Assembly (NCBI GenBank): GCA_944358875.1
Contig: CALVRZ010000002.1
Location: 1 to 58,432 of the forward strand
Direction: 5' to 3'
DNA: 58,432 nucleotides
From: an uncultured Bacilli bacterium
GTDB taxonomy: Bacteria > Bacillota_I > Bacilli_A > RF39 > UBA660
Shown: one piece after another, positions 1 to 58,432 of the stretch
Position numbering within the stretch: position 1 is the stretch's first letter
Layout: each line of letters begins with the position of its first letter
The notes under the pieces: generated by a model
The model's input: only the letters and a program-made list of their open reading frames with translations
What the model was told of the DNA's origin: nothing
Database searches by the model: none
Position numbers and translations under genes: made by a program

Positions 1-66
1 AAAGGTGAAATAAAAAAAAAAAAAAAAAAAATAAAAAAATACCTAAAAGAAAAAAACAATTATATT

Positions 67-600
67 TTGACAAGAGATATTATTAATTTAAAAAAAAAAA
101 AAAAAAATATTCCTAAAATGGTTGATGATGGAGAAATAAAAAAAGTTAACCATGGAATATATATGAGTCCAAATGTTATGGAAGATGAGTATTATATTAT
201 TCAGTTGAGATATCCTGATGCAGTATTTTCATATAATACGGCATTTCATATTATGAATATGACTAATTTAACTCCATCAATTATCGATGTTACTATGCCA
301 AGAAAAAAACAAATAATAGGTAATTATAATATTCATTATGTATCTAAGGAAAAATATGAACTTGGAATCATAACTGTTGAAAGTCCATTTGGTAATCCTA
401 TTAAAATATATAATGCCGAAAGATGTATTTGTGATATGTTAAGAAGTAATGATGAGTTTGATTTAGAATTACAAAATAGGATTTTAAATACTTATTTTAA
501 TAGTAAAGAAAAAAATATTAAACTATTAGAAGAATATGCTAAAAAGTTAAATGTTTATGATAAAGTTAATACGATAATTGAGGTAATGATGAAATGGTAG
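67..600 (+). CDS. abiEi: AbiEi-family antitoxin/transcriptional regulator of a type IV TA (abortive infection) pair. The 5' end is uncertain because the frame stays open to the window edge.
   Basis: It has the wing-like motif GEIKKVNHGIYM and a C-terminal ERCICDML region typical of AbiEi antitoxins. Its stop overlaps the start of the next gene (ATGGTAG). It is paired with an AbiEii-type gene. Confidence 0.65.
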   Translation: MTRDIINLKKKKKNIPKMVDDGEIKKVNHGIYMSPNVMEDEYYIIQLRYPDAVFSYNTAFHIMNMTNLTPSIIDVTMPRKKQIIGNYNIHYVSKEKYELGIITVESPFGNPIKIYNAERCICDMLRSNDEFDLELQNRILNTYFNSKEKNIKLLEEYAKKLNVYDKVNTIIEVMMKW

Positions 601-1445
601 ATTATAGAGATATTGAAACAAAAGCTAAAAAATTATCGTGCGAAAAGAATATTGATTATTATGAATTATTACAAAGATTTATGTTTGAAAGAATTCTGGA
701 AAGAATATCTATCTCTAAATATAATGATAATTTTATCTTAAAAGGTGGTCTTCTTTTATCTGCAATTTTTGGTATTGATAACAGAGCTACAAAAGATATG
801 GATACTACTGTTAAAGGTTTAGACGTTTCAGAAGAAATTATGGTTAATATATTAAATGAAATATTGAGTATTAACTTAAATGATGGTGTTAAATTTGCTT
901 TAATTAATATTACTAATATACGAGAAGGTAATGAATACGGTGGTAACAAATATCATATTGTAGGTAGATTTCAAAACATGAGAGTGAATTTAGAGATAGA
1001 TATTTCTACTGGAGATAAAGTTACACCAAGAGAATTAAAATATAAATATCCATTGATATTTAGTGATAAAGAAATAACTATAAGTAGCTATAATATTGAA
1101 ACTATTTTAGCTGAAAAGATAGAAACTGTTTTAAAAAGAGGTATATATAATAGTAGAATGAAAGATTTTTATGATATCTATGTCTTTATCAATAATTTTA
1201 GTAATGATATAAATTACGATGATCTTTTATCTGCTATGAAAAACACTTTTAAAAAGCGAGATTCATTAGATGTTTTAGAAGATTACAAAAAGATTTTAAA
1301 CGAATTAAAAAATAGCGAAAGATTAAATAGTTTATGGAATAAGTATATAAATAAAAGAAATTATGCTAAAAATATAGATTTTTTTACAATAATTGAATTA
1401 CTAGATGGATTTTTAGATAAACATTCTACTGCTGTTTATAATTAG
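594..1445 (+). CDS. abiEii: AbiEii/AbiGii-family nucleotidyltransferase toxin (DUF1814)
   Basis: FILKGGLLLSAIFGIDNRATKDMD matches the KGG...R.T.D.D nucleotidyltransferase signature of AbiEii. It is translationally coupled to the AbiEi-like gene. Confidence 0.8.
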   Translation: MVDYRDIETKAKKLSCEKNIDYYELLQRFMFERILERISISKYNDNFILKGGLLLSAIFGIDNRATKDMDTTVKGLDVSEEIMVNILNEILSINLNDGVKFALINITNIREGNEYGGNKYHIVGRFQNMRVNLEIDISTGDKVTPRELKYKYPLIFSDKEITISSYNIETILAEKIETVLKRGIYNSRMKDFYDIYVFINNFSNDINYDDLLSAMKNTFKKRDSLDVLEDYKKILNELKNSERLNSLWNKYINKRNYAKNIDFFTIIELLDGFLDKHSTAVYN

Positions 1446-1679
1446 AAATATATATTTTGAGGTAGCAATACTATTTGTAGCGGGGGAAGTACTTTAATCA
1501 AGCAATATTAAAAAAATTTGTTAATATTTATCACAAAATATATTTTAGATGTTCTTCATTTAGAAGAAAATTAAATAAATATATGTAGGAAATGGTTGTA
1601 ATAATGAATATTAATGATTTAGATGTATTAACAAATAGAGAAGAAGAATTTTTAAAAGCATTTATTGCTTTTTTTGTCT

Positions 1680-2117
1680 TTATTTGATACAAGCTACTCT
1701 TTGACGCATACCTCCGGATAAATTTTTAGGGTATTTATAAATAAAATCTCCTAATCCATATGTTTTTAATAAATTAATTACTTTTTGTTTTTTTTCTTCT
1801 GTTAATTTTTTTTCTACTTTTAGACCTATTAGGCAGTTATCTAATATATTTAGCCAATCAAATAAAGAGTCTTGTTGTAGCATATAACCTAGTTTAGAGT
1901 TAAATGGAAATATTATATTTCCACTAGTTTTTTGTTCTATATTACATAAGATTGATAGTAAAGTAGATTTTCCGCAACCTGACGGTCCAACGATGGCTAT
2001 AAATTCTTGTTCTTTTACTTTTAGTGATAAATTTTTAATAGCTTCTATTTCACCATCTTTGGTATAATAGGTTTTTTCTAGGTTTTCTATTATTAATAAA
2101 TTATTCATAATTTTCAA
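1680..2117 (-). pseudogene. ABC transporter ATP-binding protein (nitrate/sulfonate/taurine type), truncated at the C-terminus
   Basis: It has Walker A GPSGCGKST and the signature LSGGMRQRVA. The ORF ends 4 codons after the signature, and Walker B and the H-loop are missing. No permease gene follows. Confidence 0.8.
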
Positions 2118-2661
2118 AATCTTTAGTGTAAATTAAATTTTCAAAATCTACTTTTTTATCTAATTCGCCAGCTGCTATTATGATATCTTGAATATGATTC
2201 CATTCTTCTTCGTTAATTGTTATATTTTTCTTCCACGCTTCGCCATTTTTGTAACGATCAACTATTTTAATAATATCTTCTAATGAAGTATCAGGGAAAA
2301 ATTCTAATAATTCTTTTGCTATAGTTTCACTATCTTGTTCATATACGAATTTTAATGCTTTATTAATAGCGTTTCTAAATCCTTTAATAATGTCTGGATT
2401 ATCTTCTATATAACTTTTTTTAGCGTTATAAGCAGTGTATGGGACACTTCCTCCTAGTTCCCCAACGTATGCAACTACGTGACCAAAGCCTGCTTTTTCT
2501 ACATTTAGAGCATTTGGTTCAAATAGGGTAACAAAGTCTCCAACTCCTCCAATAAAGGCCCCTTCCATTGCGGCAAAGTCAACTGATGTATCGATTGTTA
2601 AATCTTTATTAGGATCTATTCCGTGTTCTCTTAAGGCCCATTCGAATGTCATTTCAGGCAT
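2101..2661 (-). pseudogene. C-terminal fragment of an NMT1/THI5/SsuA-like ABC substrate-binding protein, split by an insertion
   Basis: It starts with MPEMTFEW, which continues the ...VIGGRQG end of the N-terminal fragment at 5829..6284. Confidence 0.8.
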
Positions 2662-2832
2662 TCCACCCCACCGGCATTAAAACTTATGATGTAAAAAATG
2701 CTTATAAAATAAGGAAAGGTAGAACACATTAACATAAGTTTTTGTAAAAATGTGTCTAAAAACTTGACCTAAATCCACTGTATAAAAGTATTTTAGTTTA
2801 TTAAAATACATAAAATGCAGTAGGTGGTTAAA

Positions 2833-2940
2833 TTGAAAATAATAAATGTATTTAACGAAAATGGGCAGACACTACAACAAATAATGGAACAATTTTTAAT
2901 TGACTATTGTTTAGAGGCTGGAACTTTTAAAAATAGTTAA
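2833..2940 (+). CDS. Possible 35-codon ORF (TTG start) upstream of the recombinase, function unknown
   Basis: AGGTGG lies 5 nt upstream of the TTG. The product would be LKIINVFNENGQTLQQIMEQFLIDYCLEAGTFKNS. It is too short to be in the ORF track. Confidence 0.25.
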   Translation: MKIINVFNENGQTLQQIMEQFLIDYCLEAGTFKNS

Positions 2941-2983
2941 TATAATATATTTGTTAATGTGTTTTACCAAGAAGGGAGAGAAT

Positions 2984-4546
2984 ATGAAAGGTAAAACATT
3001 TAATACTGCTCTTTATATTAGACTATCTCGTGAAGATGGAGATAATATGGAAAGCGAAAGTATTACAAATCAAAGAGATTTATTACATCTATTCTTAGAG
3101 AAGACAAAAGAAAAGTTACAATATGTTGATGAATATGTCGATGATGGTTTTACTGGTTCTAATTTTGATAGACCTTCTTGGAAAAGACTAATGGCAGATA
3201 TTGATAGTGGTAAAGTTAATACCATAATTACCAAAGATTTATCTCGTATGGGTAGAGATTATATCTCAATGGGGGAATATATCGAAAGAATATTCCCCGA
3301 ACGAGGTATAAGATATATTGCTTTAAATGATGATATTGATACACTGCACGAAACACCAGGTTTAGAGTTTTTACAATTTAAACTAATGTTTAATGATTAC
3401 TATTTAAAAGATACATCTAAGAAAATTAGAAAAGTTGTAAGAGCCAAAAAGGAGCAAGGACAGTTTTTAGGTTGGAAAGCAGTATATGGTTATAAAAAAG
3501 ACCCTAATGATAAGCATAAAATTATTGTTGATGAGGAAGTTAGATCTATTATTGAAAGAATGTTTAATTTAGTAATCGATGGTAAAAGTCCAAGGCAAAT
3601 TGCTAATATATTCTCTGATGAGCATATTCCTACCCCTAGTGTTTATGCAAATCTTAATAGAGGTGTGAAATCTACGGCTTATGAATTATGGTGTCCTAGG
3701 ACAATAGAAGAAATGCTTACAAATGAAACATACATCGGAAATCTTACTCAAGGTAGAAGAAAAAAGTTAAATTATAAGTCTAAAAAAGAAATTAGAACGC
3801 CTAAAGAAGAATGGATAATTACAGAAAATACCCACGAAGCAATTATTGATAAAAAAGTATTTGATACAGTCGGGGAGTTATTAAAGAAAAACAAAAACAA
3901 ACCTACTGGTAATAATATTCAATTACTTTCTGGCTTTATGGTATGTAAAGAATGTGGACACGCAATAGGTATAAATAAAAGTAGCGATGGGAAAAGATAT
4001 TACTGTTGTTGTACTTATTATATATCTCATTCTAAATATGGTTTATGTACTCCACACAGTTGTAATTATAAAAAATTGGAAAATCTTGTGTTAGAAGAAA
4101 TTAAAAAGATGTGCAAGGAGTATGTAGATAGCAGTTCATTTTCTAATAAGTTAGAAGAAGAAAGAAAGAAAAATGATATTAAAATTAAAAAACAAAAGGA
4201 AATTAATGTATTAGATAAAAGAATTAGAACTAATAACTCATATATAGACAAAATATATGAAGATAAGTTAAGTGGTAATATTGATATGGAAATGTTTAAC
4301 CGTTTAACAATAAAATACAAAGATGAAATAGTTTCTTGGAAAAATCAAAGAGATGAGTTAGAAGAAGAACTTAAAAATATTGATACAGAAGATGGTAATA
4401 AAGAAAAGGAAGAAATATTAAAAAAGATAAACGAATATTTATCTTTTGAAAAACCAAATAGAAATTTATTAGTAAATCTAATTGATAAGATACTTATAAG
4501 TGAAGATAAAATAGTAGAAATTCACTATAAATTCAAGCTATATTAA
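2984..4546 (+). CDS. Large serine recombinase (resolvase domain, recombinase domain, zinc ribbon, coiled coil)
   Basis: ALYIRLSREDGD contains the catalytic Ser. A Cys-rich CKECGH...CCC...C region and a long K/E-rich C-terminal coiled coil follow. AGGGAG RBS precedes the ATG at 2984. Confidence 0.9.
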   Translation: MKGKTFNTALYIRLSREDGDNMESESITNQRDLLHLFLEKTKEKLQYVDEYVDDGFTGSNFDRPSWKRLMADIDSGKVNTIITKDLSRMGRDYISMGEYIERIFPERGIRYIALNDDIDTLHETPGLEFLQFKLMFNDYYLKDTSKKIRKVVRAKKEQGQFLGWKAVYGYKKDPNDKHKIIVDEEVRSIIERMFNLVIDGKSPRQIANIFSDEHIPTPSVYANLNRGVKSTAYELWCPRTIEEMLTNETYIGNLTQGRRKKLNYKSKKEIRTPKEEWIITENTHEAIIDKKVFDTVGELLKKNKNKPTGNNIQLLSGFMVCKECGHAIGINKSSDGKRYYCCCTYYISHSKYGLCTPHSCNYKKLENLVLEEIKKMCKEYVDSSSFSNKLEEERKKNDIKIKKQKEINVLDKRIRTNNSYIDKIYEDKLSGNIDMEMFNRLTIKYKDEIVSWKNQRDELEEELKNIDTEDGNKEKEEILKKINEYLSFEKPNRNLLVNLIDKILISEDKIVEIHYKFKLY

Positions 4547-4606
4547 TGAAAAATATAAGGAGATATGGTATAATAATACATATTACATTAGGAAGAAGGT
4601 GTGGTT

Positions 4607-5797
4607 ATGAAATGTATTTTAATGAATAAAAATACAGAAGTATTAGTTGCAGAATATAATACAGTTTCTAAGTTTTTTGATAGAATTATAGAAGTTAAAA
4701 ATATTGATTATGCTCCTTATATTTTAAAGAGTTTTTATATTAAAGATGATATCAATGATACTCCTTTTAGAACAAATTTATCAGAGTGGTTTAGAGGAAG
4801 AGGTATCCCTAATTGGCGTGATAAATTAGATTTATTATTACATCGCCTAGATATAAGTGCTCCAACTGAATTATTAGATAAAGCTTTCGGTTTATCTTTA
4901 TCGGATCAATATTGGTTAAAACCAATTGATAGTAATTTGAAGTATGATGATATTAACTTTTTTGATAATGATTTTGACTATGCTGAGTTCTTAGAAGCCT
5001 CACTTTCACTTAATAGCAAGATAGTAAAAAAAGAAACTTCTCTTATAACACCTAATAATACTACTGATGGTATGTTAAAAAAAGCATGGATTATTGAAGA
5101 TGGTACAAGATATCTATTAAAAGGCGGTTATAAAAATGAAATATTACAACCTTTTAATGAGGTTTTAGCATCTATGATATGTGATAAATTAGGTTTTAAT
5201 CATGTCCCATATACCTTAGATGTATATAAAGATACCGTAGTATCTAAATGTCCATGTTCTATAAATAAAGATACCGAACTTATTACCGCCTGTCAAATAA
5301 AAAATGATATGAAAAGACATGATAATACAGATGACTATGAAGAGTATATTAAAAAATTAGAGGAAAATGGTATTTCTAATGCTAGAGAAAAAATAGAAAA
5401 TATGTATATCTTAGATTTTCTTATTATGAATGAAGATAGACACTTAAATAATTTTGGTATTATAAGAGATGTTAATACCCTAAAATGGTTAGATGTCGCT
5501 CCTATATTTGATAATGGTATGGCTTTGAATATTCCATATTATGATGAAAATGAAGTAATCATATCAGGAAATGGAAGATTTTTCTACGAGGTAAAACCAT
5601 TTGATGAAATTATTAAAGTAGTAAGAAATATAAAAAGAATAGATGTATCAAAACTATCAGATATACCAGAAGAATTTGATAAACTACTACATAAGTATCA
5701 AAGTATTACCAAAATGTCTGATAAAAGAATATATAGATTATGTGTTCTTTTAAATAGACAAATAAATAAATTAAAGAAAATAATTGAGGAAGCCTGA
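4607..5797 (+). CDS. HipA-like Ser/Thr kinase (HipA_C domain)
   Basis: The catalytic-loop-like motif MNEDRHLNNFGII and the region KKAWIIEDGTRYLLKGG...FNEVLASMICDKLG resemble HipA_C. No HipB-like HTH gene is adjacent. Confidence 0.7.
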   Translation: MKCILMNKNTEVLVAEYNTVSKFFDRIIEVKNIDYAPYILKSFYIKDDINDTPFRTNLSEWFRGRGIPNWRDKLDLLLHRLDISAPTELLDKAFGLSLSDQYWLKPIDSNLKYDDINFFDNDFDYAEFLEASLSLNSKIVKKETSLITPNNTTDGMLKKAWIIEDGTRYLLKGGYKNEILQPFNEVLASMICDKLGFNHVPYTLDVYKDTVVSKCPCSINKDTELITACQIKNDMKRHDNTDDYEEYIKKLEENGISNAREKIENMYILDFLIMNEDRHLNNFGIIRDVNTLKWLDVAPIFDNGMALNIPYYDENEVIISGNGRFFYEVKPFDEIIKVVRNIKRIDVSKLSDIPEEFDKLLHKYQSITKMSDKRIYRLCVLLNRQINKLKKIIEEA

Positions 5798-5828
5798 TTA
5801 GGTTTTCTTTAATATTAAGAAAAAAACA

Positions 5829-6284
5829 TTATAAGTTTTGCATCCGAAGACCTTGTCTTCCACCAATGACATACTTTCCTTTTAAGTCTTCAAGGGTAAA
5901 GTTTTCATATGGTTCTCTCGATACTAAGAATGACCCATCTTTTTGTGTTAAACCAGCGAATGTTTGGACATAATCTTTTTCGCCACCATTATAGACGTAG
6001 ATGGTTGCTTCAGTTCCAGAGAAACCAATGTCAACATCACCTGATAATACGGCTGCCATAACAGCATCGGCACCTGGTGTTAAGACTAATTCTATTTCAA
6101 GGCCTTCATCTTCAAAGTATCCTTCACTAATAGCGGCATATTGTGGGGCATAAAAGATACTATGGGTTACTTCTGCTAAAGTGATTTTTTGTAATTTGGC
6201 ATTAGAGTCATCTTTAAAAATAGCAAAGATAGCTATACCTAAAATGACAACTAAGGTAATAATACCTATGATAGTTTTTTTCAT
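5829..6284 (-). pseudogene. N-terminal fragment (signal/anchor plus domain 1) of the split NMT1/SsuA-like substrate-binding protein
   Basis: It has an N-terminal hydrophobic segment and the motif THSIFYAPQYAAISEGYF. It ends in 6 element-derived codons and a stop right at the insertion junction. Confidence 0.8.
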
Positions 6285-6477
6285 ATTTCCTCCTTTTCAT
6301 ACAATTTATTATATTCGTCGTTTTTAAAAGTGTTAATGGTCATGGGTAGACACTTAGTTTACAATTTATTTTAAATTTAGATTGTGCTTTGTAATTTAGT
6401 TTTGATAAATTGTCAATAATTTATTGTGTTATTTAAAATATTGTTATATAATGATGATAGAAAGGAGAATGGATGAT

Positions 6478-7413
6478 ATGTTTAAGAAAATGTGTTTAAC
6501 ATTTGGTGTCTTGATGGTTGGTTTATGTGGTATGGAAAATGTAAGTGCTAAAGAATATACAGATGCTGATTTCTTAACGCTTATTGCAGGTTCTACACCA
6601 ATAACTAAAGATGATACTTTAACTGTTGCAGGAGATGTTTATATTGGAGAAAATGGAGCATTTACGATTAATGATGGTAGTGTTACTTTTTCTTTAGATG
6701 AATCAACTGGTGCGAAAAGAATTTTAATGACAATCGATGGAGATGTTACTTTAAGTGAAGGAGAGAATTTCTTTATTAAAGTGCCTGATGCTTTAAGTGC
6801 GATTGCTCAACAACAAAATATTGAAGGTTTCTCTTTAGTGTTAAATGAAGATGATATTTTTACTATCGATGGTACAGTTATTATTCCAAGTACAGAAACA
6901 GGTACTATAATTAATAATGGTACAATTAATGTAAATGGTGCTGTAGAACTTAGAAGTAAAGGTTATTACACAGGAACAGGTACGACTAATGTTTTTTCAA
7001 AATTTGTTATTTATGGTACAACGGGTACTAATGTTAGCAATGATGTAGTATTTACACTTAATAAAAATGGTGCTTTATATACTGATTATGATATAGCTAT
7101 GGAAAAGATTATCAGTGGTGTTAATACTATGACAGTAAGTGCTGCTAGTAGTAAAGAATATCAATCAGTAAGTGCTAATGTTGTAACTGCTAATCAAGAT
7201 AATACCTTTGCTTATGGTTATGAACTTAAAACAATTGAAGAGCCTACCGATCCAGGAACAACAACGCCTCCGGTGACAGAACCTACAGAACCAGAAGAAG
7301 TTACTAATCCTAATACTTTTGATGGTATTTATAGTTCAATTGCTTTAGTAGCTATGGGTTCAATTGCTTTTATAGCTGTAGCAATGAAATTAAGAAAAAA
7401 AGTTAATAATTAG
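6478..7413 (+). CDS. Secreted, cell-surface-anchored protein with a repetitive beta-rich body, a Pro/Thr/Glu linker and a C-terminal TM anchor
   Basis: The signal peptide is MFKKMCLTFGVLMVGLCGMENVSA. A PT-rich linker (TDPGTTTPPVTEPTEPEE) is followed by a hydrophobic helix and a KLRKK tail. Confidence 0.6.
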   Translation: MFKKMCLTFGVLMVGLCGMENVSAKEYTDADFLTLIAGSTPITKDDTLTVAGDVYIGENGAFTINDGSVTFSLDESTGAKRILMTIDGDVTLSEGENFFIKVPDALSAIAQQQNIEGFSLVLNEDDIFTIDGTVIIPSTETGTIINNGTINVNGAVELRSKGYYTGTGTTNVFSKFVIYGTTGTNVSNDVVFTLNKNGALYTDYDIAMEKIISGVNTMTVSAASSKEYQSVSANVVTANQDNTFAYGYELKTIEEPTDPGTTTPPVTEPTEPEEVTNPNTFDGIYSSIALVAMGSIAFIAVAMKLRKKVNN

Positions 7414-7543
7414 TAGTAATTAACTTTGGGCTATTAACAATAATGATTTGTTAATAGCTTTTTCTTTTATCTTGATTTAAATTTTTAGGAGTTGTTTTTT
7501 TTTTCTTTTGGTGTTATAATTATGTTAGTAAGGTAGGTGTAGT

Positions 7544-8263
7544 ATGAAGAAATTATTTTTATTAGTTTTAGTTTTATTTTTGTGTACAAGCTGTGGTAAA
7601 AATGAAAATGAGCTTGTTATGGTAACAGAAGCAGGTTTTGCACCTTATGAATATTATGAGGATGGTGAAATTGTTGGAGTTGATGTTGATATTGCTAAAG
7701 AAATAGCTAAAGAAATGGGAAAAGAATTAGTTATTAAAGATGTAGCTTTTGATTCAATTATTAATGAAGTTAATAGTGGTAAAGCTGATTTTGGTGCAGC
7801 AGGAATTAGTTATGATGAGGAAAGAGCTAAGCAAATTGATTTTACAATTAATTATGCTGTTTCTAAACAGGTGGTTGTGGTAAGAGAGGGAAGTAGTATC
7901 GATGATATTGATAAGATTAGTAATCAGAAAATTGCTGTTCAACTTGGAAGTACAGGTGATATGTATGTGACAGAAAATTATCCTAATGCTGAAATAGTTA
8001 GACAAAAGAAATATTTGGCAGCAGTTCAGGATCTTAAGTCAGCAAAAGTAGATTTAATTGTTATGGATGAGTTGCCAGCACAAGAAATTCTTAAGACTAA
8101 TGATGGTTTAGTTATTTTGGATGAAGAATTATTTACGGATTCTTATGGAATGGTCGTTAAGAAGGGGAATACAGAATTACTTAATACAATTAATGATGTT
8201 TTAACAAGACTGCAAAATGAAGGAAAAATTGAGGAATTTATGATTAATCATACAACAGAATAG
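7544..8263 (+). CDS. Polar amino-acid ABC transporter substrate-binding lipoprotein
   Basis: It has the lipobox LCTSCG and a family-3 SBP layout. It heads a permease/ATPase operon next to the arginine deiminase genes. Confidence 0.85.
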   Translation: MKKLFLLVLVLFLCTSCGKNENELVMVTEAGFAPYEYYEDGEIVGVDVDIAKEIAKEMGKELVIKDVAFDSIINEVNSGKADFGAAGISYDEERAKQIDFTINYAVSKQVVVVREGSSIDDIDKISNQKIAVQLGSTGDMYVTENYPNAEIVRQKKYLAAVQDLKSAKVDLIVMDELPAQEILKTNDGLVILDEELFTDSYGMVVKKGNTELLNTINDVLTRLQNEGKIEEFMINHTTE

Positions 8264-8273
8264 GAGTAGTAAT

Positions 8274-8957
8274 ATGGGTATATGGGAAAGTTTTTATAAT
8301 ACAGTTATTTATGATAATCGTTATATGTATATTTTAGAAGGCTTACTTAATACAATTATTATTGCTTTTTTTGCAGTTATTTTAGGAATAGTTATTGGTG
8401 TATTAGTGGCAATAGTTAGAAATTATCACGATAATAGTGGTAAGCTTAAATTACTTAATATGTTAGGTAAAATATATGTTAATGTTATTAGAGGAACACC
8501 AGTTGTTTTACAGCTTATGATTATTTATTATGTTATTTTTAAAAGTGTCGACATTAGTATTGTTCTAGTTGGAGTTCTTGCTTTTGGTATTAATTCGGGA
8601 GCTTATGTTGCAGAAATTATTAGAGCAGGAATTGAGTCAATCGATAAGGGTCAGATGGAAGCTGGTTATTCTTTAGGCCTTTCTTACAGTAAAACAATGA
8701 GGTATATTATTTTACCACAAGCGATTAAAAATATTTTGCCAGCATTAGGTAATGAATTTATTACTTTACTTAAGGAGACATCAGTAGGAGCTTATATTGG
8801 CATTATTGAATTAACAAAGGCATCAGATATTATTGCTTCTAGAACTTATGATTATTTTTTCCCACTTATCATCGTTGCGCTTATTTATTTGATAATGACA
8901 TTAGGGTTATCAAAATTAGTGGGATTAATGGAAAGGAAGCTTGGTAAGGAATGTTAG
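8274..8957 (+). CDS. Amino-acid ABC transporter permease (His/Glu/Gln/Arg/opine family)
   Basis: It has multiple TM segments and an EAA-like loop (EAGYSLGLSYSKTMRYIILPQA). Confidence 0.85.
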   Translation: MGIWESFYNTVIYDNRYMYILEGLLNTIIIAFFAVILGIVIGVLVAIVRNYHDNSGKLKLLNMLGKIYVNVIRGTPVVLQLMIIYYVIFKSVDISIVLVGVLAFGINSGAYVAEIIRAGIESIDKGQMEAGYSLGLSYSKTMRYIILPQAIKNILPALGNEFITLLKETSVGAYIGIIELTKASDIIASRTYDYFFPLIIVALIYLIMTLGLSKLVGLMERKLGKEC

Positions 8958-9673
8958 AGGCTAAGAATATTTCTAAATCTTTTGGTAAAAATTTGGTTTT
9001 AAAAAATATTAGTTTGACAGTTGAAGAAGGGGAAAGGTTAGTTATTATTGGTCCATCTGGATGTGGAAAATCGACTTTACTTAGATGTCTTAATTATATA
9101 GAAAAGCCTAATAAAGGAAAAGTTTTATTCGAGGGAAGAGATCTTAGTGATAGTAGAGTTGATATTAATAAGATAAGAATGAAAATGGGAATGGTTTTCC
9201 AGCAATTTAATTTGTTTCCTCATTTAACGGTTTTAGAAAATATGATTTTGGCTCCGACGAAACTGAAGATAATGAGGGATGAGGAAGCTAAGAAGAAAGC
9301 TATTTCTTTACTTGAGTCGATCGATTTAAAAGATAAAAAAGATTTTTATCCTAGTCAATTATCGGGAGGACAAAAACAAAGAGTAGCTATTGTTAGAGCA
9401 ATGCTTATGGATCCTAAAATGATGTTATTTGATGAGCCCACTAGTGCTCTTGATCCAGAGATGATTGGGGAAGTTACTAGTTTAATGCAAAAATTGGGTG
9501 ATGATGGAATGACGATGGTCGTTGTTTCGCATGAGATGAATTTTGTTAAGAATTTTGCGACAAGAGTTATATTTATGGAAAATGGTACCATAATAGAAGA
9601 GGGTAGTGCCGATCAAATTTTTAATCACCCTAAAAATGATAGGTTAAAAGAATTTTTATCAAAAGTTGCTTAG
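8951..9673 (+). CDS. Amino-acid ABC transporter ATP-binding protein (GlnQ-like)
   Basis: It has Walker A GPSGCGKST, signature LSGGQKQRVAI and Walker B MMLFDEPTSALD. Confidence 0.9.
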   Translation: MLEAKNISKSFGKNLVLKNISLTVEEGERLVIIGPSGCGKSTLLRCLNYIEKPNKGKVLFEGRDLSDSRVDINKIRMKMGMVFQQFNLFPHLTVLENMILAPTKLKIMRDEEAKKKAISLLESIDLKDKKDFYPSQLSGGQKQRVAIVRAMLMDPKMMLFDEPTSALDPEMIGEVTSLMQKLGDDGMTMVVVSHEMNFVKNFATRVIFMENGTIIEEGSADQIFNHPKNDRLKEFLSKVA

Positions 9674-9755
9674 AAGACTGGTAATATTTGTTAAATGTGT
9701 TATAATTTATTTATAATAGCCCGGCAGGTATGTGGCTATTAAGAAGGAGGAAAAG

Positions 9756-10997
9756 ATGAGTGCAATTAATGTAACTAGTGAAATTAAACCATTAAAGGAG
9801 GTGTTAGTTCATCGTCCTGGTAAAGAATTATTAAATTTGACGCCAACAACTTTACATGAATTATTGTTTGATGATATTCCTTATTTAAAGGTAGCACAAG
9901 CAGAACATGATGAGTTTGTACAAATTTTAAGGGATAATGGGGTTAAAGTTTATTATCTAGAAGATTTAATGGCAGAAACATTGGATTTTAATCCAGAAAT
10001 TAAGAAAAAATTCTTAAAACAATTTATTAAAGAAGCAGGTGTTAATACTCCTAAGTATCGTGATTTAGTTTTTGATTATTTGATGAGTATTGAAGATAAT
10101 AAAGAATTTGTTTTAAAGACAATGGAAGGTGTTCAAATATATGAACTTGATCGTGATAAGAGAGTTATGGAGAAATCACTTGTTGATTTGGTAACAGAAG
10201 ATACTTCTTTTATTGTTGATCCAATGCCTAACTTGTATTTTACGAGAGATCCTTTTGCAAGTGTAGGATCAGGTGTGGTACTTAATAAAATGTATTCAGT
10301 AACGAGAAGTAGAGAAACAATTTATGCCGAGTATATTTTTAATTATCATCCTCGATTTAAAGATGAGGTTGAAATGTTTTATGACCGCTACCAAGAATGT
10401 CATATTGAAGGTGGTGATGTGCTTAACTTAAACGATCATGTTATTGCCGTTGGTATTTCGCAAAGAACAGAAGCTGGGGCAATTGATAAGTTAGCTAAGA
10501 ACATGTTTAAAAATCCTAATTGTAAAATTGATACAATATTAGCTTTTAATATTCCTGAATCAAGAGCTTTCATGCATTTGGATACAGTATTTACGCAAAT
10601 TGATGTTGATAAGTTTACATATCATCCTGGTATTATGGAAACTTTACAAGTATTTGAAATTACTGAAGGGGATGATCCTAATAGTGATGAGGATTTAAAT
10701 GTTAAAGAAATTAATGATTCACTTGAAAATATTTTAAGTAATTATTTAGGTGTTAAGGTAACAATTATTCCTTGTGCGGGAGGAGATGCAATTGCTTCTG
10801 AACGTGAACAATGGAATGATGGTACTAATACTTTATGTATTGCTCCTGGTACAGTTGTTGTTTATAATCGTAATAATATCACTAATGAAATCTTAAGAGA
10901 GCATGGTATTAGAGTTATTGAAATGAATAGTGCTGAATTATCACGTGGTCGTGGTGGTCCAAGATGTATGAGTATGCCTTTAATAAGAGAAGACTAG
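9756..10997 (+). CDS. arcA: Arginine deiminase
   Basis: It has the N-terminal [14 protein letters not shown] motif and the C-terminal catalytic [18 protein letters not shown] precedes the ATG at 9756. Confidence 0.92.
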
Positions 10998-11008
10998 GAG
11001 GAATAAAT

Positions 11009-12010
11009 ATGGTTAATTTAAGTGGCAGAAATTTTTTGAAATTATTAGATTATTCGGAAAAGGAAATTAGATATTTGCTTGATTTAGCTAAAGATTTTAA
11101 AAAAAAGAAGCATGATGGAGTAGAGCATCGTTATTTAGCTGGTAAGAATATTGTCTTACTATTTGAAAAAACTTCAACGAGAACAAGATGTGCTTTTGAA
11201 GTCGCTGGTCGTGATTTAGGTATGGGGGTTACTTACTTAGATCCAGGAAGTTCACAGATGGGTAAAAAAGAGAGTATCGAAGATACGGCTAAAGTATTAG
11301 GTAGAATGTACGATGGTATTGAATATCGTGGTTTTGGACAAGATATTGTCGAAGATTTGGCTAAAAATGCTGGTGTTCCTGTTTGGAATGGTCTTACCAA
11401 TGAATTTCATCCAACCCAGATGCTTGCGGATTTAATGACGGTCGAAGAGAATTTTGGCTATCTTAAAGGTATTAATTTTGTTTTCATGGGTGATGGAAGA
11501 AATAATGTGGGTAATTCTTTGATGGTTGCTTGTGCTAAAATGGGTGTTAATTTTACTTGTGTTGGTCCTAAAGATTTATGGCCCAAACAAGAACTTATTG
11601 ATACTTGTAGGGAAATTGCTAAAGAAAGTGGTTCGAAGCTTAATTTTACGACGGATGTTAAAGAAGGAACAATGGGTGCTCATGTTATTTACACAGATGT
11701 GTGGGTTTCGATGGGAGAACCTGATAGTGTATGGGAAGCACGAATTAATTTGTTAAAGGATTATCAAGTTAATGAAGAAGTTATGCGTAATGCTAATGAT
11801 GATGCAATATTTTTACATTGTTTACCATCTTTTCATGATTTGAAGACAGAGATTGGTAAGAATATTTACGATAAGTTTGGTCTTAAGGAAATGGAAGTAT
11901 GTGATAGTGTCTTTGCATCAGATAAGTCTAAAGTATTTGATCAAGCGGAAAATAGAATGCATACAATAAAGGCTGTTATGTATGCTACTTTAAAGGATAA
12001 AGATGAGTAA
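11009..12010 (+). CDS. arcB: Ornithine carbamoyltransferase (catabolic context)
   Basis: It carries the STRTR, HPTQ and HCLP motifs and sits within the arc gene order. Confidence 0.92.
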
Positions 12011-12950
12011 GATCGTTGTTGCATTAGGAGGTAATGCTCTTGGTACGACACCTTCTGAACAAATGGATTTATTAGAAAAAACAGCCAAAATTTTAGTAAA
12101 GTTAATTAGTGATGGCCACAAAATTGTTTTGACACATGGTAATGGTCCTCAGATTGGTCAGATTTTTGTGGCAATGGAATATTCAGCGAATGGAGAAGTT
12201 AAAACACCTCTCATGCCATTTGCGGAATGTGGAAGTATGAGTCAAGGTTATATTGGTTACCAATTACAACAAGCTTTACAGGATGAATTAGAAAGACAGC
12301 ATATTGTTAAGAATTGTGTAACAATTATAACACAGGTCTTAGTTGATCCAAATGATAAGGCATTTCAAAATCCGACTAAGCCAATTGGAATGTTTTATAG
12401 CAAAGAGGAGGCCTCTAAAATTAGTGAAGAGAAAGGCTACCAATTTGTCATGGATGCAGGCCGTGGGTATCGGCGAGTTGTACCGTCACCGATGCCAATA
12501 GATATTATTGAAAAAAGCGTTATTGAACAACTAGTGGATAGTGGTACGATAGTTATTGCCGTTGGAGGTGGTGGGATCCCGGTTATTAAGACAGATCATA
12601 TTGAATTACTTGAGGGTGTTGAAGCTGTTATTGATAAGGACCGTTCAAGTGCTTTATTAGCTAAGGAAATTAATGCTGATATGTTGCTTATTTTGACGGC
12701 AATCGATAAGGTCTATATTAATTTTAATACGGATAACCAAGAAGCACTCGATGAATTAACGGTCGAAGAAGCTTTAGAGTATATTAGTAAAGGTGAATTT
12801 GCTAAAGGTAGTATGTTACCTAAAGTTGAAGCTTGTGTTGATTTTGTTAAGAGTGATCCATCTAAATTAGCAATAATTACATCACTAGAAGAGGCAGGAG
12901 ACGCTTTAAAAGGAAATGTAGGTACAAGAATAAGAGGAGGTAAAAAATAA
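12003..12950 (+). CDS. arcC: Carbamate kinase
   Basis: It has the motifs ALGGNAL and HGNGPQIG and sits in the arc operon. Confidence 0.9.
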
Positions 12951-14401
12951 TGGCAAGAAAAAAGAAAAAGTCAGGATTTATGTTGTCTGCTTTTTCGATT
13001 ATTCTAATTCTGATTTTCGGACTTGGAATTTTATCACATCTTTTGCCTAATGCACAATTTAATGGTGAGGAGATTATTAATGGTACTGGTACAGTAGGTG
13101 CTAGTTTATCAGATATTTTGATGTCACCAATCTTAGGGTTTGAGTCGGCAATTGATGTATGTGTATTTGTTATGATATTAGGAGGATTTTTGGCAGTTAT
13201 CAATAAAACAGGTGCACTTGAAACAGGAATTAAGGTTTTGGTACAAAAACTAAAGGGAAGAGAACTTGTATTAATTCCAATTTTGATGTTTATTTTCTCA
13301 GTAGGTGGTACAACTTATGGAATGCTCGAAGAGACAGTTGGTTTTTATGTTTTACTAGCAGCGACAATGGTTGTTGCGGGTATGGATCCTTTAGTAGGAT
13401 CGGCGATTGTTTTACTAGGAGCAGGTTCTGGTGTTTTGGGATCAACAATTAATCCATTCGCGGTAGGAGCAGCAGTTAGTGCTTTACCTGAAGGTGTTCA
13501 AGTAAATCAGGGACTTATTATATTGATTGGTGTCTTCTTATGGCTTACAACTTTGCTTATTTCAATTATGTTTGTTCTTAGTTATGCAAGAAAAGTTAAA
13601 AAAGATAAGGGTTCTACTTTCTTATCTTTAAGAGAACAGAAAAAAGCGGAAAAGAAATTTGGTACACCTGAAGATTATAAGGAACAAAAGGAAGTTAGTT
13701 TGAATGGTAAACAAAAAGTAACACTTGTTTTGTTTGGTATTACTTTCTTGGTTATGATAGTCGGCTTTATTCCTTGGGGTGAATTTGGAATTAATTTCTT
13801 TGATGGCTTTACTGGTTGGTTAACAGGGTCAAGTCTTGGTAGTTGGTATTTCTATGAAGCTGCTTTATGGTTCTTAATTATGGCAATTGTTATTGCTATT
13901 GTTAACCGTATGGGTGAGAAAGATATCGTCGATACATTTGTTGATGGTGCTGATGATATGGTTGGTGTTATTTTGATTATTGCTATTGCTAGAGGTGCTA
14001 GTGTGCTTATGTCAGTAACATATTTAGATAATTATATTATTTATAATGCCGCTAATTTCCTTGCTGATATGCCTGAGTTAGCCTTTACACCACTTAATTA
14101 TTTACTTCATGTTATTTTATCAGTATTAGTTCCATCTTCATCTGGTTTAATGACTTTATCAGCACCTATTATAGGGCCTTTAGCTAATCAATTAGGTTAT
14201 AGTGTCGAAGTAGCAATTATGACTTTAGTGTCTTCAAATGGTTTAGTTAACTTAATTACTCCTACTTGTGGTGCTATTATGGGTGGACTTGCTTTGGCTA
14301 AAGTTGAATATGCAACTTGGTTTAGATGGGCAATCAAAATTGTCTTGACAATTGCTTTAGCTAACATCTTAGTACTTTCATTATTTACATTGATATTTTA
14401 A
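12950..14401 (+). CDS. YfcC/DcuC-like anaerobic carrier family membrane transporter, putative arginine/ornithine antiporter
   Basis: It is a polytopic membrane protein of about 480 aa placed directly after arcC. The substrate assignment comes from context only. Confidence 0.7.
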   Translation: MARKKKKSGFMLSAFSIILILIFGLGILSHLLPNAQFNGEEIINGTGTVGASLSDILMSPILGFESAIDVCVFVMILGGFLAVINKTGALETGIKVLVQKLKGRELVLIPILMFIFSVGGTTYGMLEETVGFYVLLAATMVVAGMDPLVGSAIVLLGAGSGVLGSTINPFAVGAAVSALPEGVQVNQGLIILIGVFLWLTTLLISIMFVLSYARKVKKDKGSTFLSLREQKKAEKKFGTPEDYKEQKEVSLNGKQKVTLVLFGITFLVMIVGFIPWGEFGINFFDGFTGWLTGSSLGSWYFYEAALWFLIMAIVIAIVNRMGEKDIVDTFVDGADDMVGVILIIAIARGASVLMSVTYLDNYIIYNAANFLADMPELAFTPLNYLLHVILSVLVPSSSGLMTLSAPIIGPLANQLGYSVEVAIMTLVSSNGLVNLITPTCGAIMGGLALAKVEYATWFRWAIKIVLTIALANILVLSLFTLIF

Positions 14402-14563
14402 ATTTAAATTTTAAACTATTAGCAAAATACTGTTTGTTAATAGTTTTTTTTGTTGCTATGGAATTTTTTTTTGATATAATTTTGGTATGAATATGGTATA
14501 TAAAATTAAGAGATGTAGATAATATAATTAGTTTTATAATTATATGTTTTGGAGGTGCTTTTT

Positions 14564-17212
14564 TTGCAAGAGAGATGGTACTCATATGATAAAGATAAAT
14601 TATATAAAAAATTAGATGTTAATGATAAAGGACTTACGGATAAACAAGTAGAAGAACTTTTAAAAAGAGATGGGTATAATGAATTACCTAGTAAGAAAAG
14701 TGAGAGTATTATTGTTAAGTTTTTTAAACAGCTTTTAAATCCGATTGAAATTCTTTTAGTTATAACTATTATTTTATCTTTAGTTATTGGTGAAATAATT
14801 GATGCAGTAGCAATTATTTTTATTGTTTTAGTGGATTTAGTATTGGGAGTAATTCAGGAATATAAAGCTGAAAAAAGTGCTTTAGCTTTACAGAAAATGA
14901 TTATCGATAAAGTTAAAGTTTGGCGTAACAATGAACAAATAGAAATTCCTTCTAGAAATTTGGTTGTGGGTGATATTATCTTTTTAGAGTCTGGTGATCA
15001 AGTTAATGCTGATGCTAGATTAATCAATTGTGATAATTTACAGGTTAATGAAGCGGTACTTACGGGAGAAAGTTATAATGAATATAAAAATACTGATATT
15101 ATTTTGAAAGAGGTAACATTAGCTGCCGATGTTAAAAATATGGTTTATGCGGGCACTACTGTTATGTCAGGTAGAGGTAAGGCAATCGTGGTTGCAACAG
15201 GTTTAAAGACAGAAATTGGAAAGATTGCTGATTCTGTTAATAGTAAAAAAGATACGAAGACACCACTTACGATTAGGGTTGAAAAGTTTTCAAAACAAAT
15301 TAGTTTGGTTGTTGTAATTGTTGCCTTTATCGTTGCTTTTATTTTAATGTTTAAAAATGTCAGTGGTGATGAAATATTTTTATCAGTCGTAGCTTTGTCA
15401 GTTTCGGCAATGCCGGAAGGATTACCACTTGCTTTGACGTTAGCACTTACGGTTGCTTCTTCTAAAATGGCTAAACAAAATGTTATTGTTAAGAAATTAA
15501 ATGCGGTTGAAACATTAGGTAGTTGTACAGTTATTGCAACGGATAAGACGGGAACTTTGACGGTTAATGAACAGACGGCTAAGAAAGTGATATTACCTGA
15601 TGGGGCTTTATATGATATTGAAGGAACAGGATATAATGATGATGGAGAAATAAAGACAAATGATGATATTGACAGGTTAAAGTTTATTAGTAAATTAGGA
15701 ATTATTAATAATGAGGCAACATTAGAAAAAAATGGTCATGATTTTAAAGCCTTAGGGGATTCAATCGATATTGCTTTTCTAGCTTTAGGATTGAAAGCAA
15801 AAGTTAATAAAGATGATATGAAGGTAATTAAGCAAATTCCTTATGAATCAGAGAATAAGTTTTCGGCTGTCTTTTATGAAATTGATAGTAAAACTTATTG
15901 TACCGTAAAAGGTTCTTTAGAAGTTATTATGAACTATTCTAAATATATGGATAAAAAGGGTAAAAAGAGTAAAATAGATACTGATATATTATTAAAACAA
16001 AATGATGAGTTAGCACAAAGTGGTTATAGAGTAATTGCTCTTGCTAATGGTGTCATGGAAAAGAAAGATAATTATGATATTTCGGATATTAAAGATTTAA
16101 CTTTTATGGGAATGGTAGCCTTTATTGATCCAATTCGTAAAGAAGTTAAACAATCTATTTCAGAATGTCGGGATGCTGGTATTAAAGTTATTATGATTAC
16201 GGGTGATCATCCTTTGACAGGTTATGCTATTGCTCACGATTTAGGTTTAGTAAGTAGTTATAATGAAGTAGCTACTGGTGTTGATGTTAGTGAATATTTA
16301 GCTAAAGGACAAAAGAAGTTTGATGATTTTATTAGAAATAAACGGGTTTTTACTAGAGTGACACCACTTGATAAATTAGAAATTGTTGAATCTTTGAAAA
16401 GACAAGGAGAATTTGTCGCGGTTACGGGTGATGGTGTCAATGATGCACCAGCGATAAAGAGTGCTAATATTGGTGTTGCGATGGGAAGTGGTACGGATGT
16501 TAGTAAAGAAACAGCTTCCATGATTGTTACTGATGATAATTTTAAATCAATTGTCGTCGGTGTCAAAGAAGGAAGAACAGCTTATAGTAATATTAGAAAA
16601 GTAGCTTATATGCTTTTATCTTGTGGTATTGCTGAAGTATTATTCTTTATTTTATCAATTATTTTAGATTTACCAATGCCTTTAGTAGCAGTTCAATTAT
16701 TATGGTTAAATATTGTAACTGATGGTTTACAAGATTTTGCTTTATCTTTTGAGAAGACAGAAAAAAATATTATGAAAGAAAAGCCTAAAGATCCGAAAGA
16801 AGCAATATTTAATAAAAGTTTATTTACAGAAGTTATTATCGCGGGTTTAACGATGGGAATAATAGTATTTATAGTATGGTTCTTCTTAATAGATGTAATG
16901 AAGATGGATGTTGGTTTAGCAAGAGGCTATATTATGGTCCTTATGGTCTTTATGCAAAACGTTCATGTTCTTAATTGTAAGAGTGAAACACAATCAATCT
17001 TTAAAATGAAATTAAGGGAAAATCCTTTAATATTAGTTAGTATTGTCAGTGCAATTGTATTACAAATTATAATTATGGAAGTACCTTTCCTTAGTAGTTT
17101 ACTTCAAACATCAACAGTTCCTATCATGGATATGGTTATTCTCTTTATAATTGCTAGTATTGTTTTATTTGTTATGGAAACTTATAAAATGATTAAATAT
17201 AGGAAAAGTTAG
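14564..17212 (+). CDS. P-type cation-transporting ATPase (Ca2+/P2-type like)
   Basis: It has the phosphorylation site DKTGTLT, the hinge TGDGVNDAPA, and TGES. A TTG start 6 nt after GGAGGTG is likely. Confidence 0.9.
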   Translation: MQERWYSYDKDKLYKKLDVNDKGLTDKQVEELLKRDGYNELPSKKSESIIVKFFKQLLNPIEILLVITIILSLVIGEIIDAVAIIFIVLVDLVLGVIQEYKAEKSALALQKMIIDKVKVWRNNEQIEIPSRNLVVGDIIFLESGDQVNADARLINCDNLQVNEAVLTGESYNEYKNTDIILKEVTLAADVKNMVYAGTTVMSGRGKAIVVATGLKTEIGKIADSVNSKKDTKTPLTIRVEKFSKQISLVVVIVAFIVAFILMFKNVSGDEIFLSVVALSVSAMPEGLPLALTLALTVASSKMAKQNVIVKKLNAVETLGSCTVIATDKTGTLTVNEQTAKKVILPDGALYDIEGTGYNDDGEIKTNDDIDRLKFISKLGIINNEATLEKNGHDFKALGDSIDIAFLALGLKAKVNKDDMKVIKQIPYESENKFSAVFYEIDSKTYCTVKGSLEVIMNYSKYMDKKGKKSKIDTDILLKQNDELAQSGYRVIALANGVMEKKDNYDISDIKDLTFMGMVAFIDPIRKEVKQSISECRDAGIKVIMITGDHPLTGYAIAHDLGLVSSYNEVATGVDVSEYLAKGQKKFDDFIRNKRVFTRVTPLDKLEIVESLKRQGEFVAVTGDGVNDAPAIKSANIGVAMGSGTDVSKETASMIVTDDNFKSIVVGVKEGRTAYSNIRKVAYMLLSCGIAEVLFFILSIILDLPMPLVAVQLLWLNIVTDGLQDFALSFEKTEKNIMKEKPKDPKEAIFNKSLFTEVIIAGLTMGIIVFIVWFFLIDVMKMDVGLARGYIMVLMVFMQNVHVLNCKSETQSIFKMKLRENPLILVSIVSAIVLQIIIMEVPFLSSLLQTSTVPIMDMVILFIIASIVLFVMETYKMIKYRKS

Positions 17213-17292
17213 AATGTTTTAGTTTAAGTTCTACATGATTTAATGAAAATAATGGTCTTGTCAAAGTAGCTATTTTATGATATGATGTATAT

Positions 17293-17402
17293 GTCAAGGA
17301 AACTTGAATACAATAAAAAAGGAACACTTAATTTCGCATGCCTAAGTGTTGCCAAAATAATTTGGTTACCACCTAATTCATGGATGAGTTAGGTGGATTT
17401 TC
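17293..17402 (+). ncRNA. Candidate ~110-nt sRNA, copy 1 (orphan antitoxin-like)
   Basis: The promoter is TTGTCA (17258-63), a 17-nt spacer, then TATGAT (17281-86). A terminator hairpin CCACCTAATTCA/TGAgTTAGGTGG and a T-run follow. It is about 90% identical to copy 2. Confidence 0.5.
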
Positions 17403-17572
17403 ATTATATCAGTACTATTAAGAGGAGTACTAATAAAAAATCTTTAGAAGATTATATAATAAAATATATTGCAAAACAGGTGAACAGTACTAGTTTTTCT
17501 ATAAAAAATTTAGTCAAATATATTGTTGAAAAGGTACTTGTCAAAATGGGATAAATATGATATGATGTATAT

Positions 17573-17682
17573 GTCAAGGAAACTTGCATACAATAAAAAA
17601 GGAACACTTAATTTCGCATGTTGAGTGTCGCCAAAAAATTTAGCACCACCTAATTCATGAGATGAGTTAGGTGGCTTTTATT
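17573..17682 (+). ncRNA. Candidate ~110-nt antisense sRNA, copy 2, convergent with a small hydrophobic-peptide ORF
   Basis: The promoter is TTGTCA (17538-43), a 17-nt spacer, then TATGAT (17561-66). The hairpin at 17647-17675 is followed by CTTTTATTT. Its 3' end abuts the stop codon of the minus-strand ORF. Confidence 0.5.
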
Positions 17683-17765
17683 TATATTAGTACTATTAAG
17701 AGGAGTACTAATAAAAAGAATATTATTATAAGAAGATAAAATATTAAAAAATCTTTCTTACTCAT
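17682..17765 (-). CDS. 27-aa hydrophobic peptide MSKKDFLIFYLLIIIFFLLVLLLIVLI, type I toxin-like
   Basis: A strong SD (GAAGGGAGGG) lies 7 nt upstream of the ATG in an otherwise AT-rich spacer. The minus-strand promoter is TTGTTT, a 17-nt spacer, then TATAAT (about 17840-17868). It shares a bidirectional terminator hairpin with the plus-strand sRNA. Confidence 0.5.
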   Translation of the reverse strand: MSKKDFLIFYLLIIIFFLLVLLLIVLI

Positions 17766-17959
17766 AATACCGCCCTCCCTTCATTAAATAAATTAATAAA
17801 GTAAGGCTCCACCCAACAATTAAATGTTCCTAAGAAGATTATATAATAAAATATATTGTAAAACAAGCGAACAGTTGGAATTTATCTTTAATTTTGTTCT
17901 TTTTAGACTAGTTATTATTATTAAGATATGATAAAATGGGTATAGAAAGTGGTGACATT

Positions 17960-20056
17960 ATGGATTTACAAACATTAAATAATTCACAGTTAGATGCTGT
18001 TAAGCATATAGATGGACCAATGCTCGTTTTAGCAGGAGCTGGTTCAGGAAAGACGAAAGTACTTACTAATAGAATTGCTTATTTAATTGAAAATGGGGTT
18101 AGTCCGGCTTCTATTTTAGCTATTACTTTTACGAATAAAGCTGCTAAAGAAATGAAAGATAGAGTATTTAATTTAATAGGTAATGATGCATATCATATTC
18201 AAATATCAACATTTCACTCTTTAGGACTTAAAATACTTAAAGATAATTATCAATTACTGGGATACGATAAGAATTTTATTATTTTAGATAGTGATGATAC
18301 TTTAACTGTCGTTAAGAAAATTATGAAAGAACATAATATGAGTCCACAGTACTATAATGCTAGAAATATTAGAAATAAGATTAGTAGTGCTAAAAATGAA
18401 CTTATGAGTCCAAGTGATTTTGCTAGATTAGAATTTGATAAACAGATAGTTATGGTTTATGAAGAATATAATAAGATATTAAAAAGAGGTAATTCGGTTG
18501 ATTTTGATGATTTACTTTTATTACCTATTAAATTATTTAATACTTATCCTGAAGTATTAAATAATTATCAAGAAAGATATAAATATGTTTTAATTGATGA
18601 ATATCAGGATACAAATGAAGCTCAATATAAATTTTCTAAGATGTTATGTAAGAAATATCGAAATATCTTTGTTGTAGGAGATAATGATCAAGCTATTTAT
18701 GCTTTTAGAGGGGCTAATTATAAGAATATTCTTAATTTTGAGAAAGATTATCCTGATTGTAAAGTAGTTATGTTAGAAGAGAATTATCGTTCGACTAAGA
18801 TGATATTAAATGCGGCGAATAGTGTTATTAAACATAATAAACTTAGAAAAGATAAGAATTTATGGAGTAATAATGAAGAGGGTAGTAAGATTAAATATGT
18901 TACTTTAGATAATGAGAAAGAAGAAAGTACTTATGTAGCTAGTCATATTAAAGAATTAGTTAATGATGGATGTAAGTATGAAGATATAGCTATATTATAT
19001 CGAACTAATGCTCAGTCCAGAGTTATTGAAGAAGAAATGTTAAAAGCAAATATTCCTTATAAGATTATTGGTAGTTTTTACTTCTATAATAGAAAAGAAA
19101 TTAAAGATTTACTTTGTTATTTAAGACTTATTAATAGTGATAAAGATGATGTTAGTTTACTTAGAGTAATTAATACCCCTAAAAGAGGTATTGGGGCTAA
19201 AACAATTGATAATTTAACAGATAAAGCTAATAGTGATCAATGTTCATTATTTGAAGCTATTAGTGATGGTAAGGAACTTAAGTTTAAAGAAAGTATTTTA
19301 AAGATGAGAGAGAAAGCTGAGAATATGTCTTTAACAGAAATGGTCGATATGGTACTTGATGAAAGTGGTTTAAAAGCAGCATTAGAAGCTGAAAAGACAT
19401 TAGATAGTGAAATTAGATTAGAAAACTTAAATGAATTTAAGTCTATTACTAAGAACTATGAAGATGAATATGGAGTTATTTCTTTAGATGATTTTTTAAA
19501 TGAAATATCTTTAGTTAGTGATGTATCAGAACATCAAGATGGTAATAATAAGGTTAGTTTAATGACAATTCATGCAGTTAAAGGATTAGAATTTGATAAT
19601 GTCTTTGTAATTGGTATGGAAGAAGGTATATTTCCTCATTATAATGCTTTAAATGAAGGAACAAGTAATGCAATTGAAGAAGAGAGAAGATTATGTTATG
19701 TAGCTATTACAAGAGCTAAAAAGAATTTATGGTTATTAAATGCCAAAAGAAGAATGTTATTTGGTAATGTTCAGATGAATCCTCCTAGTAGATTTATGGA
19801 AGAGATCGATGAAAAATATTTAGATGTAGAAAAGAAGACGACTAGTATTATTGATAGAACAAAGAAATTTGTTAAAGAAAATATGCTTAATAATGTCGAT
19901 GTTGATTTTGAAGTAGGAGAAATTATTAAACATACAGAATATGGGGAAGGAGTAGTAGTAGCAGTAGATAAATCTATTATAACCGTTGCTTTTCCTTATC
20001 CTTATGGTACTAAGAAATTAATGAAGAATCATAAGAGTATTTCTAAGATTAGTTAA
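17960..20056 (+). CDS. pcrA: ATP-dependent DNA helicase PcrA/UvrD family
   Basis: It has AGAGSGKT, LIDEYQDTN and NYRS motifs and a C-terminal Tudor-like tail. Confidence 0.92.
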   Translation: MDLQTLNNSQLDAVKHIDGPMLVLAGAGSGKTKVLTNRIAYLIENGVSPASILAITFTNKAAKEMKDRVFNLIGNDAYHIQISTFHSLGLKILKDNYQLLGYDKNFIILDSDDTLTVVKKIMKEHNMSPQYYNARNIRNKISSAKNELMSPSDFARLEFDKQIVMVYEEYNKILKRGNSVDFDDLLLLPIKLFNTYPEVLNNYQERYKYVLIDEYQDTNEAQYKFSKMLCKKYRNIFVVGDNDQAIYAFRGANYKNILNFEKDYPDCKVVMLEENYRSTKMILNAANSVIKHNKLRKDKNLWSNNEEGSKIKYVTLDNEKEESTYVASHIKELVNDGCKYEDIAILYRTNAQSRVIEEEMLKANIPYKIIGSFYFYNRKEIKDLLCYLRLINSDKDDVSLLRVINTPKRGIGAKTIDNLTDKANSDQCSLFEAISDGKELKFKESILKMREKAENMSLTEMVDMVLDESGLKAALEAEKTLDSEIRLENLNEFKSITKNYEDEYGVISLDDFLNEISLVSDVSEHQDGNNKVSLMTIHAVKGLEFDNVFVIGMEEGIFPHYNALNEGTSNAIEEERRLCYVAITRAKKNLWLLNAKRRMLFGNVQMNPPSRFMEEIDEKYLDVEKKTTSIIDRTKKFVKENMLNNVDVDFEVGEIIKHTEYGEGVVVAVDKSIITVAFPYPYGTKKLMKNHKSISKIS

Positions 20057-20144
20057 ATAAAAAATCGAAATTCCCGATTTTTTATTGCATTACTAATTTA
20101 TTTTTGTTATAATTAGTATAGAAAATAGAGAGAGGGAAAAAGAA

Positions 20145-21491
20145 ATGGATAAGAAAAAAATAATAATTGGGTTAATTTTGGTAATGGGCGCTATAGCTTT
20201 AGGAAGTACTCTAGCATGGTGGACATGGAGTACTAGTAGTAATGAACAAACTAATGTAGTAGTAACAGTTGGTGGTATTACCATTAATTATGAAGATGGA
20301 GAAAATATTACGAATAATAATTTAATACCTACTAGTACCAAAGAAAAAGGTATTAGTAAGAATATTACCGTTAGTAGTACGGGACAAGTATATTTAGATT
20401 TAAATATGGCTGTAGTAACTTTAGATGATGGATTGAAAGATGCTTCGTTTAAATATGAAATATACAATGGTAGTAATTTAGTAACCGGAGGAAACTTTGC
20501 TAATAGTAATGCAGGAGATAACATAGTATTACTAAGTGGAGTAGAAGTAACCAGTAGTCCTACAACATATACATTGTATATCTGGATCGATGGTAATATG
20601 TCTAATCCAAATACAATGTATAATCAGAACTTTGAACTTAGATTAAATGCGGAAGCAACAGATGAGAAACCTCTTACTGGTGCAGATACAATAACAAATA
20701 TTTATACAACTGCTGATGAAACAGAAGTAGTTAATAATGGTGTAACTTATAATTATGCAACCGAAGTAGGAATGATGGAAGATATTGGAGGCAATATTAG
20801 ATATTATGGAGCAGATCCTAATAACTATGTAACATTTAATAATGAATTATGGCGAATAATAGGTGTATTTAATAATATAGATGATGGAACAGGAAAGAAA
20901 GAAACAAGAATAAAAATAGCAAGAAGTGAGAGTATAGGTAATTATGTTTGGGATGATAATGAAAATGAATGGTCTACAGCTACATTACAAACTTATTTAA
21001 ATGGAACTTATCTAAATAGCTTATCTACTGAATCCCAAGCAATGATAGGTAATGCTAAATGGAATTTAGAAGGTAGTTCTCTATATAAAGGATTATATGC
21101 CAATGATTATTATACATTTGAAAGAGGAACAACGGTATATTCTGGAAGAAGTACTGAATGGACAGGAAAAATAGCTTTAATGTATGCATCTGATTATATG
21201 TATGCAGGAGATTTGTCTAAATGTAGTTTAGATGGATATAACTGGGATTCTGATCAAACAAACTGTCGTGATACCTCATGGCTTAGAAATACGAGCACTT
21301 CCCAATGGACCCTTACTCCGAGCTCCCGTTACTCCCCCTGGTGCGTCTTTTACGTGTATGATTCTGGTGATGTCGACAGCTACAACTACGTCTCGAATTC
21401 TTACGCTTCCCGCCCAGTCCTTTATCTAAACTCTGATGTTACAATAACTGGAGGAGATGGCAGTTCTGGAAATCCATTTACGTTAGGATAA
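20145..21491 (+). CDS. Secreted protein with a TasA/camelysin-like N-terminal signal-anchor and a C-terminal lectin-like domain ending ...SRPVLYL
   Basis: The N-terminus is KKKIIIGLILVMGAIALGSTLAWWTW. The C-terminal region has W/Y-rich motifs. Its last ~160 nt before the tail are compositionally aberrant. Confidence 0.6.
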   Translation: MDKKKIIIGLILVMGAIALGSTLAWWTWSTSSNEQTNVVVTVGGITINYEDGENITNNNLIPTSTKEKGISKNITVSSTGQVYLDLNMAVVTLDDGLKDASFKYEIYNGSNLVTGGNFANSNAGDNIVLLSGVEVTSSPTTYTLYIWIDGNMSNPNTMYNQNFELRLNAEATDEKPLTGADTITNIYTTADETEVVNNGVTYNYATEVGMMEDIGGNIRYYGADPNNYVTFNNELWRIIGVFNNIDDGTGKKETRIKIARSESIGNYVWDDNENEWSTATLQTYLNGTYLNSLSTESQAMIGNAKWNLEGSSLYKGLYANDYYTFERGTTVYSGRSTEWTGKIALMYASDYMYAGDLSKCSLDGYNWDSDQTNCRDTSWLRNTSTSQWTLTPSSRYSPWCVFYVYDSGDVDSYNYVSNSYASRPVLYLNSDVTITGGDGSSGNPFTLG

Positions 21492-21713
21492 GGATAAACT
21501 AACTATAATAAGAGAAATATAGAAGGCGTAAGTCTTCTATTTCTCATCCTAGGGGATGGTGTATAATCTAGTGTGTAAATTAAAAAAGCACACTAGATTA
21601 TACACCATCTAAGGGGCTTAATCTGAGGGACGCCATGCGATAAAGCAAAAAAAATGATTGTTTAATTAGTAATTTTATGCTATACTAGATGTAATGAATA
21701 GAGGAGGTATACA

Positions 21714-23291
21714 ATGACGTTTGAAGAGTATATGGCTAGTATTAGAGAAGATGTATTAAGATATAGACAAATGACTAATGAACTATATATTAAAAGAGAG
21801 AAGAGTAGAGAAGAATTAGATGATTATGCTAATCTTAATAAACAAGTATTAGATAAAATTAGTGAGTTAAGAAATGCTAGTGATAGTGAAGCTAAAGAAG
21901 AACTTGAAAGTTGGTTAAAGGAAGAAAGTGATTATGTTGCTTTAATTAGAACTTTATCAGATAATTTTATGGCCATTAATAAGGAGATTAATGATATTAA
22001 TAATGAACACTATAATAAGATAGTGATGTATTTAGATTTATTAGATGAAAGAGATAGTATTAGAAGAGAGATTTTTGATATAGAGAAAGCTTCTTTAGAA
22101 TTAGATGAAAATTATGTACCTTGTTTAGATATAAATGAAAATAAGAATTTTATTCATTATGATTTTGCTAAACGTTATGTATGGTTAGTTAGTCGTGAGA
22201 AAGAAATTGATAGTCATTTATATGATTTAGGTAAAGAGATTTATAATGGTGAGAAGTTAGAAGAAGATAATACTAATGAAATTTCAGTGGTACAGAAACC
22301 TGATGATAATGCTCCTTTAACGCAAGATATTATTTTCTATAATAATAAGATTAATGAGATATTAAAGGGTAGAGGCCGCAAATGTAGAGTTAAGTATCAT
22401 GGTAATGTCTTTGAAATACCTAGAGCTAAGAGAGGAGCTTTTCTTAACTATATGCATAGACTTGATGTGCTTATGAAGAAAAGTGATGATTTAAATAAAC
22501 GAGAAGTTGTTGATAAGCAAGAAGAACAAACTAAGGCTTTAGTGGTTGTAAATAACGATAAGAAAGAAGATAAAGCTCTTACAATTGTTAAGAAGAGAAA
22601 GCCTGAAAAAGGTGTGGTTAAGAAGATTAGATCATTTATTAAGAGAAATAAAGCAATGATTGCCGCGGCAGTGATGACGATTGTAGTGGTGGCTAATGGT
22701 TTATTTAGTCTTCCTGTGAAAGGCGTTGATAAAAGTAAAGTCAATGATGATAATAAGACAACTACTTCTTCAATGAGCAGTCAGGATGCAATGGATTTAT
22801 TTAAAGATACTTTACCTTACGATGTTCCTGAGATTGGAGATTTGGATGAGATAATCGCGGAAGTAAAAGCAGAAGAAAATAAAGAACAAGCAAAGATGGA
22901 TACGAATGATATTAGAATTGGTAATACTGTTACAATTAATGATAATGCTCGTATTTATGTTACGGCAATGGATGCTATTAATGAGATTAATCAATATCGT
23001 CCAAGAGAAGAAAATACTGGTAAGGATAGAGTAGTTACAGGTGTTACGGTCGATGTAGAAGGTAATAGAGTTAATCTTTTTGCTAATCAAGAAAATGTTA
23101 ATGAACAAATTGATACTTTAGTAAATGGAGGAGGTAAGATTGTTTCGGTTCTTACTTCAATTAAAGATGATTTACCTGAATTTAATGAGGGTAGTATGTT
23201 AAGTGCTAATGAAATTAATGATAAGTCAGAAGGTTTTTATAATATCAATAGTGTTAATGTGAATACGATGGAAAGGATGCATGTAAGATAA
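21714..23291 (+). CDS. Hypothetical bitopic membrane protein (coiled-coil N-terminal half, one TM helix, extracytoplasmic C-terminal domain)
   Basis: GAGGAGG RBS precedes the start. The TM segment is MIAAAVMTIVVVANGLFSLPV. No catalytic motif was recognised. Confidence 0.6.
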   Translation: MTFEEYMASIREDVLRYRQMTNELYIKREKSREELDDYANLNKQVLDKISELRNASDSEAKEELESWLKEESDYVALIRTLSDNFMAINKEINDINNEHYNKIVMYLDLLDERDSIRREIFDIEKASLELDENYVPCLDINENKNFIHYDFAKRYVWLVSREKEIDSHLYDLGKEIYNGEKLEEDNTNEISVVQKPDDNAPLTQDIIFYNNKINEILKGRGRKCRVKYHGNVFEIPRAKRGAFLNYMHRLDVLMKKSDDLNKREVVDKQEEQTKALVVVNNDKKEDKALTIVKKRKPEKGVVKKIRSFIKRNKAMIAAAVMTIVVVANGLFSLPVKGVDKSKVNDDNKTTTSSMSSQDAMDLFKDTLPYDVPEIGDLDEIIAEVKAEENKEQAKMDTNDIRIGNTVTINDNARIYVTAMDAINEINQYRPREENTGKDRVVTGVTVDVEGNRVNLFANQENVNEQIDTLVNGGGKIVSVLTSIKDDLPEFNEGSMLSANEINDKSEGFYNINSVNVNTMERMHVR

Positions 23292-23545
23292 TGGAATTAG
23301 AATTATATGATATTATTACTTTGAGTAATAATAAAGAATATACGATTTTGAGAATGATTGAAGAAGAAGATGGTAATACTTATTTTTTGCTAGCTTTAAT
23401 GAATGGTGATGAACCTACTGATACTTTAGAAATTGTTCGTTATGTTAAGAATGATGATGAAGAGAGAATTGAAATGATCGAGGATGAAGATAAACTTAAT
23501 TTACTTAAAGAAGATTTTATGCAATTATTAGATGAAGATATGTAA
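23291..23545 (+). CDS. Small acidic protein, DUF1292-like
   Basis: The pattern ITL.D..G.E.....L......G..YFLL resembles DUF1292. Its start overlaps the upstream stop (TAATGG). Confidence 0.5.
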   Translation: MELELYDIITLSNNKEYTILRMIEEEDGNTYFLLALMNGDEPTDTLEIVRYVKNDDEERIEMIEDEDKLNLLKEDFMQLLDEDM

Positions 23546-23592
23546 GTGTATCTTCTTTTCTTTTGGCGCATAAAATATACTAGGTGATAAAG

Positions 23593-24144
23593 ATGGATTA
23601 TAGAATATTAGTTAATAAAACTAATAGTATCTCCAAAGATTTTAAACCTGATTATTTAGTTAATGCACAGAGTAAATATAAGGATGATATATTACTTGAG
23701 GAAGAAACTTTGCATAGTTTTCGTAAACTGCAAGAAGAGGCATTACAATTTGGTTATCAGATTGATATTATGAGTGGGTATCGCTCTTTTGATTATCAAG
23801 ATAAAATATATAATGATTTGGTTAAGGAAAAAGGATTTAATTATGCACTTAGGGCTATTGCTAAACCAGGGTGTAGTGAACATCAGACGGGACTGGCTCT
23901 TGATTTTTGTGTCTATGATAATGATAAGTGTTATGTTGAACATGAGATATTAAATTTTCCAGCGACAAAATGGGTACATAGTAATTGTCATAAATATGGT
24001 TTCATTGTAAGGTATCCCATGGACAAAGAAGAAATTACTAGTTATAATTATGAACCATGGCATTTGAGATATGTTGGGGATTTGGCTTTATATTTATATA
24101 ATAATGATAAGACTTTGGAAGAGTATTATTTAGAAAAGGAATAA
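23593..24144 (+). CDS. D-alanyl-D-alanine carboxypeptidase, VanY/M15B family
   Basis: It carries the SGYRSFDYQ, SEHQTGLALD and EPWHLRYVG motifs. Confidence 0.88.
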   Translation: MDYRILVNKTNSISKDFKPDYLVNAQSKYKDDILLEEETLHSFRKLQEEALQFGYQIDIMSGYRSFDYQDKIYNDLVKEKGFNYALRAIAKPGCSEHQTGLALDFCVYDNDKCYVEHEILNFPATKWVHSNCHKYGFIVRYPMDKEEITSYNYEPWHLRYVGDLALYLYNNDKTLEEYYLEKE

Positions 24145-24218
24145 TTTTATTTCTTTTTTGCTTTATCTGATGGTAAGTAGTGTATAATATTTATATAAAA
24201 GGAGGCTAAGATGTAATA

Positions 24219-24551
24219 ATGTTTGAAAGAGATATTGAGTCATATTTTGATGGGGTATTAGAAAATATAGATATTATATTGGATAATGGTTTCTATAAGG
24301 ATGAAGATAAAGAAGGACTTAAATATGTTAAATTAAAAATTAAAGATTGGTATAAAATTTATAAGGGAAAAAATATACTTAAGGGTATTGATCCTGATGA
24401 ACTTAAAAAGATTGATTTGGAAATAACTGATTTTTTTGATAAGTATGTTGCTACTGAATCTGTTAAGGAAAATTATGCTGAAAGGTTATTATTTGATTTG
24501 GGACAATTAGAAACGAAATGGAAAGATGAAATGTTGGGAGGTAATTTATAA
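24219..24551 (+). CDS. Hypothetical small acidic protein
   Basis: The ORF has an AAGGAGG RBS. No motif was recognised. Confidence 0.5.
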   Translation: MFERDIESYFDGVLENIDIILDNGFYKDEDKEGLKYVKLKIKDWYKIYKGKNILKGIDPDELKKIDLEITDFFDKYVATESVKENYAERLLFDLGQLETKWKDEMLGGNL

Positions 24552-24678
24552 TTATTTGGGATATTATATTTTTAATAATAAAAAATTACACCTAAAATGG
24601 AACAAAGGACTTGAATTATTAGAATAAAAGTTTATAATTGTAAATAAGAAAGAAAATAGATTTAAAGTGGGTGAATAT

Positions 24679-25020
24679 ATGATTAATAGAAAATTGATTA
24701 GTGATTTTGCTAATATTATTGGTAATTTGAGAATTGCTATTGATTTGGATTCATTAAAAGAAGTAAAAAAAGATTATGAAATGGTACTTAATGAATTATT
24801 GAAATGGGTTAATTATTATTATGTAAACAAAAATTTAGATATAGTTACGCATGATGATTCATTAAGAATACATGATTTATTAGATAATATAAGAAATGAG
24901 TTAATATTTAATAAAAATATTGGAATGGAAGCAATGTTATCTGATGATATTTTGATTAGGTATGAGGTAATTATTAAGATGATAAATAATGAAAGGAGTC
25001 ATAAAAATGGGAAGAGATGA
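24679..25020 (+). CDS. Hypothetical small helical protein
   Basis: The ORF shows coherent codon usage. No motif was recognised. Confidence 0.45.
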   Translation: MINRKLISDFANIIGNLRIAIDLDSLKEVKKDYEMVLNELLKWVNYYYVNKNLDIVTHDDSLRIHDLLDNIRNELIFNKNIGMEAMLSDDILIRYEVIIKMINNERSHKNGKR

Positions 25021-25585
25021 ATATGGACATTATATTAACGATGAAGGAGTAGAAATAAGAGTATCTACAGATAAAAATGGGAAAGATCATATTGATATAT
25101 ATGATAGTTGCCCAGCTGAAAATCCTGACCATAGTTCTATTCATATAAATATAGATACAGATACAGGTAAAGGAAAAATTGTTGATACCACAAGTGGTGA
25201 AAAGGAAGAGACTGATACACAATGTTATTTAACAACGGCGTGTATGAAATTTTTTCAGGATAGATTTGATGATGATTGTTATGAGTTAAATGTTCTTAGA
25301 TGGTTTAGAGATAATTTTGTTTCAAAAGAAGATATAGCACATTATTATAGTGTTGCACCTATAATTGTTGAAACCATTAATAATGATGAAAAACAAGATG
25401 TTATTTATGATTATATATATGACAATGTAGTGGAATACTGTGTTAAACAAATTGAACAAGGTAATTATGATGCAGCATACAATAGATATAAAAATAGTGT
25501 ATTAGTATTGGAAGAACAATTTGTTAGACCTAAACTTGGTAGTAGATTAGTAAAAGTATTAAGATTAATAAATGGTAATTTATAA
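25007..25585 (+). CDS. Hypothetical protein with a Cys-containing C-terminal domain (CYLTTACM...DDCYELNVLRWFRDNF)
   Basis: AAAGGAG RBS precedes the ATG at 25007. The CxxTTAC...C.EL..LR.FRD motif recurs in many small Firmicutes proteins of unknown function. Confidence 0.55.
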   Translation: MGRDEYGHYINDEGVEIRVSTDKNGKDHIDIYDSCPAENPDHSSIHINIDTDTGKGKIVDTTSGEKEETDTQCYLTTACMKFFQDRFDDDCYELNVLRWFRDNFVSKEDIAHYYSVAPIIVETINNDEKQDVIYDYIYDNVVEYCVKQIEQGNYDAAYNRYKNSVLVLEEQFVRPKLGSRLVKVLRLINGNL

Positions 25586-25675
25586 TTATTTATATTATAT
25601 ATTAAAATATGTAGTTAATGTTTAAGAGTATTATTTAGAAAAGGAATAATTTTATTTCTTTTTTTTCATTTTTAC

Positions 25676-25704
25676 TTGACATGTGTATAAAATACACATA
25701 TAAT
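25676..25704 (+). promoter_or_regulatory. Consensus sigma-A promoter whose 17-nt spacer is a perfect palindromic operator (TGTGTATAAAATACACA)
   Basis: TTGACA is at 25676-81, the palindrome at 25682-98 and TATAAT at 25699-704. The same 17-mer recurs at 26426-26442. Confidence 0.75.
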
Positions 25705-25721
25705 ATAATTAGGTGGTGGAT

Positions 25722-26399
25722 ATGGAAGTAAATAATCCTTTATATAGAAGACAAGGTATTCATGCGATTGCATCGATATTTACAGTCGATAAGGGAGAAG
25801 TTAAGGTATTGCTTATTAAAAGAAATAATGAACCTTATAAAGATATGTGGGCACTCGTGGGAGGTGCTATTCATAATGATGAAGATTTAGAGGTTGGTCT
25901 TAAAAGAGAAGTTAAGGAAAAGACAGGAATTAACTTGGAGCATTATTTTTTAGCTAATGTGTTTGGTAAAGTTAATAGAAGCCCGGTGATGCGAATGGTT
26001 GCTATTAGTTATATTGGTGTTATTGATAGAGATAAGGTATCTTTAGTAAAGGAAACATTAAAGACTAATGATGCTGATTGGTTTAGTATCGATAAGTTAC
26101 CTAGAAAGTTAGCATATGATCATGAAGAGATACTTAAAGATAGTATTATTAAATTAGCTAAATTAATCGGGGAGACTAATATACTAAAAACATTATTACC
26201 TGATTGTTTTACGATGCCGGAGTTACAGAAAGTGTATGAAGTTATTTTAAAAAAAGAGATAGATCGAAGAAATTTTCGAAAGAGAATGCTTACTTTAGGG
26301 TTGATTGAAGATACGGGTAAGATGAGAAAAGAAGATAATAAGAAAGCAACTAAATTATATTGTTTTACGGATAAAGTTATGGATAAAAATGTATTTTAA
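25722..26399 (+). CDS. NrtR-like Nudix-domain transcriptional regulator (Nudix domain plus C-terminal winged helix)
   Basis: The Nudix box GGAIHNDEDLEVGLKREVKEKTGI is partly degenerate (EE replaced by EK). The C-terminal FTMPELQKVYEVILKKEIDRRNFRKRM matches the NrtR wHTH pattern. Confidence 0.7.
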   Translation: MEVNNPLYRRQGIHAIASIFTVDKGEVKVLLIKRNNEPYKDMWALVGGAIHNDEDLEVGLKREVKEKTGINLEHYFLANVFGKVNRSPVMRMVAISYIGVIDRDKVSLVKETLKTNDADWFSIDKLPRKLAYDHEEILKDSIIKLAKLIGETNILKTLLPDCFTMPELQKVYEVILKKEIDRRNFRKRMLTLGLIEDTGKMRKEDNKKATKLYCFTDKVMDKNVF

Positions 26400-26425
26400 T
26401 AATACGTTTTTATATAGATAATAAA

Positions 26426-26442
26426 TGTGTATAAAATACACA
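26426..26442 (+). promoter_or_regulatory. Second copy of the 17-bp palindromic operator
   Basis: TGTGTATAAAATACACA is identical to 25682-25698. It lies just upstream of the RBS of the next gene. Confidence 0.65.
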
Positions 26443-26456
26443 AGATGGAGGAAGAT

Positions 26457-27308
26457 ATGAATATAATTGATGAGATTAAAGAAAGAGAAAAGATGTATAA
26501 GAAGGGAAAAAGTGATGCTATTAGTAATGAAAGTGCAATAACAAAATGGGGGGATGTTAGAAGGAATAGTTTATTCTATAAGACATATGTTAGTATTGAT
26601 TATTTTAAAGATTTTATGGCAAAGAAATTTCCTGATTTGGAATTAGTACGAATTATTAGTATTACAACTGATTATATACCAATGTATCAAGACGCTATTT
26701 GGAATAATAAATATAAAGTTGAATATGCAATGATGAGTAAACAAAGTATTGAGATGTTAATGGAGAAAGAAAAGGGTTTAGTTTTTAAGGATAATAAGAG
26801 TTATATTATGGTTTGCCAATATAGTTGCTATACAAAGAAAAATTCTAAAAGAGATGAGCTATTAACGATGTGTCCTATTATTATTTTATATAGTAGTAGT
26901 TATGCTGATGAAGGACGGATAAGAGAAATTAATAAATATTTATTAAAAGAAGTAACTGATGCTACATTTCCTGAAAAAATTTCTTTATATCCTGAGGGGA
27001 CATATGATAGTGATAAGAAAGATAAAACAAGATTCTTACTTTATGCTAATAATCCGGTTGTTTCACAAAAGAGTCTTGATAATATTTGTATGGCTATGTT
27101 AAGGGAACTTAATAAAGATGCTGATAAGGGGATTAGTAAAGAGATATTTATTTATGAAAATATTAGAAAGAAATTACTTGAGGGTAGTGTCCTTAATAAT
27201 GATGAATGGGAAGTTGTCTTAAAATTTTTAAATAGTGAAGAAGATAGAATTAGAAATAAGCATACACTACTTAAGAGAAGTTTAATTAAAATGGTGGGTA
27301 TGAAATGA
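26457..27308 (+). CDS. Hypothetical protein (283 aa) in the NrtR-like operon
   Basis: GGAGGA RBS precedes the start. No motif was recognised. It overlaps the next gene by ATGA. Confidence 0.6.
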   Translation: MNIIDEIKEREKMYKKGKSDAISNESAITKWGDVRRNSLFYKTYVSIDYFKDFMAKKFPDLELVRIISITTDYIPMYQDAIWNNKYKVEYAMMSKQSIEMLMEKEKGLVFKDNKSYIMVCQYSCYTKKNSKRDELLTMCPIIILYSSSYADEGRIREINKYLLKEVTDATFPEKISLYPEGTYDSDKKDKTRFLLYANNPVVSQKSLDNICMAMLRELNKDADKGISKEIFIYENIRKKLLEGSVLNNDEWEVVLKFLNSEEDRIRNKHTLLKRSLIKMVGMK

Positions 27309-27862
27309 TTTATTTAATGCGACATGGTAAGGATGATGAAAGGTATGTTGGGGGATATTCTGATGTTGATCTAACAAGAGAAGGTCAAAGGCAGGTATTA
27401 GATAGTGCTTTATGGTTAAAAAAGAATGATGTTGATGTGACGAGAATTTATAGTAGTGATGTGAGAAGAGCGGTTAGTAGTGCTAATATTGTTAGTAGTA
27501 TTTTACATAAGAAGGTTATAATAGATAGTAATTTAAGAGAACTTGATAAGGGGATTCTTAATGGGATGTTGGTTAAGAAAGCATTAGTAGACTATCCAGA
27601 ATATTTTAATGATGTTAAGATTGGGACGGTTTATCCAAAGGGGGAGAGTATGATAATGTTTTATAAAAGGGTAGTTAAATGGTTAGATAAGGTTAAGGAT
27701 TATGATAATTCATTAATTGTTACACATCGGGGATTTATTAATATGATATATTTTTATTTGAATAATATAGAGTTATCGATGGATAAGGAACAATTTGATG
27801 TAACTCATGCTTCTATTCATATGTTAGATATTAATAAGAAGAAGATAAGGAGGATTAAGTAA
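27305..27862 (+). CDS. Histidine phosphatase (PGAM/CobC-like) family protein
   Basis: It has the N-terminal LMRHGK (RHG) motif and a later VTHRGFI motif. Confidence 0.8.
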   Translation: MIYLMRHGKDDERYVGGYSDVDLTREGQRQVLDSALWLKKNDVDVTRIYSSDVRRAVSSANIVSSILHKKVIIDSNLRELDKGILNGMLVKKALVDYPEYFNDVKIGTVYPKGESMIMFYKRVVKWLDKVKDYDNSLIVTHRGFINMIYFYLNNIELSMDKEQFDVTHASIHMLDINKKKIRRIK

Positions 27863-28968
27863 TGATAGCTTTAAAAGTTGTTTTAACGGGAGGTCCTTGT
27901 GCGGGAAAAAGTACAGGAATTAGTAAGGTTAGTAAACATCTTAGAGAGTTAGGATATACGGTTTATATTGCCCACGAGAGTGCGACCAAATTGATTAATC
28001 AAGGTATTAAACCTTTTGGGAATAATAAAATTGATATGCTTACATTTCAGGAAATGGTATTAAATCAACAAATGGCAATGGAAAAAATATACGAGTTAGT
28101 AGCTAAGAGTAAAGATGAAAAATGTGTTATTATATGTGACCGGGGAATAATGGATAATGCTTCTTTTATTGGGAAAGATGATTTTGATGATTTGTTAAAG
28201 AGATATCATTTATCCGTTAATAAAGTACTATCTAGTTATGATATGGTTATTCATTTAGTAACGACAGCTGATGGTGCGATAGAAAACTATACTTTACTTA
28301 ATAATCAAGCTAGAAGTGAGAATGCCGAAGAAGCAAGAGAACAAGATATGAGACTTAGAAAATGTTGGAGTGGTCATAATAACATGAAAATAGTGGGTAA
28401 CTATGGTGACTTTGATGATAAGATGGATAAAGTAATTAGTTATATTGATAATTATTTAGGTATTCCTGATACGATGAGAGTACAAAGGAAATTTTTAGTA
28501 GAGAAGAATGATGAATTGTTAAATTATCTTGAAGGTAATGCGCAAAAAATAGTGATTAAGAATATTTATTTTAAAGGTGATGTTGAAAAAAGAGTTAAAA
28601 TTACTAATATTGATGGGGATTTATGTTATTATTATACGGAACAAATAAAAGGATCTAATGGTGTTTCTTCAATTATTAAAGAGAAAGTGATTAATGAAAA
28701 TGATTTCTATAGATTAATTAGTAAAGAAGGTGTTTATGATAGTATTCAGAAAATAAGATATGCAATAATTTGTGATAAGCAGAAATATCAAGTAGATGTA
28801 TATGATGATATGGTTATTTTAGAAGTTGATGTGACATTACAAGATATTGATATTAAAGTACTAGATGAGTTTAATATCTTAAAAGAAGTAACGGGGGAAG
28901 ATGATTATTTGAATGTTAATTTAGCTAGAAAAAGAGAAATGGCAATGGTTAAGAAAAAGAAATTATAA
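27862..28968 (+). CDS. P-loop NTPase/kinase (NadR ribosylnicotinamide-kinase-like AAA_28) fused to a C-terminal CYTH-like domain
   Basis: Walker A is GGPCAGKST and the Walker B-like stretch is VIICDRG. The C-terminal half starting VQRKFLV has alternating beta-strand charges like CYTH; this domain call is tentative. Confidence 0.6.
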   Translation: MIALKVVLTGGPCAGKSTGISKVSKHLRELGYTVYIAHESATKLINQGIKPFGNNKIDMLTFQEMVLNQQMAMEKIYELVAKSKDEKCVIICDRGIMDNASFIGKDDFDDLLKRYHLSVNKVLSSYDMVIHLVTTADGAIENYTLLNNQARSENAEEAREQDMRLRKCWSGHNNMKIVGNYGDFDDKMDKVISYIDNYLGIPDTMRVQRKFLVEKNDELLNYLEGNAQKIVIKNIYFKGDVEKRVKITNIDGDLCYYYTEQIKGSNGVSSIIKEKVINENDFYRLISKEGVYDSIQKIRYAIICDKQKYQVDVYDDMVILEVDVTLQDIDIKVLDEFNILKEVTGEDDYLNVNLARKREMAMVKKKKL

Positions 28969-29092
28969 TCTGAAAGGTGATTGGTTGGAGAATTTATTTT
29001 TTAGATAATGAAAAATGTCAGAAATTGACGATTAGTAGTTAGATAATAAAATCTTTTTACATGTTAAAATAAGTATGTAAAGGGATGATAAA

Positions 29093-29224
29093 ATGAAAAA
29101 GAAAATATTTATTGGTATTGGATTTGTTATTATGTTCGTGATGTTAGTTAATATTTTTCAATTTGTAATTTCAGACGATCAGTTTGTTTTACTTCATAGT
29201 TATAATGATATGGGAAATAGATAG
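29093..29224 (+). CDS. 43-aa small membrane protein (MKKKIFIGIGFVIMFVMLVNIF...)
   Basis: AAGGGA RBS lies 7 nt upstream. The N-terminus is hydrophobic. A terminator hairpin AGTATCA/TGATACT with a T-run is at about 29237-29270. Confidence 0.45.
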   Translation: MKKKIFIGIGFVIMFVMLVNIFQFVISDDQFVLLHSYNDMGNR

Positions 29225-29363
29225 AAGGGATTTGAATAGTATCAGATGTTTATATATTTGATACTTTTTCTTTGTTCTTGGTAGGTTTTGGCATTTTAAG
29301 TCATTTACAAAAAGAGGGATATTTAGTATAATTAATAAGAAGAATATGGAGGTGTGGTAAAAA

Positions 29364-31706
29364 GTGAATAATGTACTTACAAATGAAGAAGTTAGGAGAA
29401 TGGATGAATATTTTAGAGTTCTTAATTATATGTCAGTAGGACAACTTTACTTGATGGATAATCCTTTGCTTAGAAGAGAACTTACGATAGATGATATTAA
29501 ACCAAAAGTAGTTGGTCATTGGGGGACATCACCAGGTCAAAATTTTGTTTATATGCATTTAAATCGCGTTATTAAAAAGTATGATTTGGATATGATGTAT
29601 ATTTCGGGTCCTGGTCATGGTGGTCAAGCAATGGTCGCTAATGCATATTTAGAGGGAACTTACGGTGAAGTTTATCCGGAGTTTACTTCAGATGAGGAAG
29701 GGCTTAAGAAACTTTTTAAACAGTTTAGTTTTCCTGGTGGAGTATCTTCGCATGTGGCGCCAGAGACACCTGGATCAATTAATGAGGGTGGTGAACTGGG
29801 GTACAGTTTGGCTCATGCCTTTGGAGCGGTTTTAGATAATCCAACGTTAATTGCAGCTTGTGTTATTGGTGATGGTGAAGCGGAAACAGGAGCACTTGCA
29901 ACTAGTTGGCATTTGAATAAGTTTTTGAATCCGAAGACGGATGGGGTTGTTTTACCAATATTACATTTAAATGGTTTTAAGATTGCTAATCCGACGGTTC
30001 TTGCTAGAATTAGTGATGAAGAATTGGATTCTTTATTTAGAGGATATGGCTGGATGCCTTATTATGTTAATGGTGATGATGAGGTGTTTATGCATAATAG
30101 GATGGCTAATGTTTTAGAGGAAGTTATTGGTAAGATTAAGGAAATTAAGAAGAAAGCACAGATAGGGGATACTAATCGTCCAATGTGGCCAATGATAATT
30201 CTTAGAAGTCCTAAGGGATGGACAGGCCCTAAAGTAGTCGAGGGTAAAAAAATCGAGGGTAGTTTTAGAGCTCATCAGGTTCCAATTTTGGTAAGTCGTG
30301 AACATCCAGAGAATTTGCCTCTTTTAGAAGAATGGTTAAAAAGTTATAAAATAGATGATTTATTTGATGAAAAGGGGAGTTTAATTCCAGAACTTAAGGA
30401 TCTTAATCCAATTGGTGATAAGAGAATGAGTGCTAATAAACACGCTAATGGGGGATTACTTCTTAAGGAGTTGAATGTTCCTGATTTTCGTAATTATCAG
30501 GTAATGTTAGCTAAACCTGGTAGTGAAGTTAGTCAAGATATGATTGTTCTTGGTAAATTTATTCGAGATATTATTGTTAAGAATCCGGATAATTTTAGAG
30601 TTTTTGGTCCGGATGAGGCTTTATCGAATCGATTGAATGCTATTTTTGAAAGGACTAATCGTAAATGGAATGCTAGTGTTAATGGTGATGATGAATATTT
30701 AGATGTTAGTGGAAGAGTGATGGATAGTTATTTATCAGAACATGTTTGTCAAGGAATGTTAGAGGGGTATTTGCTTACAGGTCGTCATGGTTTTTTCCAT
30801 AGTTATGAGGCTTTTGTCAGAATTGTTGATTCAATGGTTAGTCAACATGCAAAGTGGCTTAAGGTTTCGAATGAACTACTTTGGCGAAAAGAGATTGCTT
30901 CTTTGAATTATGTCTTGACTTCACATATTTGGCAACAGGATCATAATGGCTATACGCATCAGGACCCTGGATTCTTGAATCACATGGTAACGAAAAAAGC
31001 GGATACGGTTAGGATATATTTACCGCCTGATGCTAATTGTTTGCTTTCTTGTTTTGATCATTGTGTTAGAAGTAAGAACTATATTAATGTAATTGTAGCA
31101 TCGAAACATCCTAGTATTCAATGGCTTTCAATGGATAAGGCTATAGAGCATTGTACGAAAGGAATTGGGACATGGGATTTTGTAAGTAATGATGATGGTA
31201 ATCCTGATGTGGTTATGGCTTCTTGTGGTGATACGCCAACACTAGAGGCAATTGCTGCAATTTCAATACTTCGTAAAATGGCACCTGAACTTAAAATTAG
31301 ATATGTAAATGTTGTTGATTTGATGCGTTTACAATCAGATGTTACTCATCCACATGGAATGAGTGATGAAGATTATGATAAGCTGTTTACGAAAGATAAG
31401 CCAATAATTTTTGCTTTTCATGGTTATCCTAATTTAATTCATGAACTTACTTATAAACGTCATAATGATAATTTGCATGTTCATGGCTATTTGGAAGAAG
31501 GTACTATTACGACGCCTTTTGATATGCGAGTACAAAATGAGATCGATCGTTATCATTTGGTGATGGATGTTATGAAATATGTTGATAAGGTTAAAAATAA
31601 AGATGAGATTATGGCTTATTGTATCGAAAAATTAACATATCATCATGATTATATTAGAGAGGTAGGCGAAGATATACCGGAAGTTAAGGATTGGAAATGG
31701 GAGTAG
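29364..31706 (+). CDS. xfp: Xylulose-5-phosphate/fructose-6-phosphate phosphoketolase
   Basis: It has [16 protein letters not shown] and GDGEAETG (TPP binding). Its length is about 780 aa. Confidence 0.93.
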
Positions 31707-31712
31707 TGGAAT

Positions 31713-32021
31713 ATGAAGTTGTTGTTTAAGAATAAAGAAATTGATTTAGCTGTTACAGAAAATAATCTTTGTATGAAGTACCGGGCTTATAAAATTTATT
31801 TTGCTATTTTAATTAAAGGTCATCATCGTTTTAGTACGGTTAGAGTTAGACAGACACTTGATTGTTTTATGGTCGATGATGATTATAGGATTTTAGATAT
31901 GGAACTTGCTATGCATGAAAATACGGTTTTATCAAATGAGGAAGCAACACAAACAATTATTGTTCCAACGGGTACTTTTACCGATATTAATATAGGTGAT
32001 AAATTTACAGTAATCGAGTAG
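31713..32021 (+). CDS. Hypothetical protein
   Basis: The ORF lies directly after xfp. No motif was recognised. Confidence 0.4.
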   Translation: MKLLFKNKEIDLAVTENNLCMKYRAYKIYFAILIKGHHRFSTVRVRQTLDCFMVDDDYRILDMELAMHENTVLSNEEATQTIIVPTGTFTDINIGDKFTVIE

Positions 32022-32044
32022 TAATTATGGGAAATTATGTGATT

Positions 32045-32071
32045 TTAGCAATTAATGTTGACAATTGCTAA
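32045..32071 (+). promoter_or_regulatory. CIRCE-like inverted repeat (putative HrcA operator) overlapping the hsp20 promoter
   Basis: The sequence is TTAGCAATT-N9-AATTGCTAA, against the CIRCE consensus TTAGCACTC-N9-GAGTGCTAA. TTGACA at 32058-63 and TATACT at 32081-86 form the promoter. Confidence 0.6.
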
Positions 32072-32111
32072 AAAGAGGAATATACTTAATAACGAAAGGT
32101 GAGTGATAGAT

Positions 32112-32489
32112 ATGTTACCTAGTAAATTTTATTTGGATAGTATTTTTGATGACTTCATGGACACTAAAGAACCAATGAAATGTGATATTTACGAAAAGGA
32201 TGGTATTGTCCATATCGAAGCTGACATGCCTGGAATGAAAAAAGAAGATATTAAAGTTGAATTAAATGATGGTTACCTTACAATAGGGGCAACGAAAGAA
32301 GAAAACAACGAAGAGAAAGATAAGAACTTTATTAAGAAAGAAAGATTCTATGGTAAGTTAGAACGTAAATTTTACATTGGTGATGTCAATGAAGATGAAG
32401 TTAATGCTGAATTTACAGATGGCGTTTTAAAAATACAAGTTCCAAAAGAAGACAAAGAAAGAAATAAAAAAACAATTGATGTTAAATAA
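32112..32489 (+). CDS. Hsp20/alpha-crystallin family small heat-shock protein
   Basis: The alpha-crystallin core runs DIYEKDGIVHIEADMPGMKKEDIKVELNDGYLTI ... FTDGVLKIQVPK. Confidence 0.9.
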   Translation: MLPSKFYLDSIFDDFMDTKEPMKCDIYEKDGIVHIEADMPGMKKEDIKVELNDGYLTIGATKEENNEEKDKNFIKKERFYGKLERKFYIGDVNEDEVNAEFTDGVLKIQVPKEDKERNKKTIDVK

Positions 32490-32571
32490 TAAATTTTAAA
32501 ATAGTTACATTATGAATAGTGTAACTGTTTCTTTTTTCTTTTAAATGGTGTATACTTAATATGGAGGTAAT

Positions 32572-32952
32572 ATGATGAAAGAAGTAAAATTTTATAGATG
32601 TCCTATCTGTGGAAATGTTGTTTATTTAGCACAAGAGAAAGGTGGACAACTTGTTTGTTGTGGTAAACCAATGGAATTAATGAACGCTAATGAAAGTGAT
32701 GGAGCAATAGAGAAACATGTTCCAGTATATGAAGTGAAAGAAGATAAGTTAGTTGTTAAGATTGGTGAAGTTCTTCATCCTATGACGGAAGAACATTATA
32801 TTGGTTTTGTTGCTATTGCTAGTGATAATGGTTTAGATATTGTTAATCTTAAACCAGGAGATGATCCTATTTGTGAATTTCCTTTAGTTAGTAAGGGAAC
32901 AATTTATGCATATTGTAATTTGCATGGATTATGGAAATGTGAAATTAAATAG
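32572..32952 (+). CDS. dfx: Desulfoferrodoxin (superoxide reductase)
   Basis: It has the N-terminal desulforedoxin CPICGN...CCG motif and centre II motifs EKHVP and CNLHGLW. Confidence 0.9.
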   Translation: MMKEVKFYRCPICGNVVYLAQEKGGQLVCCGKPMELMNANESDGAIEKHVPVYEVKEDKLVVKIGEVLHPMTEEHYIGFVAIASDNGLDIVNLKPGDDPICEFPLVSKGTIYAYCNLHGLWKCEIK

Positions 32953-32959
32953 TTTTCAA

Positions 32960-32994
32960 AAAGCCATAAAAATTAATGTCTTTATGGCTTTTTG
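32960..32994 (+). terminator. Rho-independent terminator after dfx
   Basis: AAAGCCATAAA and TTTATGGCTTT form the stem, followed by Ts. Confidence 0.7.
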
Positions 32995-33020
32995 TATATG
33001 TAGATAAGGAGTTTGATTGA

Positions 33021-33737
33021 ATGAATAATAATTTAAAAGCGGAAGATATTGTTAATGCTACAGTAAATTTAAATAGATCGTTAATTAATAATAAACCACA
33101 TATTAAGAAGTATGATAAGGTTAAAAAGATATATAAAGATATTATTGATAATATGAAGGATTATATTTTTAGTGATAGCTATGATATAGATAAAAATATT
33201 GATAAAATGTGCTTATCTTTTATGGAAGATAATAATATAGATAAATATAATTGGTATGTAAATAGCGATAATATTAGTGATGCTTTATTACTTGAAGAAC
33301 TTTTAATATTTAAGAATCATGAAGATGTTACTTCTGTTACAGAGATTTATTTAAAAAATAATAAATTTAGAAATGAGGAAAAAGTTAAATTATTGCAATG
33401 TATGAATAATTCGTTTGCTAGTTTGTTTAAAGTAATTAGTTCTGATGTTTCTAATGGTTATGTTGTTATTAAGGATTTTTTTACAGATAAAGAATATCAG
33501 GTAATCGATATTAATTTAGCTAGTGCTTATTCTTTTGTTAGTGAACAAGGCAAAAATAACGTTTATATTTACTCTAGGTTAATTACTTATGATGATATTT
33601 CTATTTTAACAGGAGGTATTTGTTTTGTAGAAGTAATTAATAAACTTAAAAATATTCTTTATCACAAAAGACTTTATGAAGATATGCGTTCTTCTTCTTT
33701 ATGTCTATTATTATTTGAAATTAGTAAACATCATTAA
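33021..33737 (+). CDS. Uncharacterised protein, family A (paralogue of 52108..52875)
   Basis: The two share blocks: ITEIYL.KNKFRNEEK.K.L..M, LFKVI, NGY..., VIDI, Y.Y.R.IT.DDIS. Confidence 0.6.
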   Translation: MNNNLKAEDIVNATVNLNRSLINNKPHIKKYDKVKKIYKDIIDNMKDYIFSDSYDIDKNIDKMCLSFMEDNNIDKYNWYVNSDNISDALLLEELLIFKNHEDVTSVTEIYLKNNKFRNEEKVKLLQCMNNSFASLFKVISSDVSNGYVVIKDFFTDKEYQVIDINLASAYSFVSEQGKNNVYIYSRLITYDDISILTGGICFVEVINKLKNILYHKRLYEDMRSSSLCLLLFEISKHH

Positions 33738-33859
33738 TATTGTTTAAAACTTATAATGTTAAATGGTAATTTTTGGTAATTATTTATTTTAAATATGTTG
33801 ACTTTAAGTTATTTTTAGCGCATAATTATAGTCATAAAAACGTTGTAAGTGAGGAAAAA

Positions 33860-34900
33860 ATGAATAGTGTTGAAAAAATTAATTTGAATAATGCTGCCGA
33901 TACACCTATTGTTAGGGATTTGAAAGGGTTACTTAATTGTTTTACTGCTAGTGATTTACGTTATGCTTTAGAGATGATAAAAGGAAAGAAATTTGGTAAA
34001 ATATCTAAAAAAAAATTAGTTATGATGCTTTATGAAATGTTGACTAATGTAAATGAATTAAATTTTTTAATTAGTCAACTAGTAGATAATGAGTTGAAAC
34101 TTTTACAAAGAATTGTTTTAAATAATGGGGTACTTCAGGATAATGGGGTTTCTATAGAAGACTATCATATTCTTTATATGTTTGGTATTGTCTTTTTGTT
34201 TAGAAGAGGAAATAAGTTTTATATATCGATGCCAACTGATGTTTATGAAGTAATGAAAGATATAAATATTGATGATTTTATTGGTGATGTTAAAGAGAAT
34301 ACGAAGATATATGAAATGTATTTAGCGATGATTAGGTTATATGGTGTGATAACGATAGATGATTTAATTAATGCTTATAATTTTTATTATGGAGAAGTTG
34401 ATAGAAGCAAGGTTACTATGCTTTTGTCTTGGCATCGAATAGATAGGCATATGGTCATAATTGATAATGGTAGATATTATGTTACTAATATTTTGGAAGA
34501 TGATGAGTTTGGTGATGTTAGAGATAAGATAATTGAAAGACAAAAAGAGATACCTTGTAAAAGGCTGTCATTGGAGGAGTTACTTAAGTATAGTGATTTT
34601 GATTACTTTGATGATAATATTGTACCAGATGATTTTCGTAAATATTTGAAGAAGAAGAATGTAAGTGATAAAAAGGTAGATAGTCTTTTATTTAGTATTT
34701 GTAATCATTATAAACTAGGGCATGAATATGTTGCGACAACATTCGAAATGTTAATTAATAATGGTATTGATATTAAGGAAGATGAGTTACAAATGGTTTT
34801 GAATTATTTAATTAGTATATATAATAATACGAGACTTTGGATTAATCATGGGTGGACGCCTATTGAGCTTCGGGATGAGATGGTGAATGAAAATATTTGA
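33860..34900 (+). CDS. Uncharacterised protein, family B
   Basis: It has its own promoter (TTGACT, 17-nt spacer, CATAAT) and a GTGAGGA RBS. It shares ELK.L..L..NNG and G.TPIE.R motifs with the next gene. Confidence 0.6.
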   Translation: MNSVEKINLNNAADTPIVRDLKGLLNCFTASDLRYALEMIKGKKFGKISKKKLVMMLYEMLTNVNELNFLISQLVDNELKLLQRIVLNNGVLQDNGVSIEDYHILYMFGIVFLFRRGNKFYISMPTDVYEVMKDINIDDFIGDVKENTKIYEMYLAMIRLYGVITIDDLINAYNFYYGEVDRSKVTMLLSWHRIDRHMVIIDNGRYYVTNILEDDEFGDVRDKIIERQKEIPCKRLSLEELLKYSDFDYFDDNIVPDDFRKYLKKKNVSDKKVDSLLFSICNHYKLGHEYVATTFEMLINNGIDIKEDELQMVLNYLISIYNNTRLWINHGWTPIELRDEMVNENI

Positions 34901-34955
34901 TTTTTGCCAAAATTGGAAAAATGTGTTAAAATAGCTATTGTTTTAAGGGAGGTAT

Positions 34956-35888
34956 ATGATGAATACGGATAAAATGGTTGATTTGATTAATGGATACAAA
35001 AAAGAGTATGTTTACGAGCAATATACGAGAATTGTTTATGATTATAAGAAATATGATAATATTACGAAGAAAAAGATGATCCAAGAAATTTATAAGGTAT
35101 ATAGTGATTATAATAATATTATTGATATTTGTACGACAAGAGAACTTAAGTATTTGAAAAAATTACTTAGTAATAATGGTAATATGAAAGATTTACTAGG
35201 GGATAAATATAAATGGGAGAGACGTAGTTTGTCTGATAAATTTATTGCATGTTGGGATTTTGACCGGGTATTTATTCCTTTAGAGATTAAAGATATAGTT
35301 AAAGAAGCTATAAAGAAAGTTGACTGGGATATTGCTAAAAGGAATGATAGGATAAATGAAATAGTGGTTGGTTTTTGTAAAGTACAAGGAGTGACGATGT
35401 TTGGTTTTATTTGTTCTGTTGGTTCAATATTGTTAGGTATTGATGAAGAAACATTATGGAATTTTATGCTTAATAATAGGTTATTTAATTATTATGTATT
35501 TCTATATGATGAACATTTAGATAATTGGGATAAACCTATGTTGATGGCTGTATATCAGGATTATTATTCATATAAAGATGAATTTAAAGAGGGAAGAGTT
35601 AAATATAAAGTTGGCAAGATGATGAATTTAGATACTGATATGTTTAAAACAATTTTCTATAATGATTTTGATATTAGAAATAAGAAAATTAAAAAGTTTA
35701 TAGATGAATTAATGGAATTACCTTTTTTCTGGAGGGATGTCTTGGAGGAAATGAAGGTTTATACACTATTGAATTTGGATAGGGATTCTTTAAAGAAGGC
35801 AATTAGAGAGGTTCCTGTTTTACGTGATTATGATTTGGATTATTTATTTAAAGATATGGATTTAGCGATGGATGAGATGCCATCGTGA
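34956..35888 (+). CDS. Uncharacterised protein, family B-like, N-terminal part. It ends at an in-frame TGA that separates it from 35931..36518.
   Basis: AGGGAGG RBS precedes the start. The frame is the same as the downstream ORF, with a single TGA at 35886-35888. Confidence 0.55.
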   Translation: MMNTDKMVDLINGYKKEYVYEQYTRIVYDYKKYDNITKKKMIQEIYKVYSDYNNIIDICTTRELKYLKKLLSNNGNMKDLLGDKYKWERRSLSDKFIACWDFDRVFIPLEIKDIVKEAIKKVDWDIAKRNDRINEIVVGFCKVQGVTMFGFICSVGSILLGIDEETLWNFMLNNRLFNYYVFLYDEHLDNWDKPMLMAVYQDYYSYKDEFKEGRVKYKVGKMMNLDTDMFKTIFYNDFDIRNKKIKKFIDELMELPFFWRDVLEEMKVYTLLNLDRDSLKKAIREVPVLRDYDLDYLFKDMDLAMDEMPS

Positions 35889-35930
35889 GTTTTAAATGGA
35901 CTTACCCCGATTGAGTATAGAGAATTATGC

Positions 35931-36518
35931 TTGGAAGATGAGCTTGCTAAGTATGAAATAGAAAAGGACTATGTTAAGCAAAAGGATGCTTGTTTATCAG
36001 AAAGTGATGCTTCTTTATTCTATAAGATATATTTTGGATTATTGGAGTTTACGAATGATAAGTATGTGATTAAAAAGAATTTGAAGTTATATGGTCAAGA
36101 GGGAATTAATCCACAAGAAATTGTCGATATTATTGATAAATTTTGGCAAAATAAGAGTGAACTAGTGGATGAGTTTTGTACTAAGAATCCTTATGGCTTT
36201 AATAAAGAGGAATTGGATATTACTAGTAAATTTAAAGATGGTATTAGGGATATGTTTATATTTGTTAAGTTTGAAGAAGATTATACGGCTGTTATGGATA
36301 AGAATAGGGTGTATATGATTAAGGGGATTAATGATAATTTGGATAATATTATTTCGTATGAGGACTTACCACATGTAGCTATAACTTCTATTATTCCTTT
36401 TAAGAATTATTTGATTTATGATGGTATTTTAATAGGAGCTTCTATAAAAATGGGAAGTAATATGGTCAAAATGATTATGGATGATTATGATAAGTCGATG
36501 AAGTATTATCATATGTAG
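35931..36518 (+). CDS. Uncharacterised protein. It is either the C-terminal continuation of 34956..35888 or an independent TTG-started ORF.
   Basis: It is in frame with the upstream ORF. The 14 intervening codons encode VLNGLTPIEYRELC, which matches the C-terminal GWTPIELRDE motif of the family B protein. Confidence 0.5.
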   Translation: MEDELAKYEIEKDYVKQKDACLSESDASLFYKIYFGLLEFTNDKYVIKKNLKLYGQEGINPQEIVDIIDKFWQNKSELVDEFCTKNPYGFNKEELDITSKFKDGIRDMFIFVKFEEDYTAVMDKNRVYMIKGINDNLDNIISYEDLPHVAITSIIPFKNYLIYDGILIGASIKMGSNMVKMIMDDYDKSMKYYHM

Positions 36519-36527
36519 TTTGGAAAG

Positions 36528-36956
36528 ATGCTAATTATGGATTATGATTTAAAATTGAAGGAAAATATAAAAAGAAATGAAAAATTTATTGACGAATTTG
36601 AAAAGTGGCTAATTGAAAAGAAATTATCTGATAAAACGATTAATAAGCATTTGAATAATATTGATCTATATATTAATAATTATTTGAATTATTATGATTT
36701 TGTTAAGATGGAAAATGGTATAAAGGATGTTTATTCTTTTTTTGGTGATTGGTTTATTGAGAAATGTGCTTGGTCATCTAGAACTTCACTTAAGGATACC
36801 GCGGCTAGTATTAAGAAATTTTATCAGTGTATGTGTGAAAAGGGTCATGTTAGTAAAGATGATTATGAATTTATGTGTAAAATGATTAAGGATAATATGG
36901 ATAAATTTTTAGACAGAGTTGATGAATATAATTATGAACTCTTTAATGATTATTAA
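36528..36956 (+). CDS. Stand-alone phage-integrase N-terminal SAM-like (core-binding) domain protein, with no catalytic domain
   Basis: FIDEFEKWLIEKKLSDKTINKHLNNIDLYINNYL ... LKDTAASIKKFYQCM resembles the integrase SAM-like fold. The ORF ends at 142 aa and a clean terminator follows. Confidence 0.5.
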   Translation: MLIMDYDLKLKENIKRNEKFIDEFEKWLIEKKLSDKTINKHLNNIDLYINNYLNYYDFVKMENGIKDVYSFFGDWFIEKCAWSSRTSLKDTAASIKKFYQCMCEKGHVSKDDYEFMCKMIKDNMDKFLDRVDEYNYELFNDY

Positions 36957-37102
36957 TTTGTTATGGATGCACTATCAATAAAGATAGTGTTTTTCTTTTA
37001 TACCATAGGAACTTAACAGATATAGGCCTAATTGCCCTAGAGAACTATAGATGTAATGTTATTGTTGTGATATAATATTTATAACAGTTAGGAAGTGATA
37101 CA

Positions 37103-38101
37103 ATGATTAAAACTGATACAGAGTTAAGACCAATGATGAAAATTAGTGAATTAGTTCCATATTTAAAAAAGAAAAATATTAAGTTTGAAAAAATAAGTGA
37201 ACAAGAAGCAGAGGAATATTTACGAAATAATAATAATTACTATAATTTAACTTCATATAAACATAATTTTTTGAAATATCCATCTCCTGCAGGTCAATAC
37301 GAAGGATTATATCAAGATTTAGATTTTGCGTATCTAAAAGATATGGCTATTATTGACCATAGAGTTAGATTATTATTTTTCAAAATAATTATTGATATAG
37401 AGCATTATTTAAAAATAAGAATATTAAACTTAATTGAGAATATTAAAGAAGAAAATGGATATAGAGTAGTAAATATGTATTTAGAAAAAGATTTTATTGA
37501 TGAAAAATTTCCTAAAAAAGTGCATGATAGTATTTTTAAAAAAGTTGGAAGTGAATATTATAATAAAATTTTTTCTAAATATGATATAGATCGGGATCAA
37601 CAATTAGAAAATATTCCTATATGGGAGTTCCTTGAAATAATTACATTTGGAGAATTAGTTAATTTTTATGAATTCTTTTCAAGAGAATATAATTTAAAAA
37701 ATGAATTAAAGAATATATTTATTCTAAGAGAAATAGTTAAACTTAGAAATGCAGTTGCTCATAATTCATGTTTACTATCAGATCTTGATAGAAAAGATAA
37801 TAATTATGCACCAGATTATAAAATTATCAATTTTTTAAATGAATGTAAAATTGGAAAAGAAACTAGAAGCAATAAGTTAAGTAATTCTAGAATAAGACAA
37901 ATGACTTATGCATTATATATGTTTAATGAAATAGTAACTAGTAATGGTATTAAGAAAAATGTGACAGAAGAAATTAATGAATTATTTTTTGGAAGAATAA
38001 TTCATCATAAAGAGTATTATAATAGTAATGAACTATTAAAATCTGTATATTATTATTTTAAAAAAATTATTGAAAAAAAATATAACGTTAAAAAAATATA
38101 A
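37103..38101 (+). CDS. Abi_2 family (AbiD/AbiF-like) abortive infection protein
   Basis: The motif IVKLRNAVAHNSCLL and the overall ~330-aa helical layout are typical of Abi_2. TGaTATAAT is an extended -10 upstream. Confidence 0.75.
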   Translation: MIKTDTELRPMMKISELVPYLKKKNIKFEKISEQEAEEYLRNNNNYYNLTSYKHNFLKYPSPAGQYEGLYQDLDFAYLKDMAIIDHRVRLLFFKIIIDIEHYLKIRILNLIENIKEENGYRVVNMYLEKDFIDEKFPKKVHDSIFKKVGSEYYNKIFSKYDIDRDQQLENIPIWEFLEIITFGELVNFYEFFSREYNLKNELKNIFILREIVKLRNAVAHNSCLLSDLDRKDNNYAPDYKIINFLNECKIGKETRSNKLSNSRIRQMTYALYMFNEIVTSNGIKKNVTEEINELFFGRIIHHKEYYNSNELLKSVYYYFKKIIEKKYNVKKI

Positions 38102-38132
38102 TGTAAATAATGTAAATTCAGATTAAAATAGT

Positions 38133-38235
38133 TTGACATGATCATTAATATATGGTATTATGGTTATGCAAGGAAAAAATGGTAATACATTTTTGCAAGG
38201 GCACTATCTTACGGTAGAGCCCTATTTTTCTTTTT
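38133..38235 (+). ncRNA. Possible short (~60 nt) transcription unit between the Abi_2 and DUF262 genes
   Basis: TTGACA (38133-38), a 17-nt spacer and TATTAT (38156-61) form a promoter. Hairpin AAAAATG/CATTTTT and terminator GGGCACTATC-TTAC-GGTAGAGCCC with a T-run follow. Confidence 0.3.
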
Positions 38236-38368
38236 ATTATTTTTAAGAAGATTAATTTCTTTTATGGATTTTTATCGAAGATGTTTTAACAAGTTTGAGG
38301 TTATGTTTAGATGAAAACAATCTAAAAACTGGTAAATTCGTGTTATAATTGTATATGGAGATGGTATT

Positions 38369-40108
38369 ATGTCAAAACTAAATGTTGATCAAAAAAATAT
38401 TAGATTATTATTAGCAGATAAGAAAGCTGATTTTCTTATTCCGGATTATCAAAGACCGTATGCATGGTCGGAAGAAGAATGCCAAACTTTATGGGAAGAT
38501 ATTTTTGATTTTGCTATTCCTGAAGGAGATGCTACAAAGTTTAATAGTGAAGAAGAATATTACTTAGGACCAATTGTTACTTTTAAGAATAATAACAATA
38601 AATTAGAAGTAATAGATGGTCAACAGAGATTAACTACTTTGATGTTACTTTTAAGAGCTTTTCATATTAGTTTTGGTGAAATGAGAGATGAAAATTCTAA
38701 AAAGATTAAAGAATTAATTGAAAGTTGTATTTGGAAAACTGATGAGTTTGGAAATGCTAATAAAGATTTATTGAAAATAGATTCAGAAGTTGCTACTGAT
38801 AATGATAAGGATGAATTTCTATCTATATTAAATACTGGTATGGCACCGTCATCAATGAAAAGTAAGTATGCTGAAAATTATAGATATTTTCAAAAGAAGA
38901 TAGACGAATTCTTACATAGTTATCCAGGGTATTTTTCGTATTTACCAGCAAGGATATTAAATAATTGTATTCTTTTACCAATTGAAGCAGATAATCAAAA
39001 TACTGCATTAAGAATATTTTCAACATTAAATGATAGAGGATTACCATTATCAGATGCTGATATATTTAAAGCACAATTCTATAAATATTATTCTGATAAA
39101 GGTCAAAAAGAATTGTTTATTAAAACATGGAAAGAATTAGAAGAATTAAGTGATAAGATTTTTCATCCAATTTCTGGAACGCCTATGGATGAATTGTTTA
39201 CTAGATATATGTATTATGAAAGAGCAAAGTTGGGGATTAAATCATCAACTACTGAAGCTTTGAGAAGATTTTATGAAAGAGATTCTTATAAGTTATTAAA
39301 AAATGATTATACTTTAAATAATTTAGTTGAATTGGCTAACTTTTGGAATGATGTGTCAAATCAAAGTCGTGAAAGATTTAGCGATAGGGTTTTAAATAAA
39401 TTGTTTGTGTTAAATATGGCACCTAATGGAATGTGGACGTATTTTTTATCAGTATATTTTATGACCAATAAAGATGCTAATGGTATGTTGAATGATGATA
39501 ATTTATATAGATTTTTAACAAAGTCAATTGCATTTATATGGACATATGCATTCTATAATCCAGGTGTTAATGCACTAAGAACACCAATATATGATGAAAT
39601 GATTAATATTATAAATGGTGTAGAGGTTACATTTGACAAATACAGGTTTGACAAGGACTCAGTTAGACAAAGTTTATTGAATTTTGTATTTTATAATAAA
39701 AGACCAATTACAAAATCAATGTTAGCTTGGTGGGCATTTACGAATGAACAACAAACATATTTATCTTTAGAGCAACCATTTGAAATTGAACATATTTATG
39801 CTAAGAATAGACAAGATGTAGATGGTAGTTTAAATGATAAAAGAAACATTGAAAGATTAGGTAACAAGTCATTGTTAGAAAAGTCAGTTAATATTAGAGT
39901 ATCTGACTTTAGATTTGAAGACAAAGTTAAAAAGTATAAAGGTTATATGAATGATAGAGGTAAACATATTGATGGAACTAAGATTCAAGATTTATTAACA
40001 ATTGATGATAGATATGTTAATTTTGATGAAAGAGATATTGAGTCTAGAAATAGTTTGATTATTGATTCATTTATAGAATACTTATCAACAGAAAATTTAT
40101 TTAAATAA
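38369..40108 (+). CDS. DUF262/DUF1524 protein, GmrSD-like type IV (modification-dependent) restriction enzyme candidate
   Basis: The N-terminal motifs IPDYQRPYAW and DGQQRLTT indicate DUF262 (ParB-like). The C-terminal EIEHIYAKN...LGNKSLLEKSVN resembles the DUF1524 His-Me finger. Confidence 0.8.
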   Translation: MSKLNVDQKNIRLLLADKKADFLIPDYQRPYAWSEEECQTLWEDIFDFAIPEGDATKFNSEEEYYLGPIVTFKNNNNKLEVIDGQQRLTTLMLLLRAFHISFGEMRDENSKKIKELIESCIWKTDEFGNANKDLLKIDSEVATDNDKDEFLSILNTGMAPSSMKSKYAENYRYFQKKIDEFLHSYPGYFSYLPARILNNCILLPIEADNQNTALRIFSTLNDRGLPLSDADIFKAQFYKYYSDKGQKELFIKTWKELEELSDKIFHPISGTPMDELFTRYMYYERAKLGIKSSTTEALRRFYERDSYKLLKNDYTLNNLVELANFWNDVSNQSRERFSDRVLNKLFVLNMAPNGMWTYFLSVYFMTNKDANGMLNDDNLYRFLTKSIAFIWTYAFYNPGVNALRTPIYDEMINIINGVEVTFDKYRFDKDSVRQSLLNFVFYNKRPITKSMLAWWAFTNEQQTYLSLEQPFEIEHIYAKNRQDVDGSLNDKRNIERLGNKSLLEKSVNIRVSDFRFEDKVKKYKGYMNDRGKHIDGTKIQDLLTIDDRYVNFDERDIESRNSLIIDSFIEYLSTENLFK

Positions 40109-40745
40109 TAAGCTAGTCTTGTGACTAGTTTTAATTTTATAATTTGCTAGGTACTAGAGGATTATATCCATTGTCTTTAGTCACATAATTCCTTTAGGAT
40201 TTCCATTTTTGCAAAAACAGGAGAAATGTGGTAAACTTAATACGAAGGTGGTATCATGCAAAAAGGAGCCCACACACAATATGATTTACAATTTCATGTT
40301 GTATGGATAACAAAATATAGAAAGAAAATATTAGTAGGAAAAATTGCTTCTATGTTGAAAGTGCTATTGATGCAAGGATGTTCGGCAAAAGGAATAACAA
40401 TAATTAAAGGTAATATTCAGCCAGAATATGTACATTTATTGATAAGTATTCCACCATCCTTGTCAATAGCACAAGTTATGCAGTATTTAAAAGGAAGAAG
40501 TTCAAAAAAATTGCAAGAAGATTTTTCGTGGTTGAAGAAGCAATTTTGGGGTCAACATATGTGGGCGACTGGGTATTTTTGTAGAAGTGTAGGAAAAGTA
40601 ACACAAGACACAATAATAGAGTACATAGAGAGTCAAAAAGATGATATAGATGATATATTTGTAAAAGATGGTATGCTTTAGCATATAGCGACTTTTAGTC
40701 GCCCATCAAACCCTGTACTTTTAGTGCAGGGTGGTTGATATATTT
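40109..40745 (+). mobile_element. IS200-type insertion sequence (IS200/IS605 family, TnpA only)
   Basis: The left-end hairpin is CTAGTC-TTGT-GACTAG (40113-28). Right-end hairpins lie at 40688-40704 and 40710-40733. The element encloses the Y1 transposase gene. Confidence 0.75.
40256..40681 (+). CDS. tnpA: IS200/IS605 family Y1 (HUH) transposase TnpA
   Basis: It has FHVVWITKYRK, the HUH-like YVHLL and the catalytic-Tyr region WATGYF. Confidence 0.9.
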   Translation: MQKGAHTQYDLQFHVVWITKYRKKILVGKIASMLKVLLMQGCSAKGITIIKGNIQPEYVHLLISIPPSLSIAQVMQYLKGRSSKKLQEDFSWLKKQFWGQHMWATGYFCRSVGKVTQDTIIEYIESQKDDIDDIFVKDGML

Positions 40746-40764
40746 ATAGAAAGAGGAAATAACT

Positions 40765-42336
40765 ATGAATAATAAAAAAGAAAAAGAAAGAGAAGAATTA
40801 CATAAAACAATTTGGAAAATAGCTAATGAATTAAGAGGTTCTGTTGATGGTTGGGATTTTAAACAATATGTATTGGGTTTATTGTTTTATAGATTTATAT
40901 CTGAAAATATAGAGAACTATGTTAATGAAAATCAAAGACAAGCGGGATATAAAGATTTTGAATATAGAAATTTATCTGATGAAGATGCTTTAATGGGTAA
41001 AGATCAAATTTTATCTGAAAAGGGATTATTTATATTACCGAGTGAATTATTTTATAATGTTAGAAAAAGTGCTAAAAATAATGATAACTTAAATGTTGTG
41101 ATTGGAAATATATTTGATAATATAGAGTCTTCTGCTATAGGAACAACATCAGAAGATGATGTTAAAGGGTTATTTGATGATTTTGATGTTAAAGGAAATA
41201 AACTAGGTAATACAGTAGAAGAAAGAAATGAAAAACTAGTAAAAATGTTAGATGCAATTGGTGATTTAAATTTAGGAAATTATCAAGATAATGCTATAGA
41301 TACTTTTGGTGATACTTATGAATATTTGATGACTATGTATGCGTCTAATGCTGGTAAATCTGGAGGAGAATTTTTTACTCCTCAAGAAGTAGGAGAATTA
41401 CTTGCAAGAATTGTTATAGGAAATAAAAAGGAAGTAAATAAAGTATATGACCCAGCATGTGGTTCTGGGGGGTTACTTTTAAAATTTGCTAAAATATTAG
41501 GTAAAGAAAATGTAAGGCAAGGTTTCTTTGGACAAGAAATAAATTTAACTACTTACAACCTAGCTAGAATAAATATGTTTTTACATAATATAAATTATAA
41601 TCATTTTAATATTGCAAGAGGGGATACTTTAATTCATCCGAAGCATTGGGGTGATGAACCTTTTGATGCGATTGTATCTAATCCTCCTTATTCAATTAAA
41701 TGGGCTGGTAAATCTAATCCAATTTTAATTAATGATGAAAGATATGCTCCAGCTGGAGTATTGGCTCCAGAATCAAAAGCTGATTTAGCTTTTACTATGC
41801 ATATGCTATCATGGCTTAGTCCAACTGGTACAGCTGCTATAGTTGAATTTCCAGGAGTACTTTATAGAGGCGGAGCTGAACAAAAAATTAGAAAATATAT
41901 GGTAGATAATAACTTTGTAGATACAGTAATACAATTACCATCAGATTTATTCTTTGGTACTTCTATTGCAACATGTATATTAGTACTAAAGAAAAATAAA
42001 ATAGATAATAATATTTTATTTGTTGATGCATCAGAAGAATTTGTTAGAAACACAAATAAAAATAAATTATCTGATGAAAATATTAATAATATAATTACTT
42101 TATTAAAAAATAGAAAATCAGTAGATAATCAAGCTTATCTAGCTCCTTATGAAGAAATAAAAGAAAATGATTATAACATATCAGTAAACTCATACTTAAA
42201 GAAAATAACAGAAGAAGAACAAATAGATATTAAAAAATTAAATAAACAAATAAAAGAAATAGTTGAAAAAGAAAATATTATTCGTATTGAATTAGATAAA
42301 ATTATTGCAGAATTGGAGTCTGATTCAAATGAGTAA
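40765..42336 (+). CDS. hsdM: Type I restriction-modification system methyltransferase subunit
   Basis: It has an HsdM N-terminal domain, motif I DPACGSGG and motif IV NPPYSIKW. Confidence 0.92.
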   Translation: MNNKKEKEREELHKTIWKIANELRGSVDGWDFKQYVLGLLFYRFISENIENYVNENQRQAGYKDFEYRNLSDEDALMGKDQILSEKGLFILPSELFYNVRKSAKNNDNLNVVIGNIFDNIESSAIGTTSEDDVKGLFDDFDVKGNKLGNTVEERNEKLVKMLDAIGDLNLGNYQDNAIDTFGDTYEYLMTMYASNAGKSGGEFFTPQEVGELLARIVIGNKKEVNKVYDPACGSGGLLLKFAKILGKENVRQGFFGQEINLTTYNLARINMFLHNINYNHFNIARGDTLIHPKHWGDEPFDAIVSNPPYSIKWAGKSNPILINDERYAPAGVLAPESKADLAFTMHMLSWLSPTGTAAIVEFPGVLYRGGAEQKIRKYMVDNNFVDTVIQLPSDLFFGTSIATCILVLKKNKIDNNILFVDASEEFVRNTNKNKLSDENINNIITLLKNRKSVDNQAYLAPYEEIKENDYNISVNSYLKKITEEEQIDIKKLNKQIKEIVEKENIIRIELDKIIAELESDSNE

Positions 42337-43501
42337 AATAGAACAGTTAATAAAAGAAAAATGTCCTAATGGTGTTGAGTATAAAAAATTGTCTTCTGTA
42401 ATAGAGGTTAATAGAGGTAGTAGATTAACTAAGAGTCAATTATTAAATAATGGAATATATGAAGTATATCACGGAAGCAAAGACGTTCCTTTAGGAAAAT
42501 ATAATAAATTTAATACCGTTGGTGATACAGTAATAATTGTAAATACTGGTGGAATTGGCGGCGTAAAGTACTTAAAAGATAATTTTTGGTGTTCAGATGG
42601 CTGCTTTAACTTGGGACATAATGATAGAATTAATAATAAGTTCTTATATTATTATTTATCTCAATATGAAGATTATTTTGTGAGTCAAAAACGAATTGGC
42701 GGTGTTCCTACCATTGATAAAAATGTTGTACAAAAAATTAAAATTCCACTTCCACCAATAGAAGTACAAGAAGAAATTGTTAATATATTAGATAAATTTA
42801 GTGAACTAGAGGCAGAACTAGAGGCAGAACTAGAGGCAAGAAAAAGACAATATAATTTTTTTAGAAACAAAATATTAAATCCAAACAATACTACAAAGGC
42901 TTTAAAGTTATCTGAAATTGCAAGTATCAAAGCAAGAATAGGGTGGCAAGGACTTACAAAAAGTGAATATTTAAATAGTGGTGATTATTATTTAATTACT
43001 GGAACTGATTTTAAAAATGGTAGAGTTGATTTCAGCAATTGTCATTATATAAACGAAGATAGATATAATCAAGATACTAATATTCAAATTAAAAATAATG
43101 ATGTTCTTGTAACTAAAGATGGTACATTAGGAAAAGTAGCATACGTTGAGAAAATGGATAAACCAGCAACTTTAAATAGTGGTGTCTTTGTTATTAGAAG
43201 TAATAAAAATATAGTAACTAATAAATTTTTATATCATTATTTTCAATCAAGTCATTTAATGAATTTTGCCAAATCTAGGATAACAGGAGGAACAATTAAA
43301 CATTTAAATCAAAGTATTATGGTAGATGTTCCAGTTCCAATATATTCAATAGAAAGACAAGAATATATAGTAAAAATATTAGATAAATTTAGTGAATTAG
43401 AAGCAGAACTAGAGGCAGAACTAGAAGCTAGAAAAAAGCAATATGAATATTATAGAAATAAACTACTTAATTTTGATAATAAAAAGAGGGAAAAATGTTA
43501 A
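42329..43501 (+). CDS. hsdS: Type I R-M specificity subunit with two target-recognition domains
   Basis: The conserved region ILDKFSELEAELEAELEARK(R/K)QY occurs twice. The start overlaps the hsdM stop. Confidence 0.9.
   Translation: MSKIEQLIKEKCPNGVEYKKLSSVIEVNRGSRLTKSQLLNNGIYEVYHGSKDVPLGKYNKFNTVGDTVIIVNTGGIGGVKYLKDNFWCSDGCFNLGHNDRINNKFLYYYLSQYEDYFVSQKRIGGVPTIDKNVVQKIKIPLPPIEVQEEIVNILDKFSELEAELEAELEARKRQYNFFRNKILNPNNTTKALKLSEIASIKARIGWQGLTKSEYLNSGDYYLITGTDFKNGRVDFSNCHYINEDRYNQDTNIQIKNNDVLVTKDGTLGKVAYVEKMDKPATLNSGVFVIRSNKNIVTNKFLYHYFQSSHLMNFAKSRITGGTIKHLNQSIMVDVPVPIYSIERQEYIVKILDKFSELEAELEAELEARKKQYEYYRNKLLNFDNKKREKC
42803..42838 (+). repeat. Three perfect tandem copies of the 12-bp unit GAACTAGAGGCA (ELEA repeats) in the central conserved region of hsdS
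   Basis: This was read directly from the sequence. A degenerate triple is at 43394-43429. Confidence 0.9.
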
Positions 43502-44001
43502 AAAAAATTCATTTGATAGTAAAATATTTATTCCAGATATTTCTATATTTATTCGAGACATTGGGAATAGCCGTTTTATGTACTATATTTATAACTGATA
43601 TTAATCCATTTACAAATTGTTTTGAATTTATTGAGAGTGTAACTGTATTTTATGCATTATATCAAATTATTATTTATAATATATTACAACAGTTTAACGA
43701 TATAAAGAAGGATGAATATTTGGCTTTATCTACATTATATAAGTTAACTAGACTTTATATAATAACTAAAAACGATATAATAAAACAAGATATATTATCT
43801 AAATTAGAATATCAATTAGATTCAGCAACCTTTAATGATAACAATGTAAGAAGAGAATATTTAAATATTAAAGAAATAATTAATTCTCCTAAAAAAAATA
43901 ATTTAGAAATTATAGATTATAAAATTATATATTTTGATCATTTAAGTGAAGAAGCAATTTTGGGATGGAAATATTCTATATTATTGAGATTACTTAAATA
44001 A
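43495..44001 (+). CDS. Uncharacterised membrane protein (two N-terminal TM helices plus a ~100-aa cytoplasmic helical domain) nested in the R-M operon
   Basis: The ATG overlaps the hsdS stop (AAATGTTAA) and an AGAGGGA RBS precedes it. The TM segments are LFQIFLYLFETLGIAVLCTIFI and VTVFYALYQIIIYNIL. Confidence 0.65.
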   Translation: MLKKIHLIVKYLFQIFLYLFETLGIAVLCTIFITDINPFTNCFEFIESVTVFYALYQIIIYNILQQFNDIKKDEYLALSTLYKLTRLYIITKNDIIKQDILSKLEYQLDSATFNDNNVRREYLNIKEIINSPKKNNLEIIDYKIIYFDHLSEEAILGWKYSILLRLLK

Positions 44002-44013
44002 GAAGGAGTAAAA

Positions 44014-44463
44014 ATGAATAAATTATTAGTTCAAAGTACGAAAAAGGAATTAGATGATTTAATTAATTACATCAGTACGTGCAATTTTGATAAATTTACT
44101 TTATATATTAAAGTTGCTAATACATTTAGTCATTTAGGAGCTTTATTTGATAATTTTATTAACGAGCCAAAAAGTGAAAATAATATGCTCAAAAATGCCT
44201 GTGTTGCTTTTAATAATGCTTTTAAACATAGCAAAGAAATGGGAAAAGAATATTCTGATTTAAATATGATAGAATATGGTACAGCATTTAATTGTATATT
44301 AGATGCACCTTTTGGCGATGTTGTGTTTTTTCGTAATGCTGAATATTTAAAAAAATTAAAAGATGGTAGAAATTATAAATGGTATTCAAAAGTTTTTGAA
44401 GGAAAACGAATGGATATAGTATTAGAAGATATAAGAAAGATGGTTGATGAAGAATATGACTAA
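44014..44463 (+). CDS. Uncharacterised soluble protein (149 aa) nested in the R-M operon
   Basis: It has a perfect AAGGAG RBS. Its 3' end overlaps the hsdR start. No motif was recognised. Confidence 0.65.
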   Translation: MNKLLVQSTKKELDDLINYISTCNFDKFTLYIKVANTFSHLGALFDNFINEPKSENNMLKNACVAFNNAFKHSKEMGKEYSDLNMIEYGTAFNCILDAPFGDVVFFRNAEYLKKLKDGRNYKWYSKVFEGKRMDIVLEDIRKMVDEEYD

Positions 44464-47400
44464 TTTAAGTATGATAAGTGAAAATGATAACTCTACGGTA
44501 TTAACAGAATATAAGGGATTAAATAAAACAGAAACTTTTTATCAAAGTGAGGATGCTTTAGAAAAAGAATTAATTAATACTTTAGTAAATCAAGGATATG
44601 AATATGTAACTATTAATAGTGAAAAAGAATTTATTTTAAATTTAAGAAAACAGTTAGAAAAATTAAATCGCTATCATTTTACTGATGGAGAATGGGATGC
44701 GTTTTTTATTAATGTTATTGCTAATAAAAATAATCATATTATTGAAAAAACAAGATTAATTCAAGAAGATTATATTCAATCTATCACTTTGGATAATGGT
44801 AGTTTGAAAAATATTTATTTAATTGATAAAAATAATATTCATAATAATAGTGTTCAAGTTATTAATCAATATGTAAATAATGATGGAACTTATGATAATA
44901 GATATGATGTTACTATTCTAATTAATGGACTGCCTTTAGTTCATTGTGAATTAAAAAGAAGGGGTATTGATTTAAGAGAAGCTTTTAATCAGATAGAAAG
45001 ATATCAAAGAGATTCTTTTTGGGCTAGCAGTGGACTATATGAATTTGTTCAAATATTTATAATTAGTAATGGTACTTTGACTAAGTATTATTCTAATACT
45101 ACAAGAGAGTTTCATATTAATAATAAAACTAAAAGAAAATCTAATTCATTTGAATTTACTTCGTTTTGGGCAGATCAAAAAAATAACAGTATAACTGATT
45201 TAATAGATTTTGCGAAAACATTTTTAACTAAACATACTTTGTTAAATATTTTAACAAAATACTGTGTATTTACTTCTGAAGAAGATTTATTAGTTATGAG
45301 GCCTTATCAAATAGTTGCTACGGAAAAGATATTAAATAAAATAAATGTTTCTTATAATAATAAACTATATGGAACTATTAAATCAGGTGGATATATTTGG
45401 CATACTACAGGTTCTGGTAAAACTTTAACTTCTTTTAAGACTTCTATTTTAGCTAGTAAATTAGAATTTATTGATAAAGTATTATTTGTTGTTGATAGAA
45501 AAGATTTAGATTATCAAACAATGAAAGAATATGATAGATTTAAAGAAGGATGTGCAAATAGTAATTCAAGTACTAAAGTTTTAGAAAGTCAATTAAATGA
45601 TACTAATGCTAAGATAATTATTACAACTATTCAAAAACTTTCTGGTTTTATTAAGAAAAATACTGGAACAGAAGTTTTTAATAAAAATGTTGTCTTTATA
45701 TTTGATGAATGTCATAGATCACAATTCGGTGAGATGCATAAAGCAATTATAAAAAAATTTAAAAAGTATTATATTTTTGGATTTACAGGAACACCAATAT
45801 TTCCAGAAAATGCTAGAACGGTAAAAGGTATATCTGAAACAACAGAACAAATATTTGGTGATAGATTACATACTTATACAATTGTTAATGCTATTGCTGA
45901 TAAAAATGTTTTACCATTTAGATATGAATATGTAGGTAGAGTAGATGTTAAACATGATGTAAAAGATGAAAAAGTATATTCTATTGATGAAGATAAGACT
46001 TTTGATAATAAAATTAGAATATCTTTAATTACAGATTATATAATTAAACATTTTAGTACTAAAACAAAAACTAATGAGTCCTATGTTTTCTCTACACTGG
46101 ATAATGTAGTTGAAGTGGCTAAAAAAAGAGATACTAAAGAAAATAAAACAAAGAAAAATATTAATGGATTTAATTCAATATTTGCTGTTGGAAATATAAA
46201 AATGGCTAAAGAGTATTATGAAGAATTTAAAGAGCAACAATGTCAATTAAAAACTAATTTAAAAGTAGCTTTAATATATTCTTATGGAGTTAATGGTGAA
46301 GATGGGATAATTGATGAAAATTCTGAAACAACTGAAGCATTAAGTACTGATGATAGAAGATTCTTAGATGCTGCTATTAAAGATTATAATAAAATGTTTG
46401 GTACTTCTTATGATACGTCATCTGATAGATTTCAAAATTATTATAGAGATGTTTCTCTAAGAATGAAAAATAGAGAAATTGATATATTAATTGTTGTTAA
46501 TATGTTTTTGACTGGTTTTGATGCTAAAACATTAAATACTTTATGGGTTGATAAAAATTTAAAATGGCATGGTTTAATACAGGCTTTTTCTAGAACAAAT
46601 AGAATACTAAATAGTGTTAAAACTTATGGAAATATTGTTTCATTTAGAAATCTAGAAAGTAGATTAAATGAGTCTTTAGCAAAATTTGGTGATGAAAATG
46701 CAAGAGGTATAGTTTTATTAAAACCATATGAAGATTATTTCTATGGTTATGAAGATGAAAATGGTAAAAACTTTGAAGGATATGAATCATTAATACAAAA
46801 AATGAAAGATTTATTTATTCCTGGAGAATTACCACAGAGTGAAAGTAAACAAAAGGAGTATATAAAATTATATGGTCAAATATTAAGAGTTACAAATATT
46901 TTATCTTCTTTTGACCAATTTAAAAATGAAGAATTACTTAGCGAAAGAGATAAACAAGATTATCAGGGTATATATATTTCTCTTTATAATGAATTTAGAA
47001 ATAAAGCTAAGCATGAGAAAAAAGATATTACTGATGATATTGTTTTTGAAATGGAATTAATTCGAGCAATAGAAGTAAATATTGATTATATTTTAGGACT
47101 TGTAAAAAAATATCATGAAAGTAATATGCAAGATAAAGAAGTACTCGTTACAATTAATAAAACTATTATGGCAAGTCCAGATTTAAGAAATAAAAAAGAT
47201 TTAATATTAGCATTTATTAATTCATTAGATGTCAATTCTGATGTTTATTCTGATTTTGAGAAATTTATGAACAGTAAAAAGAAAGAAGAACTAGATAAAA
47301 TAATTAAAGAAGAGAATTTAAATAGGGATAAAACATATAATTTGGTTAGAAAATCCTTTGAACAAGGTAAAGTTGATACAAACGGCACAGAAATATCTGA

Positions 47401-47524
47401 TATTTTACCACCTATGTCAATGTTTTCTCAAGATAATAGTAGACAAAAAAAGAAAAATATTGTTATTGATAAATTATTAGAGTTTTTTGATAAATTTTTT
47501 AATATATCAAATAATAAGTTTTAG
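44456..47524 (+). CDS. hsdR: Type I R-M restriction subunit (helicase/endonuclease)
   Basis: It has the N-terminal nuclease region D...ELKR, helicase motif I HTTGSGKT and motif II DECHRSQ. Alternative in-frame starts are at 44444 and 44447. Confidence 0.92.
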   Translation: MTNLSMISENDNSTVLTEYKGLNKTETFYQSEDALEKELINTLVNQGYEYVTINSEKEFILNLRKQLEKLNRYHFTDGEWDAFFINVIANKNNHIIEKTRLIQEDYIQSITLDNGSLKNIYLIDKNNIHNNSVQVINQYVNNDGTYDNRYDVTILINGLPLVHCELKRRGIDLREAFNQIERYQRDSFWASSGLYEFVQIFIISNGTLTKYYSNTTREFHINNKTKRKSNSFEFTSFWADQKNNSITDLIDFAKTFLTKHTLLNILTKYCVFTSEEDLLVMRPYQIVATEKILNKINVSYNNKLYGTIKSGGYIWHTTGSGKTLTSFKTSILASKLEFIDKVLFVVDRKDLDYQTMKEYDRFKEGCANSNSSTKVLESQLNDTNAKIIITTIQKLSGFIKKNTGTEVFNKNVVFIFDECHRSQFGEMHKAIIKKFKKYYIFGFTGTPIFPENARTVKGISETTEQIFGDRLHTYTIVNAIADKNVLPFRYEYVGRVDVKHDVKDEKVYSIDEDKTFDNKIRISLITDYIIKHFSTKTKTNESYVFSTLDNVVEVAKKRDTKENKTKKNINGFNSIFAVGNIKMAKEYYEEFKEQQCQLKTNLKVALIYSYGVNGEDGIIDENSETTEALSTDDRRFLDAAIKDYNKMFGTSYDTSSDRFQNYYRDVSLRMKNREIDILIVVNMFLTGFDAKTLNTLWVDKNLKWHGLIQAFSRTNRILNSVKTYGNIVSFRNLESRLNESLAKFGDENARGIVLLKPYEDYFYGYEDENGKNFEGYESLIQKMKDLFIPGELPQSESKQKEYIKLYGQILRVTNILSSFDQFKNEELLSERDKQDYQGIYISLYNEFRNKAKHEKKDITDDIVFEMELIRAIEVNIDYILGLVKKYHESNMQDKEVLVTINKTIMASPDLRNKKDLILAFINSLDVNSDVYSDFEKFMNSKKKEELDKIIKEENLNRDKTYNLVRKSFEQGKVDTNGTEISDILPPMSMFSQDNSRQKKKNIVIDKLLEFFDKFFNISNNKF

Positions 47525-47577
47525 TATTTATAAATACAATTATGTTTGAAATTGTTTAATTTAATTGATAAAAAGAT

Positions 47578-48093
47578 TCAGATTGTTGCTGAATCTTTTT
47601 CTAATTCATCAATAAGATTATTAATATGTATTTCTGGTATTCGTGTAGTAGGGTCTTGTTTTAACAAATTACAAGCTTTTATTACTTTTCTAATGGAAAT
47701 AATGTTATTTTCTTTCATTAATTTGATTATTTTTAGTGTTCTAAATACTTCAATGCCATTATTTTCAGCATAATTTTTTAATCGATTATCTCCAGTAGCA
47801 AGAATACAATTATGATCTCTTGCTATTACATAATTAAGTAAATCATATGTTGATAATTTTTTTTCGGCAATAGATAAATTACTTACTTCTGTTAATTGGG
47901 CTGCTGTTGCAGATATTACTTTAAATTTATTAATTAATTTAACATTGCCAGTTTTTGAATTTATTTCATCATTTTTAATCACATCACTTATATAAACATT
48001 ATCTATATTAATAAATTCTTCTAATATATTAGCATTATTTAAGTCTGTTATTATATTGGTATCAGTAATTATTATCTTCGTTGTTATATTCAT
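47578..48093 (-). CDS. PIN-like domain protein (putative toxin/nuclease partner of the ImmA/IrrE-HTH protein)
   Basis: It has N-terminal IIITDTNIITDL and C-terminal LATGDNRLKNYAENNGIEVFRTL, matching the acidic PIN signature pattern. It overlaps the 3' end of the upstream gene. Confidence 0.65.
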   Translation of the reverse strand: MNITTKIIITDTNIITDLNNANILEEFINIDNVYISDVIKNDEINSKTGNVKLINKFKVISATAAQLTEVSNLSIAEKKLSTYDLLNYVIARDHNCILATGDNRLKNYAENNGIEVFRTLKIIKLMKENNIISIRKVIKACNLLKQDPTTRIPEIHINNLIDELEKDSATI

Positions 48094-49105
48094 CTGTCGT
48101 AATTCCCAATAGTTCACAAGCTTTATTTAACGAAATAATATCATCCGCTTCTAACTTGTATACAATTCTTTTAAATTGATATGATTTTTCAGGTTGAATA
48201 GGTTTGGGATCATTTTTTCCTATTCGCTGACTTAAAAATATGCTTAATTTTTTATATAAGTATTCTGATATAATATTTAAATCTTTCAATCTATATACAA
48301 TTGCTGCATAACTAACTTTAAATTCATTTTTAAAAGCAGTTAATTCAAAGAAATTTATATTTTTCCTTGATATTCCAAATTCATTTATTATTGCTTCTTT
48401 TGGCATTAATAGTGCACTTGCAAATCTATTACATATTTTTTCTTGATCTAATTCTTCATTATTAATATTTAGTAGTAAATGTCCTAATTCGTGAGCAATA
48501 GTAAATCTTTGTCTAGCACCATCTTTTATACCATCTAGTAAGACAATAATAGGAATATTATTTACTATTTCACTTAGACCATCAAAGTCATTAAAACGAT
48601 TATCTGGATTTTTAATTTGAATTATAATAATACCTAGGTTTTCAAGGGTATTAATTAAATCTGATATAGGTTGTTTACTTGATATTTTTATATAATTTCT
48701 AAATTCATTAGCGGATTTTTCAGCATCATCAAAACTATTACATGAATATTTTTTTAGTTTAATATTATTGTTATCTATATTGTTCATTTGTATAATTTCT
48801 AAATATTTAGCTACTTCATCTTGTATTATTTCTTCTAGTAGTTTTAAATTTTGACCAGTTAATCTTTTTTTCTTCCTAAATGAAGTAAATTTCATTTTAG
48901 GTGCATTATAGACTTTTAATAAATCAACAGATTTAACATTATATGCATTAGCAAAATCAATTAGTTTTTTTGAATCTGGTATTATTTCTCCTTTTTCATA
49001 TTTGGAAATGGCCGTTGCAGTCATATTAAGGAGTTTACCTGCATCTTTAAGTGATAGATTTTTTAATAATCTAATTCTTTTTAAATTTTTTCCTATTCCA
49101 TTCAT
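48062..49105 (-). CDS. XRE-type HTH fused to an ImmA/IrrE (COG2856) zinc metallopeptidase domain
   Basis: The N-terminal HTH is LKRIRLLKNLSLKDAGKLLNMTATAISKYEKG. The metalloprotease motif is HELGHLLL. Confidence 0.85.
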   Translation of the reverse strand: MNGIGKNLKRIRLLKNLSLKDAGKLLNMTATAISKYEKGEIIPDSKKLIDFANAYNVKSVDLLKVYNAPKMKFTSFRKKKRLTGQNLKLLEEIIQDEVAKYLEIIQMNNIDNNNIKLKKYSCNSFDDAEKSANEFRNYIKISSKQPISDLINTLENLGIIIIQIKNPDNRFNDFDGLSEIVNNIPIIVLLDGIKDGARQRFTIAHELGHLLLNINNEELDQEKICNRFASALLMPKEAIINEFGISRKNINFFELTAFKNEFKVSYAAIVYRLKDLNIISEYLYKKLSIFLSQRIGKNDPKPIQPEKSYQFKRIVYKLEADDIISLNKACELLGITTDEYNNEDNNY

Positions 49106-49253
49106 ATCATCTTCACTCCTTACAGTTTAAATTTTATCATAAAAAAGTAGAAATGTAAACCTAAAACTAAACATTTAATATTTATTTAAATTTTAATATT
49201 AGAAATATTAATTAATAGCATTTCTTTAAACATCACATATAATGTTATGAGGA

Positions 49254-50639
49254 GTGATAAATGTGGATAATAGTTACAGAGCTCTTACTGGTGTAGTTAT
49301 AGATCCTGGTCATGGAGGTACTGATCCTGGGGCAGTTGGAAATGGTTTACAAGAGAAAGATCTTAATTTATTGATTTCACAATATATGTATGATCGTTTT
49401 AAGGAATTAGGAGTTCCTGTTACGATAACGAGGGATGATGATGAAACTTTGTCACCTGCGGAAAGAACGGAAAGGATACTAGCTGCTTATGGAAATAATC
49501 CTAATGTAGTGGTAATATCTAATCACATTAATTCCGGAGGTGGCACCGGTGCAGAAGTAATTTATGCACTTAGAAATACAGATACTTTAGCTAAGAGTAT
49601 TTTAGAAAATCTTGGTGCTGAAGGTCAAACAATGAGAAAATATTATCAAAGAAGATTACCATCGAATACTAGTAAGGATTATTATTTTATTCATCGTGAT
49701 ACAGGGGTAACGGAACCTGTTATTGTGGAATATGGTTTTATTGATGATACGGCAGAAAATGTTCAATATTTACAAGATAATTATAAAAGATTAGCGGAAG
49801 CTGTTGTTAGAGCTGTTGCTAATTATAAGGGAATTCCATATACAAGTCCCGAGGGTGTTCAAAGTAGTGCTTATACTGTAAAAGCGGGAGATAGTTTATA
49901 TTCAATTGCCCTAAAGTATGGAATATCAGTTGATGAACTTAAGAATGCTAATAATTTAACAAGTAATATTATTATGGTGGGGCAAGTTTTACGTATACCT
50001 AGTGCGGTTGATGAAACAGAAGAGAATATTTATGTTGTTAAATCGGGAGATAGTTTGTATTCTATAGCTAAGAAGTATAATACGACAGTAGATAATCTTA
50101 AGAATCTTAATAATTTGACAAGTAATGTACTTATGATTGGTCAACAATTACTAGTACCAACAGTTAATAATAATAGTTCTTCAACATATGTTGTTCAAAA
50201 TGGTGATTCTTTATATAAAATAGCCCAGAAATATAATACAACAGTAAATGATATTAAATCTTTAAATAATCTTAGTAGTGATGCCTTAATGATCGGTCAA
50301 ACGTTAAAAATTCCTACTAATACTTCTAATAGTACTACTAGTGGTAATAATATTACTTATACAGTCAAAAGTGGTGATTCTTTATATAAGATAGCTCAGA
50401 GATATAATACAACAGTTAATGCTATTAAGAGATTGAATGGTCTATCTTCTGATAATCTTAGTGTAGGTCAACAATTATTGATACCTTCTTCTACTGGAGA
50501 AACGACTTATACAGTTCAAAGTGGTGATAGTCTTTATTCAATAGCTAAAAAGTTTAATACAACGGTAGATAATTTGAAAGAATTAAATAATTTAAGTTCA
50601 ACGTTACTTAATATTGGTCAAAAATTAATAGTAGGTTAG
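49254..50639 (+). CDS. N-acetylmuramoyl-L-alanine amidase (Amidase_3) with five C-terminal LysM repeats
   Basis: It has DPGHGGTDPGAVGNG. The motif Y.V..GDSLY.IA.KYNTTV...K.LN.L is repeated five times. The exact start is uncertain (GTG 49254 or 49263). Confidence 0.9.
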   Translation: MINVDNSYRALTGVVIDPGHGGTDPGAVGNGLQEKDLNLLISQYMYDRFKELGVPVTITRDDDETLSPAERTERILAAYGNNPNVVVISNHINSGGGTGAEVIYALRNTDTLAKSILENLGAEGQTMRKYYQRRLPSNTSKDYYFIHRDTGVTEPVIVEYGFIDDTAENVQYLQDNYKRLAEAVVRAVANYKGIPYTSPEGVQSSAYTVKAGDSLYSIALKYGISVDELKNANNLTSNIIMVGQVLRIPSAVDETEENIYVVKSGDSLYSIAKKYNTTVDNLKNLNNLTSNVLMIGQQLLVPTVNNNSSSTYVVQNGDSLYKIAQKYNTTVNDIKSLNNLSSDALMIGQTLKIPTNTSNSTTSGNNITYTVKSGDSLYKIAQRYNTTVNAIKRLNGLSSDNLSVGQQLLIPSSTGETTYTVQSGDSLYSIAKKFNTTVDNLKELNNLSSTLLNIGQKLIVG

Positions 50640-50848
50640 ATTAGTAGGTTTTATTACTAATCTTTTTTTATAAATTGTAAAGAAATTAATTGTAAAAAAT
50701 GTGATTTGTTTTTTAAAATGTCCGTTTTTTATTAATGCGTTTTTAAGTTAAAATGTCCTACTAAAAAATTTTGAAAAATTGTAAAGAAATTAATTGTAAA
50801 AAAATTAAATTTATGTTAGTATATATGTGAAAAAGATGGGAGTGAAGT

Positions 50849-51445
50849 ATGACAAAAGTATTAACATTTAAAGTTGAAATTGAAGGTTTAGAAGATAAGA
50901 TATGGAGAAAAATAGAAATAACTGATAGAAGAACAGTCGCTGATTTAGCATATACTATTCTTGCTACGTTTGATTCACTCGCATATCATTTATATAATAT
51001 AAAGTATAAAAACTATATATTTGATTGCTGGGTATGTGCCGAAGAAAGTCTTGATTATAATGATTTAACAAATGCTACTATTGTAAAATTAAAGGATTTA
51101 GAGTTAAAAGAAAATGATACTATGGAAATGGAATATGATTATGGTTCTACTACGACTTTTAAAATTACTTATTTAGAATCAAGAGGTGCTACGCAATATG
51201 AAGGATATTTGTATCCTAATGTAATAGATGGTGCTGGGCGTGGTATGTTAGATGATATTAGTGATTTTGAACTAAAAGAAATAGTAGATGATATTGATAA
51301 AAAAGGTTATTCTGAGCATTATGTTACACCTGGTTATGAAAAACGCGAAAAATATGATTATAGAAAATTCAATATTAAATCTAATAATAAGAAATTAAAA
51401 GGTTTAGTTTTGGAAATTAAAAATGGATATGAAGTTGGTGCTTGA
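50849..51445 (+). CDS. PRiA4_ORF3-like (plasmid pRiA4b ORF-3 family) protein, paralogue 1
   Basis: The N-terminal FKVEIEGLEDKIWRKIEI....T.ADL...I matches the family hallmark (...I.RRI.VP). The first ~57 aa are about 90% identical to 53183..53785. Confidence 0.7.
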   Translation: MTKVLTFKVEIEGLEDKIWRKIEITDRRTVADLAYTILATFDSLAYHLYNIKYKNYIFDCWVCAEESLDYNDLTNATIVKLKDLELKENDTMEMEYDYGSTTTFKITYLESRGATQYEGYLYPNVIDGAGRGMLDDISDFELKEIVDDIDKKGYSEHYVTPGYEKREKYDYRKFNIKSNNKKLKGLVLEIKNGYEVGA

Positions 51446-51975
51446 TGTTGAAATTATTAATATGGGGAGTTTCTAATGTTGGTAAAACTACAATAGGTAG
51501 AGAATTATCAAAAAGATTGAATTGTAAATTTTATGACATAGATGATGAAATAATTAAAATATATGGAAGTATAGATAATTTTCAAGAGGAATATCCAAAT
51601 TGTTATGATAGATTTGATAAAAAAGAAGAGATAATGTTGGATATTATTAACAGAGAAAAAGAAGAGTTTATAATGGTTGTATCACCTATATTTTCTACAT
51701 CTGTTGTTGAAAATTTATTACATACTGATACTAAATCTGTTGAAATAATAGACACACCAGAAGCTATTTATGATAGGTTGATTTTCGATGGAAATGATGC
51801 TTTAGAATATAAAGAAAAGCATAAGAAATACTATATGCAAGAAATAAAATGGGATCAAACAGCTAGTTATGATTTGTTTGCTAATATACCTAAAGTTAAT
51901 ATTGATAATCATAATATAAAAGATTCAGTAGATATATGTTATAAATATTTAAATGATAATAATTATTTGAAATAA
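51442..51975 (+). CDS. P-loop kinase-like protein (shikimate kinase/AAA_33-like)
   Basis: Walker A is GVSNVGKTT, followed by FYDIDDEI. It overlaps the upstream gene by 4 nt. Confidence 0.6.
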   Translation: MMLKLLIWGVSNVGKTTIGRELSKRLNCKFYDIDDEIIKIYGSIDNFQEEYPNCYDRFDKKEEIMLDIINREKEEFIMVVSPIFSTSVVENLLHTDTKSVEIIDTPEAIYDRLIFDGNDALEYKEKHKKYYMQEIKWDQTASYDLFANIPKVNIDNHNIKDSVDICYKYLNDNNYLK

Positions 51976-52107
51976 GGAAATATAATTTATAGTATATAAT
52001 TATAAGTTAAAAATAACAGTTATAATTATGACTATGATGCTTTTAATATAAAGATAATAAATGATGAATTAAATAAAAAGTTCGATATGAGAAAGTAGGA
52101 GAAGTAA

Positions 52108-52875
52108 ATGGATTTATTATTAGAAAAATTGTTTGAAAATAAATCTCCAAGTGAGATATCTACTATGTTAATTAATTTAAATAAAGTTCAATTGAATAGA
52201 AAAGAACATATAAAGAAATATTATAAGTTAAGAAAATTACATAGTGAAATTATTAATAGTATGGAAAATTATATTATGGATGGTAAATATAATATAAGTG
52301 AACATTATGATACTATTTATAATGACATTGATAAAGAAATTCCAGAATTAAATTTGGATTTGGACTTTAATGATATTGACGATAGAAATATACTTAACGA
52401 TTTATTTATGTATAAGAATCATTCTAAACTTATATCAATAACAGAAATATATCTTCAAAAAAATAAATTTAGAAATGAAGAAAAAATAAAAATGCTAAAC
52501 AGTATGAAAAAATCATATGTTGGTTTATTTAAGGTTATTGCTACTGATAGAAATAATGGTTATATAATTTATGAAGATGTATTTACTAAAAAGAAGTTTA
52601 AAGTTATTGATATTGCGATGAGTAGTACTTTAAAAGTTGATGAAAAAAGAATGATATATGTTTATAATAGAATAATAACATTTGATGATATATCATTTGG
52701 TACAGGTATTCATTGTATGATGACTTCTGAACATAAATCACTAAATGAATTTATAAAAAAACACAAATATAAGAATTGTAGTGATTTTTCTAGATGTCTT
52801 TTATTATATGATTTATCTAAGAGAGAAAATGATTTAATAGTTGAGTACAATAATCAATACGGATATAGAAGATAA
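52108..52875 (+). CDS. Uncharacterised protein, family A (paralogue of 33021..33737)
   Basis: It shares sequence blocks with 33021..33737, as described for that feature. Confidence 0.6.
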   Translation: MDLLLEKLFENKSPSEISTMLINLNKVQLNRKEHIKKYYKLRKLHSEIINSMENYIMDGKYNISEHYDTIYNDIDKEIPELNLDLDFNDIDDRNILNDLFMYKNHSKLISITEIYLQKNKFRNEEKIKMLNSMKKSYVGLFKVIATDRNNGYIIYEDVFTKKKFKVIDIAMSSTLKVDEKRMIYVYNRIITFDDISFGTGIHCMMTSEHKSLNEFIKKHKYKNCSDFSRCLLLYDLSKRENDLIVEYNNQYGYRR

Positions 52876-52995
52876 AAAATGAATAATAGTTTTAAATAAA
52901 TAAAATTGTTACATTTTGACTATACCCAGGTGGTATTGTCTTATTGATAAAATATTATCAAAGGAGATTGTTATCTGATACTGGCATGAATTATT

Positions 52996-53075
52996 ATTTG
53001 CAAAGATGTTTAACACAATGGTAGATAATTTAAGTTCAACATTACTAATATTGGTCAAAAATTAATAGTAGGTTA
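52996..53075 (+). pseudogene. Degenerate duplicate of the 3' end (last LysM repeat plus terminator) of the amidase gene
   Basis: GTAGATAATTTAAGTTCAACaTTACTAATATTGGTCAAAAATTAATAGTAGGTTAGATTAGTAG matches 50567-50657, with a 19-nt deletion and substitutions. Confidence 0.7.
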
Positions 53076-53182
53076 GATTAGTAGATATTATTACTAATCT
53101 TTTTTTATAAATTGTAAAGAGATTAATTGTAAAAAAATTAAATTTATGTTAGTATATATGTGAAAAAAGATGGGAGTGACGT

Positions 53183-53785
53183 ATGACTAAGGTATTAACA
53201 TTTAAAGTAGAAATTGAGGGTTTGGAAGATAAAATTTGGAGGAAGATTGAAATTACTGATAGAAGAACAGTTGCAGATTTAGCATATACTATTCTTGCAT
53301 CATTTCATTCTTTAGCATATCATTTATATGATATAGAATATAAAAATAAGTTCTATGATTGCTGGATTTGTATTGAAGATGATCATAGGGATGTAGAACT
53401 TGTAAATGCTGTTATTACCAAATTAGGTAGTATTGGTTTAAAAGAAAATGATACTATGCGAATGGAATATGATTCTGGTTCTACGACTACATTTATAATT
53501 ACTTATTTAGGTGAAAGTGATTTTAGAAGAGGTAATGGTATGCATTATCCATATGTAATTGATGGTGCTGGTTATGGAATGATTGATGATATTACTAGTG
53601 AAGAATTAAAACAAATTGTTGAAAATATTGATAAAACTGGTAAATCTGATTATTATGCATTACGCATGCATGGAAGAGATAGTTATAATTATGATTATAG
53701 AATTTTTAACTTGGATAAAAATAATCTTCAGGTAAGAAGATATTTTCAAAAGATAAAGTATAAATATGAAAACCAAATTTATTGA
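53183..53785 (+). CDS. PRiA4_ORF3-like protein, paralogue 2
   Basis: Its N-terminus and upstream region are duplicated from the 50.6-51.0 kb segment. Confidence 0.7.
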   Translation: MTKVLTFKVEIEGLEDKIWRKIEITDRRTVADLAYTILASFHSLAYHLYDIEYKNKFYDCWICIEDDHRDVELVNAVITKLGSIGLKENDTMRMEYDSGSTTTFIITYLGESDFRRGNGMHYPYVIDGAGYGMIDDITSEELKQIVENIDKTGKSDYYALRMHGRDSYNYDYRIFNLDKNNLQVRRYFQKIKYKYENQIY

Positions 53786-53858
53786 TTTAAATATAGTTAA
53801 AATTAAAAGTAAATTTTATTGATAAAAATTATATTGTTATTTGGAGGGTGCTGTTTAA

Positions 53859-54242
53859 ATGAAATGGATTGATAAAACTAATACTTTTGAAAAAAGAGAA
53901 TGGAAGGATAAATATTTAGAAATTTGTGAGGTTTTAGATGATAAAATAGAAGTTAACTTATATTCTTGTGAAGATATAAATAATTATGAAATATATGTAA
54001 GTTATGGCGTTATGTATGGGATAGTGTATGCTCATAAAGATAAAGCAATAGAATTGCGAGAAGAAATTAAAAAAGTTATATATGATGATTATATAAAAAA
54101 TGGATATAGTAAAGATATGCCAACAGATGAATTTATTAATGAATTTCATAAGAAATACAATATACAAATTCCATACGATATGTTTTTTGATGAAAGGGAA
54201 TTTATGAATAAGATGATGGAACTATTTGATTGCTTTAAATAA
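53859..54242 (+). CDS. Hypothetical small protein
   Basis: GGAGGG RBS precedes the start. No motif was recognised. Confidence 0.5.
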   Translation: MKWIDKTNTFEKREWKDKYLEICEVLDDKIEVNLYSCEDINNYEIYVSYGVMYGIVYAHKDKAIELREEIKKVIYDDYIKNGYSKDMPTDEFINEFHKKYNIQIPYDMFFDEREFMNKMMELFDCFK

Positions 54243-54346
54243 AAATGATATACATAAAGTTATATTAAGACATTCTTTATCTAAAATAGATTATAAATAT
54301 AATACTAATAGTTGATGTAGATATTTTTAATATTTAATTTATATAA

Positions 54347-54843
54347 GTGAAGGTAGTGATAGAGATGTTGTTATACACTAGTGCTTCTATATCAGAATTA
54401 GAAATACCTGGTAAAAGGAGTTTGGTAATTTATATATCTAATTGTCAACATAGATGTAAGAATTGTCGCACATCGTATTTGCATTTAGCCTATGGTGATT
54501 CTTTAAAATATACTTTTAACAATATATTTAATTTATATTATAATTATTTTGATATAGTTTGTTTTATGGGGATGGCAAGGAAACATTAGAGGATAAGATA
54601 GAAATGATTAATTATTGTAAATATATTCATAGTAGAGATAAAAGGGTAGCACTTTATAGTGGTAGAGATACTTATATTGAAGATTGGATGAATGATGCAT
54701 TAAAAAAAGTAAAGGTCCTTTAACGAATAAGAATACTAATCAGAAATTGTTTGAAAAGAATGGCAATTTATATAATGACATTACTTATATATTTTGGAAA
54801 TTAAGTTTGAAAAAAATATTTGACTTATTAAAAAAAGTATGCT
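54347..54843 (+). pseudogene. NrdG-like radical-SAM activating protein gene with two apparent frameshifts
   Basis: The cluster motif is CQHRCKNC. The reading frame is lost at TGGGGATGG (about 54575) and again at the A7 run (about 54700). The alternate frames continue with GDGKETLEDKIEMINYC...LYSGRDTY and KGPLTNKNTNQKLFEK. Confidence 0.45.
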
Positions 54844-55070
54844 AATATTAGTTTATCAGTGAAAGACTGATGCATATAATAAAATAGAAAGGATGTTATT
54901 TATATGAAGAGAATGGTAATGATTAATACTTGGCGTCATATAGGTAACACTTATACATATCGATGGTAAAAGCGATTATAGGTATAAGTGGTTTTTAGCA
55001 TTGCTTATACCTGTATGAAGATTATAATAATAAATAAGAATACAGGTTATGATAACTTGTATTCTTTTTT
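54822..55070 (+). promoter_or_regulatory. Promoter, 21-codon leader ORF (54904..54969, MKRMVMINTWRHIGNTYTYRW) and a multi-hairpin transcription attenuator
   Basis: The promoter is TTGACT, a 17-nt spacer and TAATAT. Mutually exclusive pairings are 54948-56 with 54982-90, 54981-88 with 55004-11, and 55009-16 with 55040-47. The terminator pairs 55037-46 with 55056-66 and is followed by T6. Confidence 0.55.
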
Positions 55071-55141
55071 GCGTATATGAAATAGTATTTTCAAAAGGGT
55101 ATAAGCAATGAAATGTGAATAAGATAAGAAAGGAAAATACT

Positions 55142-56182
55142 ATGGATTTAAAAGAAATATTAAGAAAATTGGTTAGTTATAATACAATTAGAGATAAGCA
55201 AAATAAGGAAATTATGGATTTTATTGAAGGATATTTAAAGAATTATAATTTTAAGACAGAGAGAGATAAAAAGTGTTTAATAGCGTATAATGATGAAATT
55301 CCTAATATTGGTTTTATTGGTCATACGGATACAGTTGATTATGAATCATGGGATGGTGATCCATTTGTTCTTCAGGAAAATAATGATAAGTTAATAGGAC
55401 TTGGTGCTTGTGATATGAAAGGTGGTATTGCGGCAATGTTATCTACAATTGGTAAAATAGATTTGGATAAGAATAAAATAGCACTATATTTTACTAATGA
55501 TGAAGAGATTAGTTTTGAAGGAATAAAGACAATTAGAGATAAGATAATTCCTATGAATGTAATTATTGGAGAACCTACTAATAATATTCCTATTTATGGT
55601 ACGAAAGGTGTTTTAGAGTTAAGAGTTGAATTTTATGGTGTTAAATGTCATTCTTCAACTCCTGATAAGGGGATAAGTGCTATTTATGAGTGTATTAAAT
55701 TTATTCATGAAGTTAATGATTATTACGAAAAGGTTATTAAGAAAGATAAAGTAGATGATTTTGAAGTTCCTTATACGACAATGAATATAGGAATGATAAA
55801 GGGTGGAGAAACAGTTAATTCTGTCGCAGGTAAGTGTGAAATTAGTATGGATTTTAGAATTGCTAAGAAAGAGCATTTATTAAGTATAATAGAAGAAATT
55901 AAAAAGATATTAAAGAAGTATAATGCTAAATTAATAATTAAACAGAATATTGCTCCTAATATTAATGAAAATGATATAAGTTTTTTAGAGGAGATTTCTT
56001 CTAAAAAAGAGACAAAATGTTATTTGACGGAAGGATCATATATTGATAAGAATTTTATTATATTAGGACCTGGTCCTGATACTTCACATCAAAAAAATGA
56101 ATATATTAATTTTTCTTCTTTAAAAGAAACAGAATATTTATATATAAAAATTATTGAATATTATAATGAAAGGAATGATTAA
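55142..56182 (+). CDS. M20 family metallopeptidase (ArgE/DapE-like deacylase)
   Basis: It has the motifs GHTDTV, GACDMKGG and TNDEE. Confidence 0.8.
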   Translation: MDLKEILRKLVSYNTIRDKQNKEIMDFIEGYLKNYNFKTERDKKCLIAYNDEIPNIGFIGHTDTVDYESWDGDPFVLQENNDKLIGLGACDMKGGIAAMLSTIGKIDLDKNKIALYFTNDEEISFEGIKTIRDKIIPMNVIIGEPTNNIPIYGTKGVLELRVEFYGVKCHSSTPDKGISAIYECIKFIHEVNDYYEKVIKKDKVDDFEVPYTTMNIGMIKGGETVNSVAGKCEISMDFRIAKKEHLLSIIEEIKKILKKYNAKLIIKQNIAPNINENDISFLEEISSKKETKCYLTEGSYIDKNFIILGPGPDTSHQKNEYINFSSLKETEYLYIKIIEYYNERND

Positions 56183-56185
56183 ATT

Positions 56186-56821
56186 ATGAAGATAATAGAT
56201 TATGATAAAAGTTTAGATAAAAAGGGGATTGTTGATGAAGCTTATGTTGTATGTAATAATGCTAACTTTCCTGTTACTTATCAGGATGTTTATGATCATT
56301 TATTTGGAGATGAAGAAGCTATTTTGAAATTGTTAATTAGCAATGATCATAGACTTGCGGGGTTTGGTGTTTTTGAGAATTATGATTTAATGATGGAAGA
56401 TGATGTTATAACGATGCTTTATTTATCAGGGATGGTTATTGATCCTAAATATCAGGGTAAAAATATTTCTAGAGAAATTATTAAAAGTGCATATAGAGAT
56501 TTAAGATGTGATTTAATTTCTTTGAGAACACAAAATATTGCTATGGTTAAGTCATTAATTAGGGCATATAATGATAATTTATTTGAAATGCCAGGGAAAG
56601 TTAATGATGAATTGTTAGAATGTTTAAAACAAGCAGAACCTTTTAGGGATATTGATGATAGGGGTGTTATTAGAGATTGTTACGCTAATCAGTTATATAA
56701 TAATTTAGATGCGATTCAGGATGGTTTTGGTATTAAATTACAGGAGTGTGATGCTTTAGGCGTTGTTATTGAACCTAGATATGCTAAACAAAAAGTATTA
56801 TCTAGATTCGGAAGATGTTAA
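56186..56821 (+). CDS. GNAT-like N-acetyltransferase domain protein
   Basis: LSGMVIDPKYQGKNISREIIK resembles the acetyl-CoA binding motif A (Q/R-x-x-G-x-G/A variant). Confidence 0.55.
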   Translation: MKIIDYDKSLDKKGIVDEAYVVCNNANFPVTYQDVYDHLFGDEEAILKLLISNDHRLAGFGVFENYDLMMEDDVITMLYLSGMVIDPKYQGKNISREIIKSAYRDLRCDLISLRTQNIAMVKSLIRAYNDNLFEMPGKVNDELLECLKQAEPFRDIDDRGVIRDCYANQLYNNLDAIQDGFGIKLQECDALGVVIEPRYAKQKVLSRFGRC

Positions 56822-56873
56822 TTTTGGTGTATATTTATTTTGATGTTTAGCATATAATATTTTAGGTGAAAAT

Positions 56874-57299
56874 ATGGTAATTAAATATACGGAAAAAGAA
56901 ATGGAATTACTAGCAAGGTTAATGCGAGCTGAAGCTGTTGGTGAAGGTGATTTAGGGATGTTGATGGTTGGTAATGTTGGAGTTAATCGTGTTTTAGCTG
57001 ATTGTTTAACTTTTAAAGATATTACGACGTTAAGTCAAATGGTTTTTCAGTCTCCTGGAGGTTTTACTGGCATTAATAGTTCTTTATTTTATGGAAATCC
57101 AACAGAGAAAGAAAAACAATTAGCAGAACGAGTTATTCGGGGTGAGTATTATTATCCAGCAACAAATGCTTTATGGTTTTATGCTCCATCAAAAGGATCG
57201 TCATGTGCTAGCACTTGGTGGGATCAACAATTAGCTGGTAAATATAAAAATCATTGTTTTTATAATCCTGATCCAGGTGTTTGTGAACAAATACATTAG
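56874..57299 (+). CDS. Cell wall hydrolase, SleB/CwlJ (Hydrolase_2) family
   Basis: It has LLARLMRAEAVGEG...VGNVGVNRV and a later ALWFYAP motif. Confidence 0.85.
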   Translation: MVIKYTEKEMELLARLMRAEAVGEGDLGMLMVGNVGVNRVLADCLTFKDITTLSQMVFQSPGGFTGINSSLFYGNPTEKEKQLAERVIRGEYYYPATNALWFYAPSKGSSCASTWWDQQLAGKYKNHCFYNPDPGVCEQIH

Positions 57300-57509
57300 A
57301 AAAGCAATTGATGTTCAATGTATCAGTTGCTTTTCTTATAATTTTTAAAATTTAGGTAAAAATATGCAATGATATTAATTGTTAAATTACAAACATGTCA
57401 TTTTGAAAGCTTACATTTACTATGCAAATGCAAAAATAAGTAAAAAAATTGCTAAAATAAGGTTGAAAAAAACATAAATATATGGTAAATTATATATGTA
57501 ACCAGTTAT

Positions 57510-57583
57510 AGGGGTGTGGTATAATGGTAGCATAACGGTCTCCAAAACCGCTGATGGGAGTTCGATTCTCTCCACCCCTGCCA
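57510..57583 (+). tRNA. trnW: tRNA-Trp (anticodon CCA)
   Basis: The acceptor stem pairs AGGGGTG with CACCCCT. The anticodon loop is CTCCAAA and the T-arm is GGAGTTCGATTCTCC. The 3' CCA is encoded. Confidence 0.9.
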
Positions 57584-57593
57584 ATATGAAATC

Positions 57594-57617
57594 AACTCCA
57601 ACTTGTTGGAGTTTTTT
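57594..57617 (+). terminator. Rho-independent terminator after tRNA-Trp
   Basis: AACTCCAA-CTTG-TTGGAGTT is followed by a T-run. Confidence 0.8.
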
Positions 57618-57717
57618 ATACCATAAGAACTTAACAAAATAATTTTTTTTAACTAAAATATATTGACAAACATATGTTTATATGTTATTTTTTAATTGCA
57701 AGCGAGGTGATATTCAA

Positions 57718-58432
57718 TGAAAATTTATAAAGCTTATAAATTCAGATTATATCCTAATGAAAAACAAAGAATCTTAATTCATAAGACTTTTGGAAGTGTA
57801 AGATTAGTTTATAACAATTACCTTGCTAAACAACAAAAAGAGGGAATAAAAAAAGCATTCACTAATTGTAATGATTTAAAATACTTGATAGAAGAAAAAC
57901 CTTTCTTAAAAGAAGTAGATAGTTGTGCATTAAGATGTGCTATTTTTAACTTAGAAGATGCTAATAATAACTACTTAGCTAAAAGAAGTAATTATCCTGT
58001 CTTTAAAAGTAAGTATGCTAAACAAAGTTACCGAACTAATTGTATAACAAGAATTTACAAAGATAAAACATATAGTAATATCGAAATAGATTTAATTAAT
58101 AGAAAGATAAAATTACCTAAATTAGGGTTAGTGGATATAAGAGGCTATCGTAATAAAAAAGAAATAAAGGGTAGAATAATAAATGCAACAATAACTAAAG
58201 AAACAACAGGTAAGTACTATGTTAGTGTTATTGTAGAAGAAGATATTATACCTAATGATAAAGTAGAAGCAACTAGTATCGTAGGAATAGATTTAGGGGT
58301 TAAAGATTTAATAACAACCAGTGATGGTGAAAAATATGATAATGAGAAATACATAATCAAATATGAAAAAAGATTAAAAGAATTACAAAGAAAGTTATCT
58401 AGACAAGAAAAAGGAAGCAAAAATTATTACAA
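57718..58432 (+). CDS. tnpB: IS200/IS605-family TnpB (OrfB_IS605, RNA-guided nuclease type), 3'-partial at the window edge
   Basis: It starts MKIYKAYKFRLYPNEKQRILIHKTFGSVRLVYN. The RuvC-I motif is VGIDLGVKDL. GAGGTGA RBS precedes the start. The ORF track missed it because no stop falls inside the window. Confidence 0.88.

Follow-up and report, generated by a model that had tools for sequence, protein, structure and literature searches.

A putative three-gene serine-recombinase element with a HipA-type kinase as cargo in a transporter gene of uncultured gut Bacilli

In an uncultured Bacilli bacterium, a gene for an NMT1/SsuA-type ABC transporter binding protein is split by a 3,185-bp insert (2668-5852, one core copy counted) that contains three genes only: one for a site-specific recombinase, one of 35 codons for a peptide and one for a HipA-type protein kinase. 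What holds a recombinase and a Hip kinase together at this position: a mobile element that carries the kinase as a passenger, a toxin-antitoxin-like partnership or a switch that rebuilds the interrupted gene? We examined this question in the window, the whole 58,432-nt stretch of contig CALVRZ010000002.1 analysed here, and in related loci. The insert is very probably a large-serine-recombinase (LSR) integrative mini-element with the kinase as cargo (Table 1). A first-pass annotation had described a discrete LSR element with attL/attR-like ends and a single kinase lacking a HipB-like partner; both points are borne out, the first by the arms, the core and an empty site, the second by the element's ORFs and a profile search.

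Table 1 Coordinates of the features discussed (positions in the window).
Feature	Position	Strand	Details
ABC ATPase gene, N-terminal part	1680..2117	-	matches Pfam ABC_tran positions 2-118 of 137; a second, larger recombinase element interrupts it after LSGGMRQRVA
Binding-protein C-terminal part, most likely of second organism 'X'	2101..2665	-	ORF 2101..2661 = NMT1 profile positions 109-213
attR	2642..2691	-	B' arm 2642-2665 (coding GGMPEMT...), core CC 2666-2667, P arm 2668-2691; 16-locus junction alignment, empty site L160
Integrative mini-element (probable)	2668..5852	+	3,185 bp; missing from empty-site contig L160
35-codon ORF	2833..2940	+	TTG start, GGTGG ribosome-binding site; peptide MKIINVFNENGQTLQQIMEQFLIDYCLEAGTFKNS
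Large serine recombinase, 520 aa	2984..4546	+	Pfam Resolvase 1.1e-20, Recombinase 2.5e-23, Zn_ribbon_recom 5.5e-10
Promoter-like site of kinase cassette	4546..4574	+	ATGAAA, 17 nt, TG-n-TATAAT extended -10 (consensus scan)
HipA/CtkA-fold Ser/Thr kinase (predicted), 396 aa, sole cargo	4607..5797	+	ATG start; HipA_C 4.3e-07
attL	5827..5876	-	P' arm 5827-5850, core CC 5851-5852, B arm 5853-5876 (coding ...VIGGRQG); 16-locus junction alignment, L160
Binding-protein N-terminal part, native to organism	5853..6284	-	144 codons; Pfam NMT1 7.7e-12

Ends, empty site and spread of the insert

The insert is bounded by 24-nt imperfect inverted repeats (2668-2691, CCACCGGCATTAAAACTTATGATG; 5827-5850, CATTATAAGTTTTGCATCCGAAGA). 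In a junction alignment of 16 related loci, these arms recur at equal distance from the crossover, co-vary with the recombinase lineage and hold a ATAAGTTT motif at fixed spacing from the core; such recurrence and co-variation argue that the terminal arms did not arise by chance. The 2-bp core reads CC on the forward strand and GG on the gene strand, and this GG is invariant in 16 of 16 loci. The ACC triplet earlier noted on both flanks is indeed repeated in the window, but just CC is common to attL and attR across lineages and to the empty site.

That empty site, present when the uninterrupted gene was sought in relatives as the first-pass annotation had proposed, lies on metagenome contig L160, where the junction falls exactly at the core (...GGAAGACAAGG joined to AGGTATGCC). 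Intact relatives of the binding protein read VIGGR[QKTE]GGMPEM across the site. The rejoined product GGRQGGMPEM had been foreseen correctly and follows from removal of 2668-5852; the deletion proposed for it, 2668-5849, is 3 nt off and would give GGRQGGGM.

The rebuilt reading frame does not amount to one gene copy, as had been assumed: its halves most likely come from two organisms. The N-terminal ORF (5829..6284; NMT1 profile positions 5-96) runs six extra codons into the element to a stop at 5829, shares 99.8% DNA identity with L160 and is 100% identical in protein to the N-terminal part of an intact protein (P0121), whose C-terminal part is the version on contig C46. The window's C-terminal part has 75% DNA identity to the native version on C46 and L160 (72% in protein against C46) and is 99.6% identical to L028, where it is paired with another N-terminal part. 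L160 itself is 99.8% identical to the window in its left flank and 98.1% identical to C46 in its right flank. Exactly 77 nt (2742..2666) are common to C46 and the window, which diverge at the core; the apparent 'second junction' on C46 was rejected as a second element copy and is a 77-nt assembly-graph branch. Judging from these identities, the contig was most likely mis-joined across the shared element, with window 1-2665 derived from organism X and C46 as the native right flank. For this genome, the contig's first 2.7 kb is probably another organism's DNA.

Within the genome there is no second copy of the element, and recombinase and kinase are each single-copy. Copies elsewhere, which the first-pass annotation had suggested looking for, are present in other genomes and always at the same site; the samples from which ENA contigs ERZ24773551, ERZ24773443 and ERZ28614971 derive are among the carriers. 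A sister species (G001) carries the element at the same codon, and about 20 species-level genomes have both recombinase and kinase at this codon of the binding-protein gene; the pairing, first regarded as unusual, is a recurrent one and not a one-off. Recombinases at least 56% identical occur in 20 of 301 sampled genomes of the order, and every fetched flank-reaching locus of those recombinases (12 of 12) abuts the same codon. Furthermore, the element is at least 99% identical between background A (L025, L026) and background X (L027-L031), although the N-terminal part in X is merely 77% identical. A copy this similar, at the same codon of an organism with so divergent a flank, means that the element was recently transferred between organisms. 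With conspecific strains that lack it and near-identical copies in divergent flanks, the element is mobile now or was so until very recently.

Two contigs considered as excised circles were rejected: ENA contig L032 (3,189 nt) equals window 2666..5854 and ends at both cores with flank bases, not attP, and the 3,185-nt contig of P0046 has an unrelated context. Exact-pattern scans of JGI metagenome contigs and IMG/VR gave no match to the attP junction, attL patterns or the element end itself; since the element-end control was also unmatched there, these attP scans are uninformative. Profile searches of the three element ORFs returned no relaxase or transfer domain, and neither these searches nor the ORF list revealed replication or packaging genes.

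A recombinase, a short ORF and a solitary kinase

The recombinase matches the phrog_95 integrase family (4.3e-95) and aligns over 98% of its length with annotated TndX at 34.4% identity; its best NCBIfam match is XisF, at a score far under the cut-off. A 98%-identical recombinase in genome G314 has other cargo and no kinase, with homology to the window limited to 2780-4537, and recombinases 56-98% identical occupy the same site without a kinase. The kinase-free relatives also contain an internal attP-like site (site X). Some related recombinases stand at the head of elements exceeding 6 kb.

Upstream of every related recombinase, even those just 41% identical, the 35-codon ORF is open, and its pairwise differences by codon position are 221/79/565. 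Listed at first only as possible, the ORF is, on these comparisons, a real gene under purifying selection. Its product found no family match in profile searches and has no homology to known directionality factors; the conserved peptide is a candidate directionality factor or recombinase regulator. GirX, the 42-aa directionality factor of gin, is a precedent for so small a factor (PMC5595907). If the peptide were co-expressed with the recombinase in that role, stable integration would need extra regulation.

The kinase scores 30.2 bits against HipA_C, just under the Pfam cut-off of 30.5. Four motifs (TTDGMLKK, RYLLKGG, NEDRHLNNFG and PIFDNG) are invariant among its relatives, a PDB match to CtkA (5.3e-06) aligns DRH..N and FD.G, and Foldseek returned HipA, CtkA and HipT at probability 1.00 from a query model of moderate confidence (pLDDT 68). 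By these matches, the protein has the HipA/CtkA fold and intact catalytic motifs, with the catalytic Asp/Asn and the Mg-binding Asp in place. Profile searches found no HipB-like HTH or HipS partner gene in the element and no N-terminal HTH in the kinase.

The kinase is encoded by 64 of the 301 sampled genomes of the order, spread over 45 of 128 genera. Among the 80 closest loci, about 57 have no recombinase nearby, and in the family sample the fetched flanks of 34 of 41 loci are likewise free of one; kinases at least 84% identical are mostly recombinase-linked, and the linked loci number roughly 25. Neighbour clustering of these 121 loci (41 + 80) yielded no conserved neighbour or partner gene. 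A 463-aa protein without a Pfam family stands downstream of the kinase in 7-8 loci, and Mrr, Fic and type I R-M genes are neighbours in other kinase loci. Whether recombinase-linked or not, 59 of 78 kinase loci have TGnTATAAT about 40 nt before the ATG; a promoter and terminator scan of the AT-rich element DNA performed no better than on shuffled sequence. Because most relatives of the kinase reside away from any recombinase and the 98%-identical recombinase occurs kinase-free, we regard the kinase as passenger cargo and not as recombination machinery, a reading drawn from comparative sequence data.

What the passenger does can be proposed only tentatively. In PADLOC it matches eight PDC-M03A profiles (best 6.2e-16), and this candidate profile, together with the neighbours in other loci, suggests a possible defence role; a toxin-like role is the other candidate. 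Our literature search found no paper on a large serine recombinase together with HipA, and PDC-M03 surfaced in an unrelated context only.

Proposed mechanism and rival readings

In the mechanism we propose, the 520-aa recombinase would join attP (two 24-nt imperfect inverted arms around GG) to a chromosomal attB formed by the codons for GGR-x-GG-MPEM in the NMT1/SsuA-type ABC binding-protein gene. Insertion would be conservative, with no duplication past the 2-bp core, and would split the gene. The element would comprise two modules, an integration module (35-codon ORF and recombinase) and a self-promoted kinase cassette, whose product would most likely be a kinase that works on its own in growth arrest or phage defence, to the advantage of the host or the stability of the element. 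Excision would proceed through the recombinase alone, the mode ascribed to TndX and TnpX, or through the recombinase aided by the 35-aa peptide, which would then act as directionality factor.

Among the alternatives, a domesticated gene-intervening switch fares best and is still improbable. Regulated excision would then rebuild the binding-protein gene and turn the transporter on, as for skin, SP-beta and gin in sporulation genes and XisF in fdxN. Excision would give back the exact frame seen in L160, XisF is the best (if sub-threshold) NCBIfam match, and gin sets a precedent for a small-peptide directionality factor. The operon is also a recurrent target: beyond the site studied here it has three further LSR insertion sites, so that four conserved codon positions (binding protein ~70, 144 and ~195; ATPase 143) are interrupted by four recombinase lineages in many genera. 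However, the interrupted gene encodes part of a transporter and is not developmental, and many relatives keep it intact. Moreover, the operon's ATPase gene is interrupted as well in this organism, by a 10-kb-class element (the C-terminal part of that gene lies at C35:83-421 in G000), and inserts of 10-14 kb split the gene at the same codon in G001, G199 and G028; excising the mini-element alone would thus not restore transport. Divergent hosts carry near-identical copies, as expected of a parasite that spreads and not of a switch fixed in its host.

Recombinase and kinase could instead form a toxin-antitoxin-like, self-stabilising pair, with the recombinase or just its DNA-binding part acting as neutraliser or repressor of the kinase. 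This has been proposed for hipMP, where Hip kinases adjoin resolvase-like putative antitoxins and HipP resembles gamma-delta resolvase (Gerdes et al. 2021; PMC8262856). The two genes sit 60 nt apart on one strand, and the linkage of the most similar kinases to recombinases fits such a pair. We nonetheless judge it very unlikely: most kinase loci in both samples have neither a recombinase nor any other conserved partner, the G314 recombinase does without the kinase, and the kinase has its own promoter-like site. Gene order is also opposite to that of hipMP. The recombinase, moreover, is an integrase of full length, and its insertion products have been demonstrated.

Equally hard to sustain is the idea that the kinase is itself the directionality factor or a recombinase regulator, controlling excision, for example, by phosphorylation. 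The directionality factors known for large serine recombinases differ widely in structure (PMC12286644), and the kinase is the only sizeable second protein of the element. The first-pass annotation had raised regulation of excision as one possible function, and our comparisons disfavour it, as recombinases at the same site, including the 98%-identical one, are kinase-free, kinase homologues are mostly solitary, and the 35-aa ORF, which accompanies every recombinase lineage, is the better candidate. Finally, an immobile relic of a larger element (prophage or ICE), left as a scar in a dead operon, would account for the missing transfer, replication and packaging genes and for relatives that head elements larger than 6 kb, but is scarcely credible given three intact and conserved ORFs, intact ends, a conspecific empty site and copies at least 99% identical in hosts with 23% flank difference.

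The preferred reading, an LSR mini-element with a passenger kinase, invites a wider one that we put forward as speculation, less likely to be right than the defence role proposed above. The 35-codon ORF and recombinase may be a portable integration module that captures single self-promoted genes, here a solo Hip-type kinase, and moves from genus to genus among gut Bacilli with reduced genomes, itself encoding no transfer genes; with the three other recombinase lineages, one ABC operon would serve as a four-site landing pad. If so, no known directionality factor would be smaller than the 35-aa peptide, and the resolvase-like hipMP 'antitoxins' of Hip kinases would have to be re-read as element recombinases.

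Relation to known elements and Hip kinases

The mini-element represents a known kind of element at a very small size, and a self-contained LSR element much smaller is hard to imagine: att arms, a peptide gene, a recombinase and one cargo gene. The sequences of attP, attB, attL and attR all follow directly from occupied and empty sites found in nature, which makes the element a clean new candidate among integrase/att pairs and permits testing whether the 35-aa peptide sets directionality. In uncultured gut Bacilli, it is also an instance of a solo kinase of the HipA family that spreads as a cassette of one gene.

Its nearest counterparts are the TndX/TnpX elements (Tn5397, Tn4451/Tn4453), with which it shares a three-domain recombinase (TndX being a relative), conservative insertion at a 2-bp core with imperfect inverted arms, and a small, non-phage format in a low-GC Gram-positive gut host. 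Unlike them, it lacks genes for mobilisation or conjugation, reaches about half the length of the 6.3-kb Tn4451, has a GG core where that of TnpX and TndX is reported as GA, targets one codon of one gene and keeps a conserved 35-aa ORF before the recombinase. Similar to skin, SP-beta and gin (SpoIVCA, SprA/SprB and GirC/GirX), it is a serine-recombinase element within a coding region whose precise excision would rebuild the gene. Those elements, however, comprise 31 genes or are prophage-sized, lie in sporulation genes and are excised in the mother cell, whereas the mini-element has three genes, a transporter target and clear horizontal spread.

The kinase resembles HipA (hipBA), HipT (hipBST), CtkA of H. 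pylori and YjjJ/HipH in its fold, DRH..N and FD.G motifs and Gly-rich loop. As with CtkA and YjjJ, no antitoxin gene lies next to it; it differs from hipBA and hipBST in lacking a HipB or HipS partner and in scoring just under the HipA_C cut-off. It also matches gene A of PADLOC's PDC-M03, a candidate system that is not validated, but has no conserved second gene beside it. With hipMP the locus shares a Hip-type kinase beside a serine-recombinase-family gene, and departs from it in its full-length upstream integrase, proven insertion products and facultative pairing. By analogy with that upstream integrase and its facultative kinase, the resolvase-like 'antitoxins' may in some cases be nothing more than the recombinase of a small mobile element, and not every recombinase next to a Hip kinase should be taken for an antitoxin.

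Boundaries, empty site and mobility of the element

The window, which is the whole of contig C2 in a 1.31-Mb, 56-contig assembly (nearest named relatives: uncultured gut 'Bacilli'/'Tenericutes' MAGs and Candidatus Onthousia), carries a 3,185-bp insert at 2668-5852 within an NMT1/SsuA-type ABC binding-protein gene. On the gene strand, attL reads ...GTCATTGGTGGAAGACAAGG / TCTTCGGATGCAAAACTTATAATG and attR reads CATCATAAGTTTTAATGCCGGTGG / GG / TGGAATGCCTGAAATG. On the element side, imperfect inverted repeats of 24 nt form the arms; their sequence changes with recombinase lineage (sister species plus 14 other loci), and GG comprises the only bases common to attL and attR in all loci compared. Because GG alone is invariably shared, we assign it as the crossover core (plus-strand CC at 2666-2667 and 5851-5852). 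Intact relatives read VIGGR[QKTE]GGMPEM across this site. The first-pass annotation had recognized the insertion, an observation well supported by the att anatomy, the empty site and copies in other hosts; its interpretation was right in kind but erred in several particulars, ending the insert 3 bases short (2668-5849) and taking as its flank 'ACC', one base longer than the core.

Searching with the joined protein recovered the uninterrupted gene anticipated in relatives: P0121, an intact binding protein of 332 aa that has the same N-part, residue for residue, as the window. Its contig, L160, matches window 6420..5851 at 99.8% identity and, from the next base onward, matches another contig of the window's own genome, C46, at 98.1%. 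The junction, ...GGAAGACAAGG / AGGTATGCC, matches exactly the attB expected from attL and the C46 attR. The base after the core is T on the element side versus A on the chromosomal side, and therefore the core is 2 bp and insertion conservative.

At this codon, hosts that differ by 23% in the flanking gene have element copies at least 99% identical, and the sister species has a copy at 91-93% identity. Recombinase and kinase occur together at this codon in ~20 genomes of one-genome-per-species collections, and a recombinase at least 56% identical is present in 20 of 301 genomes sampled from the order. Among loci fetched from those 20 genomes, all 12 whose contig reached the flank abut binding-protein codon 143-144. 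Given near-identical copies at one codon, divergent flanks and 12 abutting loci, the element is strictly site-specific and was recently transferred. Copies elsewhere, which the annotation had also foreseen, were found in ENA contigs L025-L028, the sister species and those ~20 genomes, at the same codon in the flank-reaching loci compared.

Coordinates of features in the window and in related contigs
Feature	Location	Strand	Details
Binding-protein gene, N-terminal part	window 5829..6284	-	NMT1/SsuA-type profile positions 5-96 of 216
Binding-protein gene, C-terminal part	window 2101..2661	-	profile positions 109-213
35-codon ORF	window 2833..2940	+	TTG start; between both gene halves
520-aa recombinase	window 2984..4546	+	Resolvase, Recombinase and zinc-ribbon domains; phrog_95 'integrase' 4.3e-95
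396-aa HipA_C-like kinase	window 4607..5797	+	ATG start; HipA_C 30.2 bits vs cut-off 30.5
AbiEi/AbiEii pair	window 1-1445		AbiEii 1.6e-36
ATPase gene, N-terminal part	window 1680-2117		
ATPase gene, C-part	C35:83-421		permease gene of the same genome also on C35
Insert near codon 70	L019 (G010) 1790-3348		1.56 kb; 390-aa recombinase and 94-aa ORF
Insert near codon 70	L161 (G314) 2076-5701		3.6 kb
Inserts near codons 190-198	L018 (G011) 3050-6832; L173 (G267)		
Larger element with 98%-identical recombinase	L161 (G314) 7790-10736		
attP-like sites	L161 5930-6020; L162 7555-7650; L163 7615-7710; L164 5660-5760; L165 7597-7690		
Second recombinase of the window's genome	C56 (L002) 925-2687		41% identical
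Additional 1.65 kb separating recombinase from kinase	L084 4353-6001; L088 2584-4232		

Origin of the two flanks

The first 77 nt of C46 are identical to window 2742..2666, after which C46 runs into a different C-terminal half (72% protein and 75% DNA identity to the window's). An overlap of 77 nt ending exactly at the core looks like a k=77 assembly-graph branch. Contigs L025 and L026 carry the element with the window's left flank at 98-99.6% identity; L028 joins the window's right flank (99.6%) and the element (99-100%) to a different N-part, only 77% identical, of a type found downstream of a rotamase gene in L027 and L029. Contig C2 was probably mis-joined across the shared element. In the simplest reading, two organisms in the sample both have it, A (source of the left flank) and X, and the assembler passed from the left flank of A through the shared 3.2 kb into the right flank of X. 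That would assign window 1-2665, with AbiEi/AbiEii, the ATPase fragment and the binding-protein C-part, to X, and would make C46 (C46:1-1076) the true right flank of A. The left flank of X is absent from the bin. Alternatively, C2 may be a true recombinant, with the left flank of A genuinely joined to the right flank of X. The two halves had been annotated as one gene; comparison with C46, L160 and L028 corrects the origin assigned to the C-terminal half, with mis-joining as the preferred explanation.

Recombinase elements in the transporter operon

Recombinase elements cluster in the ABC-transporter operon, a hotspot for such insertions. All genomes inspected have the downstream ATPase gene interrupted after LSGGMRQRV; 10-14 kb separate the two parts in G001 (the sister species), G199 and G028, where the intervening element encodes a large serine recombinase of its own (contigs L075, L076 and L077), and the elements of G001 and G199 also hold copA, cadA and cadC. 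The binding-protein gene is also split near codon 70 in G010 and G314 and near codons 190-198 in G011, G012 and G267, sites that are used by different recombinase lineages; some genomes have two sites occupied at once. Across this family, large serine recombinases abound (197/301 genomes). Directly beyond the ATPase fragment, the AbiEi/AbiEii pair at the contig start is probably the edge of an ATPase-splitting element in X.

Integration module and kinase cargo

The element has no relaxase, replication or packaging gene within its 3,185 bp, and adds a new and very compact example to a known kind of element. The closest annotated relative of its recombinase is TndX (34.4% identity), which is not known to need a directionality factor. 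All related recombinases examined have the 35-codon ORF upstream, open and behind a GGTGG/GGTGA ribosome-binding site, even those only 41% identical, including the one on C56, which adjoins cotJB/cotJC-like genes on a 3.3-kb contig. Pairwise differences across ten lineages (221/79/565 at codon positions 1/2/3) show the pattern characteristic of a translated gene. Homology with G314 is limited to window 2780-4537, the ORF and recombinase; there, a 98%-identical recombinase without the kinase heads a much larger element with different cargo, among it a small serine recombinase or invertase of 196 aa and three proteins of 135-159 aa that are paralogues of one another. Kinase-less relatives have a complete attP-like site after the recombinase stop codon, ~20 nt from attL, with the same arm geometry and GC, GT or AC at its centre in place of GG; the window's element has no such site.

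The only sequence match to the kinase among solved structures is CtkA of Helicobacter pylori (5.3e-06), aligning NEDRHLNNFG with NFDRHNGNWG and APIFDNG with APIFDCG. Its AlphaFold model (pLDDT 68, pTM 0.59) retrieved HipA, CtkA and HipT in Foldseek at probability 1.00, and 26 relatives show no variation in the Gly-rich loop TTDGMLKK, in RYLLKGG, in the catalytic loop or in the Mg-binding FDNG. The PADLOC candidate defence profile PDC-M03A also matches (6.2e-16). The family is large (>4,951 matches) and patchy (64/301 genomes, 45/128 genera). A recombinase lies beside the kinase in only 7 of 41 and ~21 of 80 loci; the remaining loci of both sets show no recurrent neighbour, adjoining Mrr-type nucleases, Fic, type I R-M or SWIM/PRiA4 genes. 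A TGnTATAAT extended -10 precedes the ATG by ~40 nt in 59 of 78 kinase loci, recombinase-linked or not. Being mostly recombinase-free, without a recurrent partner and with its own extended -10, the kinase is an autonomous single-gene cassette captured as cargo, and neither a recombination accessory nor half of an obligate pair. The suggestion that it regulates excision is disfavoured by the same recombinase-free loci and by the kinase-less G314 recombinase. A growth-arresting or phage-defence role would be its most likely function. In two relatives a further 1.65 kb separates the recombinase from the kinase; the mini-element can therefore take up additional cargo internally. On a 4.3-kb faecal virome contig of higher GC content (L175, MT839835.1), a 33%-identical homologue neighbours two genes for tyrosine recombinases, indicating that the family rides other mobile-element kinds too.

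Since the gin element has GirX, a 42-aa directionality factor (PMC5595907), the 35-aa peptide is our best candidate for such a factor. For HipM kinases, Gerdes et al. proposed resolvase-like antitoxins, HipP (PMC8262856); the present element shows that a recombinase next to such a kinase may be no more than the integrase of a mobile element.

Follow-up and report, generated by a model that had tools for sequence, protein, structure and literature searches.

The spacer between a P-type ATPase gene and pcrA, at positions 17257-17880 of the window (the whole 58,432-nt stretch of DNA from an uncultured Bacilli bacterium that was analysed), probably holds a type I toxin-antitoxin-like module of an undescribed family, in two tandem copies. 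Unit 2 is intact and unit 1 is decayed. An unannotated module of this kind, with a convergent cis-antisense sRNA, had been proposed in the initial annotation, and the paralogues and orthologues collected here support it. The basis of this reading was computed, and comprises the anatomy of the units, a coding signature in the toxin ORF, covariation in both RNAs, multi-copy status within the genome and distribution among relatives. The gene pair is undescribed in that no Rfam, Pfam or NCBIfam family matches it; the design itself is known from bsrG/SR4.

The tandem arrangement reported earlier is seen as direct repeats that pair 17238-17340 with 17518-17620 (83%) and 17383-17439 with 17661-17717 (93%), and BLAST aligns 17276-17412 to 17556-17690 at 89.9% identity. 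Chance is ruled out as the source of the repeat, since the genome carries about 19 occurrences of the unit, matched at E-values as low as 1e-109. The signals named beforehand can all be read from the sequence (Table 1): TTGTCA-17-TATGAT promoters in both copies, each with an upstream TG; hairpin terminators in both units, where 0.3 terminator-like sites would be expected by chance; and, on the minus strand, a 27-codon ORF with a GGGAGGG Shine-Dalgarno (SD) sequence at 7-nt spacing and a TTGTTT-17-TATAAT promoter of its own.

Table 1. Features of units 1 and 2 in window coordinates; transcripts and RNA structures are predictions.
Feature	Position	Strand	Remarks
sRNA copy 1 promoter	17258..17286	+	TTGTCA, 17-nt spacer, TG-extended TATGAT
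sRNA copy 1	17293..17406	+	orphan
sRNA copy 1, SL1	17295-17306		
sRNA copy 1, A-run	17315-17320		
sRNA copy 1, SL2	17321-17353		
sRNA copy 1, SL3 terminator	17369-17396		followed by U-tract
Unit-1 toxin ORF remnant	17404..17439	-	about the last 12 codons plus stop; direct repeat covers retained part
Unit-1 toxin promoter remnant	17451..17479	-	-10 TATAAT kept, -35 weakened to CTGTTT
sRNA copy 2 promoter	17538..17566	+	
sRNA copy 2	17573..17686	+	predicted antitoxin, ~113 nt
sRNA copy 2, SL1	17575-17586		
sRNA copy 2, A-rich linker	17590-17600		
sRNA copy 2, SL2	17601-17632		
sRNA copy 2, SL3 terminator	17646-17674	+	followed by U-tract
Toxin mRNA, internal 3' UTR hairpin H1	17646-17674	-	same hairpin as SL3 of sRNA copy 2
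Toxin promoter	17838..17866	-	TTGTTT, 17-nt spacer, TATAAT; conserved in paralogues
Predicted toxin mRNA	17594..17831	-	~238 nt; starts 7 nt after -10 box, ends at U-run
Closing helix, 5' arm	17810..17831	-	equivalent of bsrG helix P1
Closing helix, 3' arm	17600..17627	-	U6 follows directly; antisense of sRNA SL2
SD	17773..17779	-	GGGAGGG
Toxin ORF	17682..17765	-	27 aa, MSKKDFLIFYLLIIIFFLLVLLLIVLI

In the unit-2 peptide, one hydrophobic helix comes after an MSKKD head, and peptides of the family (24-29 aa) show an MxKKD or MTKRE head with some 20 Leu, Ile, Val and Phe residues after it. This is a hydrophobic peptide of fewer than 60 aa with a predicted membrane helix, as in type I systems. The ORF pattern, MxKKDFLI plus a hydrophobic helix, is maintained with frame, length and SD all kept; conservation of frame and SD in relatives, on which the original proposal had been staked, extends to other genera, where DNA identity is 67-79%. 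In this genome, 13 of 13 copies have a strong SD. Among 62 distinct 27-codon ORFs, codon-position entropy is 0.82, 0.32 and 1.01 at positions 1, 2 and 3, with the minimum of variation at codon position 2. Five family peptides were assigned to no Pfam or NCBIfam family (hmmscan, E up to 10), yielding only chance-level matches to unrelated transmembrane segments, and an exact look-up of eight peptide variants, MSKKDFLIFYLLIIIFFLLVLLLIVLI included, found none of them in a collection of 15 billion proteins. Characterised Gram-positive type I toxins commonly have a charged C-terminal tail and the Fst PXXXG motif (PMC7472228, PMC8309996). The family consensus, MNKKDFLILSLVIIIFLLLFLLFIVLI, in which the PXXXG motif was looked for, has no Pro, no Gly and no charged tail, and the lack of those common features was counted against the toxin reading.

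That the sRNA is non-coding, as first suggested, is upheld by the 36-codon frame of copy 1, which has two stops in copy 2. Its -10 region is conserved across genera and scores at least 5/6 in 83 of 90 units. Copy 2 folds with an MFE of -31.2 kcal/mol (z = -4.3). In stem-loops SL2 and SL3 taken together, 92.4% of cells are paired, as against 33-44% with the partners slid, and double (compensatory) changes occur in 14 of 22 pairs, a level reached in 0 of 500 shuffles; SL1 shows several compensating stem variants. The Rfam scan that had been set as a refuting check for the ~110-nt element (gathering threshold; E up to 10) returned no family, the top match being ctRNA_pT181, which scores 22 bits where its gathering score is 56 (E = 3).

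The ends of the toxin mRNA were placed from its promoter and a T-run, both of which are conserved in 91 units; the -10 box is TATAAT in 52 of the 91 and scores at least 5/6 in 77. The RNA so delimited has a predicted fold far more stable than its shuffles (MFE -79.1 vs -41.7 +/- 3.9, z = -9.7). In this fold the 5' end (the first 22 nt in unit 2) pairs with the last nucleotides before U6, so that a single helix would close the whole RNA. The closing helix is predicted in 13 of 13 copies in this genome and in all 91 non-redundant units (20-31 bp, mean 26). It starts 6-8 nt after the -10 box and, in 88 of the 91, ends at CC before T5-7 with 0 nt between. Cognate arms form a duplex of -31 kcal/mol, compared with -15 for shuffled partners, and the energy matrix is block-diagonal by subfamily, with -31 to -38 within a class and -9 to -24 between classes. 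Multiple compensatory pair types are found at most positions of the helix. Its 5' arm and the 5' part of sRNA SL2 have nearly the same sequence.

The SD is predicted to be sequestered by an anti-SD, GCCUU...C, at mRNA nt 25-31, in a structure that would bury the AUG as well (mean unpaired probability from SD to AUG, 0.23). A hok-like or SR4-like switch in SD accessibility was considered and rejected: blocking the 3' region of the mRNA leaves the prediction unchanged, 0.233 against 0.242, so that an SR4-like second effect on translation is unsupported.

One element of the initial annotation, a bidirectional terminator shared by both genes at 17646-17674, has to be given up. If 6 or more T in the 10 nt that follow the hairpin count as a T-run, the toxin strand has one in 0 of 91 non-redundant units and the sRNA strand in 71. 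Judged from the sequence, the toxin mRNA would read through this hairpin, although a T6 that starts 8 nt after the H1 stem on the toxin strand of unit 2 could bring about some early termination. The proposed overlap of the two RNAs at their 3' ends stands, but it is not confined to the hairpin: the toxin transcript would end at a conserved T5-7 run that sits inside the sRNA gene (17595-17600), and the antisense RNA should therefore be complementary to the mRNA, by position, over ~90 nt, that is, over all of the sRNA but its 5' hairpin. On the toxin strand, strand-specific G.U pairs weaken the local hairpin that precedes the U-run (mean -4.8 kcal/mol, vs -12.1 on the sRNA strand), and this makes the mRNA 3' end uncertain. 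It is conceivable, if on the whole unlikely, that the 5'-3' closing helix is itself the intrinsic terminator stem of the toxin mRNA and that SL2 mimics the 5' end, which would couple termination, stability and silencing. The transcript would then end correctly only if its own 5' end were free to pair. A 3' arm captured by SL2, whether nascent or finished, could not form the terminating and protective helix, and the capture would also expose the mRNA 5' end to RNase J. The weakness of the local toxin-strand hairpin and a closing helix that has a G/C base and abuts T5-7 in 88 of 91 units are consistent with such an arrangement.

The intact units in the 1.31-Mb genome number 13 and fall into four or five sequence classes, and about six further sRNA copies have no toxin; together, the ~19 copies make up roughly 0.5% of the genome. 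The intact units differ in nucleotide sequence and share one layout (promoter, 5' UTR, anti-SD/SD, 24-29-codon ORF, H1, H2 with T6, convergent sRNA promoter). Copies lie on nine contigs beside unrelated genes, with no conserved neighbour, and several form tandem arrays (three copies on C9, two each on C23, C30 and C2). Orphan sRNAs and broken toxin genes are present among them, and decay of this kind is considered typical of toxin-antitoxin loci. The distribution of the sRNA is patchy: of the genomes sampled in the order, 72 of 151 have it, as do 46 of 87 genera. It is also found in at least 119 stretches of gut Bacilli MAGs, with an RF39/CAG-822 genome among them. A convergent small hydrophobic ORF accompanies it at 96 of 125 sRNA-anchored sites in other species, and about 90 of those 96 ORFs, judged by eye, belong to the MxKKD family and have a strong SD. 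The ATPase-pcrA spacer itself could not be compared with an empty site, since synteny of the region is lost: a genome of the same genus gives no pcrA match, and in other genera pcrA follows a different gene.

These counts bear on what else the units might be. The alternative that survives best is a non-toxic small membrane protein (e.g. a regulator or stabiliser of a membrane complex) with a cis-antisense RNA to tune its expression. The charged tail that many type I toxins have is missing from the peptide, which is a plain transmembrane helix; its SD is strongly sequestered in every predicted state, and the copy in the window adjoins a P-type ATPase gene; small single-helix peptides are known partners of P-type ATPase pumps. 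We nevertheless consider this role improbable. Intact copies in several classes, along with decayed ones, are scattered over nine contigs among unrelated neighbours, and this multi-copy, tandem and patchy pattern is read as that of selfish or addictive modules rather than of a housekeeping subunit.

Less probable still is that the units act chiefly as repeated RNA or DNA, an intergenic cassette that moves or recombines and supplies promoters and terminators, with an ORF that is incidental. Such a cassette would suit units that occur in many copies between genes, are often in tandem and frequently lie at contig ends, and the plus-strand hairpins are seemingly the sole terminators downstream of the ATPase gene. 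However, classes that have diverged to ~67% DNA identity agree in ORF length, frame, start and SD, and variation in the ORF follows codon position. No flanking direct repeat of at least 10 nt was found around the array in the window or around most other copies, and searches of phage, plasmid and viral (IMG/VR) collections gave no match. The proposal that the sRNAs are the main product, acting in trans on other targets with the peptide mRNA as sponge or partner, is just as hard to credit, for although this genome has 19 sRNA copies to 13 intact toxin genes, many sRNA-anchored sites in other species carry no ORF, and conservation peaks in the 5' part of the sRNA, the opposite strand accounts for the conserved A-run and SL2, which there encode the U-run and the closing helix's 3' arm.

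For the toxin-antitoxin-like reading, unit 1 provides an example of decay within the array. It has no toxin 5' UTR, SD, start codon or first ~14 codons, as had been observed. The loss had been attributed to two deletions; alignment to unit 2 and to the paralogues C30a and C7 shows a single gap of ~109 nt. Paralogues and orthologues also agree with its description as an orphan antitoxin copy. Because the SL3 stem is identical in both units, the unit-1 sRNA could still act on unit-2 mRNA. The SL2 3' arm of sRNA copy 1 reads GCCTAAGTG, vs GTTGAGTG in toxin-linked copies, and an SL2 3' arm optimised for Watson-Crick pairing is found in four orphan sRNAs in this genome.

From this anatomy we infer transcription of both genes, toxicity of the peptide, its neutralisation by the sRNA and the involvement of RNase III, in a mechanism whose steps are modelled on bsrG/SR4 and txpA/RatA. 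The minus-strand promoter, which is of the sigma-A type, would drive the ~238-nt toxin mRNA from 17831 to ~17594, and the plus-strand promoter the ~113-nt, three-hairpin sRNA. SL1 would have no complement in the mRNA, SL2 would be antisense to the 3' arm of the closing helix, and the terminator SL3 would be antisense to the hairpin just after the stop codon. Contact between the RNAs would begin at the complementary loops of SL3 and H1, a probable loop-loop site, after which the duplex would zip over ~90 nt. The mRNA 5' end would be stripped from its 3' partner and a substrate for RNase III created; the toxin mRNA would be degraded, and no peptide would be made while the sRNA is replenished. 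The host genome encodes RNase III (rnc) and two RNase J genes.

The family is abundant in uncultured gut Bacilli of the RF39 type, which have reduced genomes of 0.8-1.5 Mb. Its units can be annotated as small-gene pairs and account for many "empty" structured spacers in these MAGs. The four or five classes, mutually non-complementary, constitute a natural data set of co-evolving RNA-RNA partners.

Closure of a toxin mRNA by 5'-3' pairing is a feature of hok/Sok, with which aapA1/IsoA1 of Helicobacter pylori is grouped on this account. In both of those systems the antisense RNA binds the 5' region of a 3'-processed mRNA, whereas the antisense RNA here is complementary to the 3' arm itself, and no processing-dependent opening of the SD is predicted. 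The likeness to hok/Sok lies in the long-distance interaction (tac/fbi), by which the full-length toxin mRNA is closed, stabilised and held back from translation (PMC9841398).

Three analogies had been offered at the outset, and they hold to different degrees. The poorest is fst/RNA II (par of pAD1), as there is no 5' complementarity of the DRa/DRb type. It shares with our locus the convergent promoters, the complementary terminator stem-loops as likely first contact (PMC7472228), and an intramolecular helix that hides the extreme 5' end of the toxin RNA together with a stem-loop that hides the SD (PMC7472228). Unlike fst/RNA II, the locus has neither a bidirectional terminator (0 of 91 units) nor DRa/DRb direct repeats. 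In the DNA, the toxin 5' UTR and sRNA SL2 are arranged as an inverted repeat, so that both RNAs have the same sense there; their 5' regions are therefore not complementary, and the sRNA cannot cover the toxin translation start. The peptide likewise departs from Fst and Ldr, with no PXXXG motif, no charged tail and no match to any Fst-family model.

The second analogy, txpA/RatA of Bacillus subtilis, also has a 3'-overlapping cis-antisense RNA; there is no homology to it. TxpA is about twice as long as this 27-aa peptide. Decay of the toxin mRNA that depends on RNase III would be expected by analogy (PMC3531473).

The best match is bsrG/SR4 of the SPbeta prophage of Bacillus subtilis, with its relatives bsrE/SR5 and bsrH/as-bsrH (PMC3834814, PMC8309996). 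The differences are several. The toxin showed no homology to BsrG, BsrE or BsrH in the Pfam and NCBIfam scans, and neither peptide nor RNA has detectable similarity to any library family; the peptide has 24-29 aa (not 38) and the sRNA ~113 nt (not ~183), with an overlap of ~90 nt. In bsrG a separate terminator stem-loop follows P1, whereas here the U-run directly follows the closing helix, and no SR4-like extension of the SD helix is predicted. The units are chromosomal, with many copies per genome, and not on a prophage. In bsrG mRNA, nt 1-35 pair with nt 232-262 to form helix P1, and SR4, complementary to the 3' half of this helix, frees the 5' nucleotides when it binds (PMC3834814). The counterparts here are convergent genes with RNAs that overlap at their 3' ends, a small single-helix toxin, an SD in a local double-stranded region, and a toxin mRNA that, on prediction and covariation, would be closed by a long 5'-3' helix. 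The antitoxin's first hairpin has no complementarity to the mRNA in either system, and the later ones are antisense to the 3' half of P1, or its equivalent, and to the stop-codon hairpin. It would appear that the bsrG/SR4 design, in which the antitoxin targets the 3' arm of the closing helix, has a second, unrelated occurrence in this family, which suggests that it is a general solution and not a peculiarity of Bacillus prophages.

The 724-nt spacer between the gene for a P-type cation ATPase (ORF end 17212) and pcrA contains two tandem units, and the reading of these as one intact unit (unit 2) and one orphan-antitoxin unit (unit 1) of a type I toxin-antitoxin-like module is well supported. 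The tandem layout described in the initial annotation, with its promoters, terminators and SD-bearing ORF, is recovered by repeat search, BLAST and the sequence itself. The sRNA parts of the units are 89.9% identical over 138 nt (BLAST), and each unit has a TTGTCA-17-TATGAT promoter with TG upstream and, on the plus strand, a hairpin of 12-13 bp and then a T-run; two terminator-like sites are observed on this strand vs 0.3 expected. Unit 1, aligned to unit 2 and two paralogues, has a single gap of ~109 nt rather than the two deletions first described. Lost with it are the toxin 5' UTR, both anti-SD and SD, and the start with the first ~14 codons; unit 1 still has its sRNA gene, ~12 codons at the end of the toxin ORF and a weakened toxin promoter, in keeping with the earlier view of unit 1 as an orphan antitoxin.

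Features of the two-unit locus, and contigs of the same genome that carry each toxin peptide class
Feature	Position	Strand	Detail
Direct repeat	17238-17340 with 17518-17620		83% identity
Direct repeat	17383-17439 with 17661-17717		93% identity
Toxin promoter	17866-17838	-	TTGTTT-17-TATAAT
SD of unit-2 toxin ORF	7-nt spacing ahead of ORF	-	GGGAGGG
Toxin ORF of unit 2	17765..17682	-	product MSKKDFLIFYLLIIIFFLLVLLLIVLI
Predicted toxin mRNA	~17831 to 17594	-	
Predicted sRNA-2 (sRNA of unit 2)	~17573 to 17686	+	
Peptide class MSKKDFLI...	C2, C7, C30		
Peptide classes MHKKDFLI... and MKKKDLLI...	C36, C19		
Peptide class MTKREIS...	C9, C21, C23		
Peptide class MSKRELY...	C1		

Two observations concern the flanking genes. 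The next terminator-like site after the ATPase ORF is the terminator hairpin of sRNA copy 1 (17369-17396), and because none precedes it, ATPase transcripts may read through the entire sRNA-1 sequence and end there. The listed pcrA ATG (17936) sits 3 nt past a promoter-like -10 (17927-17932), an in-frame ATG at 17960 has the SD AAAGTGGTGA 6 nt upstream, and alignments to pcrA orthologues begin only at residue 8-12; ATG 17960 is more likely the true start.

The genome assembly (1.31 Mb, 56 contigs, 28.7% G+C) carries the unit on contigs C1, C2, C4, C7, C9, C13, C19, C21, C23, C30, C36 and C49, with three in tandem on C9 and two each on C23 and C30, so this is a gene family and not a local oddity. 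A six-frame census found 13 intact small ORFs of the module type, all with a strong SD, and there are ~19 sRNA cores, six of them with no toxin ORF alongside. Despite strong sequence divergence, the 13 toxin-oriented units align in one invariant layout: toxin promoter, 5' UTR, anti-SD and SD, an ORF of 24-29 codons, hairpin H1 (the reverse of the sRNA terminator), spacer, hairpin H2 and then CC-TTTTTT-AT, the antisense of a short hairpin, and the antisense of the -10 box.

Elsewhere in the genome, units stand in tandem, two or three at a spacing of ~365 nt, at C9:26030-27130, C23:13210-13950, C30:8930-9720 and C1:46250-48860. Terminator stems differ by class (CCACCTAA, GCATCTGA, GTACTCAA, GCACCTGA), which points to four or five groups of antitoxin specificity without cross-reaction inside one genome. 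An exact 34-nt repeat (TCACATAATCAAATGTATCCTTTTTTATGAGGCG; C1:46279-46312 and 46611-46644) is common to a promoterless sRNA fragment and the adjoining intact unit, and the fragment looks like a partial duplication or recombination scar. Evidence of spread with target duplication did not emerge: no flanking direct repeat of at least 10 nt was detected at the array in the spacer or at most other copies. In four orphan sRNAs from two sequence classes (window 17321-17353, C1:80827, C4:53595, C49:751), the 3' arm of the second hairpin, SL2, contains GCCTAAGTG or GCTTAAGTG in place of the GTTGAGTG of toxin-linked copies. Watson-Crick pairs thereby replace G.U wobbles, which may reflect relaxed constraint after loss of the toxin mRNA or a separate orphan class.

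By BLAST, the unit is present in many genera of the same small-genome MAG family, often with at least 10 matches per genome. At E <= 1e-8, the sRNA matched 72 of 151 genomes sampled from the order (46 of 87 genera), all of them in the window's own family; a degenerate sRNA pattern, scanned against species-representative genomes, matched at least 119 stretches. The matches listed come only from uncultured gut Bacilli (rabbit, goat, deer, chicken, human) and include Coprobacillus sp. CAG:605, Mycoplasma sp. CAG:877 and Candidatus Coprosoma intestinipullorum, the last placed in GTDB order RF39, family CAG-822 (PMC8035907). One ENA metagenome contig carries an identical copy of the locus, and searches of phage, plasmid and IMG/VR collections gave no match to the unit. 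A full-text literature search returned no paper tying type I systems to RF39, RFN20 or CAG-type Bacilli, and the family is apparently undescribed so far.

The peptide ORF is a coding sequence, and its frame and SD are conserved in relatives, as the initial annotation required for its reading to hold. In-frame ORFs occur in other genera (e.g. MNKKDFLILSLIIIIFLLVLVLLLFIVLI, MKKKDILISSLIIIIFLLLFLLFIVLI, MSKKDLLILSLLSIILLLIVLLFVILK). In other species, 125 sites anchored on the sRNA had flanks long enough to examine, and 96 of them have a convergent small hydrophobic ORF; ~90 of the 96, judged by eye, belong to the toxin family and have GGAGG-type SDs. Length is exactly 27 codons in 71/92 units. 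Entropy at codon positions 1, 2 and 3 is 0.82, 0.32 and 1.01 (62 distinct 27-codon sequences), figures that are partly circular given that selection required a hydrophobic ORF, although the periodicity and fixed length are not. This is the pattern predicted of a conserved hydrophobic helix with its second base held at T. The toxin gene is truly unannotated: no Pfam or NCBIfam model matches the peptide, and exact look-up of eight variants in a 15-billion-protein collection found none. An 8-bp hairpin lies within the 3' half of the ORF (17688-17712, minus-strand codons ~18-26, TTAGTACT..AGTACTAA), and paralogues on C30 (C30a) and C7 have one of other sequence at the equivalent position (CTATTGTT..AACAATAG).

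Each sRNA copy is predicted to fold as SL1, an A-rich linker, SL2, a second linker and the terminator SL3 (z = -4.3). Across 35 diverse sequences from many genera, SL2 and SL3 positions pair at 92.4%, vs 33-44% with partners slid by 1-3 columns, and 14 of 22 pairs have changed on both sides; none of 500 shuffles reached these values. The SL1 stem varies as CAAG/CTTG, TGAAG/CTTCA, TGAGA/TCTCA, GCAGG/CCTGC and TGAGG/CCTCA, and the extended -10 is kept across genera. The frame readable in copy 1 hits two stops in copy 2, as the proposed non-coding function would have it, and the Rfam scan suggested earlier matched no known RNA family. Covariation and the broken frame together mark the sRNA as structured and non-coding.

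The proposed terminator shared by both strands does not survive. At least six T within 10 nt of the hairpin occur in 71/91 units on the sRNA strand and in 0/91 after H1 on the toxin strand, so the terminator is not bidirectional. A conserved toxin-strand T5-7 run lies farther on, immediately 3' of ...GUGUUCC; together these are the antisense of the invariant sRNA stretch AAAAAAGG, which accounts for the A-run being more conserved than the rest of the sRNA gene. The predicted mRNA and sRNA-2 would overlap by ~90 nt, the entire sRNA minus SL1. Since a T6 run begins 8 nt past H1 in the window copy, a minor, shorter toxin RNA may also end there.

Folded between inferred ends (toxin start site and U-run), all 13 mRNAs of the genome are predicted to pair their first 22-29 nt with the last nucleotides ahead of the U-run (window-copy MFE -79.1 kcal/mol vs -41.7 +/- 3.9 for shuffles; z = -9.7). 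In 91 non-redundant units this predicted closing helix spans 20-31 bp (mean 26), starts in most cases 6-8 nt past the toxin -10 box, and ends exactly at the CC ahead of the T-run in 88. Cognate 5'/3' duplexes average -31 kcal/mol vs -15 for shuffled partners, the duplex matrix within the genome falls into diagonal blocks, one per class (-31 to -38 within vs -9 to -24 between), and several compensating pair types are seen at most positions of the helix; the modelled pairing thus co-evolves. The 3' arm is antisense to SL2, which makes SL2 and the mRNA 5' end near-identical in sequence, and sRNA and mRNA 5' end would therefore compete for one partner. G.U pairs in SL2 correspond to A.C mismatches on the opposite strand, so SL2 is stable (-12.1 kcal/mol) and the local mRNA hairpin H2 weak (-4.8). 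We think it unlikely that the closing helix also serves as terminator stem, with the sRNA as a mimic of the mRNA 5' end. A local anti-SD hairpin, together with coding sequence, is predicted to mask SD and AUG (mean unpaired probability 0.23), and blocking the 3' region in the prediction did not shift this value. We infer transcription, toxicity and neutralisation, and a toxin-antitoxin mechanism is probable.

Sok targets the 5' region of processed hok mRNA, not a 3' arm. The module resembles hok mRNA in the 5'-3' interaction that closes the message (PMC9841398). It shares with par a 5' upstream helix and SD stem-loop, but par's bidirectional terminator and DRa/DRb complementarity (PMC7472228) have no counterpart here. 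Of the systems invoked initially, bsrG/SR4 is the best analogy. [quoted passage not shown] The duplex is then degraded by RNase III (PMC8309996), and since genes for RNase III and two RNase J paralogues are present in the genome, such a decay route would be available here. That the module family is real, with bsrG/SR4-type architecture, is well supported: apart from the absence of sequence homology, a shorter peptide and sRNA, the lack of a separate terminator past the closing helix and of any predicted SD-helix extension, the module as modelled matches the bsrG/SR4 design feature for feature.

What the first reader, a model, noticed from the sequence alone, without database searches (positions are those of the whole stretch)
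43495..44463. Two uncharacterised genes translationally coupled inside the type I R-M operon (between hsdS and hsdR)
The operon reads hsdM-hsdS-orfX-orfY-hsdR with overlapping or adjacent stops and starts at each junction: the orfX ATG overlaps the hsdS stop, a 12-nt gap containing AAGGAG precedes orfY, and the orfY 3' end overlaps the hsdR start.

OrfX (168 aa) has two N-terminal TM helices and a helical cytoplasmic tail. OrfY (149 aa) is soluble. I recognise no family motif in either.

The hsdS-hsdR gap is the classic position where R-M-guarded suicide modules sit; PrrC, the anticodon nuclease in the EcoprrI locus, is the established example. A membrane effector plus a small sensor/adaptor wired to a type I R-M would be a plausible undescribed back-up (abortive-infection-type) defence.
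Basis: partly seen in the sequence, partly recalled or inferred. Interest (0 to 1): 0.72.

Follow-up and report, generated by a model that had tools for sequence, protein, structure and literature searches.

The report
Swappable orphan genes inside restriction operon
Two real but completely uncharacterised small genes sit inside a type I restriction-modification operon; they are two independent cassettes rather than a working pair, and in sister operons the first gene's place is taken by the known suicide nuclease PrrC.

Summary
hsdM, hsdS, orfX, orfY and hsdR form one tightly packed operon: 8-nt overlap, 7-nt overlap, a 12-nt gap containing AAGGAG, then an 8-nt overlap.

Both ORFs are real genes under purifying selection (dN/dS 0.13-0.30). 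Neither has a significant match in Pfam, NCBIfam, PHROGs, PADLOC, PDB sequences or Foldseek, despite confident AlphaFold2 models.

OrfX and OrfY occur together in only 3 loci; about 14 further type I loci have OrfX without OrfY, and about 23 have OrfY with neither OrfX nor PrrC.

OrfY was found only in this slot. In 31 of 31 loci it overlaps the start of a type IC hsdR.

OrfX is mostly found outside restriction operons: in a three-gene cassette in abundant gut Bacilli, on a mobilisable element, or alone.

Among operons whose HsdR is at least 91% identical to the window's, the slot holds OrfX+OrfY, PrrC+OrfY, or OrfX alone. The PrrC analogy is therefore strengthened by position.

Best reading: the hsdS-hsdR junction is a cargo hotspot. 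OrfX is probably an autonomous membrane-acting abortive-infection module, and OrfY probably an accessory factor tied to HsdR. This is a new variant of a known kind, and function is untested.

The parts
40765..42336 (+). hsdM, the type I methyltransferase subunit
   Evidence: Pfam N6_Mtase 6.7e-114 and HsdM_N 9.2e-19.
42329..43501 (+). hsdS, the specificity subunit. The likely ATG is at 42329; the mechanical ORF starts at TTG 42305. It carries 12-bp x3 tandem repeats in both conserved regions.
   Evidence: Pfam Methylase_S 6e-50 with two stretches. ATGAGTAA overlaps the hsdM stop. Tandem repeats lie at 42803-42838 and 43394-43433.
43495..44001 (+). orfX, 168 aa. An orphan all-helical protein with one clear and one probable N-terminal membrane helix, followed by a roughly 100-aa helical domain. 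It has an invariant LQQ(L/F)NDIKKDEYLA motif after helix 2.
   Evidence: ORF and junctions. Family alignment A1. The profile search found 187 clusters. AF2 pLDDT 81.5. Hydropathy. No family or fold match. dN/dS 0.13-0.30.
44002..44013 (+). The 12-nt orfX-orfY spacer, which carries the Shine-Dalgarno sequence AAGGAG
   Evidence: Read directly from the sequence.
44014..44463 (+). orfY, 149 aa. An orphan soluble alpha/beta protein. Family-wide invariant residues are Y19, Y31, K33, N68, F70, K71, H72, G89, A98, P99, G101, N108, R132 and D134. Its 3' end contains the hsdR ribosome-binding site and start codon.
   Evidence: for the ORF and alignments. AF2 pLDDT 86.8, pTM 0.84. Only 18 hits among 1.84 billion representative proteins. 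No fold match. Junction alignment.
44456..47524 (+). hsdR, the type IC restriction subunit. The likely ATG is at 44456; the mechanical ORF starts at TTG 44444.
   Evidence: Pfam HSDR_N, SWI2_SNF2/ResIII, T1R_D3-like and EcoR124_C, all at E 1e-40 or better. tblastn alignments of homologues begin at this ATG.

Best explanation
The hsdS-hsdR junction of this type IC restriction-modification lineage, found in uncultured gut Bacilli, is a cargo slot that carries interchangeable accessory cassettes. The window holds two independent ones.

**Shown**
- OrfX and OrfY are real, selected, orphan proteins that occur separately as well as together.
- OrfY is found only immediately upstream of, and overlapping, a type IC hsdR.
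- OrfX also occurs in a second, unrelated type I operon, in a three-gene cassette, on a mobilisable element, and alone.
- In operons with nearly identical HsdR, the OrfX position is filled by the anticodon nuclease PrrC.

**Inferred**
- OrfX is an autonomous, membrane-inserted, second-line (abortive-infection-type) module. Like PrrC, it has been recruited into the restriction operon. On infection it would oligomerise through its polar second helix and conserved juxtamembrane motif, and compromise the membrane.
- OrfY is an accessory factor that works on or through HsdR. Its synthesis is translationally locked to HsdR. It would either stay silent while the enzyme is intact and fire when a phage disables it (the PrrC logic), or tune restriction activity.
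- Neither protein needs the other.
For: **Operon packing.**

**Real genes.** dN/dS is 0.13-0.30 in unsaturated pairs. For the window versus L009, dS of X and Y (0.87 and 0.46) is similar to that of hsdM and hsdR (0.60 and 0.62). Their dN/dS is 0.23-0.26 against 0.05-0.06, so they are co-inherited but evolve 4-5 times faster at the protein level.

**Independence of X and Y.** X-only loci are L001-4, L012, L013 and L062-66, the last group with X 71% and HsdR 92% identical to the window. Y-only loci are L005-8, L020-31 and L050-56.

**Exclusivity of Y.** In 31 of 31 loci, spanning sequence groups from 42% to 100% identity, hsdR lies directly downstream with a 4-8 nt overlap. The hsdR ribosome-binding site GGTGA sits inside conserved C-terminal codons of orfY. 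The orfY profile found only 18 proteins among 1.84 billion representatives.

**PrrC in the X position.** L059 and L060 read hsdS, a 365-aa protein, orfY, hsdR, with every junction overlapping. The 365-aa protein matches PADLOC PrrC at 6e-87. It is 31% identical over its full length to a plasmid CDS annotated 'anticodon nuclease'. It also carries R-x3-E followed 33 residues later by H, which matches the published PrrC triad R320/E324/H356 (PMC1484252).

**Defence neighbourhood.** AbiD, a GmrSD/HEC-06-like gene, and an HTH-ImmA gene beside a PIN gene flank the operon. Related loci carry Abi_2, HEPN_Apea or GmrSD next to the operon.

**Literature.**
- PrrC is almost exclusively embedded in type I R-M, and more than 50% of embedded genes are of unknown function (10.1101/2024.01.29.577857).
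- The hsdS-hsdR site holds DarTG2 and has been proposed as a recombination hotspot for defence systems (PMC12255303).
- TgvAB is embedded in a Vibrio cholerae type I system (PMC11411939).

**OrfX features.** Clear first TM segment; N-terminus +3 and loop -3; conserved E21; a Tyr/Gln/Asn-rich second helix.

**Not phage or plasmid genes.** No homologue was found in IMG/VR, GenBank phages or PLSDB plasmids.
Against: - There is no functional evidence of any kind, and no homology to any known effector, sensor or regulator.
- Some intact OrfX homologues under purifying selection sit among metabolic genes with no defence neighbours (L011, L016, L042-44). An unrelated membrane function is therefore possible.
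- OrfX's second membrane helix falls below the usual hydropathy threshold in most family members. The protein could be single-pass, with its C-terminal domain outside the cell.
- OrfY coexists with PrrC. That is as easy to explain if OrfY is a regulator or accessory of HsdR as if it is a second suicide module.
- HsdR that is 92% identical exists without OrfY (L062-66), so OrfY is not needed by the enzyme.
- Locus counts come from de-duplicated look-ups and pattern scans, not from an unbiased census.
Confidence: 0.5

Rival explanations
1. One reading: OrfX (membrane effector) and OrfY (sensor or adaptor) form one two-component abortive-infection system wired to the type I enzyme.
For: They are adjacent, separated by a 12-nt gap with a Shine-Dalgarno sequence, in the window, L009 and L019. 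OrfY is also adjacent to PrrC in L058-61, which an 'adaptor for whatever effector is upstream' could explain.
Against: - About 23 loci have OrfY with no upstream effector, and about 14 further type I loci have OrfX without OrfY. One of these has X 71% and HsdR 92% identical to the window.
- The most abundant OrfX relatives lie outside any hsd operon.
- E. coli PrrC needs no such adaptor (PMC1484252).
Confidence: 0.07
2. OrfY is not a defence effector. It controls restriction: a small HsdR-binding protein, translated just before HsdR, that delays or tunes assembly or activity of the restriction complex (restriction alleviation, or safe establishment in a new host). OrfX would then be unrelated cargo.
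For: - The Y-hsdR overlap is strictly conserved, and the hsdR ribosome-binding site lies inside orfY.
- OrfY identity tracks HsdR identity across most groups. As Y/R percent identity to the window: 81/94, 74/93, 65/86, 62/82, 59/69, 55/58.
- OrfY is never found apart from hsdR.
- It coexists with either cargo, or with none.
Against: - HsdR that is 92% identical functions in operons lacking OrfY (L062-66).
- OrfY has no DNA-binding or known regulator domain.
- Group L028-31 breaks the co-divergence pattern, with Y at 43% but HsdR at 82%.
- OrfY's dN/dS is 4-5 times that of HsdR, which is more typical of arms-race or accessory genes.
Confidence: 0.2
3. One or both genes are non-defence hitchhikers. 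For example, OrfX could be a small housekeeping or stress membrane protein that has landed in a permissive intergenic site, and the embedding would carry no functional meaning.
For: OrfX homologues are intact and selected among metabolic genes (L011, L016, L042-44). Neither protein has a recognisable defence domain.
Against: - OrfX is embedded in at least two unrelated type I lineages (HsdR only 26% identical in L048-49).
- It sits on a mobilisable element beside HEPN, Fic and PDC-M11B-like genes.
- It occupies the PrrC position.
- OrfY's 31 of 31 linkage to hsdR is hard to explain without a functional tie.
- Published work shows that most genes embedded in type I R-M are not housekeeping genes (10.1101/2024.01.29.577857).
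Confidence: 0.15
4. They are anti-restriction or anti-defence genes of a mobile element that have inserted into the operon.
For: Both are small, fast-evolving orphan proteins next to a restriction enzyme. An IS200-like tnpA lies just upstream of hsdM.
Against: - No homologue was found in IMG/VR viral contigs, GenBank phages or PLSDB plasmids.
- Both genes are co-oriented and translationally coupled with the hsd genes, and co-inherited with them at similar dS.
- There is no match to any anti-restriction family in Pfam.
Confidence: 0.03

Closest known systems
PrrC anticodon nuclease in the EcoprrI (type Ic) locus
   Same: It is embedded between hsdS and hsdR of a type IC system. In sister operons with 91-93% identical HsdR, a genuine PrrC occupies exactly the position orfX has here and sits directly upstream of an orfY homologue. 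OrfY resembles PrrC in being found essentially only inside type I operons.
   Different: Neither OrfX nor OrfY has the ABC-ATPase N-domain or the R-x3-E...H nuclease triad, and neither matches the PADLOC PrrC model. OrfX is a membrane protein that also lives outside R-M operons. OrfY is a 149-aa protein of unknown fold.
Defence systems embedded in type I R-M found by 'guilt-by-embedding': DarTG2 between hsdS and hsdR in EPEC, TgvAB in V. cholerae VPI-2, and the PADLOC PDC candidates
   Same: The architecture is the same: co-oriented genes nested in a type I operon, at a site already proposed as a recombination hotspot for defence cargo (PMC12255303, PMC11411939, 10.1101/2024.01.29.577857). As with many embedded systems, OrfX also occurs un-embedded.
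   Different: There is no sequence or HMM relationship to DarTG, GmrSD/TgvAB or any HEC or PDC model in PADLOC-DB 2.0.0. The two genes here are two separate single-gene cassettes, not one multi-gene system, and no phenotype is known.
Small membrane abortive-infection or effector proteins, such as SLATT-type 2-TM effectors and the lactococcal membrane Abi proteins
   Same: OrfX is small, has an N-terminal membrane hairpin with polar or charged residues in the helices, sits in defence-island and mobile-element contexts, and is found as an autonomous single gene.
   Different: No Pfam SLATT or Abi model matched at E <= 10 in any of the 25 family members. The second helix is only weakly hydrophobic. 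The resemblance is one of architecture only.

Membership tests
Type IC (EcoR124I-like) restriction-modification operon (the host operon) | HsdM, HsdS and HsdR are all present, HsdR carries the EcoR124_C C-terminal domain, and the gene order is hsdM-hsdS-hsdR | tested here: met
   Pfam N6_Mtase, Methylase_S (two stretches), HSDR_N, SWI2_SNF2, T1R_D3-like and EcoR124_C at 1e-59. 12-bp x3 repeats lie in both hsdS conserved regions.
PrrC / anticodon nuclease | ABC-ATPase N-domain (Walker A and B) plus a C-terminal Arg-x3-Glu...His triad, and a match to the PrrC profile | tested here: not met
   OrfX and OrfY gave 0 PADLOC hits at E <= 10. Neither has a P-loop or the triad in its alignment. hhalign of OrfY against the L059 PrrC gave probability 0.3%. 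By contrast the L059 365-aa protein matches PrrC at 6e-87.
PrrC / anticodon nuclease | Genetic embedding in a type Ic hsd locus between hsdS and hsdR | tested here: met
   This feature is positional and does not establish family membership.
PrrC-type R-M-guarded effector (mechanism) | Physical association with the R-M enzyme, and activation when the enzyme is inhibited | not testable with these tools
   This needs pull-downs and phage or anti-restriction challenge.
Obligate two-gene (effector plus sensor, or toxin-antitoxin-like) module | The two genes are conserved together across genomes | tested here: not met
   X+Y occurs in 3 loci. X occurs without Y in about 14 further type I loci and about 19 non-hsd loci. 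Y occurs without X in 28 loci: about 23 with nothing upstream, 5 with PrrC.
PADLOC HEC / PDC embedded defence candidates | A match to a PADLOC-DB 2.0.0 model | tested here: not met
   0 hits for OrfX and OrfY. The database does contain HEC and PDC models, as neighbouring genes matched them.
HEPN RNases (considered for OrfY) | A four-helix HEPN fold with a conserved R-x4-6-H motif | tested here: not met
   There is no R-x4-6-H among the invariant residues (the conserved motif is N-x-F-K-H). Foldseek rows for HEPN toxins (7ae6_B, 6m6u_G, 9bj6_D) have E > 2 and TM 0.18-0.32, which is noise level. Pfam HEPN_Apea matched 1 of 16 members at E 0.56.
SLATT / 2-TM pore effectors (considered for OrfX) | A match to a SLATT profile, and two bona fide TM helices | tested here: inconclusive
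   No Pfam SLATT hit in any of 25 members. TM1 is clear, but TM2 is sub-threshold by hydropathy in 24 of 25. Profile-profile comparison against Pfam was not available.
Anti-restriction proteins (ArdA, Ocr, KlcA and similar) or R-M controller/regulator proteins (C-protein, RptR) | A match to the family profile or an HTH domain, and occurrence on phages or plasmids | tested here: not met
   No Pfam or NCBIfam hit. No homologue in IMG/VR, GenBank phages or PLSDB.

The most novel reading that the evidence does not exclude
OrfY is a previously unknown dedicated partner of type IC HsdR. It would turn the restriction enzyme into a docking or sensing platform for swappable suicide effectors (PrrC in some strains, the membrane protein OrfX in others). 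It could also act as a minimal 'guard' effector of novel fold on its own when the enzyme is attacked by phage anti-restriction proteins.
Probability: 0.12. Interest if true: 0.8.

Novelty: new variant of a known kind. Interest (0 to 1): 0.5.

Why it matters
Nesting of second-line defences inside type I R-M operons is established: PrrC, DarTG2, TgvAB and 'guilt-by-embedding'. The general arrangement is therefore not new.

What is new is a natural swap experiment. Operons with at least 91% identical HsdR carry OrfX+OrfY, PrrC+OrfY or OrfX alone at the same junction. This nominates two structurally orphan families as candidates.

- OrfY is the more unusual. Like PrrC, it appears only inside type I operons, fused translationally to hsdR. 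If it acts through HsdR it would be a second example, after PrrC, of an R-M-dependent accessory, and with an unknown fold.
- OrfX is one of the more widespread orphan genes of uncultured human-gut Bacilli. One allele is indexed in 3,293 blocks of the contig collection. Any function assigned to it would annotate many metagenomic genes.

Both are small and easy to test.

Tried and rejected
**Family and structure searches**
- Pfam, PADLOC, NCBIfam and PHROGs on both proteins, plus Pfam on every alignment member, gave nothing significant. OrfY's DUF2225 hit (E 0.056) and the DUF4293 hit for 14 OrfX members (E >= 0.09) are below threshold and were treated as compositional.
- PDB sequence search with both profiles found nothing.
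- Foldseek of both AF2 models against PDB, and of OrfY against BFVD, gave best E-values of 0.37, 0.78 and 1.2. The HEPN rows for OrfY were rejected as noise.

**Profile-profile comparisons**
- hhalign of OrfY against HsdR, PrrC, the L005 265-aa ORF and OrfX gave probabilities below 1%.
- A tempting local resemblance between OrfY 'KNACVAFNNAFKH..EYSDL' and the PrrC 'KKEIIKLINLYSHGN..EYSDL' region is not significant (E 0.21). OrfY also lacks the R-x3-E part of the triad. A PrrC C-domain origin for OrfY was therefore rejected.

**Other searches**
- Viral contigs, GenBank phages and PLSDB plasmids held no homologues.
- The promoter and terminator scan was uninformative in this AT-rich DNA: 67 promoter-like sites against 67.9 expected, and no internal terminator.
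- The 185-aa and 351-aa partners of OrfX in the three-gene cassette have no Pfam, PADLOC or PDB match. A HEPN-like 'RNNLH' motif in the 351-aa protein is only a lead.

**A flawed value**
- One dN/dS value (window versus L012 hsdM) came from a frame error in my coordinates and was ignored.
Full report
**1. Observation**

The window carries a co-directional five-gene block:
- hsdM, 40765-42336.
- hsdS, 42329-43501. The ATG lies in ATGAGTAA, an 8-nt overlap with the hsdM stop.
- orfX, 43495-44001, 168 aa. ATGTTAA gives a 7-nt overlap with the hsdS stop.
- A 12-nt spacer, gAAGGAGtaaaa.
- orfY, 44014-44463, 149 aa.
- hsdR, 44456-47524. ATGACTAA gives an 8-nt overlap with the orfY stop.

Pfam confirms a complete type IC-like enzyme: N6_Mtase 6.7e-114, Methylase_S with two stretches, and HSDR_N, SWI2_SNF2, T1R_D3-like and EcoR124_C.

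One caveat concerns the 'two TM helices' of OrfX. The first hydrophobic segment is unambiguous in all 25 relatives (Kyte-Doolittle 19-residue mean 1.67-2.38). The second reaches only 0.9-1.8 and is lined with conserved Tyr, Gln and Asn. AF2 models it as the start of a long helix, residues 42-91, paired with helix 2-34.

**2. Are they real genes, and of what family?**

Both are under purifying selection. In pairs where dS is not saturated, dN/dS is 0.13-0.30 for orfX and 0.13-0.28 for orfY.

For the window versus L009, dS of orfX and orfY (0.87 and 0.46) is comparable to that of hsdM and hsdR (0.60 and 0.62). Their dN/dS is 0.23-0.26 against 0.05-0.06. They have therefore been co-inherited with the operon but evolve 4-5 times faster at the protein level.

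Neither has a significant hit in any of the following:
- Pfam, PADLOC-DB 2.0.0, NCBIfam or PHROGs.
- Pfam scans of every alignment member.
- PDB sequences searched with family profiles.

The AF2 models are confident: OrfX pLDDT 81.5; OrfY pLDDT 86.8 with pTM 0.84. Foldseek nevertheless finds nothing below E 0.37 in PDB or BFVD.

The OrfY family is tiny. A profile search of 1.84 billion representative proteins returned 18 hits, and the only long ones are repeat-protein artefacts. The OrfX family is larger, at 187 clusters at 90% identity, all unnamed or 'hypothetical'.

All relatives come from gut metagenomes or MAGs labelled Bacilli, 'Tenericutes', Anaeroplasmataceae or Candidatus Coprosoma. 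None is in IMG/VR, GenBank phages or PLSDB plasmids.

**3. Gene neighbourhoods: the decisive evidence**

I mapped the window's HsdM, HsdS, OrfX, OrfY and HsdR onto 66 fetched loci by tblastn, and used the gene calls returned by the contig look-ups.

*OrfY.* It occurs in 31 loci, in sequence groups from 42% to 100% identity to the window. Every one has a type IC hsdR immediately downstream with a 4-8 nt overlap. The hsdR Shine-Dalgarno sequence (GGTGA) lies inside the conserved C-terminal V-G-(D/E)-E codons of orfY. What lies upstream of OrfY varies:
- hsdS directly (L005-8, L020-31, L050-53);
- an HsdM fusion protein (L055-56);
- OrfX (window, L009, L019);
- a 365-aa PrrC (L059 and L060, with partial copies in L058, L061 and L018).

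*The PrrC assignment* rests on several lines:
- PADLOC PrrC at 6e-87 over nearly the whole model.
- Pfam AAA_13.
- 31% full-length identity to an IncC-plasmid CDS annotated 'anticodon nuclease', which is itself embedded in a type I operon.
- An FRILLEK...SH motif that matches the published R320-E324-H356 triad (PMC1484252).

*OrfX in type I operons.* It is embedded without OrfY in L001-4, L012, L013 and L062-66. In L062-66, OrfX is 71% and HsdR 92% identical to the window. It is also embedded in an unrelated type I lineage, where HsdR is only 26% identical (L048-49).

*OrfX elsewhere.* The commonest alleles are not in hsd operons:
- P0142 is indexed in 3,293 blocks of the contig collection, and P0125 is also common. 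Each is the third gene of a conserved cassette of 185 aa, 351 aa and OrfX. The cassette is 94-96% identical at two different genomic places.
- Other copies sit on an integrase/Mob_Pre element beside RhuM-Fic, TPR-HEPN and a PDC-M11B-like gene.
- Others stand alone among metabolic genes (L011, L016, L042-44).

*The swap.* Within a single HsdR clade, at least 91% identical to the window, the hsdS-hsdR slot contains OrfX+OrfY (window, L009, L019), PrrC+OrfY (L058-61) or OrfX alone (L062-66). The conserved HsdS C-terminus (EYYRNKLLSF...) runs straight into whichever cargo is present.

**4. Interpretation**

The data support something different: a cargo hotspot at the hsdS-hsdR junction, as already proposed for DarTG2 in EPEC (PMC12255303), holding two independent cassettes.

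OrfX behaves like most embedded defence genes. It is autonomous, occurs both embedded and un-embedded, and is associated with mobile elements and defence islands. Here it is positionally interchangeable with PrrC, the textbook R-M-linked abortive-infection effector. Several features fit a membrane-acting effector, but this step is inference only:
- an N-in topology, with the N-terminus at +3 and the loop at -3;
- a conserved Glu in helix 1;
- a polar face on helix 2;
- an invariant juxtamembrane motif.

OrfY behaves like PrrC in one respect only: it is found solely inside type I operons (compare 10.1101/2024.01.29.577857, Fig. 6C text). It is also locked translationally to hsdR, and it largely co-diverges with HsdR. 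As Y/R percent identity to the window, the groups run 81/94, 74/93, 65/86, 62/82, 59/69 and 55/58, with one outlier group at 43/82. That argues for a function exerted on or through HsdR.

The data do not say whether OrfY is a guard-type latent effector or a modulator of restriction. HsdR that is 92% identical exists without it, so it is accessory and not a core subunit. Family-wide invariant polar residues (Y19, Y31, K33, N68, K71, H72, N108, R132, D134) suggest a defined active or binding site.

**5. Comparison with known systems, and novelty**

The arrangement belongs to a known kind: defence or accessory genes nested in type I R-M. Examples are PrrC (PMC1484252), TgvAB (PMC11411939), DarTG2 (PMC12255303) and guilt-by-embedding (10.1101/2024.01.29.577857).

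The two proteins are not members of any of those families. They give no PADLOC, HEC, PDC or PrrC hit, they have no HEPN motif, and no SLATT, HTH or anti-restriction profile matches them. I rate this a new variant of a known kind: two orphan families, one of them RM-exclusive, nominated by a natural PrrC/OrfX swap. There is no functional evidence.

**6. Limits**

- Locus counts derive from pattern-seeded scans and de-duplicated look-ups, so they are not frequencies.
- Remote homology was tested with HMMER-level tools and Foldseek against PDB and BFVD only. No AlphaFold DB search and no HHpred against Pfam was available.
- Topology rests on hydropathy and an AF2 monomer model.
- All functional statements are inference.

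**Verdict**

Interest is 0.5.

Noticed in passing
window:42803-42838 and 43394-43433: hsdS carries perfect 12-bp x3 tandem repeats (GAACTAGAGGCA, encoding (LEAE)n) in its central conserved region. A 3.2-copy, 85% version lies in the C-terminal conserved region. The two halves form a 164-nt direct repeat at 76% identity. From general knowledge, this resembles the EcoR124I/II spacer-length repeats, so slippage could change the enzyme's specificity.
   Followed up: partly
window:40256-40681: A 141-aa ORF resembling an IS200/IS605 TnpA (a Y1 transposase with a YVHLLIS motif) sits between the GmrSD-like gene and hsdM. Hairpin-like sequences at 40690-40735 lie just upstream of hsdM. The assignment rests on the motif only; Pfam was not run on it.
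   Followed up: no
window:37103-40108 and 47578-49105: The operon sits in a defence island. Upstream are AbiD/Abi_2 (PADLOC AbiD 1.4e-18) and a GmrSD-type gene (PADLOC HEC-06/Orf5, about 1e-38). Downstream, on the opposite strand, are a PIN-domain gene and an overlapping HTH+ImmA/IrrE gene (PADLOC 'RmrA' 2.4e-42, also capP/capH-like).
   Followed up: partly
L032:4375-6507; L038:4390-6522; L010:6942-8507: The most abundant OrfX relatives are the third gene of a conserved three-gene cassette of 185 aa, 351 aa and OrfX. The cassette is 94-96% identical at two different genomic locations. In L010 the 351-aa gene is broken while OrfX remains intact. Both partner proteins are orphans with no Pfam, PADLOC or PDB match. 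The 351-aa protein has an 'NRKCRNNLHYSD' stretch that looks HEPN-like, but this was not tested.
   Followed up: partly
L005:6004-6801 (also L006-8, L021-27): The type I lineage that has OrfY only (HsdR about 58% identical to the window) carries yet another orphan 265-aa ORF, between hsdM and hsdS. It has no Pfam or PADLOC match.
   Followed up: partly
L045:515-10288: An OrfX homologue lies on a small integrative or mobilisable element that carries an integrase, Mob_Pre and a serine recombinase. Neighbouring genes include RhuM-Fic, TPR-HEPN_LA2681, a GNAT gene, and a downstream ASCH-like 184-aa gene that matches the PADLOC candidate PDC-M11B (6.6e-11).
   Followed up: partly
L055:378-2495 and L056:366-2483: In one OrfY-containing lineage, the gene upstream of orfY is a 705-aa HsdM-like protein that also matches part of HsdS. 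This suggests an HsdM-HsdS fusion, or a half-HsdS, in place of a separate hsdS gene.
   Followed up: no
L015:3848-4330 and L017:8001-8250: These are degenerate OrfX copies. One is a disrupted copy just upstream of a third, unrelated type I hsdM. The other is a copy truncated to 90 aa. OrfX genes therefore also decay in some genomes.
   Followed up: no
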